Source: Candidatus Cloacimonadota bacterium (GTDB lineage: Bacteria > Cloacimonadota > Cloacimonadia > Cloacimonadales > PWNZ01). From it: a stretch of 64,000 bases of DNA. The stretch lies in contig PWOA01000103.1 in NCBI GenBank assembly GCA_003564155.1, forward strand, positions 9,875 to 73,874, read 5' to 3'. Made by a program: the position numbers and the translations under genes. Below, piece by piece: positions 1-64,000 of this stretch. The notes under the pieces were generated by a model. That model saw only the letters and a program-made list of their open reading frames with translations. It was not told where the DNA came from and ran no database searches. Within the stretch, counting starts at the first letter, position 1; the number at the start of each line of letters is the position of its first letter.

Positions 1-1
1 G

Positions 2-136
2 CTAACCAGTGTTGAGATTCCTGCTCGTTCACAAAGAAGATATCGAAAAATGGTTGAAAATTGGGAAAGAGCTTTGTATAGTGACGAAGAACTCAGTCAT
101 GCAACAGTAGAAATTTACAAACCAAAATTTTTTTAG
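2..136 (+). CDS. 3' end of an unidentified protein gene running off the left edge of the window
   Basis: The frame is open from the window edge to TAG at 134-136 (...VENWERALYSDEELSHATVEIYKPKFF*). No recognisable motif. Confidence 0.3.
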   Translation, partial: LTSVEIPARSQRRYRKMVENWERALYSDEELSHATVEIYKPKFF

Positions 137-274
137 ATCAGTCTTTCCCATTTACTTTTGATAGAGAATGTTATATTGAGATAATATATTTGAAGAGATA
201 ACCGGTATAAGTGGATATTTTTATAAACTGAAAGCATGTTTTATATAGATATTTTAAACTAAAGAAGGAGTTAG

Positions 275-3200
275 ATGGAGATGTATAAATCAATTGATTT
301 GAAAGAGAAAAACAGTATTTTCGAAGAAAAAATCAGAGACTACTGGCAAAATAATAGTATAGACAAATTAAGCATGACTTTTAGAGAACAAGCACCTAAT
401 TTTGTTTTCTATGAAGGGCCGCCAACTGCTAACGGAAAACCTGGTATCCATCATGTTATATCGAGAGCTATTAAGGATATTGTTTGTCGTTACAAGACTA
501 TGAAAGGGTATCGAGTTGAAAGAAAAGCTGGATGGGATACACATGGATTGCCTGTAGAAATTGAAGTTGAAAATCAATTAGGTTTGAAACATAAAAACAA
601 TATTGAAGAATACGGAGTAGATAAATTTTGTGAAAAATGCCGTGAATCAGTTTTTAATTATGAAAAAGAATGGCGGCAGATGACCGAATTGATGGGTTAT
701 TGGATTGATTTGGATAATCCTTATATCACTCTCGATAATAAATATATTGAGACTATTTGGTGGATATTGAACCAGTTTTGGAATAAAAACCTTATCTATA
801 AAGGACATAAAATTGTACCTTACTGCCCAGGCTGTGAAACACCATTATCAAGCCATGAAGTCGCTTTAGGATACAAAGAAGTAGAAGATCCATCGGTTTT
901 TGTGAAATTTAAAGTTACCAGAAATGTTTTGAAAAACAATAATGAATTTGATGAGCAGAGACTGTATTTATTAGCTTGGACAACTACACCCTGGACTTTG
1001 ATATCCAATGTAGCTTTAGCAGTTAATCCAACAGAAGGCTATGTAATTATCAAACACATGGAACAGTTTTTTATTTTGGCGAAAGGATGTCTATCAGTGA
1101 TTGATGGTGATTATACGATCATTAATGAATTTTCCGGGGAAGAGCTTTTCGGAATGGAATATCAGCAATTATTTCCATTTATCATACCGGAGAAAAAAGC
1201 TTTTTTTGTCGTTACTGCAGACTATGTTACTATAGAAGATGGTACAGGTGTTGTCCATACAGCTCCAGCTTTTGGGCAAGACGATTATAATACAGGTGCA
1301 AAATATGATTTGCCGGTATTACAGCCGGTAGATGGAGAAGGTAAGTTTACCCTTGAGATAACCGAATGGGCTAACTTATTTGTCAAGGACGCCGATAAAG
1401 GAATAATTAGGAATTTAAAAGATAGAGGATTATTATATAAACGGACCCAGATTATGCATAATTATCCTTTCTGCTGGCGCTGTAGTTCTCCCTTGATTTA
1501 TTTTGCACGTTCTTCATGGTATATACGTACCAGTGATTTTAGAGAGCAAATGATCGAAGAGAATCATAAAATCAACTGGTATCCTTCCTTTGTTGGTGAA
1601 AAGAGATTTGGTGAATGGTTGGAAAACAATGTTGATTGGGCAATTAGTCGTGATAGATTTTGGGGAACACCACTTAATGTTTGGTTATGTAGTGGCTGTG
1701 AGAATAAACAATCAATAGGTTCAATTGAAGAACTGCGAGCATTGGGTAAAATGCAGATTAGTAAAGACGATACCACAGAAGATTTAGTAGAAGTTCCGGA
1801 AAATATTGAGTTACACAAACCATATATAGATAGAGTAGTTCTTATATGTCCTTCCTGCAGCAGTAAAATGTTTAGAACTCCTGAAGTCATTGATTGCTGG
1901 TTCGACAGTGGTTCTATGCCTTTTGCCCAGTGGCACTACCCCTTTGAGAATAAGGACCAGTTTGACTCAAAACTATTCCCCGGAGATTTTATAAGTGAAG
2001 GAATTGATCAGACTCGTGGCTGGTTCTACACTATGTTAGCAATATCGGTAATGCTCAAGGGTAAATCGTCATACAAGAATGTGCTTGTCAATGATCTGAT
2101 CCTAGATAAAGCGGGTCGAAAGATGAGTAAAAGTAAAGGAAATTCTGTAGATCCCATTGTGTTAATGAATGAATATGGTGCTGATGCGATACGATGGTAT
2201 TTGATAGCTGTTAGCTCACCTTGGGTCCCTACCAAATTTGATATTAAAGGTGTAGAAGAGGTAGCTAATAAGCTTTTAGGAACCTTAAAAAATGTGTATT
2301 CCTTTTTTGCAACTTATGCAAATATCGACAAATGGAAGTTAAGTGCCGATTATTGCGAACCTGAAAAATTAGAGCTAATTAAGAGTGAATTGGATAGATG
2401 GATAATATCAAGATTCCAATCCTTAGTAACGGAAGTTACATATTATAATGACCGTTATGATCTAACCCGAAGTGTACGTCTCATTCAGAATTTTGTTTTA
2501 GATGAATTAAGTAACTGGTATGTACGCCGAGCACGGCGTAGATATTGGGCACTCACAATGACAGCCGATAAAGAGGAAGCTTATATCTCTCTTGCGTACA
2601 TTTTAGTTGGTTTGAGTAAATTGATTGCTCCTTTCGTGCCCTATATATCCGAACAACTATACAGAAATATTACTAATGATATGAGTGTTCATCTCACTGA
2701 TTATCCAAGCCCTTTACCTGACATGATCGATAAGTCTTTAGAAGAAAGGATGCAAGTTGTTATTGATATTGTTTCTTTAGGAAGAACCGCACGTAACAAT
2801 TGTCAAATTAAAGTCAGACAGACACTACAAGCTATCTACATTCCCGTCAAATATGTTTCTTTAGTAATTGGAATGGAGGAGTTGATAAAAGAGGAGCTTA
2901 ATGTCAGAGAAATCAAGTTTATCGAAGATAAAAACAATTTTGTTGATTATGATATCAAACCTGATTTTAAAGTTATGGGACCAAAATACGGTAAATTATT
3001 AAAGAGTATTGCAGCAGCTTTACAACAAGCCGATTCTAATGATATTGTTAAAGTATTGGAAGAGAAAAACCAATATCATCTCAATATTGATGGTGAAACA
3101 ATAAAAATATCAAATGAAGATATTATTATAGATTGTTTGAATAAAGAGAACTATGTATTCGAATCAAACAAGAATCTATACATAGCACTCGATATTCAGT

Positions 3201-3469
3201 TAACTACAGAATTAATTTTAGAAGGATATGCTAGAGAGTTGGTTAATAAAATTCAGTTTACCCGGAAAGAATCAAACTATAATATAATGGATAAAATTAT
3301 TATATATTACTATGGTGACGAGGAAATTGATAATGTTATTCATTCCTATCGAGATTATATTAAGAACGAGACATTAGCCGACCAAATAATTAAAGACAAG
3401 AGCCATGAAATGAATAAATGGGATATCAACGGTAAGGAAGTTTATCTTAAGTTAGAACGGAAGTGTTAA
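275..3469 (+). CDS. ileS: isoleucyl-tRNA synthetase (long, type-2-like form)
   Basis: 1064 aa. Class I motifs PPTANGKPGIHHV (HIGH-like) and KMSKSKGN are present, as are the CP1 editing-domain signature WTTTPWTL and Cys clusters. AAGGAG lies 5 nt upstream of the ATG. Confidence 0.97.
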   Translation: MEMYKSIDLKEKNSIFEEKIRDYWQNNSIDKLSMTFREQAPNFVFYEGPPTANGKPGIHHVISRAIKDIVCRYKTMKGYRVERKAGWDTHGLPVEIEVENQLGLKHKNNIEEYGVDKFCEKCRESVFNYEKEWRQMTELMGYWIDLDNPYITLDNKYIETIWWILNQFWNKNLIYKGHKIVPYCPGCETPLSSHEVALGYKEVEDPSVFVKFKVTRNVLKNNNEFDEQRLYLLAWTTTPWTLISNVALAVNPTEGYVIIKHMEQFFILAKGCLSVIDGDYTIINEFSGEELFGMEYQQLFPFIIPEKKAFFVVTADYVTIEDGTGVVHTAPAFGQDDYNTGAKYDLPVLQPVDGEGKFTLEITEWANLFVKDADKGIIRNLKDRGLLYKRTQIMHNYPFCWRCSSPLIYFARSSWYIRTSDFREQMIEENHKINWYPSFVGEKRFGEWLENNVDWAISRDRFWGTPLNVWLCSGCENKQSIGSIEELRALGKMQISKDDTTEDLVEVPENIELHKPYIDRVVLICPSCSSKMFRTPEVIDCWFDSGSMPFAQWHYPFENKDQFDSKLFPGDFISEGIDQTRGWFYTMLAISVMLKGKSSYKNVLVNDLILDKAGRKMSKSKGNSVDPIVLMNEYGADAIRWYLIAVSSPWVPTKFDIKGVEEVANKLLGTLKNVYSFFATYANIDKWKLSADYCEPEKLELIKSELDRWIISRFQSLVTEVTYYNDRYDLTRSVRLIQNFVLDELSNWYVRRARRRYWALTMTADKEEAYISLAYILVGLSKLIAPFVPYISEQLYRNITNDMSVHLTDYPSPLPDMIDKSLEERMQVVIDIVSLGRTARNNCQIKVRQTLQAIYIPVKYVSLVIGMEELIKEELNVREIKFIEDKNNFVDYDIKPDFKVMGPKYGKLLKSIAAALQQADSNDIVKVLEEKNQYHLNIDGETIKISNEDIIIDCLNKENYVFESNKNLYIALDIQLTTELILEGYARELVNKIQFTRKESNYNIMDKIIIYYYGDEEIDNVIHSYRDYIKNETLADQIIKDKSHEMNKWDINGKEVYLKLERKC

Positions 3470-3531
3470 GGAGAATATAAATCATAATATTCATTAACAG
3501 GTAATGTTTTTAAGCTAATCTGTCAAACATA

Positions 3532-4908
3532 ATGGTTAATCAAGAAAGGCTGCTGATAAGTGTTCCAGGATCAAAATCTATTGCCATAAGGACACTAATA
3601 ATAACTTCTTTTTTTAACCAACCTTTAACAATTTCCAATCTACCTGCTTGTAATGATGTTGTTACCTTAATTGATGCCTTAAAGGTACTTGGCTACAAAT
3701 TCATACGGAATAACAGGCTGGAAACCGTAGTCTTTCCTTGTCATGAATTTAAAGGAAATTTTACTGTGAAAATTAAGGATTCTGCGGCTGCGCTAAGGTT
3801 TTTAGCAATAAGGTTAGCAGCCTGTCCTCAGGCACAAGTAAATATTCGCATTAGTGATCAATTAGCTCAAAGACCTCTTGAGTCATTGATGAGGTTGATT
3901 AAGTTACTTGGAGGTAATATTGATTATGTCAACAAAACCATCATTATCAAAGGTGTAGATAAGTTAGTTTTTACCAGTGGTGTTTTAAATGCAACAGCTT
4001 CGCATATTACGAGTCAGTTGTTAAGTGGTATTTTACTCAGTTCTCCCATAATAGATAATTCTCATCATATTTTGGATCATTTTAGCCAAGAAGTTAATAA
4101 TGGTTTTACAGAGTATAGGTATCAACCATCTAATTCGAAGCGGGGAAAATTGATTTTTGACTCATCAAAATCAATTTCGGTTTCTTCAAGATACATAAAT
4201 CTAACTTTAAAAATTATGGAAGATTTTGGCTTACCAATTCATCTCGCCAACAAAATTGACCATAGAAATCAGGTTAATAGCTATCGTTATGTAAAACGCG
4301 ATAAATATATTATTGAACCTGATTTTTCATCTGCATGTTATTTTTGGAGTGTGGGATGTATTTTAAATAAAAAGGTGGGTATTATTACAACTTTAAATTA
4401 TTCCTGTCAACCCGATTATCATTTTCTTCATATTTTGAAGAAAATGGGTGCGATTGTGAGTATTGAAAGTGGAGCTATATATGTGACTGCTGATTACCTT
4501 AAGCCCATTGAGGTTAACATGGTTAATATGCCGGATCAAGTCCCAACCTTAGTCGTTTTAAGCCTTTTTGCGAATTCAAATAATCAAACAATAATCAGCA
4601 ATGTCGAACATATCAGATATAAAGAGTCCAATAGATTAGAAAACTTGATAATAGAACTAAAAAAAATAAATGCGGAGATTGATTACCATAAGAGCAGTTT
4701 ATACGTAAAATCATTACTTAATAAGGAAGTGCCTTCAGTTACTTTGAATGGTTATGATGATCACCGTCTTATAATGGCTTTTTCATTACTACGGGCTGTT
4801 TATCCCCATGTAAAAATTATGGGAAAAGAAGCAGTTAATAAGTCTTGTCCGAACTATTTTAATCTAATGGAAGTCAACAAACTACTACCTAAAAATGATC
4901 ACTGTTAA
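3532..4908 (+). CDS. aroA: divergent 3-phosphoshikimate 1-carboxyvinyltransferase (EPSP synthase)-like enolpyruvyl transferase
   Basis: EPSPS-type motifs are VPGSKSIAIR, MPDQVPTL, RYKESNRL and DDHRLIMAFSLL. The region equivalent to the LGNAGTAMR loop reads KDSAAALRF. Confidence 0.7.
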   Translation: MVNQERLLISVPGSKSIAIRTLIITSFFNQPLTISNLPACNDVVTLIDALKVLGYKFIRNNRLETVVFPCHEFKGNFTVKIKDSAAALRFLAIRLAACPQAQVNIRISDQLAQRPLESLMRLIKLLGGNIDYVNKTIIIKGVDKLVFTSGVLNATASHITSQLLSGILLSSPIIDNSHHILDHFSQEVNNGFTEYRYQPSNSKRGKLIFDSSKSISVSSRYINLTLKIMEDFGLPIHLANKIDHRNQVNSYRYVKRDKYIIEPDFSSACYFWSVGCILNKKVGIITTLNYSCQPDYHFLHILKKMGAIVSIESGAIYVTADYLKPIEVNMVNMPDQVPTLVVLSLFANSNNQTIISNVEHIRYKESNRLENLIIELKKINAEIDYHKSSLYVKSLLNKEVPSVTLNGYDDHRLIMAFSLLRAVYPHVKIMGKEAVNKSCPNYFNLMEVNKLLPKNDHC

Positions 4909-4932
4909 TTAATGGTCATAATAAACTGTTAA

Positions 4933-6816
4933 TTAAACTTTTATGTTTATTAATTCATATATTTTAACAGGATTCTCTTTACCAACCACTTTAACTTCAT
5001 CCAGATATTTTACATCTACGAGGTCAGTGACTTTTTCCAAAGTATATTCGCTGATTATTATTTTATTCTGGGTAGCATATTCTTTATTAATTGCTTCTAG
5101 TCGAGCTCCAAGATTTATCGTATCGCCTATAGCTGTGTAATCAAAGATCTGTTGCGAACCTAAATTACCAACTACTGCTTGACCGGTGTTTATACCAATA
5201 CCAATTTCAAAAATATCCTTTCCTTCTTGTTTCCATTTTTTTTGTAATTCTTTGAGTTTTATTCTCATTTCAATGGCAGTTTTACATGCTGATAATGCAG
5301 CATTTTCTAGTTTTATCGGAGTACCGTAAAGAGCCATAACTTCGTCACCTACGAACTTATCAAGAATCCCTTTATTTGCTACGATAATATCGACCATTTC
5401 TGTAAGATACTCGTGTAGTATAGTTACAGTTTCCCCCGGAGAGTGTTTTTCCGAATAAGATGTAAAAGACCGTATATCAGAAAATAACACAGTAATTTCT
5501 TGAAGAGACCCTCCATATTTCAATTTGTGTGGGTTTTTCAATAATTCTGTTACTAGATCTGGTGCCATATAATGCATAAAAGCATGTTTAATCTGTCTTT
5601 TCTCTTTACTTGCTTTCCAATATTGATGGATAAGTCCTACTATATAAATTATTATCAATGATGCTGGAATTTGTATAGCAGAGACAAGAAGATTTCTTTC
5701 GGTAAATAAATAATATACTACATAGACATAAATACCAATTAAGAAAGTCATTAACAATAAGGACCAAAGCGGTTTTAAGTGCATATATATATAGTACACA
5801 ATGAATGAAACCAAAAACAATAATAATAGATATAATAAAGGTGAAAATATTGTCAGATAATCTTCTTGAAGTACCATTTCCATAAAATTTGCATGGATTT
5901 CAACTCCAGGCATTAGATCTGTTTCAGTTAATGGAGTATGGTGAAGATCTTGTAATACCGGAGCTGTGGCACCGATTAATACAATTTTATCTTTAAACAC
6001 TTCAGCTTCTAACAGCGATTCAAAAGCATTTACCTGAAAAATGGGATTACCTATACCAAGTTCACTGAAAGTTTCATCATCTATAACATCAAAGAATGAA
6101 TAACGTGGGAAAGTGCCCGGTTCTCCATAAAAATTTATTATTGTACGATTTCTATCAATAATGGGTATTTCTTTACCTATTACCTGAAGATATTTCCTAT
6201 GTAATCGGATTTTATCTTGCCAATTCCATTCAGTATCAAATTGTTTTAAATTTGCCAAAGCAACTATTCCTATGGAAAAGTAAGGCTCATTTTCAGCAAA
6301 TATTTCAAAGAGGGTATATCTACGAATATATCCATCATGATCAGGACTTATGTTTACTATTCCCCAATTTAGGGTCTTTTGTCTTAGAAACGATATCGGA
6401 CTAATTAATCTCGCTTGGGTATATCTATCTTGAATCCCTTTTTGCAACTCTCCGGCGAAAATGACGTTTCCGAAGTTCGCAGCTGCGGAAGCTAATGCTA
6501 AATCTTCGTCTTCATCCGGTGATCTTTCTGTAAATTGAATATCGAATACTATCTGACGAGCTTCTGCTTTTTGAAGATTTTTAATCAATCTGGCATATAA
6601 TGATCTTGGGAATGGCCATATATCTAAACAGGTGAAAGTTTCATCATCGATTGCGACAATTACTATCTCCTCACTGATTGTTTTTTCACCTCGGAGATGA
6701 AATAGTGTGTCTTGTGTTTTTTTCTCCAGAAACTGCCAGAAATTAGTTTGAAAAATAATCTGAGAGGATAAGACAATAATAACCGGCACCAGAAGAAGAT
6801 GCAGATATTTTTTCAT
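4933..6816 (-). CDS. CHASE2 sensor domain-containing class III adenylate/guanylate cyclase
   Basis: It has an N-terminal signal/TM segment and a CHASE2-like periplasmic region (VIVAIDDETF...WPFPRSLYARLI...IVFDIQF). Three or four TM helices follow, then a C-terminal cyclase domain (VLFSDIRSFT, KFVGDEVMALYG, IGINTGQAVVGNLGS, YTAIGDTINLGARLE). Confidence 0.85.
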   Translation of the reverse strand: MKKYLHLLLVPVIIVLSSQIIFQTNFWQFLEKKTQDTLFHLRGEKTISEEIVIVAIDDETFTCLDIWPFPRSLYARLIKNLQKAEARQIVFDIQFTERSPDEDEDLALASAAANFGNVIFAGELQKGIQDRYTQARLISPISFLRQKTLNWGIVNISPDHDGYIRRYTLFEIFAENEPYFSIGIVALANLKQFDTEWNWQDKIRLHRKYLQVIGKEIPIIDRNRTIINFYGEPGTFPRYSFFDVIDDETFSELGIGNPIFQVNAFESLLEAEVFKDKIVLIGATAPVLQDLHHTPLTETDLMPGVEIHANFMEMVLQEDYLTIFSPLLYLLLLFLVSFIVYYIYMHLKPLWSLLLMTFLIGIYVYVVYYLFTERNLLVSAIQIPASLIIIYIVGLIHQYWKASKEKRQIKHAFMHYMAPDLVTELLKNPHKLKYGGSLQEITVLFSDIRSFTSYSEKHSPGETVTILHEYLTEMVDIIVANKGILDKFVGDEVMALYGTPIKLENAALSACKTAIEMRIKLKELQKKWKQEGKDIFEIGIGINTGQAVVGNLGSQQIFDYTAIGDTINLGARLEAINKEYATQNKIIISEYTLEKVTDLVDVKYLDEVKVVGKENPVKIYELINIKV

Positions 6817-6948
6817 AAAAATCCTAAATCAAAGAATAAAGCTAATCTTGCAATATGATCTATTAACTATTAATCCTATCTAATCTATCTAGTGGATTGA
6901 TATTTTTCGGTGTTTAATAATTAGACACGAATAGTTTGTTCATTTTAA

Positions 6949-9420
6949 TTAAAAACGTTTATTGATATTTAGGTGCCATCCGAATGTGTTATAGTCCCGA
7001 TCATCAAATTCCTTATCCTTGAAAGAAGCTAATTCAATTCGCGTATTAATACTAGTTTGTGCATAGGGACGCATATTAAAACCTAAGTCATATCTTGATA
7101 AAGTATTGTTATGTTCACCGAAAGTATGTAATGATATATCTAAATAAGGAGTTAAGAAACCGTTCCAAAAAATGTATTCATTTTTTAGTCCGAATGTACT
7201 AAAATTTTTAGTTGCGCTTTCAGGTTGTGAATTTTCTTTGTGTCTCGAAGTGCTTAATCTGAACCTGGTTGTTAAAGGTACACCACGTAATGAATTTAAG
7301 ATACTTATTCTGTACGAATCTCTTGATATATCGAATACCCTTGCCTCAGTTAAATCTTTATCTTCGGATATATCATAGGATAGATCAACAGATGTGACTG
7401 TATGTGGGAAATGTTCAAATCGGTAACCAATGCCAAAATTGTAGGCTTGCATTTCCTGATCTAGCTTTAAAAAGTATGATTCATAATAGTCATCGTGTTC
7501 CATTGGTTCCAGATCATTGGAAGACGTTGAAAAATTTGCTCCCGACCTGAAGTAAGGGAAATTTGCTGCCGGTCTAAACATTGATTGGATATGCCAATTG
7601 GTATTTGTTGTCGTTGTTGATTTTTGCTCTGATAAATTGTCGGTAACTATGTTTACACCGGCATCAATAGAAAGACGATTATTTAAAAGATTTATATAAT
7701 CAGATACAGTAAAAACCCGAGCGTCGTTTTGTGTGTATGGGGATCCTAAAGAACGGAAACTAGCACCTATCTCAGAATACGATATATTTAGCATGTTGTT
7801 TAAAAGAAACCATCTAAGATAAACCTGAAAGGCTAAATTGTCTCTACCGGGTATAATAGGTTCAACATTTTGATTAATAATAATCAACTTATCTAGACTT
7901 TCAGGATCAAATGGTAAAGATTCACCTTCCAAGTAATCTTCCAACTCTTCTTTACTCATAGCCCCTTCGTGTATATTACTATTATATATACTTGCAGCCA
8001 CTTCGGTACCAACAATAAATCTTTGATTATCTAATGATAATCTGGTATCAAAACCTAAAACTAAATTATCCCTGGGACTTGTGAGAAAAGTTAAATCGTT
8101 TTCTTCGTGTTGATTAACAATTCGATAGTATTTTTCTTCTAGAGAATCGAGGTCATCTTTAACTTTTACGAATCCGAAACCTATACGTAATCCTTCTCTT
8201 TCTCCTATATCAAGCTTAATACCTGTTGTATTTCTTTGAAAAGTCCCTTTACTGTAAGTAATATGATCGTCAAAATCCATTGTTGGAGTTTCGGTAACGA
8301 CGATTTCTTTACCATCTAATGCTCTTGCACTTTGTCCGTAGACTGCAGAAAGACTAAGCCCAGCTGTATATAATCTGCCAGCTATACCTCTTAAATTCTT
8401 ATTAGATAATAAAAATGAGCCATAATCAGGAGAGTAGTCTAAGAGATGGATATCAACGTGAGGAATAGAAAACTGAAAACTATATCTGTTTTGTGGTTGC
8501 TTGCTTGAGCTTTCATATGATGTAAGGTATAATCTTGATCTCATCAAAAACCAATTACGTCTTGTATTGAAGTTTAGTCTAAAATTTGCATCATTTCTAC
8601 TAGTCCTTGAAAATACAGATTCTTCAGAACCGGAAATATCTCTCAAATTAGTAGTCAAAGAAGCATTTCCACTCATATCGAATGGGAAATTTCTCGTAAA
8701 TGATTCTTTTTCTAATACTTGATATTGCCATACCGGTGATTCAATTGTTTGACCATTTTTCTTTATGGCTCTGACATAAAAATTATAATTCCCGGATGAT
8801 GGCTTATCTCTTTTGTAAACTACTAACGGTGGAGAAACTGATGCATATCTAGTGACATCAACTCCATTCAGAAATAATCTTAAGCTCGAAAAATCAACTT
8901 CTTTAACAATAGGAAAAAGCGAGACTGCAAATATCAGATCTTGGTTTGGTTGTAAGACAGTTTCATCATTCATGAGTATAAAATTTTGGTCAAAAGAAAC
9001 TGAGGGACTTTTTGATCTTACTCTAATTGGATTTGTCTGAGGATTTCGTGTTGGGAATGTAGTGGTTCTTTCTGCAGTTTCAATAACAAAATAGTATTCA
9101 TAACCACTTGAGATTTCATCCACTGGTGGTAGATTAAAGGCCAATACATTAGAAAAAATTTCGGATCGATCGATATCAATTTGTAAAAAAGTGGGATCAC
9201 CTATTCTTCTATAATATAAGCTTGCTTTTTCAATTAGTTCATATCTACTGATTATCGTTAGACTGATCGGAGTTTGCCTGTCATTATTGACATATAATGG
9301 AGGTATGTGGCTAAGAATTATTTCATTAGCGAATGAATTGGTTGTGAACATTGAAAAACAAACTAAAAAAATCCCCAAACCTACAGCAAACTTATAATTG
9401 GTTAACTTAAAATTTTTCAT
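6949..9420 (-). CDS. large secreted protein of unknown function, probable outer-membrane beta-barrel
   Basis: 823 aa with an N-terminal signal peptide (GLGIFLVCFSMFTTNSFA). Amphipathic beta-strand patterns alternate over the C-terminal two thirds. It ends in a terminal aromatic residue (...NINKRF). Confidence 0.55.
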   Translation of the reverse strand: MKNFKLTNYKFAVGLGIFLVCFSMFTTNSFANEIILSHIPPLYVNNDRQTPISLTIISRYELIEKASLYYRRIGDPTFLQIDIDRSEIFSNVLAFNLPPVDEISSGYEYYFVIETAERTTTFPTRNPQTNPIRVRSKSPSVSFDQNFILMNDETVLQPNQDLIFAVSLFPIVKEVDFSSLRLFLNGVDVTRYASVSPPLVVYKRDKPSSGNYNFYVRAIKKNGQTIESPVWQYQVLEKESFTRNFPFDMSGNASLTTNLRDISGSEESVFSRTSRNDANFRLNFNTRRNWFLMRSRLYLTSYESSSKQPQNRYSFQFSIPHVDIHLLDYSPDYGSFLLSNKNLRGIAGRLYTAGLSLSAVYGQSARALDGKEIVVTETPTMDFDDHITYSKGTFQRNTTGIKLDIGEREGLRIGFGFVKVKDDLDSLEEKYYRIVNQHEENDLTFLTSPRDNLVLGFDTRLSLDNQRFIVGTEVAASIYNSNIHEGAMSKEELEDYLEGESLPFDPESLDKLIIINQNVEPIIPGRDNLAFQVYLRWFLLNNMLNISYSEIGASFRSLGSPYTQNDARVFTVSDYINLLNNRLSIDAGVNIVTDNLSEQKSTTTTNTNWHIQSMFRPAANFPYFRSGANFSTSSNDLEPMEHDDYYESYFLKLDQEMQAYNFGIGYRFEHFPHTVTSVDLSYDISEDKDLTEARVFDISRDSYRISILNSLRGVPLTTRFRLSTSRHKENSQPESATKNFSTFGLKNEYIFWNGFLTPYLDISLHTFGEHNNTLSRYDLGFNMRPYAQTSINTRIELASFKDKEFDDRDYNTFGWHLNINKRF

Positions 9421-9497
9421 AACATTAATATTCCTTATTAATTAACTCTAACCGGAATTATCCAATCTATTAGGAGAGATTGTCTGAAATTCCAATA

Positions 9498-10169
9498 TTA
9501 TTCTAATTCGATTTCAATTGTTCTTCTTTCACCATCTTCTCTGATCATCTCGATTTTAATAATGTCTTTATCTTCAAATTCATCTTCGTCAATATCTTCT
9601 AACCAATCAGGATCTATGTCCTCATTTGGGTAAGTCCATAACTCACCATCAACATCTGATTGACAGCTATTACCACCGGTAACGGTTGTAAAGTTTCCTG
9701 AAATAGTATTAAATACTTCGAAAAGACCTGTTAAGACAATTATTGTAGTATTCCCATCAGCATCAACTACGATAAAGCCACTGGTTCCTTTGACAGATGC
9801 AACTGTTGTAGGAGTTTCTACGCTTAAATCACCACTATTCTCCCGCACGTTAGTAAACAATCTACCCACTTCGAGATAATTTGTTTTACTAAATTTATCT
9901 TCATCTTGATCCGTATCCAAAGTAAGAATACTATTTTCGAATAATCTTAACGTAGCACCATCATCAATGAATCTTAGAAAAGCGAAAGATTCTTCATAGG
10001 TTCTTATAATGTCATTATTAAATAATGAATCTCCAAGTTCAAGTGAATTTATCTCATCGATCCTTTGAAGATTTACTTCACCAGTCATCCTTAGTGTTAA
10101 ACCTATAGGTGTTTCAGCTGATAAACTAAAGATCATTAATAAAAAAACAATCAATAATATATGTTTCAT
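9498..10169 (-). CDS. secreted FecR-domain protein with acidic C-terminal tail
   Basis: A signal peptide is followed by a FecR-like segment (GEVNLQRIDE...LGDSLFNNDIIRTYEESFAFLRFIDDGATLRLFENSILTL). The C-terminus is rich in D and E. Confidence 0.7.
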   Translation of the reverse strand: MKHILLIVFLLMIFSLSAETPIGLTLRMTGEVNLQRIDEINSLELGDSLFNNDIIRTYEESFAFLRFIDDGATLRLFENSILTLDTDQDEDKFSKTNYLEVGRLFTNVRENSGDLSVETPTTVASVKGTSGFIVVDADGNTTIIVLTGLFEVFNTISGNFTTVTGGNSCQSDVDGELWTYPNEDIDPDWLEDIDEDEFEDKDIIKIEMIREDGERRTIEIELE

Positions 10170-10184
10170 ATTTATACCTCTTTG

Positions 10185-11288
10185 TCAATCGACAATTTCA
10201 ATGCTAATAATATTTTGCATTGCAATATCTTGAAGAATGCTTTGTATTTCTTCCATCCTATATACTCTGCCGTTATGCTCAATAATACCACTAGGAACAA
10301 AACCTGAGGCAATTAAATCCATAATTTCAGGTTGATTAAAACTCATCAGTAAAAACAAAATATCATTAATGATTTTTCCGTCGTTATCATTATCATTAGA
10401 GCTGTAACGGAATGCGTAATACTGACTGGTAATTTCAGATGTAGTTAACTCTGCAGGATCTATTATGGATGTTGATACTTGCCAAGCGTAGTATCTACCG
10501 TCCTTAAGGTCTATAAAATTTGAGTAGAATGTATCACTGAGATTCTCTTCGTTTAAAACTTGATTACCACTTACATCAATAAAACCAGGTGATAAATCAG
10601 AGGAATCTTCAAATTCCGTAACTTGCAAATGAAAAAGATTTTGGGTTCCGGTTAGATTGCTTATCCAATTAAAACTTATTGGACTGCTGCTGATCGTCGG
10701 TATATTAACACCTAAAGGGGTACCAGGACTGATTAGAAATATTCCACCTGGATTGCGCACAACAAAAGTAAAACTTACTTCATTTGACAAACGATTACCT
10801 TCTCTATCTCGAAATTGAGACATGAAGATATATCTACCATCAGGAAATAGACCTGTCTTCAATACTGTGTCACGAATATGAGGGACATTATCAATCACAT
10901 CGGAAATTGATATTGAAGGTGTTGGTCTCGAAAAATCTATTTGATCACTTTCAACAAAAAGATCACGATTTGTAAATATCACGCGTTCACCTTGGCGTAT
11001 TGTCCTTCTATATTGTGTTTTTGTTCCTGGATCTATAATATTGTCATCATTCCACTTGAAAGTAAAATGTAAATAAGGTTCAACAATATCTGCTTCTCCC
11101 GTGTTTTCAGTTGTTAATGTGAAAAAATTCGGTTGGTGATGTGGATTCTTTACATCAAAACTGGATATTCTTAAAACATTGTAATAGTTTGGACCGCGAA
11201 TACTTAAACTCAAAGGAAGATTATTATCTTGTCCGGATAAACTGCTTAAGATAAACAGAATAAAAACTATCCATATATACAATTTCAT
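10185..11288 (-). CDS. secreted protein of unknown function
   Basis: The track ORF runs to 11315. The internal Met at 11288 (MKLYIWIVFILFILSSLSG) gives a clean signal peptide. This is the first gene of the same-strand cluster that ends with the CHASE2 cyclase. Confidence 0.6.
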   Translation of the reverse strand: MKLYIWIVFILFILSSLSGQDNNLPLSLSIRGPNYYNVLRISSFDVKNPHHQPNFFTLTTENTGEADIVEPYLHFTFKWNDDNIIDPGTKTQYRRTIRQGERVIFTNRDLFVESDQIDFSRPTPSISISDVIDNVPHIRDTVLKTGLFPDGRYIFMSQFRDREGNRLSNEVSFTFVVRNPGGIFLISPGTPLGVNIPTISSSPISFNWISNLTGTQNLFHLQVTEFEDSSDLSPGFIDVSGNQVLNEENLSDTFYSNFIDLKDGRYYAWQVSTSIIDPAELTTSEITSQYYAFRYSSNDNDNDGKIINDILFLLMSFNQPEIMDLIASGFVPSGIIEHNGRVYRMEEIQSILQDIAMQNIISIEIVD

Positions 11289-11697
11289 ATCATACTCCTT
11301 ATAAAAGATATACATATTGACTTATAAAACGTAAAACTTGAATTATTTACTCTGTATTAAGCAATATATGCCTAAAATATATTACATTTTACAATTCAAA
11401 CTGACACTCCAAAAAATAAAAAATCACTATATAATCGATGAATTACTACAAACAATTCATCATGGATAACAAATTACACCAAATAATTCTGTCAATAGAA
11501 AAAATCAATTCGAGTGGGTTCATCAATACTTATAATAAAAAGGGTCAACTTAATCGAATATTGAAACAAATTATTTTTCTTGGTGCTTCCCGATGAAGGC
11601 ATTCCTTTAAAATTAACGAAAAATATCTTATAGTATATGTGTAGACATAGTCAGCTTTAGTTGTCAAATGGGGATACCGTCACATGCAAAGTGAATA

Positions 11698-11724
11698 TTA
11701 GCACTCCGATATTTAGATTGACAA
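11698..11724 (+). promoter_or_regulatory. degenerate CIRCE-like element (HrcA operator), upstream copy
   Basis: TTAGCACTC-N9-GATTGACAA. The left arm is perfect and the right arm matches 6 of 9 positions of GAGTGCTAA. Confidence 0.4.
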
Positions 11725-11754
11725 TTATGCCCTGCAAATTATATTGTCTACAGA

Positions 11755-11781
11755 TTAGCAATCGAGTCTATGGAGTGCTAG
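11755..11781 (+). promoter_or_regulatory. CIRCE inverted repeat (HrcA operator)
   Basis: TTAGCAATC-N9-GAGTGCTAG against the consensus TTAGCACTC-N9-GAGTGCTAA. It ends 5 nt before the likely hrcA ATG. Confidence 0.8.
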
Positions 11782-11786
11782 GTATT

Positions 11787-12851
11787 ATGGATAAATATAT
11801 GAAAAAGAATGAAATTAGAGAAAGAAAAGTTCTGATTCATTTGATAGAAGAATATATTAAATATGGGGAGCCTGTATCCTCAAAAATCATATGTGATAAA
11901 TATTTAGATGATGTGAGTCCAGCGACTGTGAGGATTGATTTGCATAAGCTAGAAAAAAAAAGTTTGATTTTTCAACCTCACACTTCTGCCGGGCGCAACC
12001 CAACTATCGCAGGTTATCGTCATTATCTAACAAGTCAGGAGAATAATATATTAAGTATGAGTTATGATCAAGAAAAACTATTGCGTAATATACTAATCTC
12101 ATCATATAAAGACACAGCCACAACACTGCATTATGTCATGCAATTGCTGGCCAAAAGCACGGACCAGTTGAGCTTTGTTGCAGAACCGGAGATAGCTTAT
12201 GGCTTTTTAGATAAACTGGAAGTTTTTAAAATAGCAAACAACAAATTATTATTTGTTGTAAGTTTAGATACTGGTATAGACAAAATAGTTATAATAAATA
12301 CCGATCATGAGATCAATGAGCAGCAACTTAGAGCTTTAGTAAGATATACAAATGAGAGTTTAGCTGGAATGAGAATTTATGATATTCAGAATAAGTATAT
12401 CGAAGAATTGACGGAAAAATCGAATGATGTCAACCAGATATTCAATCATTTCTTACGTGAACTTGAGCGAGCATTGAATGAGATGAGTAATTTTTTCATT
12501 CATTTTGAAGCTGGGATATCATTTCTTGAGCAAAAGGAGTTTGATGAGAAATCATCACTTCTGAGTTTTCTAAGTTTAACCCAACGTCAAGACCAGTTGG
12601 TTAATATGATGCAAAAGGGAATAACAGATAAACCATTTCAAGTGTTACTTGGTGAAGATTTTGTACGTCATGAGTGGTTTAATTATGCTCTTGTATATTC
12701 ACGTTATGAAATGTATGGAATACCGGGTTTTTTGGGAGTATTGTCTCCTGTTAGAATGGATTATCTGAAGAATATCTCCACAGTATATAATATGGCTAAA
12801 ATTATTACAGAGACTACGAAAAAGGGATCTATGGTAATTTCAGGTGATTAG
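11787..12851 (+). CDS. hrcA: heat-inducible transcription repressor HrcA
   Basis: It has an N-terminal winged-helix region (RERKVLIHLIEEYIKYGEPVSS) and heads a grpE-dnaK operon. The track ORF (11661, TTG) would translate through both CIRCE elements, so the ATG at 11787 is preferred. Confidence 0.9.
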   Translation: MDKYMKKNEIRERKVLIHLIEEYIKYGEPVSSKIICDKYLDDVSPATVRIDLHKLEKKSLIFQPHTSAGRNPTIAGYRHYLTSQENNILSMSYDQEKLLRNILISSYKDTATTLHYVMQLLAKSTDQLSFVAEPEIAYGFLDKLEVFKIANNKLLFVVSLDTGIDKIVIINTDHEINEQQLRALVRYTNESLAGMRIYDIQNKYIEELTEKSNDVNQIFNHFLRELERALNEMSNFFIHFEAGISFLEQKEFDEKSSLLSFLSLTQRQDQLVNMMQKGITDKPFQVLLGEDFVRHEWFNYALVYSRYEMYGIPGFLGVLSPVRMDYLKNISTVYNMAKIITETTKKGSMVISGD

Positions 12852-12918
12852 CTTTGATATAATTGGGATTAAATGGATAACGAAGAAATATACAAGAAGA
12901 GTATGAGGTATTATAACT

Positions 12919-13554
12919 ATGGTTAAAAAAAATAAGAAAGAAGAATTAGAGACAAAAAAACCTGATAAGAATGGTATTGATATCTCTCAAAAAGATGAGC
13001 AAAAAGATAAAAACAATACCAAAAAGCAAAAAAAGGATCTAGCCACATTAGAGGATCGATGTAATATCCTTGAACAAGAAAAGGAAGAAGCAAATGGAAA
13101 GTATTTAAGATTACTTGCTGAATTTGAGAATTATCGACGCAGGAATGAAAAAGAACGAGTTAATTGGATAAGAAATGCTAACGAGAAATTCGCTTTGAAG
13201 GTATGTGATGTATTAGATGATTTTGAAAGGGCATTTGAAGCCAAGTACAATGAAGAAAAGGAATCTTCTTTTTATCAAGGGGTAGTATCGATTTATAAAA
13301 AACTAGAAAATATAATCAGATCCGAAGGTTTTGAAAAGATAGTAGCTTTAAATGAGGAATTCAATCCCATGTACCATGAAGCGATTTCTTATATTCAATC
13401 ACCAGCACCGGCAGACACAGTTGTATCAGTTGTTCAGAACGGATATTTTATTGGTAACAAGGTAATCAGAGCTGCCAAGGTGGTCGTGTCATCAGGTCAA
13501 GAAGAAACAAGTGATACTCAAGATCAGCAATCAGATAAGGATAATGGTAACTAA
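12919..13554 (+). CDS. grpE: nucleotide exchange factor GrpE
   Basis: GrpE signature YLRLLAEFENYRRR with a C-terminal beta domain. It lies between hrcA and dnaK. Confidence 0.93.
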   Translation: MVKKNKKEELETKKPDKNGIDISQKDEQKDKNNTKKQKKDLATLEDRCNILEQEKEEANGKYLRLLAEFENYRRRNEKERVNWIRNANEKFALKVCDVLDDFERAFEAKYNEEKESSFYQGVVSIYKKLENIIRSEGFEKIVALNEEFNPMYHEAISYIQSPAPADTVVSVVQNGYFIGNKVIRAAKVVVSSGQEETSDTQDQQSDKDNGN

Positions 13555-13602
13555 GGAGCATAGTTTGATAATAAATAAAATAAATGATAATAAGGAGGAA
13601 TT

Positions 13603-15564
13603 ATGGGAAAAATAATAGGAATAGATCTAGGAACAACTAACTCTTGTGTTAGTGTTATGGAAGGTGGTAAAACGGTTGTTATTGAAAATGCCGAAGGCGG
13701 AAGAACAACTCCTTCAATAGTTGCTTTCACAAAAGACGGACAAAGATTAGTTGGTCAATTGGCAAAAAGACAAGCTATTACAAACTCAAAGAATACAGTA
13801 TATTCGATAAAAAGATTTATGGGACGGAAACTTAGTGAAGTTCCAAATGAATCACAAAATGTAAGTTATAAAGTTGAAGAAGACAAATCCGGTGAGGCTG
13901 TTGTTCGTGTAGGGAGTGAAAACAAAATCTATACACCTCAGCAAATCTCTGCCATGGTTTTGACAAAGATGAAAGAAACTGCTGAATCACATCTTGGCAC
14001 TAAAATTAAAGAAGCTGTAGTTACTGTTCCAGCGTACTTTAATGATGCTCAAAGGCAAGCTACGAAGGATGCAGGTATTATTGCCGGTCTGGATGTAAAA
14101 AGAATCATTAATGAGCCTACTGCAGCAGCTTTAGCATATGGGCTACAGAATAAGAAAGAAGAGAAAGTTGCTGTTTATGATTTAGGTGGTGGAACTTTTG
14201 ATATTTCTATCTTAGATGTAGCTGAAGGTGTCGTCGAAGTATTATCTACTAATGGAGATACCCACTTAGGTGGGGATGATTTCGATCAGAGAATAATGAA
14301 CTGGATTCTTTCAGAGTTTAAAAAACAAGAAGGCATAGACCTCTCGAAAGATGCTATGGCTATGCAAAGATTAAGAGAAGCAGCAGAAAAGGCTAAAGTT
14401 GAACTTTCAGGAACACCAACTACTGATATAAACTTACCTTTTATAACTGCAGATGCCAATGGACCAAAACATTTAAACCTTAATCTCTCAAGATCGGAGT
14501 TTAATAGAATGACTTCTGACTTAGTTGAAAGATCGATTGATCCATGTCGTAAAGCCCTTAAAGATGCTAAATTAAATGTTGGTGATATTGATGAAATAAT
14601 TTTGGTTGGAGGTAGTACAAGAATTCCTGCAGTACAAGAAGCAGTAGAGAAATATTTCAATAAAAAACCTAATAAAAATGTAAACCCTGACGAGGTTGTA
14701 TCTGTTGGTGCAGCAATTCAAGGTGGAATTCTTGCCGGTGATGAAGATTTGAAAGATATTTTATTATTAGATGTAACTCCGCTTTCCCTCGGCATTGAAA
14801 CTTTAGGGGGAGTTATGACTAAACTTATTGAAAGAAATACAACAATTCCAACTAAGAAAAGTCAAATCTTCTCAACAGCTCAAGATAATCAAACGGCAGT
14901 TTCTATAAATGTGCTTCAAGGAGAAAGACCTATGTCTTCTGATAACAGGACATTAGGCAAGTTTGATTTAGTTGATATTCCACCAGCACCTCGAGGAATA
15001 CCGCAAATTGAAGTAACTTTCGATATTGACGCTAATGGAATATTACATGTATCTGCTAAAGATAAAGGTACCGGTAAAGAACAGTCAATACGTATTGAAA
15101 GAACAGGTTCTCTAACTCAGGAAGAGATTGATAAGATGGTCAAGGAAGCTGAAGCACACTCCGAAGAAGACAAGAAAAGAATGGAAACTATTCAAGCAAA
15201 AAATGAATTAGATACACTTATCTTTTCAACTGAAAAAAGCCTAAAAGAACATGGTGATAAACTGTCTGAAGGTGATAGAGGTGAAGTAGAAGCTGCAATT
15301 AAAGAAGCTAAAGAGGTTCATGAAAAAGCTCAAACTCTTGAAGAGTATAAATCAGCACATGAAACATTAGCAAAAAAATCTCAGAAACTTGGTGAAATAA
15401 TTTATCAGGAAATGCAAAAAGAACAGCAAGCAGCAGGTGGAGATACCAAAGAAGAATCTCAACAAACTCAGGAACAGGCTAACGCAGATAAAAATGAAAA
15501 TCAAGCCAGTAAAGAAGATGGTCCCGTTGATGCAGACTATGAAGTTGTTGACGATGATAAATAA
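13603..15564 (+). CDS. dnaK: molecular chaperone DnaK (Hsp70)
   Basis: Canonical Hsp70 motifs are [17 protein letters not shown] and [19 protein letters not shown] lies upstream. Confidence 0.99.
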
Positions 15565-15634
15565 GATGAGCATGTAAGTTGTTCTTAATGTTATATGTAT
15601 AGATTAATTTAGTTAAGCGTTATAAACGATTATT

Positions 15635-15657
15635 GGGGGCACAGATATTGTGCCCCC
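15635..15657 (+). terminator. probable Rho-independent terminator after dnaK
   Basis: GGGGGCACA-GATAT-TGTGCCCCC forms a perfect 9-bp GC-rich stem with a 5-nt loop. An A/T-rich stretch containing a T run follows. Confidence 0.65.
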
Positions 15658-15688
15658 AATTAAAATATTTTTTGTAGAGGTATAATAT

Positions 15689-16846
15689 ATGGCTAAAAGA
15701 GATTATTATGAAGTATTAGGAGTTGATAAAAACGATGATGCAACTACAATCAAAAAGGCTTACCGTAAACTAGCTATTAAATATCATCCGGATAAGAATA
15801 AAGATGATAAAGAAGCTGAAGAAAAATTTAAAGAAGCATCTGAAGCATACGAAATTTTAAGTGATACTGACAAAAGACAGCGCTATGATCAATATGGACA
15901 TGCAGGGGTGCAAGACATGTTCAGTAATGGTGGTTTCTCTTGGAAAGATTTCACTCACACATCTGAATTTAGCGATATTTTTGGTGATGGTTTTGGTAGT
16001 ATATTTGACATGTTTTTCGGTGGTTCTAATAGAGGTAGTTCAAGAGGGGGTGAAAGAGTCTTTAGAGGTGAAGATTTACAAATATCCTTACCTTTAACAT
16101 TGGAAGAGATAGCTACAGGTGTTGAAAAGACAATAAATCTTAAAGTTAAAGACTCATGCAAAAGCTGCGAAGGAACCGGATCTGAAGATAAAAAAATGTC
16201 AACTTGCCGTCAATGTCAAGGATCAGGACAAGTAAGACAGATGCAAAGGTCAATATTTGGTAACATGACGACGATAGTTACTTGCCCGTCTTGTAGAGGT
16301 GAGGGTAAGACTATAACAAAGAAATGCCCGGATTGTAATGGGGAGGGTAGAAAAGTTCATAAAAAAAGTGTTACCGTAAAAATACCTGCAGGTGTTTCAG
16401 AAGGTCAGCATATTCTTCTTAGTAGTTATGGTAATCGAGGATTAAGAGGTGGACCAAAAGGTGATTTGATAATCTTTATTAAGGAAAAAGAAGATGATAC
16501 ATTTATACGTGATGGGTCAAATCTTATTTTAGAGTATCCTATATCATTTTCACAAGCAACATTAGGAGATAAAATTGTCGTTCCCACCTTGACCGGTAAA
16601 GTTAAGATGAATGTTCCTCCCGGAACTCAGTCCGGGAAAAAGTTCAGGCTCACTAACCAAGGATTGCCTGTAGTTAATAGTTCGACAAAGGGTGACCTCT
16701 ATGTTAGCGTCAGAGTTATTACTCCAACTAAACTTAGTAATAAAGAGAAAGAGCTTTTTGAACAGTTAGCGCAATTTGATAAGGATAGAAATATGGCACC
16801 GGGTAAAAATTTTCTAAAGAAAATGAAAGGTTGGTTTACCGGTTAA
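15689..16846 (+). CDS. dnaJ: co-chaperone DnaJ
   Basis: A J domain with HPDKN, a G/F-rich linker and four CxxCxGxG zinc-finger repeats. Confidence 0.97.
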
Positions 16847-16906
16847 CACCTTATTATTATATATTTATTTTGATGACAATTATCAAGGAATATTTTGAAG
16901 GTAGAT

Positions 16907-17647
16907 ATGCCGAGTTTTTACGTTCCTGAACTTAAGGAGACTGATAGTACTATAAAAATAGAATCGGATGAGTATCACCATATAGTTAAGGTTTTTCGAC
17001 ACAAAGTTAATGATATCATAAATTTAAATAACGGTAAAGGCTTACTGGCTAATGGAAAGATCAGCTATATTGATAAAAGATTATTGGTTATTGATATCCA
17101 AAAGAGAAGACGTTTTCTTAAAAAAGATCCGGCTATATCGGTATATTTTTCCTTATTAAGAAATAAAAATGACCATTTACTTGTTGAAAAGTTAACCGAA
17201 TTAGGAGTTAGAAAATTTTATCCTTTCGTATGTACTAGATCAGTAAAAAAGGATGTTTCAACTGATAAATATCAAAGGATAGCAGTCTCTGCTATAAAGC
17301 AATGTGACAATGCGTGGCTTCCTGAGATTAATGATGTTATCGGTTTTAATGCAATATTTGAAAAAGATGGCAATAATAACGTTGAGAAAGTTTTATTAGC
17401 CGCAACTGAAAGAGAAGCCGATACATACTTAAATAATAATTATCTGTCTAAAGCAATACCCAAAGAGATTGGTATTATTATTGGGCCTGAAGGTGGATTT
17501 ACAGATACTGAACTTTATGCTTTGAAAGAAAACAACATATCTTTGATTTCGTTAGGACAACATATCTTAAGAGCTGAAACAGCGGCAATATGCGCTGTTT
17601 CTCAACTCTTATTGATTGTTAACCTTCATATACCTGATTACTATTAA
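16907..17647 (+). CDS. rsmE: 16S rRNA (uracil1498-N3)-methyltransferase RsmE
   Basis: The N-terminus MPSFYVPE and the C-terminal SPOUT motif IIIGPEGGFT...LGQHILRAETA fit RsmE. The ATG at 16907 has a better RBS (GAAGG) than the TTG at 16895. Confidence 0.85.
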   Translation: MPSFYVPELKETDSTIKIESDEYHHIVKVFRHKVNDIINLNNGKGLLANGKISYIDKRLLVIDIQKRRRFLKKDPAISVYFSLLRNKNDHLLVEKLTELGVRKFYPFVCTRSVKKDVSTDKYQRIAVSAIKQCDNAWLPEINDVIGFNAIFEKDGNNNVEKVLLAATEREADTYLNNNYLSKAIPKEIGIIIGPEGGFTDTELYALKENNISLISLGQHILRAETAAICAVSQLLLIVNLHIPDYY

Positions 17648-17878
17648 TTACATATTTTGACATCAATGTTCGATAAGCTTGCTGATAGACTATTATTGGA
17701 TATTCGCTCTTCCTTTTCTTCTAAAAAATAACTTGCAGAATAATCTTCATATCATTTACTGTCTTATTAAATATAAGAGAAAAATATTTGGAGTATTCAT
17801 TGACGACTCTTTAATTGGGTATACATTAAACGAATTAAACTGATTTATAAATAAAACACCAAAGATAGGAGATAATAG

Positions 17879-18778
17879 TTGGTTTATTACGGTAGAAATA
17901 AAGATATTCAAGTCAAAGTAGGTATAATGAGCTTATTGATAGCTCTAATACTGCTATTTGGCTATGGTTGGTTAAGAGATTGGTATAGTAAGGAAAGAAA
18001 AAGTGAAGTACGTGTTAAGTTTTCTAATGCCGGGAATATTGATATTGGGAATTCCGTGACGATATTTGGTGTAAAGAGAGGTCGAGTTGACGATATATCA
18101 ATTTTACAGGATGGTGTCGTTTTAACGTTATTAATAGATCTTGATTATCCTCTACCTACAGATTCAGATTTCTTAATCAGTGATTCGAACTTGATGGGTA
18201 GCAGACAAGTAGATATTATCCCCGGTAATGCTGACACATATATCAGTGATGATTTTGTAGCTTATGGAGAAAGTCTTAGCAGTTTATCTTCACTATTCCC
18301 AAAAATTGATAGTGTCATATTTGATGTGCAGCAATTACTATCCCTCTTCACTGAAGAAGGGAAAATTTCAAGTTCACTTATAAAAACATTTGAAAAAACA
18401 TATAATATAGCAAATAGAATAGACACTTTATTTATCGATAAAGAAGAAGATATTAATAAAGCTATCGAGAACTTTCTTGAAACTACAAAGAACATAAACT
18501 ATTTAATAGCGGAAAACAAAGATACAATAACATCAACGTTAAAAATTGCTTCTAGTGGATTCGAAAGATTTGAAGAATTGCTTGTTAGATTAGATGAAAT
18601 TCTAACAACTATAGAACCTTTAGGAGATGTTGTATCTGAAGAGAAGGGCTCTTTATATCGGATAATGTATCAAGAAGATCTTTATGAAAAGATGATAAAT
18701 GTTACAACCGAATTAGATTCCTTATTGATTGATATCCGTGAAAATCCTGGTCGCTATTTCAGGTTTAGACTGTTTTGA
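17879..18778 (+). CDS. MCE/MlaD-family protein (single MCE domain plus helical C-terminal region)
   Basis: An N-terminal TM helix is followed by an MCE-like beta-barrel segment (VRVKFSNAGNIDIGNSVTIFGVKRGRVDDI). AGGAG lies 7 nt before the TTG start. Confidence 0.7.
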   Translation: MVYYGRNKDIQVKVGIMSLLIALILLFGYGWLRDWYSKERKSEVRVKFSNAGNIDIGNSVTIFGVKRGRVDDISILQDGVVLTLLIDLDYPLPTDSDFLISDSNLMGSRQVDIIPGNADTYISDDFVAYGESLSSLSSLFPKIDSVIFDVQQLLSLFTEEGKISSSLIKTFEKTYNIANRIDTLFIDKEEDINKAIENFLETTKNINYLIAENKDTITSTLKIASSGFERFEELLVRLDEILTTIEPLGDVVSEEKGSLYRIMYQEDLYEKMINVTTELDSLLIDIRENPGRYFRFRLF

Positions 18779-18881
18779 TCATGCATGTTCTTGTCTATTT
18801 ATGAAATAGCAATAATAAGTATTAAGATCTTTGAATAACTGAAGAAAGTGATTTTCTTTTGTAGTTAAGTTAGGAGGCTGT

Positions 18882-21842
18882 GTGAAAAGATATAAAATAA
18901 TAATGATCTTATCATTACTTTTAATAGCGCTAACGACGTTAAACGGACAGTTTGGAAAGAATAAAGTGCAGGTTGAAAGGTCAGAATGGAATATTATCAG
19001 TACATTGCACTTCGATATATACTACCCAAAAGGAGCTGATGATTTTGGCAAGACAGTAGCTTTAATGGCTGAAGAAGCATATTATCATCTTCAAGAAGCT
19101 TTTCAGGTTCCACTTCAACAAAGAGTCCCAATCATTTTTTACGAATCCCATCTAGAATTTCAGGTAACAAATATAATTTATCCACTTTTAACAGTAGGAG
19201 TAGGTGGTTTTACCGAATCATTGCGCAACAGAGTTGTTATTCCGTATGATGGTAGTTATAAGAAATTAGAAGAGGTATTGATTCATGAATTAACACATGC
19301 ATATGTAAATCTGTTAGATAATGAATTTCAAGGAGGACGGATTTTCAATATTCAGCAGATGAGATTACCTTTTTGGTTTGATGAAGGATTACCGGAATAT
19401 TTTGCTGTCGGGGGAGAAGATAACTACAATAATATGTTTGTTATGGATATGGTTTTAAATTCTTCTTTACAGCGACTAGAGACCGTTGGAGGTTTTAATG
19501 CATATCGATTAGGTGAATCTTTTCTAACTTACATTGACGAAGTTTATGGCAGAGATTATGTAATGCGGCTTTTTTACGCTGCGAAAACTTCAGGTACGAT
19601 GGATAGTGCATCTCAAAGAGTGTTTGGCATGTCTTTCGAAGATATGCAAAAGCGTTGGCATAACTATCTTTTTCGCAAGTATACTCCGTATTTAAATACT
19701 CGCAATATTCCTTACGAAATGTATAATAAAAGAACGGATCATGTAAAAGATAACTCATATTTTAATTTTGCACCTCGCTTTGCACCTGATGGTAATAGTT
19801 ATCTTTATCTCTCGAATAGAAATCAAAGAATGAGTATTTGGCGTGGAATGACGATTGACATATTTGAGGACCAGCTTATACTTAGGGGGGAAACTACTGG
19901 AAAATTTGAACAGTTTCATTTTTTAAGAAGTAACATCAGTTGGTTTCCCGATAGCCAGCATTTTGCTTTTGTTGCTAAAACAAAAGTTGGGGATGTTATT
20001 TATGTTATGGATGTCCAATCAAAAGAAGTCACTTATTCATATGAAATGTTTGATTTTGATGCTGTCTACGAAATTGATATTTGTCCGCAAGGCAATATGA
20101 TTGTATTTGCCGGTCAGAAAGAGTTTAAGAACAATATTTATTACATGGATCTGGACACGAACGAGATAGAAACCATTACTAATGACTCATATTATGATCA
20201 CCAGCCTCGTTGGTCAAATGATGGTAATAAAATTGTGTTTACCTCAGAAAGAAAAGAAAAAATAGAATCCAAGTATGATCATATATTTAACAGGCTAACT
20301 AATCAAATTTATTATTTTGATATTAATGAAGATCGTTTTTATCAAGTCACTGACGATGAGTTTAACAATCATTCACCAATGTGGGATAGTACAGGAACTA
20401 AGATCCTATTTATTTCTGAAGAAGATAATATTTCTAATTATCATGTGATTGACTTATTAAAAGGCGTTAGAGCTGTTATGACACAAGTTTTGACAGGTGT
20501 TTTCGGAGGTCATTTAAACTATAAAAATGATTTATTGATTATACCTGTTTATTATAGTAATGGTTGGAATATTTATACTCATCGTAATCCATTAGACAAT
20601 CTTAACTATATCTCATATAAAAAACCTCAGATGACTTTTATGGATGAAGATTTCGACGATCAATTTCAACTATATCGTTATCGCTATTACGGTTATAAAG
20701 AAGACTTTTTTTCAATTAATGATGAAGATGTTGAACCTGACGAATTAACCTACCTGAGTTCTACTGCTTCACAAAACTTGCATCCGAAACCTAATGTTGT
20801 GAATGAACCTAAAATTGAACCATATAAGGTGAGGTTTCATTTAGACAGACTGTGGGGTGGTGCCGCTTATTCATCAACGTATGGAACTATCGGCAACTTA
20901 CAACTTGGATTTAGTGATATGATGGGAGATCATACCATAGGTGTTCAGTTCGGTCTTAAGGGTGAATTAAAATATTCCGACCTGATTTTTAGTTATTTAT
21001 ATCTTCCCAGAAGAATTGATTATGGTCTTGGAATATTCAATCTCAATGATGATTATATATTATACTACCCTCAAACAGAAGAATATATTAGTGTGAGGGA
21101 ACGAGATGCCGGTTTATATTCTCTTATAAGATACCCACTTAATCGTTTTTGGAGAATTGATTTGGAGAATTATGTTTATCGTCATCAGCAGTATTTGGAA
21201 ATATGGGATGGGAGGTCAGATAATTGGCAAGAATTATATGATGAGACAGGCTATGTTTACTCACCTCAACTCAGACTTGTTCATGATAACGTTCTTTTTG
21301 CTTATACAGGACCTATTAGTGGTTGGCGTGGTTTCTTAGCTTTTAATAAAAGTTTTTCACGAACATATGATGAATTCTTTACTATACGTTCAGATATAAG
21401 ATCTTATACCTTATTCAGTAAAAACTATTCATTTGTTACCCGGCTCAATTTAGGTAAAAGCAGGGGTGAGAATCCTCAAAAATTTCGTATAGACGGGTAT
21501 TATGGTGTAAGAGGTTTAACAGAATTAAAAAGAGGACGAAATAAAGCAGTTGGAACTTTAGAACTAAGATTCCCGTTTATTGATAGGATAAATATGCAAT
21601 TCCCACTTCCTATGAGCTTGAAAAATATAAGAGGAAGTATCTTTACTGATATTGGCGCGGTTTGGGATGATAGCTTTAGAGGAATGAAAGATGGCGTTTT
21701 AGAAGACTTAGTAATCGGATTCGGCATGGGACCGCGAATAAACCTAGGCTTCCTTGTTATGAAACTTGATATTGCCTGGAATTCTGATTTAACTAGCGCG
21801 GGTAGACCGACATACTACCTGAGCATTAACGAGGAATTCTAA
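18882..21842 (+). CDS. multidomain outer-membrane protein: HExxH peptidase-like domain, PD40/TolB-like beta-propeller, Omp85 (bacterial surface antigen) beta-barrel
   Basis: It has a signal peptide, then HELTHAYVN plus FDEGLPEYFA (gluzincin-like). PD40-like repeats follow (FAPDGNSYLYLSNR, RWSNDGNKIVFTSER, MWDSTGTKILFISE). The C-terminus looks like an Omp85 barrel (GSIFTDIGAVWDD...) and ends in INEEF. Confidence 0.65.
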   Translation: MKRYKIIMILSLLLIALTTLNGQFGKNKVQVERSEWNIISTLHFDIYYPKGADDFGKTVALMAEEAYYHLQEAFQVPLQQRVPIIFYESHLEFQVTNIIYPLLTVGVGGFTESLRNRVVIPYDGSYKKLEEVLIHELTHAYVNLLDNEFQGGRIFNIQQMRLPFWFDEGLPEYFAVGGEDNYNNMFVMDMVLNSSLQRLETVGGFNAYRLGESFLTYIDEVYGRDYVMRLFYAAKTSGTMDSASQRVFGMSFEDMQKRWHNYLFRKYTPYLNTRNIPYEMYNKRTDHVKDNSYFNFAPRFAPDGNSYLYLSNRNQRMSIWRGMTIDIFEDQLILRGETTGKFEQFHFLRSNISWFPDSQHFAFVAKTKVGDVIYVMDVQSKEVTYSYEMFDFDAVYEIDICPQGNMIVFAGQKEFKNNIYYMDLDTNEIETITNDSYYDHQPRWSNDGNKIVFTSERKEKIESKYDHIFNRLTNQIYYFDINEDRFYQVTDDEFNNHSPMWDSTGTKILFISEEDNISNYHVIDLLKGVRAVMTQVLTGVFGGHLNYKNDLLIIPVYYSNGWNIYTHRNPLDNLNYISYKKPQMTFMDEDFDDQFQLYRYRYYGYKEDFFSINDEDVEPDELTYLSSTASQNLHPKPNVVNEPKIEPYKVRFHLDRLWGGAAYSSTYGTIGNLQLGFSDMMGDHTIGVQFGLKGELKYSDLIFSYLYLPRRIDYGLGIFNLNDDYILYYPQTEEYISVRERDAGLYSLIRYPLNRFWRIDLENYVYRHQQYLEIWDGRSDNWQELYDETGYVYSPQLRLVHDNVLFAYTGPISGWRGFLAFNKSFSRTYDEFFTIRSDIRSYTLFSKNYSFVTRLNLGKSRGENPQKFRIDGYYGVRGLTELKRGRNKAVGTLELRFPFIDRINMQFPLPMSLKNIRGSIFTDIGAVWDDSFRGMKDGVLEDLVIGFGMGPRINLGFLVMKLDIAWNSDLTSAGRPTYYLSINEEF

Positions 21843-21923
21843 ATTAATAAAACCATTTTTAATACTAATAGATAATTATTACACAATAAATAAAACATAA
21901 TGATTTAATTTAGGGAGATTAAT

Positions 21924-23339
21924 GTGGCACAAGGTTTAATGATAAGTGTATCAGGTATTAGAGGAGTTTTTGGCACTTCTTTAACTCCGGAGAATGTTTT
22001 AAAATATGCAACTTATTTTGGGATTTACTGCCAGATGAAACAATCCGAAAAGTTACCAAAAGATCTATCAACGGAAAATAGAAAAATACAAGTTGTGATC
22101 GGCAGAGATAGTCGTTTGACAGGAAGAACTCTCTGTTATGCAGTTCGATCAGCATTAATCAGTGTTGGCTGCAACGTTATTGATTTAGGTGTTGTTGCGA
22201 CGCCAACATTACTTTTTTCGACTAAAGAATTACATGCTGATGGTGGCATTTGTATTACAGCTTCTCATAACCCGGCCCAATGGAACGCATTAAAGTTATG
22301 TAGTGATAGAGGAATGTTTCTTTTCCCTGAAGAAGTTCAACAGTTTCATCAAATCATGGAAAATAAAATTGTTTATGCCGACTGGGATAAACAGGGACAG
22401 GTTATTACAAATTATGATATGATTCAATCACATATTGATAAGATACTGTCAATTCCATATGTTAATAATGAAAAGATATATAAAAAGAAATTCAAAGTAG
22501 TTATTGATTCTGTTAACGGAGCTGGAGGTTTGATTTCACCTTATTTGTTAAAAAAATTAGGGTGTGAAGTTATAAATATTAACGAACAACCCACGGGAAT
22601 CTTTGCTCATAACCCCGAACCACTTGGTAAAAACTTGCAGCAATTGCAAGAGGCAGTTTTATCAAATAAAGCTGATATTGGCTTTGCCACCGACCCTGAT
22701 GTCGACAGATTATCAATTATTTCTAATAAAGGTGAAGCTATAGGAGAAGAATTATCTCTTGTTTTAGCTGCAAAATATGTTTTGTCAAGAAAACAAGGGG
22801 ATATTGTTACGAACTGTTCCACTACTATGGCGATAGAGGATATTGCTGACTTCTATCGTAGAAGTGTATACAGGACGAAAGTTGGAGAAATTAATGTGGG
22901 GAAAAAAATGTTAGAGATGAATGCCGCTGTCGGTGGGGAAGGGAATGGTGGAATTATTTGTCCGGAAGTAAACTATACAAGGGATGCTTGTGCTGGAATG
23001 GCTATAATTCTCGGTTTATTAGCTGAAGAAGATTTGAGTATATCACAGATTGTAGATCAAATACCTAAATACTTTATAACCAAAGACAAGGTGGAATTAC
23101 AAAATGTCGATTTTAATAAAGTTGTTCAACAACTGCAAGAATTCTATTTTAATCAAACAATTGATAAAACCGATGGATTGAAAATTATCGATGATAACTA
23201 TTGGATTCATATAAGAAAATCCGGCACAGAACCAATAATTAGGATTTATGTAGAGAGTGATTCACAAGATAAATCAAACAGCTTATGTCTTGAAGCCAAA
23301 ACAAGATTGATTTTGTCAATGCAAAAAAAGTTGAAGTGA
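21924..23339 (+). CDS. alpha-D-phosphohexomutase family enzyme (phosphoglucosamine/phosphomanno/phosphoglucomutase-like)
   Basis: The active-site loop is CITASHNPAQWNALK and the metal loop is GFATDPDVDRL. The sugar loop is GGEGNGG and the C-terminal phosphate-binding segment is RKSGTEP. Confidence 0.82.
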   Translation: MAQGLMISVSGIRGVFGTSLTPENVLKYATYFGIYCQMKQSEKLPKDLSTENRKIQVVIGRDSRLTGRTLCYAVRSALISVGCNVIDLGVVATPTLLFSTKELHADGGICITASHNPAQWNALKLCSDRGMFLFPEEVQQFHQIMENKIVYADWDKQGQVITNYDMIQSHIDKILSIPYVNNEKIYKKKFKVVIDSVNGAGGLISPYLLKKLGCEVININEQPTGIFAHNPEPLGKNLQQLQEAVLSNKADIGFATDPDVDRLSIISNKGEAIGEELSLVLAAKYVLSRKQGDIVTNCSTTMAIEDIADFYRRSVYRTKVGEINVGKKMLEMNAAVGGEGNGGIICPEVNYTRDACAGMAIILGLLAEEDLSISQIVDQIPKYFITKDKVELQNVDFNKVVQQLQEFYFNQTIDKTDGLKIIDDNYWIHIRKSGTEPIIRIYVESDSQDKSNSLCLEAKTRLILSMQKKLK

Positions 23340-23434
23340 TTTGGAGGTTTTTGATACTTTATCTTTGATATAATAATTGAACACTTAAACGCAAAAAAGC
23401 AATCATAAGCACTACTCGACGCATTAGTAAACCA

Positions 23435-24556
23435 TTACGATCGTTTAAAAACATTAATTTTATCTAGTTTAACTGATAAGTTTAATCTATATCCAACTTG
23501 TATGCGTTCCTCAGAAGGAACCCTTACAGTTAAATCTTGTGAAATATTTTTAGCAGAGACGATGACTAGTGATTGATATCCATGGTTTTCTACAGATTTG
23601 CAGATAGCAATAAATTTATTAGATAATTGGCAACAACTATTGTAAGATACAACTGAATTTATGATAATGTCTTCAGGTCTGATAGTAATTACAGTTTTTT
23701 GGTTAACATAAGGCTTCAGAAGGTTATATAAATTTTGATTATCTTCTCTGTTAATATCAATAAGAACGTTGTTGTGTGTATTGTTGTCAGTTATAAATAA
23801 TAAACGATCATTATTTATATCAACTACACCCGATATCAAATTGGTTTTACTAATGAAAGTTGCCACGAATGAACACTTGGGATTATTGTACAGATCTATT
23901 GGGCTACCTATCTGTTGAATCATACCATCCTTCATAACAACTATTCTATCTCCTAAAGTCATAGCTTCAGTTTGATCATGAGTTACATAAATAGTAGTTC
24001 GCCCCACAATTTGGTGTATTTTTTTAATTTCTTTTCTCATATATTCTCTTAGATTGCTATCTAAACTACTGAGGGGTTCATCAAAAAGAAAAGCTTGAGG
24101 TTCTCTGATAACGACTCTGCCTAAGGCTACTCTTTGTCTTTCTCCTCCAGAAAGCTCCTTAGGTTTTCTGTTAAGCAAATGATGGATATTCAGCAATTTG
24201 CTAATGCTAATTACTTTATTTTTGATTAAGTTTTCTGATGATTTATTAATTTTCAAAGGAAATGCAATATTTTCATATACGTTCATGTAGGGGAATAGTG
24301 TATAATTTTGGAATACCATTGCTATGTTGCGATTTTTAGGGAGCAGATCATTCACTTTATTTTGTCCTACGAAAATGTCTCCTGATGTAACATTCTCTAA
24401 ACCGGTTATCATTCTAAGTATTGTTGTTTTCCCACAGCCGGATGGTCCTACGATGACTATGAATTCTCCTTCATCAATATTAAGATTGAAATCTATTACA
24501 GCTTTGACGTTATTATTGTATATTTTATTGACATTTTGAAGACTTATGTGTGCCAT
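23435..24556 (-). CDS. MalK/UgpC-type ABC transporter ATP-binding protein with C-terminal regulatory (TOBE-like) domain
   Basis: Walker A GPSGCGKTT, signature LSGGERQRV, Walker B FLFDEPLS and H-loop THD. The start is taken at MAHISLQNV. No permease or binding-protein gene is adjacent. Confidence 0.85.
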   Translation of the reverse strand: MAHISLQNVNKIYNNNVKAVIDFNLNIDEGEFIVIVGPSGCGKTTILRMITGLENVTSGDIFVGQNKVNDLLPKNRNIAMVFQNYTLFPYMNVYENIAFPLKINKSSENLIKNKVISISKLLNIHHLLNRKPKELSGGERQRVALGRVVIREPQAFLFDEPLSSLDSNLREYMRKEIKKIHQIVGRTTIYVTHDQTEAMTLGDRIVVMKDGMIQQIGSPIDLYNNPKCSFVATFISKTNLISGVVDINNDRLLFITDNNTHNNVLIDINREDNQNLYNLLKPYVNQKTVITIRPEDIIINSVVSYNSCCQLSNKFIAICKSVENHGYQSLVIVSAKNISQDLTVRVPSEERIQVGYRLNLSVKLDKINVFKRS

Positions 24557-24595
24557 AAAAAACCTTATCAAGAAGTTTATTCATATTCTAAAGTA

Positions 24596-25168
24596 TTATT
24601 TTGATTTGATAATCGATAACCCTGCAGGTTTGATATTTATCTCAGTAATTTTCCATTTTGTGCTAAAAAAACAATAGATAAGTATTGTAATAATTCTTGC
24701 TTGATGGCTTATAATGAGTGAGTTAAGACTAGCTGAAGTAGATTCTATTTCACGGAGAATTGTTTTTGCTTTTCCTAAGTATCGGATTAACGATAGATTG
24801 AAAATAGATTTGATTATACACAATATGATCCAAAATCTAATTGATAGTTTTATAAATTTTGGGACAAAGGGAGGGTGAATGATTATTTCTTCTAAAGCTT
24901 GCATTTCATGAGTGTTAATAACATTTGGGTTTCTAAAAAAAGGTTTTGCTGATTGTTTTGTCCTCTTTAAAGGACTATAGTATATATGGTAATATTCAGC
25001 AGTCTTAATATCTTCTGCTCTGCTTAATATTTCTTCCTTTCCGACTGATGTAAGTGGAGATGGAATCCAATTATATAATAAGTCTACAAACTCAGTATAT
25101 GTAAGTTTTCTATTATAATCCTCAAGTAAATGCGATGCTGTACCATGCCTAATTATTTGTATCTGCAT
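24596..25168 (-). CDS. histidine phosphatase (phosphoglycerate mutase-like) superfamily protein
   Basis: The N-terminal RHG motif (IIRHGTASH) and a later SPLKRTKQS are typical of branch-1 histidine phosphatases. The hydrophobic C-terminal half is atypical. Confidence 0.5.
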   Translation of the reverse strand: MQIQIIRHGTASHLLEDYNRKLTYTEFVDLLYNWIPSPLTSVGKEEILSRAEDIKTAEYYHIYYSPLKRTKQSAKPFFRNPNVINTHEMQALEEIIIHPPFVPKFIKLSIRFWIILCIIKSIFNLSLIRYLGKAKTILREIESTSASLNSLIISHQARIITILIYCFFSTKWKITEINIKPAGLSIIKSK

Positions 25169-25333
25169 AAATATTAATGTTTGATTAATTCTTTAGCGGA
25201 GATTAGATAGATCAATTGATAAAAGACAACAAAGCTATGAAAAGCTGTTGCTATAATCAAAGAAAGTATGTTATAGAGTTTGAAAATACTTTCAATTCTA
25301 TATAAGCACATTAACAAAATTCTATATCTCATG

Positions 25334-26536
25334 TTAATCTTCAGTCTTTAGTCTGAATGTATTTTTATAAGTCAAACTGTAGCTGTATTTGATAAGTATA
25401 GGAGTTGCAATAGATGTAATTATGACCATGATTATGGTTGTAGAGAGTATGTCTATATCAATCAAATTGTTATGATAGGCCATGAAACTGATTATCAAAG
25501 CTACTTCACCTCTTGGAACCATACCAATACCGATTCTCAATGCACGAGTAAATCCAAAACGGGAAATTAATGCCCCAATCAAAGATCCAAGAACTTTACT
25601 GAATATAGCTATTAATATAAATAATACTTGGAAAAGTGGTTTGAAATTCAAAGCTTTAAGGTTTAATCCTAAACCGATACTGACAAAAAAGATGTCGATA
25701 AATAAACACCTTCCCAGGTTATTTATACCGGTAAACACGGAATCTTTATAGTCTGTTTGCCCCATTATCAATCCACAAATAAAAGCTCCCGTAAGAGCAG
25801 CTAATCCTAGTAATTCGGCAAACCAAGCAAACATGAATATAAGTGCTACAACTAAAGAAAGAATGGCGTTATCCATGGATAATCTTCGAATGTTAAGAAT
25901 AATGTTCAATATGATATATCTTCCAACTAAATAGGATACTACAAAGAACATAATTATTTTCAACATTGATATGATCAATGTTTTATGAATAAAATAATCC
26001 CCTGTTCCGGTATGTAGTGAAATACTAAAGACTAAGGATATAATTATTATACATATTATATCGTCGATAATGGCACTGTTAACAATACAACGGCCTTCAA
26101 TACTATTGAATTTATTGACATCAATTAACGTCATTAAAGAAACACTTATACTCGTAGCAGTAAATATTGTGCCGACCAGTACACTTGAGACAAAGCTATA
26201 TCCATAAATCATACTCAAACTGAAACCGGATATTAATGGTATTATTATTCCTCCAATAGCTGGAAATATTGCCTGGACGGATTCTTTTTTTAATCTGTTT
26301 AAATTCATCTCTATTCCGGCATTAAACATTAAAAATAACACACCGGCTTCAGAGATCCATCTAATAATTAGTGTATTCTCAGAAAGATTTAGCAGACTAG
26401 GACCTAGCACGATCCCCAATAAAATTAATCCTATAACCGGCGGGAATTTAATTTTTAAAAATAGAGGTCGGATGATATTAGTTAGTAGAATAATGACTGC
26501 TAACTGGAGTATAATCTTAAAAATAACTTCATTCAT
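25334..26536 (-). CDS. CPA2-family cation:proton antiporter (Kef/NapA-like, membrane domain only), copy 2
   Basis: 400 aa with about 12 TM helices. Na_H_Exchanger-type motifs include PPVIGLILLGIVLGPS and MFNAGIEMN. There is no C-terminal RCK/KTN domain. It is a paralog of 27399-28595. Confidence 0.85.
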   Translation of the reverse strand: MNEVIFKIILQLAVIILLTNIIRPLFLKIKFPPVIGLILLGIVLGPSLLNLSENTLIIRWISEAGVLFLMFNAGIEMNLNRLKKESVQAIFPAIGGIIIPLISGFSLSMIYGYSFVSSVLVGTIFTATSISVSLMTLIDVNKFNSIEGRCIVNSAIIDDIICIIIISLVFSISLHTGTGDYFIHKTLIISMLKIIMFFVVSYLVGRYIILNIILNIRRLSMDNAILSLVVALIFMFAWFAELLGLAALTGAFICGLIMGQTDYKDSVFTGINNLGRCLFIDIFFVSIGLGLNLKALNFKPLFQVLFILIAIFSKVLGSLIGALISRFGFTRALRIGIGMVPRGEVALIISFMAYHNNLIDIDILSTTIIMVIITSIATPILIKYSYSLTYKNTFRLKTED

Positions 26537-26577
26537 AGTATTAATTAAATATGAAATATCGGCTGATTAATTGATGA

Positions 26578-27396
26578 TCAAATAAACTCATCAGAATGCC
26601 CAATAATTTCTTTGAGACTAAAAACTTGGATAAATCCATTATTAGGTTTATTGAAGTCAATGCCTTCTTCTTTCATAAGGGATGCTATTTGACTTGGAAG
26701 TTTGTTGTCGGATATTGTAGCAAATATTAAATTCGTTTCCGGGCTCTTAATAGAGTTTCTGAGTTTTAATCCGGCAAAAATTGGGATTTCATAGGCAATA
26801 CGTTTAGATAATGAGGAAGCAGAAACTATTGAAGCATTGCCAATTCCCATTTCGACGAGCGATGTCAGCAAGTCTGCCAATTTTTCTCTTTTATGTAAGG
26901 TTATGACTAATAAGCTTTTATCTTCCTGATTATTAGAGCCATTGTGCAAATCATCCTTTTGTAACAAATTAATTACTTCATCAGGAGTTGAGCAAGTTAA
27001 TAATTTAGAAACCAAATCTGTATTTCTGACTATTCGAGATGCGTTTGCCAATAGTTTTAAGTATTCTTTATTGTTAGCAGAATGACATCCAATTAAAAGT
27101 ACCAATTTAGCGTTTCCTCGTACTGGACTTTCAAAATCAATTCCTTCTTTACTAATTATTATTGTAAGAAACAGTTTTTTGGCAGATGTACAGTGAGCAT
27201 GTGGAATAGCGATTTCCGGGAGAAACTCTGTATTACCGATTTTTTCTCTATCCATCAACGATACATAAAAACTTGTCGGATTAATGACAAGTCCTTTATT
27301 CGCAAGATCATTACTAATAAAGCGGAAAAGTTCTTTTTTATTTTTTACATTTGGATTTATATATATGATTCTTTGATTAGTATGGTCAAGTAACAC
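26578..27396 (-). CDS. PTS EIIA(Fru/Ntr)-like domain fused to a PII-like domain, copy 2
   Basis: The N-terminal ~150 aa form an EIIA type-2 fold with the phospho-His motif PEIAIPHAH. The C-terminal ~110 aa follow a beta-alpha-beta-beta-alpha-beta PII-like pattern (LLVITLHKREKLADLLTSLVEMGIGNASIVSASS...GFIQVFSLKEIIG). Confidence 0.7.
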   Translation of the reverse strand: MLLDHTNQRIIYINPNVKNKKELFRFISNDLANKGLVINPTSFYVSLMDREKIGNTEFLPEIAIPHAHCTSAKKLFLTIIISKEGIDFESPVRGNAKLVLLIGCHSANNKEYLKLLANASRIVRNTDLVSKLLTCSTPDEVINLLQKDDLHNGSNNQEDKSLLVITLHKREKLADLLTSLVEMGIGNASIVSASSLSKRIAYEIPIFAGLKLRNSIKSPETNLIFATISDNKLPSQIASLMKEEGIDFNKPNNGFIQVFSLKEIIGHSDEFI

Positions 27397-27398
27397 GG

Positions 27399-28595
27399 TT
27401 ATTCCTCATGATTTTTAAGAGAGAAAGTTTCTTTCCTTGTTGTGACATAACTATATTTGATTAAAAAAGGTGCTATCATGGAAGTAACTATAACCATAAT
27501 AATTGTTGTTGATAATAGTTCGGCAGAAATAAGACCACGCTGAAAAGCCGCTGAGCTAATTATTAATGACACTTCTCCTCTGGGGATAAGCCCTGCACCA
27601 ATACGTAATGATCTGGTGACATCAAAACGAGAAATAAGAGCACCTAAAAATGAACCTATAAATTTGCTAAACATTGCAAAAAATATAAACAACACTAAAA
27701 AAATAGGGTGAAAGGTCAATACTCTTAAATTTATACCTAAACCGATACTAACAAAAAAAACATCAACAAAGAATGACTTACCAATTTGAGATATACCGGT
27801 ATCAATAAAATGACGAGATTCGGTTTGACCAATAAAAAAACCGCTTAAAAGTGCTCCGGTAATGGCTTCTAGACCAAGCAACTCTGCAAACCAAGCGTAG
27901 AGAAAGATAAACACTATGCTCAAAGATAATAATGAATTTTCCAAGTTTAACCACTTACTGTTAATAAAGAGGTTGATAATAATATATTTTCCCACTATGT
28001 AAGTGACTACGAAATAAATCGTTATCTTTAGCAGAGGGATAAGGCCTGAGTAATATATTGACGCAGTCCCTTCATAAAAAGCGACACTAAAAAGGATTGA
28101 TATAATAATTATACTGAAAATATCGTTTAATATAGCGCTATTAACAATACACCGGCCTTCGACACTGTTAAACTTATCGATATCAATTAATGTCATTAAA
28201 GGAACACTAATACTGGCAGCTGCAAAAATTATCCCAATAATGAAGCTACTTGTTAAGTCGTGATTGAATAAATAAGTTATTAGGAAGCCACCTATAAAAG
28301 GAAGTACTATCCCACCTATGGCCGGGAAACTAGCTTTTTTGGAATCTTCTTTCAACCTTTTAATGTTTGTCTGAATACCGGCACTAAAAATGAGCAGTAA
28401 AACACCTATTTGAGCAATAACTTCAATAGTTAGATTAAGCTCAATAATATTCAACAGGCTAGGACCTAATAGCTTACCAACAAGGATTAAACCAATAACC
28501 GGTGGTATTCTTAATTTGATTGAAATCGCACGTACAATATTAGTAAAGATTAGGATAACTGCAAGGCTAAAGAAAATTTGTGTTGTTTGGTGCAT
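27399..28595 (-). CDS. CPA2-family cation:proton antiporter (membrane domain only), copy 1
   Basis: 398 aa, colinear with 25334-26536 and more than half identical by eye. It shares motifs such as PPVIGLILVG, FPAIGG and EGRCIVNSAI. Confidence 0.85.
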   Translation of the reverse strand: MHQTTQIFFSLAVILIFTNIVRAISIKLRIPPVIGLILVGKLLGPSLLNIIELNLTIEVIAQIGVLLLIFSAGIQTNIKRLKEDSKKASFPAIGGIVLPFIGGFLITYLFNHDLTSSFIIGIIFAAASISVPLMTLIDIDKFNSVEGRCIVNSAILNDIFSIIIISILFSVAFYEGTASIYYSGLIPLLKITIYFVVTYIVGKYIIINLFINSKWLNLENSLLSLSIVFIFLYAWFAELLGLEAITGALLSGFFIGQTESRHFIDTGISQIGKSFFVDVFFVSIGLGINLRVLTFHPIFLVLFIFFAMFSKFIGSFLGALISRFDVTRSLRIGAGLIPRGEVSLIISSAAFQRGLISAELLSTTIIMVIVTSMIAPFLIKYSYVTTRKETFSLKNHEE

Positions 28596-28657
28596 AATAT
28601 CTATAGAATATTTTGAATTAATAATGAGAAAAAATCTTCAGATTTATGTTAACATTT

Positions 28658-29485
28658 TTAAAGGTCGATATCTTCGTCATAGTTTCCAATGATTTCCTGA
28701 GCTTCAATTAATTGTATAAAGCCTGTACCTTTTTTATTAAAGTTTATGTTGTTTTCGTTAAGCAGCTTGACTAACCTATGAGCCAATTCAGAATCATTAA
28801 TATGGCATAAAATTAAATATGACTCTTTTTTCTTATTTTTATCAGAATAATAAAGACCTGAAAATACTGGTATATCGTATGATATTCGATTACTCAACGA
28901 AGAGACTTCTATTACCGACGCATTTGTTATTCCCAACTCAACTAAAGTTGATAGTAAATCATTAAGTCGATGTGGTAAGTGAAAGGTGATAATCATTTGA
29001 TATATTTTCTGAGGTTTATCAGATACTTCATCATCTTTATCGAATTCTTCTAAAATCTCAATGACTTGACCGGGAGTGTTCACATTTTTTAGTTTATTTT
29101 TAAATACTCCATTTTTCAACAGACGGGCTGACTTAGCTAATAGTTGTAAATATTCTTTATTATGTTTATCGGAAGTACCAAAAAAGAAAACAATATTTAC
29201 ATCTCCGAGATCCGGGTTTCCATAATCAAGACCATCTTTAATAACAACTATGCTCAGAAAAAGTTTTATCACTGAATCGGATCTTGCATGGGGAAGAGCT
29301 ATGCCTGGTATTAGTTCCGTACTTGATAATTCTTCTCTTTCTTTGAGTAATTGTAAAAAAACTTTATTGCTCATAATATAGTCAAGGTTATAGAGATGGT
29401 TAACCATTTTCTCAAAAAGCTCATCTTTATTTTCAACGTGAGGATTAATAAATATGAGATCTTTGTTTACATAGTGAGATAACAT
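28658..29485 (-). CDS. PTS EIIA(Fru/Ntr)-like domain fused to a PII-like domain, copy 1
   Basis: The EIIA motif is PGIALPHARS and the C-terminal PII-like module reads MIITFHLPHRLNDLLSTLVELGITNASVIEVSS...GFIQLIEAQEIIG. It is a paralog of 26578-27396. Confidence 0.7.
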   Translation of the reverse strand: MLSHYVNKDLIFINPHVENKDELFEKMVNHLYNLDYIMSNKVFLQLLKEREELSSTELIPGIALPHARSDSVIKLFLSIVVIKDGLDYGNPDLGDVNIVFFFGTSDKHNKEYLQLLAKSARLLKNGVFKNKLKNVNTPGQVIEILEEFDKDDEVSDKPQKIYQMIITFHLPHRLNDLLSTLVELGITNASVIEVSSLSNRISYDIPVFSGLYYSDKNKKKESYLILCHINDSELAHRLVKLLNENNINFNKKGTGFIQLIEAQEIIGNYDEDIDL

Positions 29486-29545
29486 ATACTCTCCTAATTA
29501 TTAAGTATCATACATCTAAATATTTTGGGAAATATGCATGCCAAG

Positions 29546-30595
29546 TTAATTCCTCATTTCCCGTTGACGTCTTAAATGATCTTGATAGGTTTTCGTGAAT
29601 ATGTGTCTTCCTCTGTTATTGGCAAAGAAGAAAAAGTATTCGGTCTCTTGAGGTTGAATGGCTGCTTTAATTGATAAAATCGAAGGACTGCAAATTGGTG
29701 TTGGGGGTAAACCATGGTATCTATATGTATTATAAGGAGAATCAATTTTTAAGTCATTATAATAAATTCTTTGTCTGACAATACCTTCTTCTCTTAATGC
29801 ATAGGCGACTGTTGGATCAGCCTGAAGCCGTTTATTAATTCTTAAACGATTATGATACACTCCAGCTATCAATGGTTTCTCATCGCTGAAAGTTGCTTCT
29901 CTTTCAACGATCGATGCTAAAACTATATAATTATATAAATCATAAGTCAAGCCCTTGGTATTGACTATAGTATTGATATTTTCGCTGCTAGCGACCTGTT
30001 TACCTTTTTGTTTAAATTTGTGAATAAAGGGTAAATCTAGAGTAGATAATTGATTTATTAACTTATTTACCATAGAGTTAATTATGTATTCTTCGCTTAT
30101 ATTTTTAGGAAGTCTGTAAGTATCGGGATAGAGCAGTCCTTCTAAAGATTGGATATTTAAACCGGCTAATTCCTTAGCAAAAAGTGAATCATAACATAAT
30201 GAAACAAATCTATCGAAATCAGCAAAACCGGCATCGGAGAAAACTGAGGCTGTTTGTTTAATAGTTAAACCTTCAATAATTGTCACAGGATACAGTTTAA
30301 CTTTGCTGTTTTCAAGTTTCCAAATGACTTTTTTCATGGATTGATGTCCGGGGAAATGGAATTCACCATAGCTAAGTTTCTTTTCACAATCGGCTAATTT
30401 TGTATAGACTAAAAAGAGGGTTTTATTACGGATGATTTCATTTTGATAAAGAATTTGTGCTATGCCGCTTGCAGTTGTACCTTCAGGGATATCAACAACT
30501 ACTTCATTATTACCATAGGGAAGATATATTCCAGCTGCTAATAAAGCAAAAATGATTATGAATATAGATAAAGGTATTATAATTATTAGCTTCAT
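29546..30595 (-). CDS. mltG: endolytic murein transglycosylase MltG (YceG family)
   Basis: It has an N-terminal TM anchor. YceG motifs are LASIVEREA, VYHNRL, LQADPTV, SPYNTYRYHGLPPTPICSP and FFFA...GRHIFTKTYQDH. Confidence 0.9.
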   Translation of the reverse strand: MKLIIIIPLSIFIIIFALLAAGIYLPYGNNEVVVDIPEGTTASGIAQILYQNEIIRNKTLFLVYTKLADCEKKLSYGEFHFPGHQSMKKVIWKLENSKVKLYPVTIIEGLTIKQTASVFSDAGFADFDRFVSLCYDSLFAKELAGLNIQSLEGLLYPDTYRLPKNISEEYIINSMVNKLINQLSTLDLPFIHKFKQKGKQVASSENINTIVNTKGLTYDLYNYIVLASIVEREATFSDEKPLIAGVYHNRLRINKRLQADPTVAYALREEGIVRQRIYYNDLKIDSPYNTYRYHGLPPTPICSPSILSIKAAIQPQETEYFFFFANNRGRHIFTKTYQDHLRRQREMRN

Positions 30596-30604
30596 TGCTT
30601 TAAT

Positions 30605-31063
30605 TCATCTTTGACGGCTATGTTCAAATTGATTATGATCATTAAGATGATTTTGTAAAATTATTGAGGCTGCTATTTGGTCGATAATTCCTTTATTTTT
30701 GCGATTCGAACGATTACTCTTTTTATGTGAATGATGATTTAACAACAACAATTCTTTCGCTTCTGCCGAAGAATATCTTTCATCATAAGTTGTTATCTCG
30801 ACGCATAATTCAGAACGTATTTTTTCTATGAATTTTTGGATGATGTTAGTTTGTTTACTATTTTTCCCATCAAGATACAATGGAAGCCCGACAATAACTT
30901 CTTCGACATTTTCTGTAGCTATTATCGTCTTCAGTTCATCTATAAGGAGGTTAAGACCATTGTTAATAATAGTCTTATATGGTGAACTAATTAACTTTAA
31001 AGGATCGCTCAACGCTAATCCAACACGTTTACTCCCGTAATCTATAGCTAAAATTCTTTTCAT
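30605..31063 (-). CDS. ruvX: Holliday junction resolvase-like pre-16S rRNA nuclease RuvX (YqgF)
   Basis: ILAIDYGSKRVGLALSD, VGLPLYLDG and YDERYSS are characteristic of the YqgF family. Confidence 0.9.
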   Translation of the reverse strand: MKRILAIDYGSKRVGLALSDPLKLISSPYKTIINNGLNLLIDELKTIIATENVEEVIVGLPLYLDGKNSKQTNIIQKFIEKIRSELCVEITTYDERYSSAEAKELLLLNHHSHKKSNRSNRKNKGIIDQIAASIILQNHLNDHNQFEHSRQR

Positions 31064-31303
31064 AAATAGTTTGAAATAAAAGTTTTTAAAAATATTGAGT
31101 TTGTTTGTGCCAAATCACAAGTAAAGAATTGTTGAGAACAAGAGATAAAAATTCCTTTAACATGAAAAAACTATTTCGTAAGTGTGTATGATCTAATGCT
31201 ACTGTAAAACTATGAGACCGATAACAGATATCAATACTACTGACAAAGTGAATATATAGATAAACAAATAAATTGTCGGATATTTATCATAAAAACTCTA
31301 ATT

Positions 31304-31960
31304 TTATATGTTAGATTCATCGCGCCAAATAATGATTTCCCATTTATCACCTTCAGGTCTTAGATAAAAGCGAGCATATCCATCAGCTGTGATGTTTGAC
31401 GTCCCAAAAAGTGTAAGGACTAGATTAAAATAAACTGGGATAATAACCCAATCTTCACGACCTGCTTGATTATCTGACTGCCAAAATTCTTCCTGAGGTA
31501 TGATTAAATTTAAAAATATATTATCTGGTGCAGGTATAGATCCATCTGAAGATCCTCTTCCGAAAAGGTTGCGATGATATTCAACCTCTTGAGAGTAGTC
31601 CCACCAGCTATCTTTAATTCCGTCGCCATCCATATCTACACCTATTTCATCAGTTTCTACGGATAATAATTCAAACCGAAATGATTCTGATAAACAATCG
31701 ATAAAAAGGTCTAAATCCTGAGTGTTATAGGAAGTTTCTAAATTGTCTAATACATTTCTGGGAGTTATATTATCTCTTCTAATCGGTTCTTTGTTTTTTT
31801 TAGAAATATCCGGATTAAAAGGATTCTTACAACCAACTAGAAATATCATTAAAAGAATTATTAGCCAAAACATCCATTTTTTACCAGTATAAACCTTATC
31901 ATGTAAGGTGAATGTGTTAGTTAAAAGATATAGTTTGACGTGATTTATTTTAGGATCCAT
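31304..31960 (-). CDS. lipoprotein of unknown function (paralog of 31950-32543)
   Basis: The lipobox is LVGC. The true start may be the internal Met at 31873. The C-terminal core (SDNQAGREDW...ARFYLRPEGDKWEIIIWRDES) is shared with the upstream gene product. Confidence 0.5.
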   Translation of the reverse strand: MDPKINHVKLYLLTNTFTLHDKVYTGKKWMFWLIILLMIFLVGCKNPFNPDISKKNKEPIRRDNITPRNVLDNLETSYNTQDLDLFIDCLSESFRFELLSVETDEIGVDMDGDGIKDSWWDYSQEVEYHRNLFGRGSSDGSIPAPDNIFLNLIIPQEEFWQSDNQAGREDWVIIPVYFNLVLTLFGTSNITADGYARFYLRPEGDKWEIIIWRDESNI

Positions 31961-32543
31961 ATTCGTACTTCAGTCTTCCCCAAGTATCATTATCATCTTT
32001 TCGATAATCTTCCCAACGATATATTCTCCAGAAACCATCATCTTCTCTTCTGACAAATATTGTCATACTGCCGGAAAAAAATCGGTTGGTTGCATAAACA
32101 GAATAATTTCTGTTGTATATTGCTTGTTCTGCTTGAATTATATCTTCTTTATCCGGAATATTTTCCAAATTCACTCTGATTCCGATATCAATCAATTCTC
32201 TCATGTTAATTTCCGCACTTTTATCCCAGTAAACGGGCAAACTATAGTCCTGAATGTCTTGACTGTCAAAATAAAACCTGAAATCATTGCTTAAAACCGA
32301 TCCATATCTGCCGGAATTTTCTTTATAATCGTAAGCAAAAACAAGATTTTCCAGTGTTTGATCTGCAATAATCGGGAAATAATTCCATTCAACTTTACCA
32401 ACGGGTTCTTCAGCGGTTCGGGGTTCAAATATGTTACAACCCCATATAACCATTATTATGGTAATGGTTAAAAAGATTTTCAACGGCTTACTCGTCTGCA
32501 CCTTTACTTTCTTCTGATTCCTCTTCTTCAGAAAGGTTTTCAA
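31950..32543 (-). CDS. lipoprotein of unknown function (paralog of 31304-31960)
   Basis: The lipobox is VIWGC. The layout resembles its neighbour (LENLVFAY...FRFYF...FVRREDDGFWRIYRWEDY). It overlaps the neighbours on both sides. Confidence 0.5.
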   Translation of the reverse strand: MKTFLKKRNQKKVKVQTSKPLKIFLTITIIMVIWGCNIFEPRTAEEPVGKVEWNYFPIIADQTLENLVFAYDYKENSGRYGSVLSNDFRFYFDSQDIQDYSLPVYWDKSAEINMRELIDIGIRVNLENIPDKEDIIQAEQAIYNRNYSVYATNRFFSGSMTIFVRREDDGFWRIYRWEDYRKDDNDTWGRLKYEYGS

Positions 32544-32823
32544 TTTCCTTGTTTAATGCTTCAATAGTTTTATACAAGGATTCAATTCTTTTAATGTTTT
32601 GTTCCAACACAGGAAATTGTGTAAAGTCAGCTTTATGTTGATAAATATAATCACCTACATGCGCTTTAACATCTTTTATGTCTCCTTTTATGGAACTCAC
32701 TTTCAATTTCAATCGCTGATGTTTAGAGAATTCTTCCACTCGGTCAAAAGTTTTAGAAAGTGCTGATTGAACTTCTTTACGTACATTTTCCAACAATGAT
32801 TTAGTATCCATATTATCCTCCAA
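32488..32823 (-). CDS. small coiled-coil protein with acidic tail, unknown function
   Basis: A 111-aa ORF with heptad-like charged sequence. It heads the same-strand run of two lipoprotein genes. No recognised motif. Confidence 0.4.
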   Translation of the reverse strand: MEDNMDTKSLLENVRKEVQSALSKTFDRVEEFSKHQRLKLKVSSIKGDIKDVKAHVGDYIYQHKADFTQFPVLEQNIKRIESLYKTIEALNKEIENLSEEEESEESKGADE

Positions 32824-33297
32824 AAAATGATATTTCTTTCATGATCTGTACTGACCTGAATAAAATATAAGCTAGTAATCTGTCAAGAACAATAACTTAT
32901 TAAGCATAGATCAATTATTATATCTCAATAATCTTAATTATTTTGACCGGTATAGTCGATAATGACCATCAGATGTAGATACATTAGCTTCTTTTATAAG
33001 CTGATCTTAGGACGATCAGTGAACCATGATACTATTCATGTGAAAAGATGATCTCATCATCTAAAGTCTGTGTATTTATAAAATAATTTGTCTGTTTATA
33101 TCGTAAAGATACAGAAGAAAGATTGAGAAAAGAAATATATGGCATAACATATAGTTATGTATCCTTGACAAAGATGTTGACATAATAATCTAAATTAATC
33201 TTGGTAATAGATAAAGCCGGCTGTCAGTTGATAAAGATATATTTGAACGGTAACTTCAAGCTATTTATTATTTTAGAAAATTTGGAGGAAATAAGGA

Positions 33298-34959
33298 ATG
33301 GATGAGACTTTTGAAATGTTAAACGAAGAGTATCAAAAATTAGTTGAAAAAACTTTAGCAAGATTTAAAGAAAGAAAAGAGGAATTTGTAACCACTTCCG
33401 ATGAACCAGTAAATCGTCTTTATACACCAAAGGATATTGAGGACGTAAACTACAATGAACAAATAGGATTTCCTGGACTATACCCTTTCACAAGAGGAGT
33501 GCAACCTACAATGTATCGAGGCAGATATTGGACGATGCGTCAATATGCAGGTTTCGGCACTGCTAAGGAATCGAATATCAGATATAAGTATCTTTTGGAT
33601 AAAGGACAAACTGGTCTTAGTATAGCCTTTGATTTACCGACACAAATGGGCTATGATAGTGACCATCAGATGAGTTTGGGGGAAGTGGGTAAAGTTGGAG
33701 TTGCCATAGATTCTTTAGCAGATATGGAGGTATTATTTGATGGAATTCCTCTTGATAAAGTTTCAACATCTATGACCATAAATTCACCTGCCTGTATACT
33801 CTTGGCTATGTACATAGCAGTTGCAGAAAAACAAGGAATTCAAGGCGATAAGTTAAGCGGAACAATACAAAATGATATACTTAAAGAATATGTAGCCCGG
33901 GGAACCTATATCTTTCCTCCACGTCCATCAATGAAAATCATCACAGATATTTTTGCCTATTGTGCCCAAAGTGTTCCTAAATGGAATACTATCTCTATTT
34001 CCGGTTACCATATAAGAGAGGCTGGTTCAACTGCCATCCAAGAAGTTGCTTTTACTATTGCTAACGGTATTGAATATGTTAAAGCAGCTATTGATAGCGG
34101 TTTAGATGTAGATGATTTTGCCCCCCGGCTTTCATTTTTTTTTAATTCTCACAATGATCTATTTGAAGAAATCGCTAAGTTTCGAGCAGCTCGTCAACTA
34201 TGGGCTAAAATTATGAAGGAGCAGTTTAATGCAAAGAAACCGAAATCTATGATGATGCGTTTTCACACACAAACTGCCGGGTGCACATTGACTGCTCAAC
34301 AACCGGACAATAACATCATAAGGGTGGCAGTCCAAACATTAGCTGCTGTTTTAGGCGGAACTCAATCTTTACATACGAATTCTCGTGATGAAGCATTGGC
34401 TTTACCAACCGAACATTCTGTTCAAATAGCTTTAAGGACACAACAAATTATTGCTGAGGAAAGTGGAGTTACCAATACTATAGATCCTTTAGCCGGCTCA
34501 TACTTTATTGAGTCATTAACTCAAAACATAATGCAGAGGTCAGAGGAGTTGATTGAAAAAATCAGTATAACAGGCGGGATGATTAAGGCCATCGAAAAAG
34601 GTTTTGTTCAAAAACAAATACAGGATAGTGCATATAAATATCAAAAATCCATTGAAGATAATGAAAGAGTTATCATTGGTGTTAACAAGTATAAAACTCT
34701 TGAAACAATCAAACCTGATCTTCTTTCAGTAGATCCCAGAATAAGTGAAGGTCAGATAGAAAGATTACAAAAGATAAAACAAGAGCGAGACAATCAAAAA
34801 GTCGCTAAACATTTAGACATTATTCGACAGACAATTAAGGATAATCAAAATATCATGCCTTCAATCGTTGAAGCAGTAAAGTCTTATGCGACACTTGGCG
34901 AGATATGTGATGTGATGCGCGATGAATACGGAGAATATCAGGAGACTGTAGTTCTATAA
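33298..34959 (+). CDS. methylmalonyl-CoA mutase family, large catalytic (substrate-binding TIM barrel) subunit without B12-binding domain
   Basis: 553 aa. Motifs are [50 protein letters not shown] and [13 protein letters not shown] lies upstream. It ends before the linker and cobalamin domain. Confidence 0.92.
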
Positions 34960-34988
34960 TATTGATATTTTTTTTCAACACTAAACAA

Positions 34989-35066
34989 TGGTCGGGATGA
35001 CTAGATTTGAACTAGCGACCTTTCGGTCCCGAACCGAACGCGCTGACCGAACTGCGCTACATCCCG
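34989..35066 (-). tRNA. tRNA-Pro (anticodon CGG)
   Basis: The reverse complement is CGGGATG-TA-GCGC-AGTTCGGTCA-GCGC-G-TTCGG-TTCGGGA-CCGAA-AGGTC-GCTAG-TTCAAAT-CTAGT-CATCCCG-ACCA. This folds into a perfect cloverleaf of 78 nt with an encoded CCA. Confidence 0.92.
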
Positions 35067-35174
35067 ACACATGCTCTAAAAATAATTTAGATCCTTTCTT
35101 GTCAATAGTCAAATCTTAGATAACTGTAGTCAAAACTGTTCAGGCTAAAAATATAACAAAATCACGGAGGAAAT

Positions 35175-36161
35175 ATGTTAAAAATCGGAGTAGTTGGAGT
35201 AGGTCATTTAGGTCAACATCATGTTCGAATATTTAAAGGAATACCTGGCTGTAAATTAGTCGGGATATACGATAAAAACGAACAAAGAGCTGCAGAGATC
35301 GCAGATAAATATGAGGTTAAAGTTTACTCCGAATACGAAAAACTATTAAATGATGTCGATGCAATTGACATAGTTGTAACTACATCTTATCACTATAAAT
35401 TAGCTAAAACTGCACTTGAAAAAAGTAAACATGTATTCATAGAAAAACCAATAACTTCTACATTAGACGAAGCTAAAGAATTGTTAATTATAGCCAAAGA
35501 AAAGAATTTAGAAATTCAGGTTGGACATATTGAAAGATTTAATCCCATTGTGATCAAAGTAGCGCCTAGAATAGAAAATCCAAGATTCATAGAGGCTCAT
35601 CGACTTGCTCCTTTTTCACCTCGAGGAAGTGATGTTTCGGTAGTTCTTGATTTAATGATACATGATATTGATTTAATACTGAGTTTTGTTAAAAGTACTG
35701 TAACAGATATTCGAGCTACCGGTGTTAGGATTTTAACTCCTAGTATTGATATTGCTAATGCTAGGCTGGAATTTGCTAACGGAACTACTGCGAATGTCAC
35801 TGCCAGTAGAATCTCTACGAAGCGTGAGAGAAAGATACGTTTCTTCCAAAGCGATGCATATCTTTCATTAGATTTTCATAATAAGAATGTAACAATTCTG
35901 AAAAGAGGGAAAGATTTTGATAAGCTATTGCAGGACTTATTATTAAACAAAAATAATGTTAATACCGATGATCTTGTTGACCTGCAGGAATTAGATGCCT
36001 CTGACATTAAAAAAGATGCACTGACATTGGAGTTAGAGTCTTTTGTTGATTGCATTTCATCGGGTAAGAAGCCAACGGTTGATGGCAAAGCTGGCACTGA
36101 AGCATTAAAAATTGCTTCGGAAATATCTAATGAAATAAAAATAAAAGACTCTACAATGTAA
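35175..36161 (+). CDS. Gfo/Idh/MocA-family NAD(P)-dependent oxidoreductase
   Basis: The N-terminal Rossmann motif is KIGVVGVGHLGQHH. A conserved EKP motif (FIEKPI) and a C-terminal alpha/beta domain are present. Confidence 0.85.
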   Translation: MLKIGVVGVGHLGQHHVRIFKGIPGCKLVGIYDKNEQRAAEIADKYEVKVYSEYEKLLNDVDAIDIVVTTSYHYKLAKTALEKSKHVFIEKPITSTLDEAKELLIIAKEKNLEIQVGHIERFNPIVIKVAPRIENPRFIEAHRLAPFSPRGSDVSVVLDLMIHDIDLILSFVKSTVTDIRATGVRILTPSIDIANARLEFANGTTANVTASRISTKRERKIRFFQSDAYLSLDFHNKNVTILKRGKDFDKLLQDLLLNKNNVNTDDLVDLQELDASDIKKDALTLELESFVDCISSGKKPTVDGKAGTEALKIASEISNEIKIKDSTM

Positions 36162-36266
36162 ATCGAGTTGTTAATATTTGTTTATATCTCGTAATAATTA
36201 TTGGGTACTTATTTTACCTCATATCTTTTATTGTAATTAATAATATTTAAGGAGCTGTAACTTTAT

Positions 36267-37562
36267 ATGGAGACTGTATTAATACATAATATAAGTGATT
36301 ATCTTGATAAAGAAGTCAAATTAAGGGGTTGGGTCAGAAATGTCCGTTCATCTGGAAAACTGATTTTTATCATTATTCGCGATGGCAGTGGAGAATTACA
36401 AGCAATTGCATTTAAGCCTGACTTAAATGAAGAGACCTTTAATAAAGCAAAGTCACTAACTTTGGAATCTTCTTTAGAAATAACCGGTATCCCCAAAAAA
36501 CATCCCAAAAAACAAGATGTTTTCGAATTAGCAGTTACTGATATTAAAATAATCCAGATTGCTGCTGAATATCCCATTTCTAAGAAAGAACATGGAACAG
36601 ACTTTTTACTCACACACAGGCATCTATGGTTGAGATCATCTAAGCAATGGGCACTTATGAGAATCAGACATACTGTGTACTATGCTATTTGTGATTTTCT
36701 AAACAATAATGGTTTCTATCGTTTTGATTCACCTATTCTGACTCCCAATGCGTGTGAGGGGACAACAACTCTTTTTGAAGTACCTTACTTTGATGAGGGA
36801 ACAGCTTATCTGTCACAATCGGGTCAATTGTATCTCGAAAACGGTATAATGAGTTTAGGCAGAGTTTATGATTTCGGACCTGTTTTTAGAGCTGAAAAAT
36901 CTAAATCTCGTAAACATCTCACTGAGTTTTGGATGATGGATGCCGAAGCGGCTTTTGTCGAGCATAATGAAAGCATGCAAATTCAAGAGGAATTGATTAG
37001 ATTTGTTTTGAGAAAAGTAATCAAAGATAATCTTGCAGATCTTAATATACTGGAAAGGGATGTCGAATTATTAAGAAAAGCAGATGCCCCATTCAAAGTT
37101 ATAACTCATAAACAGGCAATAGACTTGTTACGCGATAAGGGAATCAATATCGGATATGAGGATGATTTTGGAGCTGAAGAAGAAACTATGTTAACCCGGG
37201 ATCTTGACGTACCACTTTTTATAGAAAAATGGCCGAAAAGTATTAAAGCTTTTTACATGAAACGAGATCCCAAAGATAGGAACTTAGTTCTTGGCAGTGA
37301 TTTGATGGCTCCACGTGGTTTTGGTGAATTAATCGGTGGTTCTCAAAGAGAAGATGATTATCATCTTCTTAAACAAAGAATGATCGATGAAAAATTGCCC
37401 ATGGCACAGTATCAATGGTATTTAGATTTAAGACTTTACGGTTCGGTTCCTCATAGCGGTTTCGGTATTGGATTAGAGAGATTAATTGGCTGGTTATCCG
37501 GAGTCAAACATATAAGGGAAACAATTCCTTTCCCTAGAATGATTTACCGTATATACCCTTAA
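36267..37562 (+). CDS. asnS: asparaginyl-tRNA synthetase (short form)
   Basis: An OB-fold N-terminus is followed by class II motifs. Motif 2 is FRAEKSKSRKHLTEFWMMDAEAAF and motif 3 is GFGIGLERL. The length of 431 aa fits the short form. Confidence 0.92.
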   Translation: METVLIHNISDYLDKEVKLRGWVRNVRSSGKLIFIIIRDGSGELQAIAFKPDLNEETFNKAKSLTLESSLEITGIPKKHPKKQDVFELAVTDIKIIQIAAEYPISKKEHGTDFLLTHRHLWLRSSKQWALMRIRHTVYYAICDFLNNNGFYRFDSPILTPNACEGTTTLFEVPYFDEGTAYLSQSGQLYLENGIMSLGRVYDFGPVFRAEKSKSRKHLTEFWMMDAEAAFVEHNESMQIQEELIRFVLRKVIKDNLADLNILERDVELLRKADAPFKVITHKQAIDLLRDKGINIGYEDDFGAEEETMLTRDLDVPLFIEKWPKSIKAFYMKRDPKDRNLVLGSDLMAPRGFGELIGGSQREDDYHLLKQRMIDEKLPMAQYQWYLDLRLYGSVPHSGFGIGLERLIGWLSGVKHIRETIPFPRMIYRIYP

Positions 37563-37591
37563 ATTATACAGAAAATATTTAGATTATTATA

Positions 37592-38911
37592 ATGAGTTTA
37601 TCGGTAATTATTATCTTGGCTTTTCAAATAATCGGTATAATAATTTTGCTTATTATTCTCTTAAGAAAAAATTCTAATGAACTGCCTAACTTATACGTAA
37701 GATTATCAAGTTTGGAAGCTACCGTGGAGAAGATGTATTCTTCAATAAACGATGATTCGGCTCGAAATAGGGAAGAATTCAATAAAAATGCTAGAGGCTT
37801 GAGAGAAGAAATACAAATGATGTTAAGCTTAATTAAAGATTCTTTTAATACAAACCTAACTATTAACCTTAATCATCTCAATAAACAGCTTTCTGAAAAC
37901 TCTAAAGAAAATCGTGAGGAAATGAAAGCCGGACTTTTATCTTTTGAAGATAAGATTGAAAGATTAAAAGAGACTGTATACGTGCAACTTAATTCACTGC
38001 AATCTGTAAATAGTAGTAAACTTGATGAGATGAGGAACCTTGTTGAAGAGAAGTTACAGTCAACTCTCGAAAAAAGGCTTGGTGAATCCTTCAAGCAAGT
38101 TAGTGATAGATTAGAACGAGTACATCAAGGTTTAGGAGATATGAAAAACCTTGCTTCAGGTGTAGGTGATCTGAAAAAAGTTCTTTCTAATGTAAAAAAT
38201 AGAGGTATATTAGGAGAATATCAACTAGCTAATCTTCTAGAGCAAATATTGAACAGAAATCAATATGAATCAAATTTGAAATGTAAAGAAGATAGTGATT
38301 TTCGGGTTGAATATGCAATAAAAATTCCTTCACGAGACCAGGACAGCAAGTTTATATATTTACCCATAGACGCGAAATTCCCGTTGGAAAATTATTATCA
38401 ATTGCAAGAGGCTTATAATAATGGAGACACTGAAATAATAGAAGAAAATCGGAAAAATTTGGCAATAAGAATGAAACAATGTGCCAAAGATATTTCCAAA
38501 AAATATATCAATCCTCCTTTTACAACGGATTTTGCGATAATGTTTCTACCCACGGAGGGACTTTATGCAGAGGTTTTGAGCAAAATAGGACTTTTTGAAG
38601 AGATTCATCAAAAATATCGTGTTGTTATCTCAGGACCAACTACATTAGGAGCACTCTTGAACAGTTTACAGATGGGGTTTAAAACTTTTGCTATTGAAAA
38701 ACGTTCCGGGCAGGTCTGGAAGTTGCTTGGAGAGATAAAAAAAGAGTTTGGAAACTTCGGTAATGTCTTGCAAGAAACTCAAAAGAGTATATTAGGCGCT
38801 AATAAGAAATTGGATGATTTGATTGGAACCAGAACAAGAGCAATAGAGAGAAAGTTAAGAGATGTTGAGGAATTACCTGTTTCTTCCGAAAACAAGAATA
38901 TTTTAGATTAG
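37592..38911 (+). CDS. rmuC: DNA recombination protein RmuC
   Basis: An N-terminal TM helix and a long coiled coil precede the RmuC nuclease-like core (NRGILGEYQLANLLEQIL, IYLPIDAKFP, FAIMFLPTEGLY). Confidence 0.88.
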   Translation: MSLSVIIILAFQIIGIIILLIILLRKNSNELPNLYVRLSSLEATVEKMYSSINDDSARNREEFNKNARGLREEIQMMLSLIKDSFNTNLTINLNHLNKQLSENSKENREEMKAGLLSFEDKIERLKETVYVQLNSLQSVNSSKLDEMRNLVEEKLQSTLEKRLGESFKQVSDRLERVHQGLGDMKNLASGVGDLKKVLSNVKNRGILGEYQLANLLEQILNRNQYESNLKCKEDSDFRVEYAIKIPSRDQDSKFIYLPIDAKFPLENYYQLQEAYNNGDTEIIEENRKNLAIRMKQCAKDISKKYINPPFTTDFAIMFLPTEGLYAEVLSKIGLFEEIHQKYRVVISGPTTLGALLNSLQMGFKTFAIEKRSGQVWKLLGEIKKEFGNFGNVLQETQKSILGANKKLDDLIGTRTRAIERKLRDVEELPVSSENKNILD

Positions 38912-39063
38912 TGATCCATTTAAACTTGGTATTTTAAGTTGGCAAGAGAACGATAATTCGTGTTACAAATCAATTTATGACATATGGTAAACGGAGAAGT
39001 GTTTTTTAAGTTAGTTATTTGCTAGTTTATATAAAATTTCGTCTTTAAATAGGGAGGTTAGCA

Positions 39064-41766
39064 ATGGATGATACAAAGCAACAAAAATCACATAGCACTA
39101 AATGGCACAATATGGATGAGGATGTTGTTTTAGATAAGCTTGATACTACTTCAGATAGGGGACTTGCAGAAGACGAAGCCCAGAAACGTTTAGATCAATA
39201 TGGAAAAAATAAGCTCCCCGAAGGGCGAAGACAGAGTGCATTTAAAAGATTTGTTTTGCAATTCCATAACATACTAATCTATTTACTTTTAATAGCATCT
39301 GTTGTAACAGCCCTAATGAGTCATTGGATTGATACTTTTGTTATTCTTGCCGTTGTTATAATTAATGCATTTATCGGATTTATACAGGAGGGTAAAGCTG
39401 AAAAGGCTATAGAGGGTATAAAGAATATGCTTTCTCCCGAGGCAACTGTCATAAGAGATAAAAAACAACGTAATATTGATGCTGTAGGTTTAGTACCCGG
39501 TGATATAGTAATAATTGGCGTAGGTAATAAAGTTCCTGCCGACATAAGAATCTTAAGTTCTAAGAACTTGAGAACAGATGAGGCTATACTTACCGGAGAG
39601 TCTAATGATGTTAATAAAAAATCGCATATAGCAGAAGAAGATGCAACAATTGGTGATCGACACTGTATGGTTTTTTCGGGAACAGTTGTTACAAGTGGAG
39701 AAGGTAAAGGTGTTGTAGTAGCAACAGGAGAGTCAACGGAGATAGGCAAAGTATCTCAGATGCTCACAGATGTTGAAAAAATAACAACGCCATTATTACA
39801 AAAAATTGAACGATTTGGAATTGTTTTATCATTTTTTATTGTTGGAGTTGGCACTATTGTTTTCTCTATTGCATATTTCGTTAGAGGCTACAGCATCTAT
39901 GAAGCAATAATGGCTTTAATAGGTATTGTCGTTGCTTCTATTCCCGAAGGTTTACCTGCGATCATGACCATTACTTTAGCAATCGGTGTACAGAGAATGG
40001 CAAAGAGGCATTCGATTATCAGAAGACTTCCTTCAGTTGAAACCTTGGGGGCTGTTAGTGTTATTTGTACTGATAAAACAGGTACTCTTACTCGCAATGA
40101 AATGACGGTTAAAACAATCATAACAGCAGAAGACAGGTATGAGGTTGAAGGAGTTGGCTATAAACCTAAGGGAGAAATACTTAAAAAAAATGATAAAGTT
40201 AATTTAGGGAAAGACGGAATATTAGAATGGTTGATTAAATGTTTCTCAGCATGTAATAATTCTAACATTACAAAGAATGATGAGGGAAATTGGGAACTTA
40301 TTGGTACACCAACTGAAGGAGCTCTCATAACTTTAGCTTATAAATTTGGTTTATCAGATTTTAAGCCAAAAAGAATTGACTCGATTCCTTTTGATTCCGA
40401 AAACAAATTTATGGCCACTATGAATGAGGTTGATAATAAGAAATTTGTGTTTATTAAGGGTGCACCGGAAAAGTTATTAGATATGTGTTCAAAGCAACTG
40501 ATCCGTGATAAGGAAGAGGATATTGACCAAGAATTCTGGAAGGAGAAATTCGATGAAGTGGCAAAAAAAGGTCAACGTTTGCTTTGTGCAGCATATTGTG
40601 AAGTTAATAGCGATAAAGAAGAATTAGACGATATAGGTACTAAATGTACAATTATAGGTTTTGTAGGATTATTTGATCCACCTCGTGAAGAGGTTTTAGA
40701 TGCTATAAAAGAGTGTAAAGAAGCCGGTATTAGAGTTGTTATGATTACTGGTGATCATTCCCTGACTGCGCAAACTATCGCAAAAGAATTAGGAATTTGT
40801 GACAACGAAGAGGTGATTACGGGTGATGACTTAGAAAAGATGGATGATGAGGAATTAAAACAAGTATCAATCGATCATAATGTTTATGCAAGAACATCTC
40901 CGGAACATAAACTAAGGCTAGTTAAATCTCTACAGGCCAATAACCTGCTATGTGCTATGACAGGTGACGGTGTGAATGATGCCCCTGCATTAAAACGTGC
41001 AAATATTGGCATTGCTATGGGGATAAAAGGGACTGAAGTTGCCAAAGACTCTTCGGAAATGATTCTTGCAGATGATAATTTTACATCTATAGTTAATGCT
41101 GTCGAAGAAGGTAGAACGGTTTATGATAACTTACGAAAAACCATTCTTTTTCTCTTGCCTGCAAATGGAGCAGAAGCAACTGTTATCATAGCCGCTATAC
41201 TTTTTGGACTCACTCTACCTATTACCCCCGTACAGATCCTTTGGGTTAATATGGTATCTGCAGTTACATTGGCATTGTCACTGTCTATGGAACCAATGGA
41301 ACACAGAGTTATGAAATTACCGCCCCGTCCTCCTCAAAAGCCGATTTTAGATAAATATTTTGTCTGGAGAGTAGTCTTTGTGTCGCTACTAAGTGGTGGT
41401 ATGGTTTTTGTAACTTTTATGAGAAATTATCAATATTCAGATTATTTTGATCTTGACTATTCAAGAACAATAGCTGTCAATATGCTTGTTTCAGGTCATT
41501 TATTCTATCTATTAACATGCAGGAAATTATATGAATCGAGTATCAGCAAAAGTTTCTTTGATAATAAATATGTTTTTATGTCTGTAGGAATTCTAATTAT
41601 GCTTCAATTAACTTTCACATATCTGCCTTTAATGAATAAGCTTTTCCAAACAACACCAATTAGTTTTAAGTCTTGGCTATTTCCTTTACTTATCGGAATA
41701 ATTGTTTTTTTCTTAGTTGAAACTGAGAAACTGATATTTAGATTTGTTCGCCGGTATGGTTTATAA
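39064..41766 (+). CDS. P-type cation-transporting ATPase (P2-type, Ca2+/Mg2+-ATPase-like)
   Basis: Motifs are TGES, the phosphorylation site ICTDKTGTLT, MITGD and the hinge TGDGVNDAPALK. Ten TM segments are predicted. Confidence 0.93.
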   Translation: MDDTKQQKSHSTKWHNMDEDVVLDKLDTTSDRGLAEDEAQKRLDQYGKNKLPEGRRQSAFKRFVLQFHNILIYLLLIASVVTALMSHWIDTFVILAVVIINAFIGFIQEGKAEKAIEGIKNMLSPEATVIRDKKQRNIDAVGLVPGDIVIIGVGNKVPADIRILSSKNLRTDEAILTGESNDVNKKSHIAEEDATIGDRHCMVFSGTVVTSGEGKGVVVATGESTEIGKVSQMLTDVEKITTPLLQKIERFGIVLSFFIVGVGTIVFSIAYFVRGYSIYEAIMALIGIVVASIPEGLPAIMTITLAIGVQRMAKRHSIIRRLPSVETLGAVSVICTDKTGTLTRNEMTVKTIITAEDRYEVEGVGYKPKGEILKKNDKVNLGKDGILEWLIKCFSACNNSNITKNDEGNWELIGTPTEGALITLAYKFGLSDFKPKRIDSIPFDSENKFMATMNEVDNKKFVFIKGAPEKLLDMCSKQLIRDKEEDIDQEFWKEKFDEVAKKGQRLLCAAYCEVNSDKEELDDIGTKCTIIGFVGLFDPPREEVLDAIKECKEAGIRVVMITGDHSLTAQTIAKELGICDNEEVITGDDLEKMDDEELKQVSIDHNVYARTSPEHKLRLVKSLQANNLLCAMTGDGVNDAPALKRANIGIAMGIKGTEVAKDSSEMILADDNFTSIVNAVEEGRTVYDNLRKTILFLLPANGAEATVIIAAILFGLTLPITPVQILWVNMVSAVTLALSLSMEPMEHRVMKLPPRPPQKPILDKYFVWRVVFVSLLSGGMVFVTFMRNYQYSDYFDLDYSRTIAVNMLVSGHLFYLLTCRKLYESSISKSFFDNKYVFMSVGILIMLQLTFTYLPLMNKLFQTTPISFKSWLFPLLIGIIVFFLVETEKLIFRFVRRYGL

Positions 41767-41796
41767 CAAATACATACAAACATAGGTGGAATATTG

Positions 41797-41828
41797 ACAT
41801 CAGAAAAAGTTTTTAAACATACTGATGT
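41797..41828 (+). terminator. possible weak terminator hairpin after the P-type ATPase gene
   Basis: ACATCAG-N18-CTGATGT forms a 7-bp stem, followed by TTATT. The loop is long and the stem AT-rich, so confidence is low. Confidence 0.25.
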
Positions 41829-41931
41829 TTATTAAACGTCATTTGTAAGCCAAATTCGAGCTATGATTAATTATAAAAAAGTGTTGACAATATACTCATT
41901 GGTATTCATTATAGAAAAAAAAGGATAAGTT

Positions 41932-42783
41932 ATGGTCACTAGATCTCAAAAGATAAGGCTGGGTGTTTTTTTCTTCATTTGTATAAGCCTGTTATTAATA
42001 TTTCTTTTTATAATCGTAGGTAGTAGATTGTTTGAAAAGTTAGACACATACTATATTGCTTATGAAGATATTACTGTTAGTGGCTTGCAGATTGGAGCAC
42101 AAGTAAAATATCATGGAATCCGAGTAGGACGTGTAGAGAACATAAGTTTCGATCCTCAGGATGTGAATAAGGTTATTGTTGAAGTTAAAATAGAAAGCGA
42201 AACGCCGATAAAAGTTGATACGGAGGCAACCTTGATACTCGTGGGTATTACAGGATTAAAACAAGTAGAACTTTTTGGAGGCACACCCGAAGCACCACTT
42301 TTAGAGCCCGGATCTTATATACAAGCCGGTAAAACATTTTTTGATGACATTTCTGTAAGTATCGAGGAAATAACAGCTAAACTTGATAGAGTATTAAGTA
42401 ATGTCGATTCTTTGACAAGCCCCAAAAACCAGGAAATTTTTGCAAATCTGTTAATCAATTTGGAACAGGTTAGTTTGACATCTTTAGCTGCTGCTAGAAG
42501 AGTGGATGAAATAGTGAATTCACCCGAAGTAGAAACAATATTAACTAACACTGCAATCTTTACCGAACAAGTGGTTGATACAGATATAGATAAGCTAATT
42601 GATGAACTTAATGATGCTGTAAGACAAGCTAATCAAACTTTTACTCATCTTGATTTGATGATTATCCGTAGCCGGCGAGATATCTTAATGAGTTTAGAAA
42701 CTATGAAAGAAGCAATAGATAATCTAGAAGAATTCTCAAGATTACTAAGTGAAGATCCCAGTTTGATCTTAAGGAGAAGGTAG
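41932..42783 (+). CDS. MlaD/MCE-family substrate-binding protein
   Basis: An N-terminal TM anchor precedes the MCE domain (ITVSGLQIGAQVKYHGIRVGRVENISF...LILVGITGLKQVEL) and a helical C-terminus. It is the first gene of the Mla-like operon. Confidence 0.8.
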   Translation: MVTRSQKIRLGVFFFICISLLLIFLFIIVGSRLFEKLDTYYIAYEDITVSGLQIGAQVKYHGIRVGRVENISFDPQDVNKVIVEVKIESETPIKVDTEATLILVGITGLKQVELFGGTPEAPLLEPGSYIQAGKTFFDDISVSIEEITAKLDRVLSNVDSLTSPKNQEIFANLLINLEQVSLTSLAAARRVDEIVNSPEVETILTNTAIFTEQVVDTDIDKLIDELNDAVRQANQTFTHLDLMIIRSRRDILMSLETMKEAIDNLEEFSRLLSEDPSLILRRR

Positions 42784-42890
42784 TATTATTAACAAACAGG
42801 ATTAACATGCAATAATTTATCATACGGATAGTACCAAAGACCAATAGATGCTCTTTTTATTTAAAAATTCGGTTCACTAACACATTTAGT

Positions 42891-45149
42891 ATGGAGATCA
42901 ATATGAAGAACTATATTATTCTAAACTGCAAAAAAATAAAACATCATATCTTAATAGTTATACTGTTGTTTCTGATAACTGTGATTATTGGATGCAGCAG
43001 TCCACCCATAGAACGACATTATTATATAATCGATTATAATCCCGTACCTGATAATCCAGGTTTAATCTTAACAGATCCATTACCTTTTAGAGTAGAAGTC
43101 TCTAATAGCCGAATATCGCGAGTTTACGATAGGAGTCAAATTGTTATTCGATACTCTCATCATAAAATTGAATACTCTGATAATGATTTATGGGCTGTTC
43201 GTCTTTCAGGATCAATTCCTGATGCTATAAGCAACCATTTAGTAAGGTATAATACATTTACTACTACACAAAGAGATTTCTTAATTGAAAGACCCCATTA
43301 TGAAGTTGTTACAAGTGTAAATCAGTTGGAAATGATTCAAAGTGATTATTATATCGCAGCCAATATAGACATGGATATATTTCTTCGCCGTAGTGATGAT
43401 TTGGAATATGTAGTTAGGCATTCATTCAAAAAAGAAGTAGAGCTTTTTTCAGATAATATCGAAGTGTTTGCCCAACAGATAAGTATGATTATTAAACAAG
43501 AGACAGATGTCTTTATTGCGAAAATCCTCCAGAAATTCGAAGTTTATGATGAAGAGATAAAAGTAGCCTTAGATGTTGATGAAGAGGATATTGATTTAGA
43601 TGATCAAGATGTTGCTAAAAAAATAATTCCAGAAAGATCCGACTTAGAATTTGGATTAACAGAGGAACAAATACAAACATGGTTAATGTCTACTCCAAGA
43701 GAACAGTTGATTCGAGAAAGTCAGCGGGATATTGTCGGTTTAGGCAGGTTATTTTTACCTGCTATGTCAAATCCGGACTCAGAACCATTTTATACCCTTT
43801 ATAGTGAAGAACAGAATGCAAACTATTTTGAGAGAATGGGAACAAGTATCTTTTTACGCCCAGGAGAGTACACTCTAACCTATGGATCGGGAGCCGAACA
43901 CCAAAGAATGACGAGAGACATAACAATAATTAGAGATTATACACATCTTATTGAGCCTGACTGGGGAGGACTTAGGATTCGAGTAATAGATGAAAATAGA
44001 AATACTCTTGATAACCAGTATGAACTATTTTCTATTTCTAATGCAGAGAGTTATGGATACGGACAAGGGGTTTTAGAAGAGTTCGGTGAACAGCTGCAAA
44101 CCTGGATCTTGAAACCTGGTTCTTATAAAATAGTACTAAACAATTATCCATTTAATACATTAGAAGATTTTTTTACAGTTGATATCGTTAAAGGTGAACT
44201 AAGAACAATCACTATGGTAATCGATTCCGAGACCAATAAACTTAAAGGTGCGGGTTTGATCGAAGGAGTTGAACATACCAGAGAGCTTAGAGATTGGAGA
44301 GTCTCCAGCACGATTCACGGCAGTTTTAATCTTATCAGAGATAACACAGTAGATAGAGACAACCCGAATATGTCGTATGTTATAAACACTCAATTTGATA
44401 ACAGACTAAATTATGATAGCTATCCTTACTACTTTACTTCACATAATCTGACCGACTTGGGTATTACGAGGGAAAGTGATCAAGATTTTCGTCTTTCATC
44501 CGATAGTTTTAAACTTAGAAATACTTTTGTTTACTATTTTTCGAGATTTATAGGTGTTTATTCACGTGCAGACATTGAAACCCAACTTTTTGATGAATAT
44601 CTCTATCTGACTGAATCAAAAAACTTTAGGCTTAAAGATTCAGATGGAACTCATATAAAAGATTATATGGATAGAACAAGTTTTCGTATCAGACAATCAT
44701 TATATCCTTTAGTTTTCAGAGAAGGAGTGGGATTTAATCTCAGGCCTTTAAATAGGCCGAAAGCTTCACTCAATGTTAGATTTGGGTTTGGCTTAAGACA
44801 AGATATATATAAAAATGTATTTCGATTTGAAGGAACTCAAATTATTGAAGGTGAGTATTTCGATGTTTATCGCCATATTGACTCATCATATAGAGAGGGA
44901 ACTGAGTTGTCTGTTTTAGCAAACTTTCATTTGCCTTTTAACCTTTCTTATAATACAACTGCTGATTTTCTTTTCCCTTTTAGCAGTGATGAGTCTAGTT
45001 CGTATAACTGGGAAAATATTTTTTCTCTCCGCTTAATAAGACAAGCAGCTATCGACTATAAAATTAACTTAGCTTACAATAAAGACATTAGGGATTACAC
45101 CGAAATCGTTCACAATGTATTTCTTAGGTTAACATATTTCCTTTACTAA
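42891..45149 (+). CDS. lipoprotein with N-terminal PqiC/YmbA-like (ABC transport auxiliary component) domain and large C-terminal predicted beta-barrel
   Basis: The lipobox IIGC is followed by a PqiC-like pattern (RHYYIIDYNP..., SRVYDRSQIVIRYSHHKIEYSDNDLWAVRLSGSIPDAISNHLV). The last ~300 aa have alternating beta-strand character and end in LRLTYFLY. Confidence 0.55.
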   Translation: MEINMKNYIILNCKKIKHHILIVILLFLITVIIGCSSPPIERHYYIIDYNPVPDNPGLILTDPLPFRVEVSNSRISRVYDRSQIVIRYSHHKIEYSDNDLWAVRLSGSIPDAISNHLVRYNTFTTTQRDFLIERPHYEVVTSVNQLEMIQSDYYIAANIDMDIFLRRSDDLEYVVRHSFKKEVELFSDNIEVFAQQISMIIKQETDVFIAKILQKFEVYDEEIKVALDVDEEDIDLDDQDVAKKIIPERSDLEFGLTEEQIQTWLMSTPREQLIRESQRDIVGLGRLFLPAMSNPDSEPFYTLYSEEQNANYFERMGTSIFLRPGEYTLTYGSGAEHQRMTRDITIIRDYTHLIEPDWGGLRIRVIDENRNTLDNQYELFSISNAESYGYGQGVLEEFGEQLQTWILKPGSYKIVLNNYPFNTLEDFFTVDIVKGELRTITMVIDSETNKLKGAGLIEGVEHTRELRDWRVSSTIHGSFNLIRDNTVDRDNPNMSYVINTQFDNRLNYDSYPYYFTSHNLTDLGITRESDQDFRLSSDSFKLRNTFVYYFSRFIGVYSRADIETQLFDEYLYLTESKNFRLKDSDGTHIKDYMDRTSFRIRQSLYPLVFREGVGFNLRPLNRPKASLNVRFGFGLRQDIYKNVFRFEGTQIIEGEYFDVYRHIDSSYREGTELSVLANFHLPFNLSYNTTADFLFPFSSDESSSYNWENIFSLRLIRQAAIDYKINLAYNKDIRDYTEIVHNVFLRLTYFLY

Positions 45150-45197
45150 TGTTTGGGTAAATAACACCATGCTATAACATGTTATACAATAGGTATT

Positions 45198-46319
45198 ATG
45201 AAAAAAGTTCATGAAAACAGTGAAAACTTATTTGTAGAAAATAAGAAAATATTACTAAAAGGTGATATAGATAAATTTACAGTTCCCTTACTTTGGAAAC
45301 AATTAAGTCAAATTAATGACTTAACCGGCATAGAAATAATTGATTTAAAACATGTAACTTCGATTGATAGTGCCGGTTCATTATTTATTGAAGAAATAGC
45401 TAGTACCATAAAAGATCAAAATAATTTAGACTTACCAATTGATAAACTATATCAAAATGTTACTAAGGATATTAATGATACAATTAAGGTATTTAGCCAA
45501 ACTGACGTAAAGACGTATTCCCGAAAACGTAAAGATCCCTTTTTTGTATTAGTTGGAGACTTAGTTATATCCTTCATAACATCTTTACACGAAATAATGA
45601 TACTTGCATCGGATGTTTTCTATTGGGCAATACTAGGTATCTGGAGAAAAAAAGGAGCTAGAAAAGGTTCTTTTACACAACAATCTCTCCTTATAGGCAT
45701 GGAAGCGGTTCCCATAGTAGCTCTTTTATCATTAATTATCGGGTTAATTTTATCGCTCCAGGCTGCAGTACAGCTTAGAATGTTTGGAGCTGACATCTTC
45801 ATTGCTGATATGCTTGGATATGCAATGTTGACTGAAATGGGAGCAATGATGACAGCAATAATCGTTTCCGGTAGAAGTGGTTCTTCTATAGCTTCGGAAA
45901 TTGCTACTATGAAAGTTTCGGAAGAACTCGATGCTCTGAAGATGATGTCTATTAATCCAATTAGATACGTCATTGTTCCTAAGTTTTATGCAATGAGTGT
46001 TTGTATGCCTTTATTAGTTATTCTCTCGATTATCATAGGTATTTTAGGTGGTGTTTTTGTCGCAATTCTTTACTTGAACATAAGTGCGACCGCATTCTAC
46101 AATCAACTATTAAATGTTTTAACCTTAAAAGATTTGTTAATTACCATGATAAAAAGTACCTTTTTTGGTTGGTCAATCGTTATTATTGGTAGTTTTTACG
46201 GACTTAAGGTTGAAGGCGGAGCTGAAGGTGTTGGTAAAGCTACAACTTATTCGGTAGTGACGTCAATTATTACCGTTATTATTATCGATGTAATTTTTAG
46301 TTTGTTATATTTACCTTAG
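45198..46319 (+). CDS. MlaE-family ABC permease with N-terminal STAS (MlaB-like) domain
   Basis: Residues ~10-75 look like a STAS domain (ILLKGDIDKFTVPLLWKQL...IDLKHVTSIDSAGSLFIEEI). The remainder is an MlaE permease (GRSGSSIASEIATMKVSEELDALKMMSINP). Confidence 0.85.
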   Translation: MKKVHENSENLFVENKKILLKGDIDKFTVPLLWKQLSQINDLTGIEIIDLKHVTSIDSAGSLFIEEIASTIKDQNNLDLPIDKLYQNVTKDINDTIKVFSQTDVKTYSRKRKDPFFVLVGDLVISFITSLHEIMILASDVFYWAILGIWRKKGARKGSFTQQSLLIGMEAVPIVALLSLIIGLILSLQAAVQLRMFGADIFIADMLGYAMLTEMGAMMTAIIVSGRSGSSIASEIATMKVSEELDALKMMSINPIRYVIVPKFYAMSVCMPLLVILSIIIGILGGVFVAILYLNISATAFYNQLLNVLTLKDLLITMIKSTFFGWSIVIIGSFYGLKVEGGAEGVGKATTYSVVTSIITVIIIDVIFSLLYLP

Positions 46320-46398
46320 CAAATGCCTATTAGCCTAAAATCGATATCAATAAATTATGTTGTAAGTTGAAAAAATATTGAGTACTCAAAGGATATTA

Positions 46399-47145
46399 AT
46401 GAATAATTCAGAACCAATAATTCAGGTAAAAAACTTAGTTGCTAAGTATAGTGAAAAAACTATACTCGATGATATATCTGTTGATATTAACCGTGGAGAA
46501 ATAACTGTAATATTGGGCAGCAGTGGTTGCGGTAAAACCACTTTGATGAAAAATATTCTTCAACTGCAAAGACCGGCTTCGGGACAGATAAAAGTTTTCG
46601 GGTATGATTTAACTCAAATTGATGAAATGGATTATCAAGCAATAATCAGACGAATAGGTGTTTTATTCCAAAATGGTGCTTTATTAAACTCGGTTGATAT
46701 ATTTGACAATATCTCTATTCCTATAGAGCAGCACACAAAACTGCCAAAAGAAATTATAAAAAAAATTATTGAAGTTAAGTTGCATTTAGTAAACTTAAGT
46801 CACGCAATATATCTGAATCCTTCAGAACTTTCCGGTGGAATGAGAAAAAGAGCAGCTTTAGCCAGAGCGATTGCTTTAGACCCCGATATCCTATTTTGTG
46901 ATGAACCATCAGCTGGACTTGATCCTCTAACCAGTGCTTCTCTAGACGAACTGATAATCAATCTAAAAAAACAATTGAATATGACAGTAGTTGTGGTAAC
47001 TCATGAGTTAGCTAGTATTCACCGTATAGCCGACAAAATAATTTTTTTAGATAGTGGAAAATTACTGTTTTACGGATCATTAAAAGAAGCCAAGAAGTCA
47101 GGAATTGAACAAATTGATACATTTTTTAAAGTAGGTTCGTTCTGA
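46399..47145 (+). CDS. MlaF-type ABC transporter ATP-binding protein
   Basis: Walker A GSSGCGKTT, signature LSGGMRKRAALARA and Walker B ILFCDEPSAGLDP. The ATG at 46399 follows AAAGGA; the track ORF starts at the TTG at 46378. Confidence 0.9.
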   Translation: MNNSEPIIQVKNLVAKYSEKTILDDISVDINRGEITVILGSSGCGKTTLMKNILQLQRPASGQIKVFGYDLTQIDEMDYQAIIRRIGVLFQNGALLNSVDIFDNISIPIEQHTKLPKEIIKKIIEVKLHLVNLSHAIYLNPSELSGGMRKRAALARAIALDPDILFCDEPSAGLDPLTSASLDELIINLKKQLNMTVVVVTHELASIHRIADKIIFLDSGKLLFYGSLKEAKKSGIEQIDTFFKVGSF

Positions 47146-47230
47146 TATAAGATCAAGGATTTTGAATAAAGTGATTATGGCTAAATTAACTATTCTCGAT
47201 CTCATTATTTATTGATAATTAAGGAGAAAA

Positions 47231-47917
47231 ATGATTATGTTCTTTTATGACTCGACAATCATATTACTTATACCTGTGCTTTTATTGGCTTTTTACGCTC
47301 AAAATAAAGTTAAAAGTAATTACAGGAAATACGCTAAAATACATAACTCTTCAAGCATATCCGGCGCAGATGTTGCCAGGCGTATTTTAGATAAAAATGG
47401 GCTCCATGATGTTCAAGTTAAACCGGTAAAAGGAGTTTTAACGGATCATTATGACCCGAGAATCAAGACTGTTAGTCTCTCTCAGGATGTATACTATGGC
47501 AAGTCAGTATCTTCTCTTAGTATTGCAGCTCACGAAGTCGGACATGCTGTGCAACATGCGGTTAACTATGTCCCACTTAATATTAGAGCAACTATTTTAC
47601 CGGTAGCAAGTATCGGAACAACGGCAGCTTTCCCCATATTTTTTATCGGTTTTTTGTTTTCAATGCCTTTCTTATTGGACATCGGAATTATATTATTTGC
47701 CGGTGCTTTGCTTTTTCATGTAGTAACATTACCAGTGGAATTTAATGCATCTAAAAGAGCAATGATGGAACTTAATAACGGTTTGGTAACAACTCAAGAA
47801 GATATTGAAGGTGCAAAAAATGTTTTAAATGCTGCTGCTTTAACATATGTTGCAGCAACTTTAATGACTTTAGTTCATCTATTAAGAATGATTTTACTTC
47901 GAGGATCAAGGAGTTGA
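47231..47917 (+). CDS. membrane zinc metallopeptidase, YugP family
   Basis: The layout is YugP-like, with N- and C-terminal TM helices. Shared motifs include LTDHYDPR and the HExxH site AAHEVGHAVQH. AAGGAG lies upstream. Confidence 0.85.
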   Translation: MIMFFYDSTIILLIPVLLLAFYAQNKVKSNYRKYAKIHNSSSISGADVARRILDKNGLHDVQVKPVKGVLTDHYDPRIKTVSLSQDVYYGKSVSSLSIAAHEVGHAVQHAVNYVPLNIRATILPVASIGTTAAFPIFFIGFLFSMPFLLDIGIILFAGALLFHVVTLPVEFNASKRAMMELNNGLVTTQEDIEGAKNVLNAAALTYVAATLMTLVHLLRMILLRGSRS

Positions 47918-48060
47918 ACTCTGATTTAGATTTAATCTAATTATCGTTTTCTTTGTAATATAACTAAATATCTTCAAAGATGTTAGAGAGAAGACTATCT
48001 TTATTTAGATGTAATGGTTATATTGTTAAAAATCTATTCAATAAAATTCTTTGTTCATAA

Positions 48061-48765
48061 CTAATCATTACCTACGCTATAGGACCATGGATCTAATAAT
48101 TTCTGTTTAGTTTCAAGGGTCATTCTTCTGAAGGGGATAACAATTTCGGTGATACTCATAATTTCATTCTCGTACCAAAGATTGATAACCGGATCATAAT
48201 AAAATGATTTTTCGATTTTCATGTTTTTTACAAATAAAGGAGTATTCTGTAATGATAGTGTAGCATGAACAGGTGCTCCGGTTTCTACATCAATCCACAT
48301 TTTCCCTTCAAAAATCATGTCTCTTTCATTGATCGTTGTTTCCCAAACAAATTGATAAGTTGTGCACTGTTTGTCCTCGACTTCTGTAATCCCATCGAGT
48401 AATTCTAAACCAGGATTATCGTCTTCTATAGTTAATAAAATCCCAGTCTTTTCCGGTGTAATGTCTCTTGCAAGTAATTCTTCGATTCTTTCATAAACTA
48501 AAGTTGAATTTTCTTGTTGACTCTTAACATCGATTAATTCATTTATAATGTTGTTCTCATTATCCAATTTATGTGTAATTTTAACTTCAAAATCAAATAT
48601 TACGTTATTATTACGAGTATTTCTCATAACAATAAAATGTTGTGTCTCCGATGGAACCAAATTCCAGTTAGCCTTCGCTATTTCTCTGGCTTTCTCCCAT
48701 AAAGTAAGATCAGAAAGTAGTGGAGAAAAAATTGATAATAATATTAAAAATAAAACAACTTTCAT
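48061..48765 (-). CDS. secreted protein of unknown function (possibly LolA-like fold)
   Basis: It has a signal peptide (VVLFLILLSIFSPLLS). The fold guess rests only on a vague resemblance to lipoprotein-sorting-like proteins. Confidence 0.4.
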   Translation of the reverse strand: MKVVLFLILLSIFSPLLSDLTLWEKAREIAKANWNLVPSETQHFIVMRNTRNNNVIFDFEVKITHKLDNENNIINELIDVKSQQENSTLVYERIEELLARDITPEKTGILLTIEDDNPGLELLDGITEVEDKQCTTYQFVWETTINERDMIFEGKMWIDVETGAPVHATLSLQNTPLFVKNMKIEKSFYYDPVINLWYENEIMSITEIVIPFRRMTLETKQKLLDPWSYSVGND

Positions 48766-49009
48766 TCAAGTCTCCTCGTGAGTAAGTTTCTTTTATTTAT
48801 ACGTAGTCAATTATATTAAATAAAACTAAATATGAACAATGTCCCATAATAAACATCACATTTAATAGTCAACATATTTAGTATGTCATGTGATACTCCT
48901 TGACTAATTTTCTTTCTCGGAAATATTGTTACGCGTCTTACGATTGAGCATAACACCGATTATGAAAAACTGTTTCAGCTTGTATATTAAATATTGTTAG
49001 GAGATTAAT

Positions 49010-49468
49010 ATGGTAACGGAAGGATTCAAAGAATTAATTGATATGGCTATAGAACAAGAAATCGAAGCTTATAATTTCTATACTCGAGTTTCTCAATCTT
49101 TAACAGATTTCGGTTTAGTAAAAATATTTTCAGAACTGGCTGGTGAAGAACAAGGTCATAAAGCTTTATTGGAAGAAATTAAAAAAGATGTCAATTTACA
49201 TTTCAGATTTGATGAACCAAATAAAGACTATCACTTAGCAGAAAAAACTGAATTACCACCCTTGTCGATTGATATGAAACCTGCAGATGCTTTTGCTTTG
49301 GCAATGAAAAAAGAACAACAGGCAGCAGAGTTTTATCGGGAATTAGCTGTAAGAGCCAATAATCAAGAAATCAAAAGAGCATGTAATCATCTGTCAAATA
49401 TGGAATTACAACATAAACAGGAAATCGAGAATGCGTACATTGATGTTGCCTATCCTGAGTCATTTTAG
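49010..49468 (+). CDS. ferritin-like/rubrerythrin-type diiron four-helix-bundle protein (no rubredoxin domain)
   Basis: Two E...ExxH half-sites are present: EIEAYNFY...GEEQGHKALL and EQQAAEFY...MELQHKQEI. 152 aa. Confidence 0.75.
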   Translation: MVTEGFKELIDMAIEQEIEAYNFYTRVSQSLTDFGLVKIFSELAGEEQGHKALLEEIKKDVNLHFRFDEPNKDYHLAEKTELPPLSIDMKPADAFALAMKKEQQAAEFYRELAVRANNQEIKRACNHLSNMELQHKQEIENAYIDVAYPESF

Positions 49469-49498
49469 TATTTACAAATTATTAATAAAATTTAATGA

Positions 49499-49593
49499 AG
49501 AGAGGATGGGACTGGTGTTCCGGCTGGTCTGCAAAACCAGTAACGGGCGGATAAAACCGTCCGTGGCAGGTTCGATTCCTGCCCTCTCAGCCA
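49499..49593 (+). tRNA. tRNASec-like class II tRNA with GCA (Cys) anticodon
   Basis: The hand fold is as follows:
- Acceptor stem 49500-49505 pairs with 49583-49588, with A49499 opposite A49589.
- A 6-bp D stem closes a 4-nt loop.
- A 6-bp anticodon stem closes the loop CTGCAAA.
- The variable arm is 24 nt with an 8-bp stem.
- The T arm is GCAGG-TTCGATT-CCTGC, followed by G73 and an encoded CCA.
- Total length is 95 nt. Confidence 0.7.
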
Positions 49594-49646
49594 CATTTAG
49601 TTGTTTATTCAATTAACGAAAAATATCAAATAATATCGGAGGAAAG

Positions 49647-50057
49647 ATGAAAGTTGCCCCATATACTGATTCGGGTTTACAAGATGTAAATGTTGAAGGT
49701 GCAAAAAAAACGAAAATTAGGTGGTTGATATCAGATAAAGATAATGCCCCAAACTTTGCTATGCGAATGTTTGAAGTAAGTCCGGGAGGTTTCACTCCTT
49801 ATCATTCACATAGTTTTGAGCATGAAGTATTTGTCGTTGATGGAGAAGGTGTATTTGTAACAGCAGAGAAAGAATATCCCTTCAAAGCAGGTGATGTGAT
49901 ATTTGCTGATCCGGATCTTGAGCATCAATTCAGAAATACAGGCAAAAACACACTTAAATTCCTGTGTTCAGTTCCGTTAGAAAAGCCTAAGAAGGAAGAA
50001 GAATTACCATACAAAACAATTAATCCTTTTGCTTCAGGTAAAGCTAACAATTGTTGA
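49647..50057 (+). CDS. cupin-domain protein
   Basis: The cupin motifs are GGFTPYHSHSFEHEVFVVDGEG and GDVIFADPDLEHQFRNTG. GGAGG lies 5 nt upstream. Confidence 0.75.
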   Translation: MKVAPYTDSGLQDVNVEGAKKTKIRWLISDKDNAPNFAMRMFEVSPGGFTPYHSHSFEHEVFVVDGEGVFVTAEKEYPFKAGDVIFADPDLEHQFRNTGKNTLKFLCSVPLEKPKKEEELPYKTINPFASGKANNC

Positions 50058-50357
50058 TAATCTATTGTTTACTGTGCCAGATATTATCAGTTAAAGTATT
50101 ACTAATGCTCAAAACATAAAATGTTAGATTATATATAGCTTTCATGATCTAAACTAAAGTTAACAAACATTAAGTCAAAGAGAACTTGAAGATTCATTCA
50201 CTTACTGCGAGCGAATTTAATTTTTGTAACTAATTAAAACTGGAATTTAATGATGTCACGCTAACTATACCGTACACCAGTTAAAATGTAACAACAGATT
50301 AGTTAATTTTCTTCTCTTTGCTATTAATAACAAACATAAAAAATTAAGGAGATATTG

Positions 50358-51419
50358 ATGGAAACAGGATTCAAAAAGTTTTTCACCACTTTGGTAGAAA
50401 CCCCTAGTCCTTCTGGATATGAACAAAAAGCACAAAAAGTATATAGAGATTTTGTTTCAAAGTATGCCGATGATGTTAAAACGGATGTCCATGGTAATGT
50501 AATTGCCTTTAAAAAAGGAACTGGCAAATTAAAAGTTATGGTAAGTGGGCATGTGGATGAAATTGGTTTTATGATCAACTATATCGATAATGACGGATAT
50601 CTTTACGTAAAAATCATAGGTGGATTAGATACGTCCTTGTTACCCGGTCTGAGAGTTAATATATATAATAAGAAGGGAATTGTACGCGGAGTATTCGGAA
50701 AAATACCAATTCATATTATGTCACCGGAAAGTAAGAATCAGATGCCCAAAATATATGATTTGTGGATAGATATCGGTGCTAAGGATAAAAAAGATGCTGA
50801 AAAAAGAGTATCCGTTGGAGATGTCGTCACTTTTTCACCAGGTTTAGAAGATTTAAGTAATGATTTGGTTACTACTAAAGCAACAGATAATAAAGTCGGT
50901 GTATTTGTAGCTGCAACTATTTTACATCACCTTTCGAAAGAAAAAGTCGCTGCTAATGTTTATTCTGTATCTTCTGTACAAGAAGAAGTTGGACTACGGG
51001 GGGCAAGAACAAGTTCTTATGGAATTGATCCTGACGTAGGAATTGCGATAGATGTAACAGTTGCATCTGACCATCCCGGTACCGACAAAAAACGATTAGG
51101 AGATATTTGTGTCGGCAAAGGACCGGTATTAGCGGTAGGTCCAAATATTAATCCTAAAGTTTTTGAACTGTTAAATAAAGCAGCTAAAAACAAAAAAATC
51201 AAAGTTCAGCTCGATATTGAAGCACGAATTACGGGAACGGATGCTAATGCTATTCAAGTTTCACGTTCTGGAGTAGCTACCGGATTGATATCAGTTGCGA
51301 ATCGCTATATGCACTCTCCAAACGAAATAATATCCTTGAAAGATTTGTCCGAGGCAAGTATATTATTAACTGAATTTATTAGAATTCTTGATGATAGTAC
51401 AGACTTTATCCCTAAATAG
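50358..51419 (+). CDS. M42-family metallo-aminopeptidase (FrvX/YsdC/PepA-like)
   Basis: Motifs are SPSGYE, MVSGHVDEIGF, TKATDNKVG, VQEEVGLRGA and RYMHSP. AAGGAG lies 6 nt before the ATG at 50358. Confidence 0.9.
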   Translation: METGFKKFFTTLVETPSPSGYEQKAQKVYRDFVSKYADDVKTDVHGNVIAFKKGTGKLKVMVSGHVDEIGFMINYIDNDGYLYVKIIGGLDTSLLPGLRVNIYNKKGIVRGVFGKIPIHIMSPESKNQMPKIYDLWIDIGAKDKKDAEKRVSVGDVVTFSPGLEDLSNDLVTTKATDNKVGVFVAATILHHLSKEKVAANVYSVSSVQEEVGLRGARTSSYGIDPDVGIAIDVTVASDHPGTDKKRLGDICVGKGPVLAVGPNINPKVFELLNKAAKNKKIKVQLDIEARITGTDANAIQVSRSGVATGLISVANRYMHSPNEIISLKDLSEASILLTEFIRILDDSTDFIPK

Positions 51420-51494
51420 ACAGACAACATCGGCAAGGATGATACCAATAAAAGGGCGTCTTTTCATAACAAGTTTTAGCTTAGGAGAATTCAG

Positions 51495-52265
51495 ATGATA
51501 ACAGTAGAAATGCTTACAAAAAAATTCCAAAAGAAGAATGGCGAAGAGTTTAGAGCTGTGGATAATTTTTCGTTTAAAGCTAATGCTGGACAGATAGTTT
51601 CACTGTTAGGAGTTAATGGTGCTGGGAAAACTACTATGTTGAGAATTCTTTCTACTGTATTAAAACCTGATCATGGAGATGCCCTTTTAGATGGTTTCAG
51701 TATAATCAACCAACCGGAAAAAGTACGAGCTTCTATTGGTTTTTTATCAGGCGATACCGGCCTATATAGTAGGTTGACTCCCAGAGAAATAATTACTTAT
51801 TTCGGCAGGTTGTATGAAGTTCCGGGTCAACTTATTAAAGAGAGAATACATCAAATGTCGGACTTATTAGATATGCATGATTTTCTTGATAGAAAAGTTG
51901 ACTTTCTCTCTACCGGTATGAAACAGAAAGTTTCAATTTGCAGATCTATTATCCATAATCCTTCAATAATGGTTTTTGATGAACCCACTTCAGGACTTGA
52001 TATTCTGACCGCTCGTACTATAGTATCTTTTATTCATAGATGTAAAAATGAAGGCAAATGTATTCTCTTTTCGACTCATATTATGCGTGAAGCAGAGCGT
52101 ATTGCTGATAGGATCGAAATGATCCATGAAGGACGACTTCTCACTGAGGGTTCTTTACAGAAGTTAAGAGAAGAATCCGGTTATCTGGATTTAGATGAGA
52201 TATTTATTCATTTTGTTAATAAATATAAAGGAATAAGTGATAAGGTAACTGAAGATGAGTATTAA
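51495..52265 (+). CDS. ABC transporter ATP-binding protein (NatA/ABC-2 type)
   Basis: Walker A GVNGAGKTT, signature LSTGMKQKVSICR and Walker B MVFDEPTSGLD. It overlaps the downstream permease gene by 11 nt. Confidence 0.88.
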   Translation: MITVEMLTKKFQKKNGEEFRAVDNFSFKANAGQIVSLLGVNGAGKTTMLRILSTVLKPDHGDALLDGFSIINQPEKVRASIGFLSGDTGLYSRLTPREIITYFGRLYEVPGQLIKERIHQMSDLLDMHDFLDRKVDFLSTGMKQKVSICRSIIHNPSIMVFDEPTSGLDILTARTIVSFIHRCKNEGKCILFSTHIMREAERIADRIEMIHEGRLLTEGSLQKLREESGYLDLDEIFIHFVNKYKGISDKVTEDEY

Positions 52266-54273
52266 AAAAATCATAATCGTATTCCGTAAAGAGTTGTTAG
52301 ATTTATTCCGTGATAAAAGAACAATAATAACATCCATAGTCGTACCAATTATTCTGTATCCTTTGATGATGATTGGTTTTAACAGCTTAATGATCAGACA
52401 GACGATTAAGCTGCAAGAGCAACAAGTAATTATATACGTCAACGATGAAGCTGATAATATCTATTCTCACCAAATTATTGAAGAGTTTTATGAAAGAGAA
52501 CAGATTCAATTGTATCAAAGTACAAATCATTATCAGGAACTTTTTAATGATAGAATCATACAAGCTATTGTTAATATTGAACATGTGGCAGGTGATAATG
52601 GTTATCCTTACCTTGATATTTCAATTACATATAATAGTGTAGACGAGAATAGCCAGCAAGCCTTTTCTAATGTGTATAGGGCATTACAAGATATTGAACA
52701 TGACTTGATTAAAGGTCGTTTACAAGGTGTAAAAATTTCTGAAGATATTCTAAAAGTTTTTGATGTTCGTGATGATGATAAAGCTTCGGAATCACAAGCA
52801 TTAGGGTTAATATTATCCAAAATACTTCCTTATTTTCTCATACTTATCTCTATTAGTGGTTGTGCTGTAGCAGCTGTAGATTTAGTTGCCGGTGAAAAAG
52901 AACGTAAAACTTTAGAGACAATCTTAGTTAGCGCTGCTTTGAGAACTGAATTAGTTATCGGAAAATATCTTGCCGTTATTACGATATCCCTGATAACGAT
53001 TGTTTTGAATTTAGCTAGTATCTTTTTTTCCTTTAGGCATATTATGTCACAAGCTGCAGCAGAAGCTGTTGTAATTGAAATTCCGGTAGCGAATATATTA
53101 TATATTTTTATCTTGATGTTTCCAATGATCATCTTTTTTGCATCTTTGCTTCTTTCACTTTCCACTTATTCGCGAAATATGAAGGAAGGATACAGCTATA
53201 CTCAGCCTATAATGATTGTAGCAATGCTTTTTTCACTTATCAGTACTCTTCCAGCCATTGAGAACTCTTTTATGTTATCATTGATTCCTATTATTAATGT
53301 TTCCTTAAATATAAGAGACATTTTAATCGGTGATATCAACTATTATCTCTTTATGACAACCTTTATTTCCACTTTAGTTTTAGTTGTACTGGGTATCTTT
53401 CTTTCCATTAAATTGTTTACAAATGAATCGGTGCTGTTTAGAACTTCCGAAGAAGGTTCCATGTTTAAGAATAATAAAGATGGTAAATGGGCATTAAATC
53501 CAAATTTTGCAATTCTTTTTTTCCTGTTAATTTTGATGCTATTTTATTATCTTGGAATTAGTTGGCAAATTCAAGATATCGAAACAGGTCTAATTAAAAC
53601 TCTTGTACTTCTTGTGCTAATGCCAACCCTTATCCTTCTTAAGTTAGGAAAACTTAGTTTTAAAAAGGTTTTAAGACTTAATCCTACGAATCCATTAAAT
53701 TTCATAATTATTATTGCTGCAACTCTCCCATTATTTATTCTGGTAACCTTGCTTGGTCAACTGATTAATATCGTATTCCCAATCCCTGCGGAGCACATCG
53801 AAGCATTTCAAAATATCTTTTTCTTAGAAGGAAGGACTTATTGGTACCTCCTATTTCTAATTGCTTTTTTACCTGGTATTTGTGAAGAAGTAATGTTTCG
53901 GGGCTATTTTATTAAAGTATTTGAAAAAAAAGGCATCACGCAAGCTATCATTATTTCAGCTGTCTTATTTGGAATCTTACATTTGGATATTTATAGACTT
54001 ATCCCGATAACAATTCTTGGTATCTGGATGGGCTATATAGTTATAAAAACAAACAGTCTTTACATACCCATTGTTGCTCACATAGCTAACAATGCTCTTG
54101 CTATTTCCATTGCTAAATATGGAGATAAAATGCCCGGAATTGAATACTTTATTATTGATGATAATCTAGCTTGGTGGTTAGCTATTCCATCTTTAATAAT
54201 ACTGATTATTCTGATTAAACAATTTCAAAAAGTCAATGATCCTAAAGATCATAATAACGTATTGAGTCCCTAA
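52255..54273 (+). CDS. NatB-like ABC-2 permease fused to a C-terminal CPBP (CAAX) family intramembrane glutamic protease
   Basis: The N-terminal ~400 aa resemble NatB, with a large extracytoplasmic loop after TM1 and an ABC-2 membrane domain. The C-terminal ~250 aa carry the CPBP motifs EEVMFRGY, FGILH and HIANN. Confidence 0.8.
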   Translation: MSIKKIIIVFRKELLDLFRDKRTIITSIVVPIILYPLMMIGFNSLMIRQTIKLQEQQVIIYVNDEADNIYSHQIIEEFYEREQIQLYQSTNHYQELFNDRIIQAIVNIEHVAGDNGYPYLDISITYNSVDENSQQAFSNVYRALQDIEHDLIKGRLQGVKISEDILKVFDVRDDDKASESQALGLILSKILPYFLILISISGCAVAAVDLVAGEKERKTLETILVSAALRTELVIGKYLAVITISLITIVLNLASIFFSFRHIMSQAAAEAVVIEIPVANILYIFILMFPMIIFFASLLLSLSTYSRNMKEGYSYTQPIMIVAMLFSLISTLPAIENSFMLSLIPIINVSLNIRDILIGDINYYLFMTTFISTLVLVVLGIFLSIKLFTNESVLFRTSEEGSMFKNNKDGKWALNPNFAILFFLLILMLFYYLGISWQIQDIETGLIKTLVLLVLMPTLILLKLGKLSFKKVLRLNPTNPLNFIIIIAATLPLFILVTLLGQLINIVFPIPAEHIEAFQNIFFLEGRTYWYLLFLIAFLPGICEEVMFRGYFIKVFEKKGITQAIIISAVLFGILHLDIYRLIPITILGIWMGYIVIKTNSLYIPIVAHIANNALAISIAKYGDKMPGIEYFIIDDNLAWWLAIPSLIILIILIKQFQKVNDPKDHNNVLSP

Positions 54274-54298
54274 AGAGGCTTTTCGTATTTATAATGAA

Positions 54299-55093
54299 TT
54301 GTCAACAATGTCGATATATGTTACCCAAGGAATAATCTTAAAACGTAAGATTTACCGGGAAACCAGTGTCTTATTTCACTGTTTAAGTGAACAATTTGGC
54401 AACATAACTGTCATCGCTGCAGGTAGTTATAAAGAAAAAAGTCATTTTACAGGATTTTTAGAACCATTTAACCTACTAAACTTGGAACTTTATAAAAACA
54501 CCAAATCCGAAATATATAATCTCCGTAATGCAGGATTAATTGAGACCTATCTTAATCATTTAGAATATCAGAAATCGTTAATGATATATGCTGCAGGAGA
54601 ACTAATGCTACAAATCGATTCCCCACAAGACGATGGACCGGATTTGTTTAAATTATTAATTACTTATTGTCACTACGTAAACAGCAGTGAATTTCACCCC
54701 TATTATATATTTTTACGATATATTCTAAGGTTATTTACCATGATGGGAATACCTATCGAACAAAATTGTATTCAGTGCGGTAACGAGAGGATAATTAACT
54801 ATGATTTAAATAAAAATGGGTTTATATGCCATAGGTGTTTAAAAAAAACAAACATCAAATCTGAGCCCTTATCCTCAGTAGCCGAAAGTCGATCCGGTTA
54901 TAATGAATATGAAACTAATATCGAGTTATCACCAGAGACCTCTTATACTCTAAGAAATATTAATAATTTAAACGTATTATTAGATTACCCATTACAGAAG
55001 TCGACTATCCGAGAAACTAAGGCTATTATATTGATGCATTTAGTGACATTATTTCATAAACAATTTCATCTTAATAGTCTGAGAGATATATAG
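54299..55093 (+). CDS. recO: DNA repair protein RecO
   Basis: An OB-fold N-terminus (GIILKRKIYRETSVLFHCLSEQFG) is followed by a Cys4 zinc motif (CIQCGN...FICHRC). The true start may be the ATG at 54308. Confidence 0.8.
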   Translation: MSTMSIYVTQGIILKRKIYRETSVLFHCLSEQFGNITVIAAGSYKEKSHFTGFLEPFNLLNLELYKNTKSEIYNLRNAGLIETYLNHLEYQKSLMIYAAGELMLQIDSPQDDGPDLFKLLITYCHYVNSSEFHPYYIFLRYILRLFTMMGIPIEQNCIQCGNERIINYDLNKNGFICHRCLKKTNIKSEPLSSVAESRSGYNEYETNIELSPETSYTLRNINNLNVLLDYPLQKSTIRETKAIILMHLVTLFHKQFHLNSLRDI

Positions 55094-55202
55094 TTAGACT
55101 TAGCATATTCAAGTCAGTTAAAGTTTTTCCTGGTTTTACATTTTTTAGATGTCGGTATATTAAAATTAATCAAACCTAAAGTCATTCATTAGGATATTCG
55201 GT

Positions 55203-57860
55203 ATGGAACTCATAATAAGTCATTCCAATTGCGATTTTGATAGTTTTGCTTCAATGGTAGCTGCTTCTCTTCTTTATCCTGAAGCTAAAATATGTATGGT
55301 AGGATCACCTGAAACTAATCTCAAACTGTTCTTAAATGATAACGAGTATCGTTTTAACTTAATCAAGGAAAAAAATGTTAACCCTTTAGAGATAACAAAA
55401 CTAATTATACTTGATAACAGAGATCCCAAGAGGATGGGGAAAATCGGACAGTATCTTATAGATATCCAAGATAAACAACCTAAAACAAAAAAACCTGTTA
55501 TAATCTGCTATGATCACCATCCCGACACAGAAGATGATATAATAAGTGATTACACTCATACGGAATTAACCGGAGCTTGTACCACTATATTGTTAAGTTT
55601 TATCAACCGATGTGGTATACAACTGACTCCTTTTCAAGCTTCGGTATTTGCCCTCGGCATCTACGAAGATACCGGTAATTTTCTTAACGTTAATACTACA
55701 CATAAAGATTTAGCAGCTGCATCTTTTCTTTTTACTGTTGGAGCATCTTTGGATTTCATAAAATCTTATTTACCGAAAGATTTTACCTCGCAGCAGTTAG
55801 CTATTATCAATCAAATGATATCGAACTGTGAAACGATAATTTTAAAAGGTATAACGGTATCTTTTATCCAAATTAAGATAGAATTATCAGGTTTTCATGA
55901 TGATTTAGCATGGCTTTTACAAACAGTAAAAGCCAGTCGCAACTTAAAACTGGTTTTCTGTTTTGCGGTTAGAAGAAATAAGCTACATATTATTGCCCGT
56001 AATGACTATGATTTTATCCATCTGGATAAAATCATGTATAACTTAGGTGGGGGCGGACATAAATCAGCAGGTTTTGCTTCTATGGATGTTAAAGATGGAG
56101 ATAAAAGAGAGTATTTACATCACAAAAAAAATGAGATTATTAACCAACTTGAACAACAAATACTCAAATATGGTATAGTTGCAAACATCATGACAAGCCC
56201 TGCAGATACTGTGTCTCCCGATACTCCGATTCATGCAGCACGAAACCTTTTACTTAATAATAATTATAGTACAGTTTTGGTGGCTATAAATAATGAGGTT
56301 GTTGGAATATTAACAAAAAAAGATATTGGTAAAGCTATCCATCATAATATGGGTTCTTTACATGTTGAAAATTGTATGTCGGTCAATGTGATAACCGTTA
56401 GGGAGGATGAATCTGTCTATAATGCTTATAAAATGTTGATTGATTACGGCATTGGCAGGTTACCGGTTATCGATGATAAGGGACAATTGGCAGGTATTAT
56501 AACTCGTAGCGATCTGCTGATTCATCATTATCAGTTTATAACAGCCCGGAAAATTGATACTACCGACTTTGATAATGTAAAAGGGATAATGCATAAAAAT
56601 ATTGATAAAAAAATTATTGAACAACTTAAACAAGCCGGTCATATTGCTGACATATTACGCATGAATGCATACGTAGTCGGTGGCTTTGTCAGAGATCTTA
56701 TTTTGCAACAGCCGAATTATGACTTGGATATTGTTGTTGAAGGAGATGGTTTAGTCTTTGCCCAAGAATATTGCCGGAAATTCGGTAGACATATTAAGAC
56801 ATTTCCTAAGTTCGGAACTGCCTTTGTAACACAAAAAAATGGGAAAAGTATTGATATATCTACTGCCAGAACAGAGCACTATCCCACTGTTGGTTGTCTG
56901 CCTGAAGTTAGATTTTCACGAATCCAAAACGACCTTTTCAGACGAGATTTTACAATTAATAGTTTAGCTATCCAAATAAATCCTAATGTTTTCGGGAGAC
57001 TTTATGATTTTTATGGGGGCAGAAGAGATCTTAAACTAGGTTATATCAGAGTACTGAATAATTTCAGTTTTATGGAAGACCCTATCAGGATTTTGAGAGC
57101 GATTCGTTTTGAACAAAGATTTGGCTTTATTATTGATGAAAAAACAACTTACTTACTGCGTAAAAGTCTACAGCTTTTAAGTTTAAAAAATGTTTCTCCT
57201 GAAAGAATCAAAGCAGAGTTAATTTATTCATGTAAGAAAGGACCCGTTGACAAGTTTTTTTCCCGGTTAGAAGAATTAGAAATACTTAAACAGATCAACC
57301 GTAATATTTCATTCACATCACATAATAAAATTATCTGTCAACGTTTGTCTGAAATCATTATTTGGTTCCAAAATAGTTTTCCAAAAGAAAACATCGATGA
57401 ATGGATTTGTTATCATCTTGCTTTGATAAACGGATTATCTTTACGGATAAAAAATAAATTTGCCAGAAGCTTTAAATATTCCTCGAAATTTATCGAATCA
57501 GTGATAAAAACTGACTATATTTGCAGAAATATTCTTCCATCATTAGTTCATTATATTGATGAAGGGGAAATTGCTATAGAGCTTAAAAAACTTAATATGG
57601 AATCGATTCTTTTTATTGTTGCTCTTTGCGAGAATAAAAACATAAAAGATAATATTATTCGCTATATTACAATTAACCGCTTTATTAAAACAGAGTTGGA
57701 TGGTAATGATTTAATGAAAATTGGACTTCAACAAGGTAAAGATGTTGGTATTGTTCTTAAAGAGTTGCTCAAGGGGAAAATTAACCAAAAGTTTAAAGAT
57801 AGTAAGGATGAGATTGAATATGTTAAGCACTTTATCTGTGAAAATGATAGAGTGAATTAA
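55203..57860 (+). CDS. DHH/DHHA1 phosphoesterase + tandem CBS + class II tRNA nucleotidyltransferase (CCA-adding enzyme/poly(A) polymerase family) fusion protein
   Basis: The DHH motifs are HSNCDFDSF and CYDHHPD, and the DHHA1 motif is GGGGHKSAAG. Two CBS modules follow. The PolyA_pol head carries VVGGFVRD, DLDIVVEG, RTEHY and RRDFTINSLA. Confidence 0.85.
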   Translation: MELIISHSNCDFDSFASMVAASLLYPEAKICMVGSPETNLKLFLNDNEYRFNLIKEKNVNPLEITKLIILDNRDPKRMGKIGQYLIDIQDKQPKTKKPVIICYDHHPDTEDDIISDYTHTELTGACTTILLSFINRCGIQLTPFQASVFALGIYEDTGNFLNVNTTHKDLAAASFLFTVGASLDFIKSYLPKDFTSQQLAIINQMISNCETIILKGITVSFIQIKIELSGFHDDLAWLLQTVKASRNLKLVFCFAVRRNKLHIIARNDYDFIHLDKIMYNLGGGGHKSAGFASMDVKDGDKREYLHHKKNEIINQLEQQILKYGIVANIMTSPADTVSPDTPIHAARNLLLNNNYSTVLVAINNEVVGILTKKDIGKAIHHNMGSLHVENCMSVNVITVREDESVYNAYKMLIDYGIGRLPVIDDKGQLAGIITRSDLLIHHYQFITARKIDTTDFDNVKGIMHKNIDKKIIEQLKQAGHIADILRMNAYVVGGFVRDLILQQPNYDLDIVVEGDGLVFAQEYCRKFGRHIKTFPKFGTAFVTQKNGKSIDISTARTEHYPTVGCLPEVRFSRIQNDLFRRDFTINSLAIQINPNVFGRLYDFYGGRRDLKLGYIRVLNNFSFMEDPIRILRAIRFEQRFGFIIDEKTTYLLRKSLQLLSLKNVSPERIKAELIYSCKKGPVDKFFSRLEELEILKQINRNISFTSHNKIICQRLSEIIIWFQNSFPKENIDEWICYHLALINGLSLRIKNKFARSFKYSSKFIESVIKTDYICRNILPSLVHYIDEGEIAIELKKLNMESILFIVALCENKNIKDNIIRYITINRFIKTELDGNDLMKIGLQQGKDVGIVLKELLKGKINQKFKDSKDEIEYVKHFICENDRVN

Positions 57861-58048
57861 CACTAAATACGATTATAAATATTATGTGCAACACTTTGAA
57901 TGGGACATTATTATCTCAAGAGTTCCAACTCTGGAGATTGAAAACATATTACGAATATTATTGAATATTTGTTGAAAAAACATGGCAACAAGTCGCACGA
58001 ATATTGTTAATTCCGTCAATATATCAATTATTTTGAAGGAGCTTCTTT

Positions 58049-58552
58049 ATGGAGAAAAAGATAGTTGTAAATGATTTAATGCAGAATGGCTACGAATACA
58101 CTCTAGTAGAACCTATAGGTAAAAACTTTTCTAATGAGTTCACCCCTGAATTGACTCCAGCTCAAATGATGGAACTTGGTGTTTTTGGTGGCAAGTATAT
58201 TACAGATTGTAGAAATGAGTTTCCGGAGGAGTGGTTTTTTAATGCTAAGTTATGTCATGAAAAACATGACCCGAATTTAAACTTTTTCAAGATCAATGCC
58301 TCACAGCCATTAAGTTATTGGAGAAACAAGGGTTGGATATATTGGGAAGACCCGCGGGGATGGTTTCAATGGTATTGCAGGTACTATATGGGCAGAAGAT
58401 GCCCTGACGACAATCGACAGATCAAACGGTGGCGAGCAATGAAACGACATATTGGACAGATCGTGAAAAATTGCACTCAAGGCGATTGGTACTGCCGTAG
58501 AAAACAAAGGCAGGCACTTTTGCACTGGGCATACGATAGTCGTAGAATTTAA
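58049..58552 (+). CDS. conserved-looking Trp/Arg/Cys-rich hypothetical protein
   Basis: A 167-aa ORF with GGAG upstream. Low-complexity-free sequence with distinctive blocks (GVFGGKYITD, DPRGWFQWYCRYYMGRRCPDDNRQIKRWRAMKRH). I cannot name the family. Confidence 0.5.
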   Translation: MEKKIVVNDLMQNGYEYTLVEPIGKNFSNEFTPELTPAQMMELGVFGGKYITDCRNEFPEEWFFNAKLCHEKHDPNLNFFKINASQPLSYWRNKGWIYWEDPRGWFQWYCRYYMGRRCPDDNRQIKRWRAMKRHIGQIVKNCTQGDWYCRRKQRQALLHWAYDSRRI

Positions 58553-58937
58553 AAATCTTACATAAACAAGCAGCTTTCATTTGCGAAGAAGAATGTCCGG
58601 GTTTTTGTATATTTTTATTATCTTTTCTAAATGAGATTACTGTTTATAACCAAAGTTAGATAAATTATGAACAGTTAACACTGAAAGGATCCAGTTATAA
58701 CGTTTAGCGATATATAATTTTAGTATGCTAAGGAAACAGATGCTTTATTGAGATTGACTGATGTATGAACTTATATGGCTCATTTACATTAATATGTCTC
58801 TACTCGAAAAAGTGAGTTATTTATAGTTAAAATGGTAACTTTTATTTTTTATGATTGTTGTCTTACGTTTTTACTTCTTGACTAAATGACCTGGTGATAA
58901 TAGTCTCATGTCTAATGAATAATAGAGGTAATAATAA

Positions 58938-59396
58938 TTGGGAGAAAAAGATAGACATTTTCATTTAGGTTCCAGTATAAAGGGGATATATCGTTACGAT
59001 GGCAAGAAAAAAGTACTTCGTCCTCTTATAGGAATGAATGTACCGGCAGGTTTCCCTTCTCCGGCGCAGGATTATATTGAAGACACTTTAGATCTGAACG
59101 ACTATCTAGTCCCTCATCCTAATTCTACTTATTTTGTAAGAGTGGAAGGTGATTCAATGATAGATGCCGGCATATTACCTGATGACATACTAGTTGTCGA
59201 TAGATCATTAGAAGCATCTAATAACAAAGTAGTTATAGCTGTTGTTGACAATGAACTAACCGTTAAAAGATTAAAGATAGATAATAAGAAATGCTATTTA
59301 GTTCCGGATAACAAGAGCTATGATTCGATTGAGATAGAAGACTGGATGGATTTAAAGATATGGGGATTAGTTACATATGCTATTCATAAGTTGTAA
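58938..59396 (+). CDS. umuD: UmuD-like S24 self-cleaving peptidase (translesion polymerase accessory subunit)
   Basis: The putative cleavage site is PA-GFPSPAQDY. The Ser nucleophile lies in GDSMIDAG and the Lys in TVKRLK. It starts at TTG with GAGG 9 nt upstream and has no HTH domain. Confidence 0.85.
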   Translation: MGEKDRHFHLGSSIKGIYRYDGKKKVLRPLIGMNVPAGFPSPAQDYIEDTLDLNDYLVPHPNSTYFVRVEGDSMIDAGILPDDILVVDRSLEASNNKVVIAVVDNELTVKRLKIDNKKCYLVPDNKSYDSIEIEDWMDLKIWGLVTYAIHKL

Positions 59397-59432
59397 TTAT
59401 TATTTGATTATGTTAATAATCGCAGGTAGTAA

Positions 59433-60860
59433 ATGAATATATATGCTCTCGTAGACTGTAATCACTTTTATGTGTCTTGTGAAAGAGTATTTAGACCGGA
59501 TTTAGAGAACAAACCGGTAGCAGTTCTTTCCAACAATGATGGATGTATTGTAGCTTTATCTCCTGAGGTCAAGAAACTGGGAATTAAACGAGGAACTCCT
59601 TGGTTCAAAATCAAGCACCTTATCCGTAAACATAATATTGAAATATTCTCTTCTAACTATACACTTTATGGTGATTTATCCTTAAGAGTAATGTCAATAT
59701 TAGAAAGATTTACACCCGACTTAGAAGTATATTCAATTGATGAAGCATTTCTCGACTTGACGGGAATAGCAGAGCATGATCTCATCGAATACGGTAAAAA
59801 AATAAAAAAAGCTGTTCTTAAATGTACAGGTATACCGGTTTCAATTGGTATAGCTCCCACAAAAACATTAGCTAAAGCTGCAAATATATTAGCAAAAAAG
59901 AATAAAAGTAACTTAGGGGTTTTTGTTATTGATAATGAACAAGTCCGACGGAAGGTTCTGGAAGCTGCTGATTGCAAAAATATCTGGGGTATTGGTTATC
60001 GTTATGCGGAGAAACTAAAACGTAATGGGATAAACAATGCCTGGCAATTAACTCAGGTTGATGATAACTGGATATTAAAAAATATGACAGTAATTGGTTT
60101 GAGGATGGTTAATGAACTGCGAGGTAAGCCTCACATTGAAAATATAGAAAACAATAATATCTCCTGCATAAATAAAGTGAAAGAAGAAAATTCAGATTAT
60201 ACTTGTTTCAAACACCGGGATGGGGTAAGAGATAGTCAAAAATCTGTATCAATTAGTAAAGTACAAGGTAGTGATTTATTGAAAAAAAGTTATGAAGAAC
60301 CGCGTAAAAGTATAGTTTCTTCACGCTCTTTTGGCAAACCGGTTACAGATATAAATGAGTTGGGTGAAGCTCTTTCATCGTATTGTATTACTGCATTATA
60401 CAAGTTACGTCAACAAAACTCCGCAGCGAAGAGAATAACAATATTTTTGACTACCAATCCTTTCAAGGACGAGCCTCAGTACGCTAATTACCGAGAAGCA
60501 ATACTTCCCGGTTATTCGGCTTATCCACCCGATTTTTGCAATATATCTCAAGAAATTCTCAAAGCTATCTATCGTAAAGGTTATAAGTACAAAAAAGTTG
60601 GTGTTATGATAACTGAGATTATCCGGCAAGAAGATGTACCCCAAGATATTTTTATAAGTTCTTATCCCGACGATTATCGCTCTGATGTCATGAAATGTGT
60701 AGATAATATTAATAGTAAATGGGGACAGGGCACTTTAACATTTGCAGGAGCAGGGATAAAACAAAACTGGAGAATGCGGCGGGATTTACTTTCTCCAAAG
60801 TATACCACTTCATTTGCTGAATTACCAGTTGTCAAAGCCAATAGATGTAAGGATATTTAA
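59433..60860 (+). CDS. umuC: Y-family DNA polymerase UmuC (Pol V catalytic subunit-like)
   Basis: Motifs are ALVDCNHFYVSCE, SNNDGCIVA, YSIDEAFLDLTG and SIGIAPTKTLAKAAN. It lies immediately downstream of umuD. An insertion of ~50 aa lies before the little-finger segment SSRSFG. Confidence 0.92.
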   Translation: MNIYALVDCNHFYVSCERVFRPDLENKPVAVLSNNDGCIVALSPEVKKLGIKRGTPWFKIKHLIRKHNIEIFSSNYTLYGDLSLRVMSILERFTPDLEVYSIDEAFLDLTGIAEHDLIEYGKKIKKAVLKCTGIPVSIGIAPTKTLAKAANILAKKNKSNLGVFVIDNEQVRRKVLEAADCKNIWGIGYRYAEKLKRNGINNAWQLTQVDDNWILKNMTVIGLRMVNELRGKPHIENIENNNISCINKVKEENSDYTCFKHRDGVRDSQKSVSISKVQGSDLLKKSYEEPRKSIVSSRSFGKPVTDINELGEALSSYCITALYKLRQQNSAAKRITIFLTTNPFKDEPQYANYREAILPGYSAYPPDFCNISQEILKAIYRKGYKYKKVGVMITEIIRQEDVPQDIFISSYPDDYRSDVMKCVDNINSKWGQGTLTFAGAGIKQNWRMRRDLLSPKYTTSFAELPVVKANRCKDI

Positions 60861-60874
60861 AAAGGATTAACAAT

Positions 60875-61537
60875 ATGTGTGGTAGATTTGCTCTATTTTC
60901 TGATATGATGACAATAATTAAATACTGTGATGCTTTAACCGGAAAGATTATGTGGCATCCATGTTATAACATACCACCTGGTAGTGATGTACCATTAATA
61001 GTTAAAGAGAACAATTCTCAAGTTCTTTCTTTGGTAAGGTGGGGATTTCTGCCACATTTTAGAAATGGTTCGAAAGTCATAACCTTTAATATTATAAATG
61101 CTAAAGCAGAAACTGTTGCAGAGAAGAGTGTGTTCAAGGATGCATTTGAAAATAACAGATGCTTAATTCCTGCTAATGGATTTTATGAATGGCGATCTAA
61201 TGATAAGCAACCATATTTTTTCACTCTCAAAGATCAGCAGCTCTTTTTTTTTGCTGGGATTAGAAGCGGTACAATTATGCAAAAAAAAGATGTTCACGTA
61301 GATACTTTTGCGATAATTACTACCACAGCTAATGATTTAGTACAAAGAGTTCACCACAGAATGCCTGCCATCTTAAAAGAAGAACATATTGGAGATTGGC
61401 TTTTTACAAAGGATGTTAAGAAGTTACAAAATATGCTTAATCCTTATGATAGCAGTGCAATGTCTAGTATACCGGTATCACGTGAAGTAAATAATACTCA
61501 CAACAACTATCCTCAGCTAATAAATCCTCTTGATTAG
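60875..61537 (+). CDS. SOS response-associated peptidase (SRAP; YedK/HMCES family abasic-site sensor)
   Basis: The catalytic N-terminus is MCGRF. Other motifs are YNIPPG, RWGFLP, INAKAETV, PANGFYEW and HHRMPAIL. Confidence 0.9.
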   Translation: MCGRFALFSDMMTIIKYCDALTGKIMWHPCYNIPPGSDVPLIVKENNSQVLSLVRWGFLPHFRNGSKVITFNIINAKAETVAEKSVFKDAFENNRCLIPANGFYEWRSNDKQPYFFTLKDQQLFFFAGIRSGTIMQKKDVHVDTFAIITTTANDLVQRVHHRMPAILKEEHIGDWLFTKDVKKLQNMLNPYDSSAMSSIPVSREVNNTHNNYPQLINPLD

Positions 61538-61599
61538 ATGATAACCGGATAGTAAACTTACTTAAAAATAGTGAAATTTTATAGATAATTAGGAATATT

Positions 61600-64000
61600 A
61601 TGAATGATTTATATATTGGTTACGATGTAGGTACGAAAACAGTAAAAATAGCTTATGGTTCAAGTGTTAATGATCATAAAAGTATAATAATTGAGCATTA
61701 TTCGGATCCTCAAGGGGTCATATCAAAATTTGAAAATCAAACAAACATCAAAAAACAGAATTACACCGGCTATATTACCGGAAGATACAGAGATTCGATA
61801 AAGTTGTTAAATAATCGTATAGCAACAATAGATTGGACGAAACCGGTAATAAGATATTGTAATGATCATTATGATAAAGATATTCGTTATGTAGTTGATA
61901 TTGGTGCTGCTGGTCTTTCTCTTTTAGAACTTAAACAAGGTAGGTTTCATCGCTTTGTAACTAATTCTATCTGTGCGTCGGGTACAGGTTCTTTTTTAGA
62001 TCAACAGATGATCAGAATGGGTTTAGATTTTGAAGCAGTAGCCAATATCTCAATTACGAATCGAGTTCCTAGTATAGCCAGTCGATGCGCAGTGTTTGCT
62101 AAAAGTGATCTTATACATCGTCAGCAAGAAGGTTTCACAATAGAAGAATTATGGAACGGTTTAGTTAAGGGAATGGCTGAAGCTTGTTTTATAACTCTTT
62201 TAAGAGGAGATAATATATCCGGTAAGTTATTATTTATTGGCGGTTTAGTAAAGAATAGACTATTTCTTCATTATTTTTCAAAGTTATTAGATGAAAATAT
62301 GATAGTTATTCCGGAAGAACCGGATACTTTTTTAGCTCTATCTTGTTTAAACTATATCTCCCAAAAAGATCATAGTTCATTCTTGATTGAAAATAATAGT
62401 GCTTGTCAAAAGACTAACGTAGATAAGCCAGATGCATTTGAACCGCCCTTGTACCCAGACAAGTCCCCCAAAAAGCACTACTTTATAGATAGTTTTAACA
62501 ATGAAATAACGCTTTGTAATGGCCTCAAAGTAATTGAAAGTGTTGTGAATAAAGAACATGTAACGGGGATAAATATCGAAAATAATTACAGTCAAAATAT
62601 ACCTGTTGTATTAGGAGTAGATGTTGGTTCTACAAGTACGAAAGCAGTTTTGTTGCATCATGATACTGGTGAATTATTATTGGGATTATACAGAAAAACA
62701 CACGGTAATCCGATTCAAGCTTATCAGAATATATTGAAAGGCATTAATCGTTTGATGTTAGAAAACCCTTTTAAATTTGACATTCAAGGGATGGGTACAA
62801 CCGGAAGTGGTCGTCAAATTGTAGGTGTATTCGCCGGAGCTGATAAATGTATCAATGAAATAACTACTCATTTGAAGGGTGGTTTAAAAGAAGTTCCTAA
62901 TGTAAAAACAATATTTGAAATCGGAGGCCAAGATTCAAAGTATATTTTCGTTGAAGATGGTTGGATGAAAGATGCCAATATGAATTATGTATGTGCCGCC
63001 GGAACAGGATCTTTTTTAGAGGAACAAGCTCAAAATCTGAATTTTAAATTAGATGACTTTGAAAACCTTTGTCGTGGAGTTCCGGCTCCCAAAACGAATG
63101 ATCGTTGCACTGTATTTATGGAACAGGACTCAAAAAAATTGATTGTCGATGGACATTCTAAACCAGAAGTAGTTGCATCACTTTTATATTCCGTGTGCCG
63201 CAATTATTTACACAGAGTAGTTCAGAATAGACCGATAGTAGAACCCATACTTTTTTTGGGTGCTACTGCTCGCAATAAAGGTCTTGTTGAAGCTTTTAGC
63301 AATATTTTAAATAAGCAGATTATAACATCTCCAAACAGTCATCTTACGGGAGCAATTGGGGTTGCAGAGATTATCAGAAATGATATAATCGAAGGATCAA
63401 GCACAAAAGAAATACGTACTAAATTCAAAGGATTTTCTATCCATTCCGAAAAAATTGAGTTTAAGGAAAAAAATTGTCGTGATTGCCATAATAATTGCCG
63501 TATTATATATTTTGAATCAGAATCAGGAACTGTATCTTGGGGGCATCAATGTGGCAAGGAAGGAGTAGAAAAATCTACAAAAAAGAATATCCAGAACCAA
63601 CATTATAAAGATTATTTTCGACTTATTAGCCAAATTAACAAAACATCAACTTCTCATCCGGCAATAGATTCTCTAGATTTACAACAAAGACGTACTAATG
63701 ACCGAGAATTAAATGAAAATATCAATTACCCGGGGAATAACAATTTGCCGAAAAACAAAACTATATATATCACAAAATCTCTCCACTTCTTTTCCCATAA
63801 TTCTCTGTGGCAATATTTCTGGCAGAATTTAGGTTTTGACGTTGTTACGCTCCCCGATACCAACAGAAGTATAATTTCAACATCTTTAAGCTACAGTCCC
63901 AATGAGATATGTTATCCCTTAAAACTGGCTATTGGACATATTATCTATGCTTTAGAGAAAAAGCTACTACCTTTGTTCGTTCCTTATTTGATAAAAGATA
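61600..64000 (+). CDS. giant BcrAD/BadFG-type CoA-substrate-specific enzyme activase (two ATPase modules followed by a dehydratase-component-like region), 3' truncated by the window
   Basis: The frame is open from the ATG at 61600 to the window end; I translated 61600-62640 codon by codon, found no stop, and sampled the rest. Module 1 carries YIGYDVGTKTVK and CASGTGSFLDQQ. Module 2 carries VLGVDVGSTSTKAV, EIGGQDSK and CAAGTGSFLEEQA. A Cys cluster (CRDCHNNC) follows. It is absent from the supplied ORF track because it has no stop. Confidence 0.85.
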   Translation, partial: MNDLYIGYDVGTKTVKIAYGSSVNDHKSIIIEHYSDPQGVISKFENQTNIKKQNYTGYITGRYRDSIKLLNNRIATIDWTKPVIRYCNDHYDKDIRYVVDIGAAGLSLLELKQGRFHRFVTNSICASGTGSFLDQQMIRMGLDFEAVANISITNRVPSIASRCAVFAKSDLIHRQQEGFTIEELWNGLVKGMAEACFITLLRGDNISGKLLFIGGLVKNRLFLHYFSKLLDENMIVIPEEPDTFLALSCLNYISQKDHSSFLIENNSACQKTNVDKPDAFEPPLYPDKSPKKHYFIDSFNNEITLCNGLKVIESVVNKEHVTGINIENNYSQNIPVVLGVDVGSTSTKAVLLHHDTGELLLGLYRKTHGNPIQAYQNILKGINRLMLENPFKFDIQGMGTTGSGRQIVGVFAGADKCINEITTHLKGGLKEVPNVKTIFEIGGQDSKYIFVEDGWMKDANMNYVCAAGTGSFLEEQAQNLNFKLDDFENLCRGVPAPKTNDRCTVFMEQDSKKLIVDGHSKPEVVASLLYSVCRNYLHRVVQNRPIVEPILFLGATARNKGLVEAFSNILNKQIITSPNSHLTGAIGVAEIIRNDIIEGSSTKEIRTKFKGFSIHSEKIEFKEKNCRDCHNNCRIIYFESESGTVSWGHQCGKEGVEKSTKKNIQNQHYKDYFRLISQINKTSTSHPAIDSLDLQQRRTNDRELNENINYPGNNNLPKNKTIYITKSLHFFSHNSLWQYFWQNLGFDVVTLPDTNRSIISTSLSYSPNEICYPLKLAIGHIIYALEKKLLPLFVPYLIKD

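What the first reader, a model, noticed from the sequence alone, without database searches (positions are those of the whole stretch)
49499..49593. tRNASec-shaped tRNA gene carrying a cysteine (GCA) anticodon
This GC-rich 95-nt island sits in an AT-rich spacer between a rubrerythrin-like gene and a cupin gene. It folds as a cloverleaf that reproduces most hallmarks of bacterial selenocysteine tRNA.

The fold I derived by hand:
- The D stem is T49507-C49512 paired with G49517-G49522 (6 bp, two of them G-U) closing a 4-nt loop, TGGT.
- The anticodon stem follows directly: G49523-T49528 paired with A49536-T49541, 6 bp.
- The variable arm is 24 nt (49542-49565). Its 8-bp stem pairs 49543-49550 with 49557-49564.
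- The T arm is GCAGG/CCTGC with loop TTCGATT.
- The discriminator is G49590, and CCA is encoded at 49591-49593.
- The 7-nt anticodon loop reads C-T-G-C-A-A-A, so the anticodon is GCA (49531-49533), which decodes UGC/UGU. It is not UCA.

Why this is odd: canonical tRNACys is a short class I tRNA with U73. A long variable arm plus G73 are SerRS/tRNASec-type features. The gene could therefore direct Ser, or Sec after SelA conversion, into Cys codons. Alternatively it could be an unusual Cys isoacceptor or a regulatory tRNA-like RNA. Metagenomic surveys of tRNASec have reported rare variants with non-UCA anticodons, so natural recoding is a live possibility.

Caveats:
- The acceptor/T configuration I can draw is 7/5, not the bacterial Sec 8/5.
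- The 1:72 position would be an A-A apposition (A49499/A49589).
- No selA, selB or selD is in this window.
Basis: partly seen in the sequence, partly recalled or inferred. Interest (0 to 1): 0.85.

Follow-up and report, generated by a model that had tools for sequence, protein, structure and literature searches.

The report
Selenocysteine tRNA with cysteine anticodon
This is a real, conserved selenocysteine-type tRNA gene of a Cloacimonadota bacterium whose anticodon has switched from UCA to GCA, so that selenocysteine is most likely inserted at special cysteine codons (UGC/UGU followed by a hairpin) instead of at UGA; this kind of natural recoding was first reported in 2016, so the gene is unusual but not new.

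Summary
Window 49499-49593 (+) encodes a 95-nt tRNA. ARAGORN calls it tRNA-Cys(GCA), and Rfam's tRNA-Sec model scores it 60.7 bits (threshold 47).

It belongs to a family of 95-nt tRNASec genes with these features:
- a 7/5 acceptor/T branch
- a single linker nucleotide
- a 5-6 bp D stem with a 4-nt loop
- a 6-bp anticodon stem
- an 8-bp variable stem
- an invariant G73

This is the published "Cloacimonetes-type" tRNASec.

In 9 of 18 other Cloacimonadota species the same GCA tRNA lies directly upstream of selA, with selB following where the locus reaches that far. That is the selC position. In loci with a neighbouring formate dehydrogenase gene, the selenocysteine site reads UGC or UGU when the tRNA is GCA, and UGA when the tRNA is UCA. 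The same SECIS-like hairpin follows in both cases.

The best explanation is SerRS charging, SelA conversion to Sec, and SelB/SECIS-directed insertion of Sec at selected Cys codons. G73 rules out the Cys-charged selC*/tRNAReC class.

In the window's own sub-clade the tRNA sits apart from selA, selB and fdhA. The rest of that genome could not be reached, so I could not test whether the Sec machinery is present there.

The kind is known (Mukai 2016). Interest is moderate.

The parts
49499..49593 (+). Complete tRNASec(GCA) gene (selC orthologue): 95 nt including the encoded G73-CCA
   Evidence: ARAGORN; Rfam tRNA-Sec 60.7 bits; fold; 100-sequence alignment and covariation
49499..49505 (+). Acceptor stem, 5' strand. 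A49499 is position 1 and is unpaired against A49589. G49500-G49505 pair with C49583-C49588.
   Evidence: Sequence. Helix 1 is 92% paired with 5 of 7 pairs changed on both sides. Position 1:72 is unpaired in 16 of 17 GCA tRNAs.
49506..49506 (+). Single linker nucleotide between the acceptor stem and the D stem, a hallmark of the Cloacimonetes-type tRNASec
   Evidence: Sequence; description in PMC5330540 section 10
49507..49522 (+). D arm: 5 conserved bp (49508-49512 with 49517-49521) plus an optional sixth pair U49507-G49522; 4-nt loop UGGU
   Evidence: Columns 10-14 pair with 19-23, with covariation in the three inner pairs (11:22, 12:21, 13:20) and the outer two invariant. Column pair 9:24 is paired in 48%.
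49523..49541 (+). Anticodon arm: 6-bp stem and 7-nt loop CUGCAAA
   Evidence: helix 3 is 96% paired; 5 of 6 pairs changed on both sides
49531..49533 (+). Anticodon GCA, which reads UGC/UGU. Homologues elsewhere carry UCA at the same three positions.
   Evidence: Column 33 is G in all 17 GCA sequences and T in all 83 UCA sequences.
49542..49565 (+). Long variable arm: 8-bp stem (49543-49550 with 49557-49564) and 6-nt loop
   Evidence: helix 4 is 94% paired; 6 of 8 pairs changed on both sides
49566..49582 (+). T arm: GCAGG / UUCGAUU / CCUGC
   Evidence: It is invariant in the alignment, but the search pattern selected for it, so that invariance is not informative.
49583..49589 (+). Acceptor stem, 3' strand (CCUCUC plus A72)
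49590..49593 (+). Discriminator G73 and the encoded CCA end
   Evidence: G at column 92 is invariant in 100 sequences. CCA is encoded in all 17 GCA genes and also in the window's tRNA-Pro.
49010..49468 (+). Rubrerythrin-family gene ending 31 nt upstream of the tRNA. It is the conserved syntenic partner of selC in both GCA and UCA loci and may be co-transcribed with it.
   Evidence: Pfam PF02915; synteny in 7 GCA loci and UCA loci L142 and L151
49647..50057 (+). Cupin_2 gene. In the window's sub-clade it occupies the place that selA holds in other Cloacimonadota. Context only.
   Evidence: Pfam PF07883; synteny with L013, L031, L064, L070 and L080

Best explanation
The gene is the selC (tRNASec) of a Cloacimonadota bacterium. 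It has the lineage's 12-bp (7/5) 'Cloacimonetes-type' architecture, and its anticodon has changed from UCA to GCA.

Proposed mechanism:
1. SerRS serylates the tRNA, recognising the long variable arm and G73. Its recognition does not use the anticodon.
2. SelA binds the tRNASec-type D arm and converts Ser to Sec, using selenophosphate made by SelD.
3. SelB·GTP binds Sec-tRNASec(GCA).
4. SelB also binds a SECIS hairpin inside the mRNA and delivers the tRNA only to the UGC/UGU codon about 12 nt upstream of that hairpin.

At such sites Sec competes with ordinary Cys-tRNACys·EF-Tu. The protein is therefore made with Sec when selenium is available and with Cys, rather than truncated, when it is not. 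Ordinary Cys codons without a SECIS are left alone, because the tRNA is not an EF-Tu substrate. The systematically unpaired 1:72 position may contribute to that exclusion.

What is shown here:
- the tRNA anatomy and its conservation
- selC-selA-selB linkage in orthologous loci
- the joint switch of anticodon and codon in the adjacent formate dehydrogenase, with a conserved SECIS-like hairpin

What is inferred:
- every biochemical step
- that the window's own genome carries selA, selB, selD and UGY/SECIS targets somewhere else
For: 1. tRNA-Sec model match. Rfam tRNA-Sec scores above its gathering threshold for the window gene (60.7 bits) and for all 18 Cloacimonadota orthologues (52.8-62 bits), with exactly one tRNA-Sec hit per locus.

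2. Cloverleaf supported by covariation. On 100 homologues, 20 of 32 pairs change on both sides and no shuffle out of 500 reaches this. G73 is invariant.

3. Published architecture. A 7/5 branch with one linker nucleotide matches the published 'Cloacimonetes type tRNASec' (PMC5330540 section 10). 12-bp tRNASec species are acknowledged in PMC5389517.

4. selC position.
- In L005, L017, L041, L052, L078, L081, L083, L084 and L086 the GCA tRNA is immediately upstream of a SelA gene.
- In five of these (L017, L041, L081, L083, L084) a SelB gene follows. In the other four no SelB match was found in the stretch held.
- Pfam on the L081 pair gives SelA at 5e-123 plus Se-cys_synth_N, and GTP_EFTU, the SelB beta-barrel and SelB-wing_3 for SelB.
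- UCA homologues from metagenomes have the same selC-selA-selB layout.

5. Codon and anticodon switch together.
- Formate dehydrogenase next to GCA tRNAs has TGC (L002, L081) or TGT (L078) at the HCARL-x-HSS site.
- Formate dehydrogenase next to UCA tRNAs has TGA at that site (L151 twice, L177, L104, L109, L144).
- In five of these genes (L002, L078, L081, one L151 gene, L177) I folded the downstream sequence. All have the same hairpin 12 nt downstream, with loop GGUCU.
- Reading those sequences, two stem pairs change in a compensating way at synonymous sites (A-U/C-G and U-A/G·U/C-G).
- The spacing matches E. coli fdhF as I recall it from memory. G at loop position 1 or 2 fits the bacterial SECIS consensus quoted in PMC13582414.

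6. Purifying selection in the window's sub-clade.
- The tRNA is 87-96% identical (87-91 of 95 positions) to L013, L031, L064, L070 and L080.
- Flanking DNA is at background similarity.
- Neighbouring proteins are only 51-77% identical.

7. Precedent. Aeromonas salmonicida tRNASec(GCA), which also has a 12-bp branch, inserts Sec at a Cys codon (PMC10778597 and PMC11415595).
Against: - The 64-kb window holds no selA, selB, selD, formate dehydrogenase gene or known selenoprotein family.
- In the window's sub-clade (L013, L031, L064, L070, L080) the tRNA is flanked by cupin and M42 peptidase genes instead of selA/selB.
- I could not reach the rest of any genome of that sub-clade. The window's Rbr protein is only on a 2.5-kb Logan contig, and the cupin is not on record. 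So the Sec machinery is unverified for this organism.
- The codon/anticodon correlation rests on 3 GCA-linked and 6 UCA-linked FDH genes, which are phylogenetically related.
- A Cys codon followed by a hairpin is also what a recently converted Cys-type FDH would look like.
- No expression, charging or selenium-labelling data exist for this lineage in anything I could read.
- A 12-bp branch is the length EF-Tu prefers (PMC5389517, PMC10778597), so exclusion from EF-Tu is assumed, not shown.
Confidence: 0.72

Rival explanations
1. Relic gene. The window's sub-clade has lost the selenocysteine trait (selA, selB, selD, Sec-type FDH), and the GCA tRNA is a leftover that is no longer used in translation, or is only serylated and idle.
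For: - There is no sel gene or selenoprotein family in the 64 kb.
- selA/selB and fdhA are replaced by unrelated neighbours in all six members of the sub-clade.
- There is no TGA-interrupted gene in the window.
Against: - The tRNA is 87-96% identical across six species whose neighbouring proteins are 51-77% identical and whose flanks are at background similarity.
- Differences inside the stems preserve pairing, for example U-A to C-G in the anticodon stem of L080.
- G73, CCA, the D loop, the T loop, U33 and the variable-arm sequence are all intact and the same as in selA-linked copies.
- A useless gene would have decayed over this divergence.
Confidence: 0.08
2. The tRNA is a true tRNASec delivered by SelB, but it reads UGA through a G34·A mismatch, either alone or in addition to UGY. 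Selenoproteins in these genomes would then still be UGA-encoded.
For: [quoted passage not shown]
- From memory of the Vargas-Rodriguez 2018 abstract, tRNASec with a GCA anticodon is also said to recode UGA.
- SelB/SECIS delivery relaxes the demands on decoding.
Against: - The only Sec sites I could see next to GCA tRNAs are TGC or TGT, not TGA.
- No credible TGA-interrupted gene exists in 123 kb of GCA loci or in the window. UCA loci show at least 10.
Confidence: 0.07
3. The tRNA is a tRNASec-like tRNACys (selC*/tRNAReC class). CysRS would charge it with Cys and SelB would carry it, so Cys goes in at SECIS-marked codons.
For: - It has the GCA anticodon, a major CysRS identity element.
- It has the tRNASec shape.
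- The same genome scan recovered many genuine selC* genes in Nitrospirota, Bacillota and Deltaproteobacteria.
Against: - The discriminator is G73, invariant in 100 family members. The class is defined by U73 (PMC5389517, PMC7609411, PMC13582414), and every selC* hit ends in U73-CCA.
- Published selC* genes coexist with a canonical selC and often precede a second selB*. Here the tRNA precedes selA, which is needed only to make Sec.
- It is the only tRNA-Sec hit in each locus.
Confidence: 0.05
4. The tRNA is a general missense tRNA. With a canonical-length 12-bp branch it would be accepted by EF-Tu and would insert Ser (or Sec) at any UGC/UGU codon, giving proteome-wide low-level mistranslation.
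For: - The 12-bp acceptor/T branch is the EF-Tu-preferred length (PMC5389517; PMC10778597).
- A long variable arm plus G73 makes it a SerRS substrate.
- From memory of Baron & Böck 1991, shortening the E. coli tRNASec acceptor stem to 7 bp shifts binding from SelB to EF-Tu.
Against: - UCA homologues with the very same 95-nt architecture serve UGA/SECIS sites next to selA/selB, so the architecture works with SelB in these lineages.
- Replacing catalytic and metal-binding Cys with Ser across the proteome would be strongly deleterious. Yet the gene is stably inherited across many genera.
- Position 1:72 is unpaired in 16 of 17 GCA tRNAs. From established knowledge of initiator tRNA, that feature weakens EF-Tu binding.
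Confidence: 0.04

Closest known systems
Cloacimonetes-type tRNASec (7/5, 12-bp acceptor/T branch), described by Mukai et al. 2016, Angew Chem 55:5337, as summarised in Santesmasses et al. 2017 (PMC5330540)
   Same: - 7-position acceptor stem plus 5-bp T stem
- one nucleotide missing from the acceptor/D linker
- G73, a long variable arm, a 6-bp anticodon stem, and a tRNASec-type D arm with a 4-nt loop
- the same phylum: 18 GTDB Cloacimonadota species carry near-identical genes
- the selC-selA-selB gene order in half of them
   Different: - I could not read the 2016 paper, so I cannot say whether it already lists the GCA anticodon for this type.
- In the window the gene is detached from selA/selB.
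- In this lineage the first acceptor position is usually unpaired (C·A, A·G, A·A).
Aeromonas salmonicida tRNASec(GCA), which inserts Sec at a Cys codon (UGU) of formate dehydrogenase (Mukai 2016, via PMC10778597, PMC11415595, PMC6267555)
   Same: - a genuine tRNASec with a Cys anticodon and a 12-bp branch
- the target is the Sec site of a formate dehydrogenase, written as a Cys codon followed by a SECIS
- anticodon and codon match
   Different: - The phylum differs (Gammaproteobacteria versus Cloacimonadota).
- That case was confirmed by 75Se labelling and mass spectrometry; this one rests on comparative sequence evidence only.
- Here the switch is spread over several deep lineages of a phylum rather than being reported for strains of one species.
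selC* tRNACys / tRNAReC (Mukai 2017, PMC5389517; Vargas-Rodriguez 2018)
   Same: - tRNASec-like shape
- GCA anticodon in most members
- presumed SelB-type delivery
- recovered by the same search pattern
   Different: - The class has U73 (Cys identity) where this tRNA has G73.
- The class has 8/5 or 8/4 branches where this tRNA has 7/5.
- Class members coexist with a canonical selC and often precede selB* and sometimes cysS*; this tRNA precedes selA-selB.
- They are proposed to insert Cys at UGA, not Sec at UGY.
Canonical bacterial tRNASec (E. coli selC, 8/5, UCA)
   Same: - From memory of the E. coli sequence, the anticodon-arm and T-arm sequences are very similar (GGCUGGACUUCAAAUCCAGU and GGCAGGUUCGACUCCUGU in E. 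coli).
- 6-bp D stem with a 4-nt loop, long variable arm, G73.
- The Rfam tRNA-Sec model matches along its full length.
   Different: - One acceptor base pair fewer (12 rather than 13 bp).
- One linker nucleotide fewer.
- Anticodon GCA instead of UCA.
allo-tRNA (Mukai 2017, PMC5389517)
   Same: - 12-bp branch
- tRNASec-like D arm
- long variable arm
- G73 or U73
- anticodons that are often not those of serine
   Different: - allo-tRNAs are 8/4 or 9/3; this tRNA is 7/5.
- allo-tRNAs are not linked to selA/selB and are found in Clostridia, Proteobacteria and Acidobacteria.

Membership tests
Bacterial tRNASec (selC), Cloacimonetes type | Matches the tRNA-Sec covariance model above its curated threshold | tested here: met
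   RF01852 scores 60.7 bits against a gathering score of 47, full length 1-91. All 18 orthologues score 52.8-62 bits.
Bacterial tRNASec (selC), Cloacimonetes type | 12-bp acceptor/T branch in 7/5 configuration with one nucleotide missing from the acceptor/D linker (PMC5330540, section 10) | tested here: met
   There are 7 positions between the 5' end and the single linker A49506, and a 5-bp T stem. The layout is the same, without gaps, in 100 homologues. Position 1:72 is A·A here and is paired in 61% of the family.
Bacterial tRNASec (selC), Cloacimonetes type | Discriminator G73 | tested here: met
   G49590 is invariant in 100 sequences. The encoded CCA that follows fixes the 3' end.
Bacterial tRNASec (selC), Cloacimonetes type | Extended D stem (up to 6 bp) with a 4-nt loop, a 6-bp anticodon stem and a long variable arm | tested here: met
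   The D stem has 5 conserved pairs plus an optional sixth. The anticodon stem is 96% paired and the variable stem 94% paired, all with covariation.
Bacterial tRNASec (selC), Cloacimonetes type | UCA anticodon reading UGA | tested here: not met
   The anticodon is GCA. Non-UCA anticodons are documented within tRNASec (PMC7609411, PMC10778597), so this does not exclude membership. It does define the variant.
Bacterial tRNASec (selC), Cloacimonetes type | Genomic association with selA/selB | tested here: inconclusive
   Met for orthologues in 9 of 18 Cloacimonadota loci, where SelA is directly downstream; SelB follows in 5 of those 9. Not met in the window or its five closest relatives. The rest of those genomes was out of reach.
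Bacterial tRNASec (selC), Cloacimonetes type | Serylated by SerRS, converted by SelA, bound by SelB and not by EF-Tu | not testable with these tools
   This needs biochemistry.
tRNASec(GCA) that recodes Cys codons to Sec (Aeromonas salmonicida type) | A target gene carries UGC/UGU at a known Sec position, followed by a SECIS element | tested here: met
   Shown for orthologous loci only. FDH in L002 and L081 has TGC and in L078 has TGT, each followed by a hairpin with loop GGUCU. UCA loci have TGA at the same site, with the same hairpin in the two genes folded (L151, L177). No target gene was found in the window itself.
tRNASec(GCA) that recodes Cys codons to Sec (Aeromonas salmonicida type) | Selenium is actually incorporated at that codon | not testable with these tools
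   This needs 75Se labelling or mass spectrometry.
selC* tRNACys / tRNAReC | U73 discriminator (CysRS identity) | tested here: not met
   G73 is present here and in all 100 family members. Genuine selC* hits from the same scan end in U73-CCA.
selC* tRNACys / tRNAReC | 8-bp acceptor stem (8/5, or 8/4 with an A51a bulge) | tested here: not met
   The branch is 7/5 with no bulge.
selC* tRNACys / tRNAReC | Coexists with a canonical tRNASec(UCA) in the same genome | not tested
There is exactly one tRNA-Sec hit in each of the 18 loci and in the 64-kb window.
Canonical tRNACys | Class I tRNA (short variable loop, 7/5, 4-bp D stem) with U73 and GCA | tested here: not met
   It has a 24-nt variable arm, G73 and a tRNASec-type D arm. 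Only the anticodon fits.
allo-tRNA | 12-bp branch arranged as 8/4 or 9/3 | tested here: not met
   An 8/4 arrangement would need A49506 to pair with C49582, which it cannot. The 5-bp T stem is invariant.

The most novel reading that the evidence does not exclude
In the window's sub-clade the GCA tRNA has left the selA-selB/fdhA neighbourhood but stays under strong purifying selection. If those genomes turn out to lack selA/selB/selD, then a Ser-accepting tRNA (long variable arm, G73) with a Cys anticodon is being kept for something other than selenocysteine. Candidates include:
- a tRNA-dependent route from Ser-tRNA to Cys-tRNA
- conditional Ser-for-Cys mistranslation
- a non-translational role tied to the co-located rubrerythrin gene

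A milder and more likely version is that whole Cloacimonadota lineages write all their selenoproteins with UGC/UGU. Their selenoproteome would then be invisible to UGA-based annotation, with the unpaired 1:72 position acting as the EF-Tu barrier.
Probability: 0.07. Interest if true: 0.85.

Novelty: already known. Interest (0 to 1): 0.4.

Why it matters
Sense-codon recoding to selenocysteine is one of the few natural cases where one codon has two meanings inside one cell, chosen by an mRNA hairpin.

If the reading is right, several things follow:
- Standard annotation will call this gene tRNA-Cys, as ARAGORN does here.
- Standard annotation will also call every UGC/UGU-encoded selenoprotein of these abundant anaerobic-digester bacteria an ordinary Cys protein. 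Selenium use by Cloacimonadota would then be systematically under-counted.
- A Sec/Cys dual-coded site does not truncate the protein when selenium runs out. That bears on how the Sec trait is gained and lost.
- 12-bp tRNASec species and their SelA partners are already the raw material for engineered selenoprotein expression systems (PMC10778597, PMC6267555).

None of this is conceptually new after Mukai et al. 2016. The value here is a clean set of comparative data for one phylum.

Tried and rejected
**Families rejected**
- selC*/tRNAReC membership: rejected because the discriminator is G73, not U73.
- allo-tRNA: rejected because no 8/4 or 9/3 arrangement can be drawn.
- Canonical tRNACys: rejected because of the long variable arm and G73.

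**Alternative structure rejected**
- A longer acceptor stem made by pairing the 5' leader with G73-C74. Some Rfam alignments suggest it, but the leader is not conserved and the window cannot form it.

**Neighbouring genes as selenoproteins**
- The neighbouring rubrerythrin gene: rejected as a selenoprotein. Its homologues next to UCA tRNAs are uninterrupted.

**Searches that found nothing useful**
- Promoter and terminator scan around the gene: nothing found. This is uninformative, because the scan covers only sigma-70-type promoters.
- TGA-interrupted genes in the window: only adjacent-gene or antisense artefacts.

**Attempts to reach the rest of the window's genome**
- The cupin protein is not on record.
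- The rubrerythrin protein is only on a 2.5-kb Logan contig from SRR490128.
So selA/selB/selD, cysS, a canonical tRNACys and a possible second tRNASec could not be searched genome-wide.

**Papers I could not read**
- Mukai 2016, by DOI and as PMC4833512.
- A review, PMC5772603.
- Vargas-Rodriguez 2018, PMC6103700.
- The supplement of PMC5389517.

For this reason I could not confirm in print that the GCA anticodon was already reported for Cloacimonetes.

**Not attempted**
- I ran no further search on SelA/SelB. Hits could not have been tied to the window's genome.
Full report
**1. The observation**

Window 49499-49593 (+) reads AGAGAGGAUGGGACUGGUGUUCCGGCUGGUCUGCAAAACCAGUAACGGGCGGAUAAAACCGUCCGUGGCAGGUUCGAUUCCUGCCCUCUCAGCCA.

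- ARAGORN reports a tRNA with anticodon GCA at 49500-49589.
- Rfam's tRNA-Sec model (RF01852) matches it end to end at 60.7 bits, against a gathering score of 47.
- The minimum-free-energy fold is the hand-drawn cloverleaf, with z=-4.4 against shuffles.
- The gene is 58% GC in a window of about 33% GC.
- It lies between a Rubrerythrin-family gene (49010-49468) and a Cupin_2 gene (49647-50057).
- The window's other tRNA, tRNA-Pro, also encodes its CCA. So the conserved ...N-G-C-C-A end of this gene is best read as N72, G73, CCA.

**2. Relatives**

One scan of the GTDB species genomes used a pattern tied to the D loop, a CUGCAAA anticodon loop, a long variable region and the T loop. It gave 89 loci, which fall into two groups.

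- *Known selC\* group.* These come from Nitrospirota/Thermodesulfovibrionales, Bacillota of the Desulfotomaculum type, and Deltaproteobacteria.
  - They have 8-bp acceptor stems and end in U73-CCA.
  - They are the published selC* tRNACys / tRNAReC (PMC5389517, PMC7609411).
  - Several have a SelB-like gene downstream.
- *Cloacimonadota group.* Eighteen loci come from Cloacimonadota MAGs.
  - Their tRNA is nearly the same as the window's: six Watson-Crick acceptor pairs, a usually unpaired 1:72, one linker nucleotide and G73-CCA.
  - The window therefore comes from a Cloacimonadota bacterium.
  - Its own species is not among the GTDB representatives, since no locus has an identical tRNA.

**3. 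What the architecture is**

A metagenome scan used the UCA version of the pattern plus the Cloacimonadota T arm. All are 95-nt tRNASec(UCA) genes of the same layout, and most sit directly upstream of selA-selB.

I aligned the 17 distinct GCA sequences with 83 distinct UCA sequences. The alignment needs no gaps. On the proposed cloverleaf:
- 94% of cells pair, against 36-50% in slid controls.
- 20 of 32 pairs show changes on both sides.
- No shuffle out of 500 reaches the observed values.
- G73 is invariant.
- The T stem is invariant only because the pattern fixed it.
- The sixth D pair (49507:49522) is paired in 48% of sequences, so it is optional.

**4. Gene context shows the tRNA is selC**

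- In L005, L017, L041, L052, L078, L081, L083, L084 and L086 the GCA tRNA lies immediately upstream of a gene of about 460 aa.
- In five of them (L017, L041, L081, L083, L084) a gene of about 650 aa follows.
- For L081, Pfam gives SelA (PF03841, 5e-123) with the SelA N-terminal domain for the first gene. For the second it gives GTP_EFTU, the SelB beta-barrel and the SelB winged helix.
- L081 reads fdhA - rubrerythrin - tRNA(GCA) - selA - selB. L002 has the same order with an insertion.
- UCA loci L142 and L151 read FDH - rubrerythrin - tRNA(UCA), with selA following in L142.
- Each GCA locus has exactly one tRNA-Sec hit.

The GCA gene is therefore the orthologue of selC with a changed anticodon, not an extra tRNA.

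In a rough neighbour-joining tree of SelA, the GCA lineages (L084; L005 with L078; L017, L041 and L083; L081) group together with one UCA lineage. The switch is therefore old or recurrent within the phylum.

**5. The codon follows the anticodon**

The formate dehydrogenase alpha genes beside these tRNAs share the motif HCARL-x-HS(S/A)TVAGLAA. From memory of E. coli FdhF (CARVUHGPSVAGL), x is the selenocysteine position.

| tRNA next to FDH | Codon at x | Loci |
|---|---|---|
| GCA | TGC | L002, L081 |
| GCA | TGT | L078 |
| UCA | TGA | L151 (two genes), L177, L104, L109, L144 |

I folded the downstream sequence in five of these genes: L002, L078, L081, one of the two L151 genes, and L177.
- In all five, a hairpin starts 12-15 nt after the first base of the codon.
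- The stem is 6-8 bp and the loop is GGUCU.
- Between sequences, two stem pairs change in a compensating way at synonymous codon positions: A-U/C-G, and U-A/G·U/C-G.
- G at the first or second loop position fits the bacterial SECIS consensus quoted in PMC13582414.
- The spacing equals that of the E. coli fdhF SECIS as I remember it.

No credible TGA-interrupted gene occurs in 123 kb of GCA loci or in the window. UCA loci show at least ten. The simplest reading is that in GCA lineages Sec is written as UGC/UGU plus SECIS.

**6. Mechanism, and which steps are inferred**

From established knowledge of the bacterial Sec pathway:
- SerRS recognises the long variable arm and G73, and ignores the anticodon.
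- SelA recognises the tRNASec D arm.
- SelB binds Sec-tRNASec and the SECIS.

Applied here, Sec-tRNASec(GCA) would be delivered only to UGY codons that precede a SECIS, in competition with Cys-tRNACys. This is the mechanism reported for Aeromonas salmonicida, whose tRNASec(GCA) also has a 12-bp branch (PMC10778597, PMC11415595, PMC6267555).

What is shown here is anatomy, conservation, operon context and the joint switch of codon and anticodon. All charging, conversion and delivery steps are inferred.

One further observation: position 1:72 is unpaired in 16 of 17 GCA tRNAs (C·A 8, A·G 5, A·A 3), against 23 of 83 UCA tRNAs. The two groups are phylogenetically confounded. By analogy with initiator tRNA, I suggest the mismatch helps keep a 12-bp tRNA off EF-Tu. 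That would matter more once the anticodon reads a common sense codon. This is speculation.

**7. The weak point for this window**

- The 64 kb contains housekeeping genes: IleRS, the hrcA-grpE-dnaK-dnaJ cluster, a class II (Asp/Asn/Lys-type) tRNA synthetase, methylmalonyl-CoA mutase, Mla-type transport genes, and others.
- It contains no selA, selB, selD, cysS, FDH or known selenoprotein family.
- In the window and its five closest relatives (L013, L031, L064, L070, L080) the order is rubrerythrin - tRNA - cupin - M42 peptidase - ABC transporter. Here selC has been separated from selA/selB and fdhA.
- The tRNA is nevertheless 87-96% identical among these species. Flanking DNA is at background similarity and neighbouring proteins are 51-77% identical.
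- Stem changes preserve pairing, and the variable-arm sequence is the same as in selA-linked copies. That argues for continued function of the same kind.

**8. Comparison with known families, and novelty**

The gene fails the defining test for selC*/tRNAReC (U73), for allo-tRNA (8/4 or 9/3) and for canonical tRNACys (class I, U73). It meets every structural criterion of the Cloacimonetes-type tRNASec except the UCA anticodon. Non-UCA anticodons are documented for tRNASec (PMC7609411, PMC10778597).

Both the architecture and the principle of Sec at a Cys codon via tRNASec(GCA) plus SECIS were published in 2016. I could not obtain that paper to see whether the two are already combined there for Cloacimonetes. 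Since the type was named in a paper about Sec recoding, I think this is likely.

I therefore rate the finding as already known. At most it is a new member of a known kind. Interest is moderate (0.4): it is a real and uncommon genetic-code variation that annotation pipelines mislabel, but a specialist would not be surprised by it.

Noticed in passing
window 49010-49468 with 49499-49593; also L013, L031, L064, L070, L080, L081, L002 (GCA) and L142, L151 (UCA): A rubrerythrin-family gene ends about 30 nt upstream of selC in the GCA loci, and 90-170 nt upstream in L080 (GCA) and the UCA loci L142 and L151. The linkage survives the loss of selA/selB and fdhA from the neighbourhood. The two may be co-transcribed. 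The reason for the linkage is unknown.
   Followed up: partly
Alignment A1, columns 1 and 91 (window 49499 and 49589): The first acceptor position is unpaired in 16 of 17 GCA tRNAs (C·A, A·G, A·A) but in only 23 of 83 UCA homologues. This may be an EF-Tu antideterminant, but the comparison is confounded by phylogeny.
   Followed up: partly
L108, L143, L172, L173 (metagenome loci with tRNASec(UCA)): A large secreted protein carries an in-frame TGA inside a motif conserved on both sides: STMGCYC(V/L)(D/S)-U-(S/G)(L/A)TPPG. In L172 it is about 900 aa and ends in a VYPNPF-type sorting tail. It is a candidate selenoprotein family encoded near selC.
   Followed up: no
L001, L004, L015, L028, L035, L046, L066: These are genuine selC* (U73) tRNACys genes of Nitrospirota and Deltaproteobacteria. 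All but L028 have a SelB-like gene directly downstream, 30-38% identical to Cloacimonadota SelB. L015 and L028 also have a formate dehydrogenase gene upstream with TGC at the Sec site. This matches the published selC*-selB* arrangement.
   Followed up: partly
window 25334-29485 (-): A tandem duplication of a two-gene unit: Na+/H+ exchanger (400 and 398 aa) plus a PTS EIIA-2 domain protein (272 and 275 aa).
   Followed up: no
window 58938-61537 (+): An SOS-type cluster: a LexA/UmuD-like S24 peptidase, a Y-family polymerase (IMS plus DUF4113) and an SRAP abasic-site peptidase.
   Followed up: no
window 55203-57860 (+): An 885-aa fusion of a DHH domain, CBS domains and a PolyA_pol head domain with its RNA-binding domain. 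It looks like a CCA-adding enzyme or poly(A) polymerase. It is worth noting because tRNA genes here already encode CCA.
   Followed up: no
window 34989-35066 (-): An ordinary tRNA-Pro(CGG), 66.9 bits against Rfam tRNA, with an encoded CCA. Together with the tRNASec gene, these are the only two RNA genes Rfam finds in the 64 kb.
   Followed up: yes
L080, L017, L041, L083, L086, L052: Rfam's tRNA-Sec alignment starts 1-3 nt further 5' in these loci than the 95-nt gene. In L080, read by eye, the leader can pair with G73-C74. The leader is not conserved, so this is probably model-fitting rather than a longer acceptor stem.
   Followed up: partly
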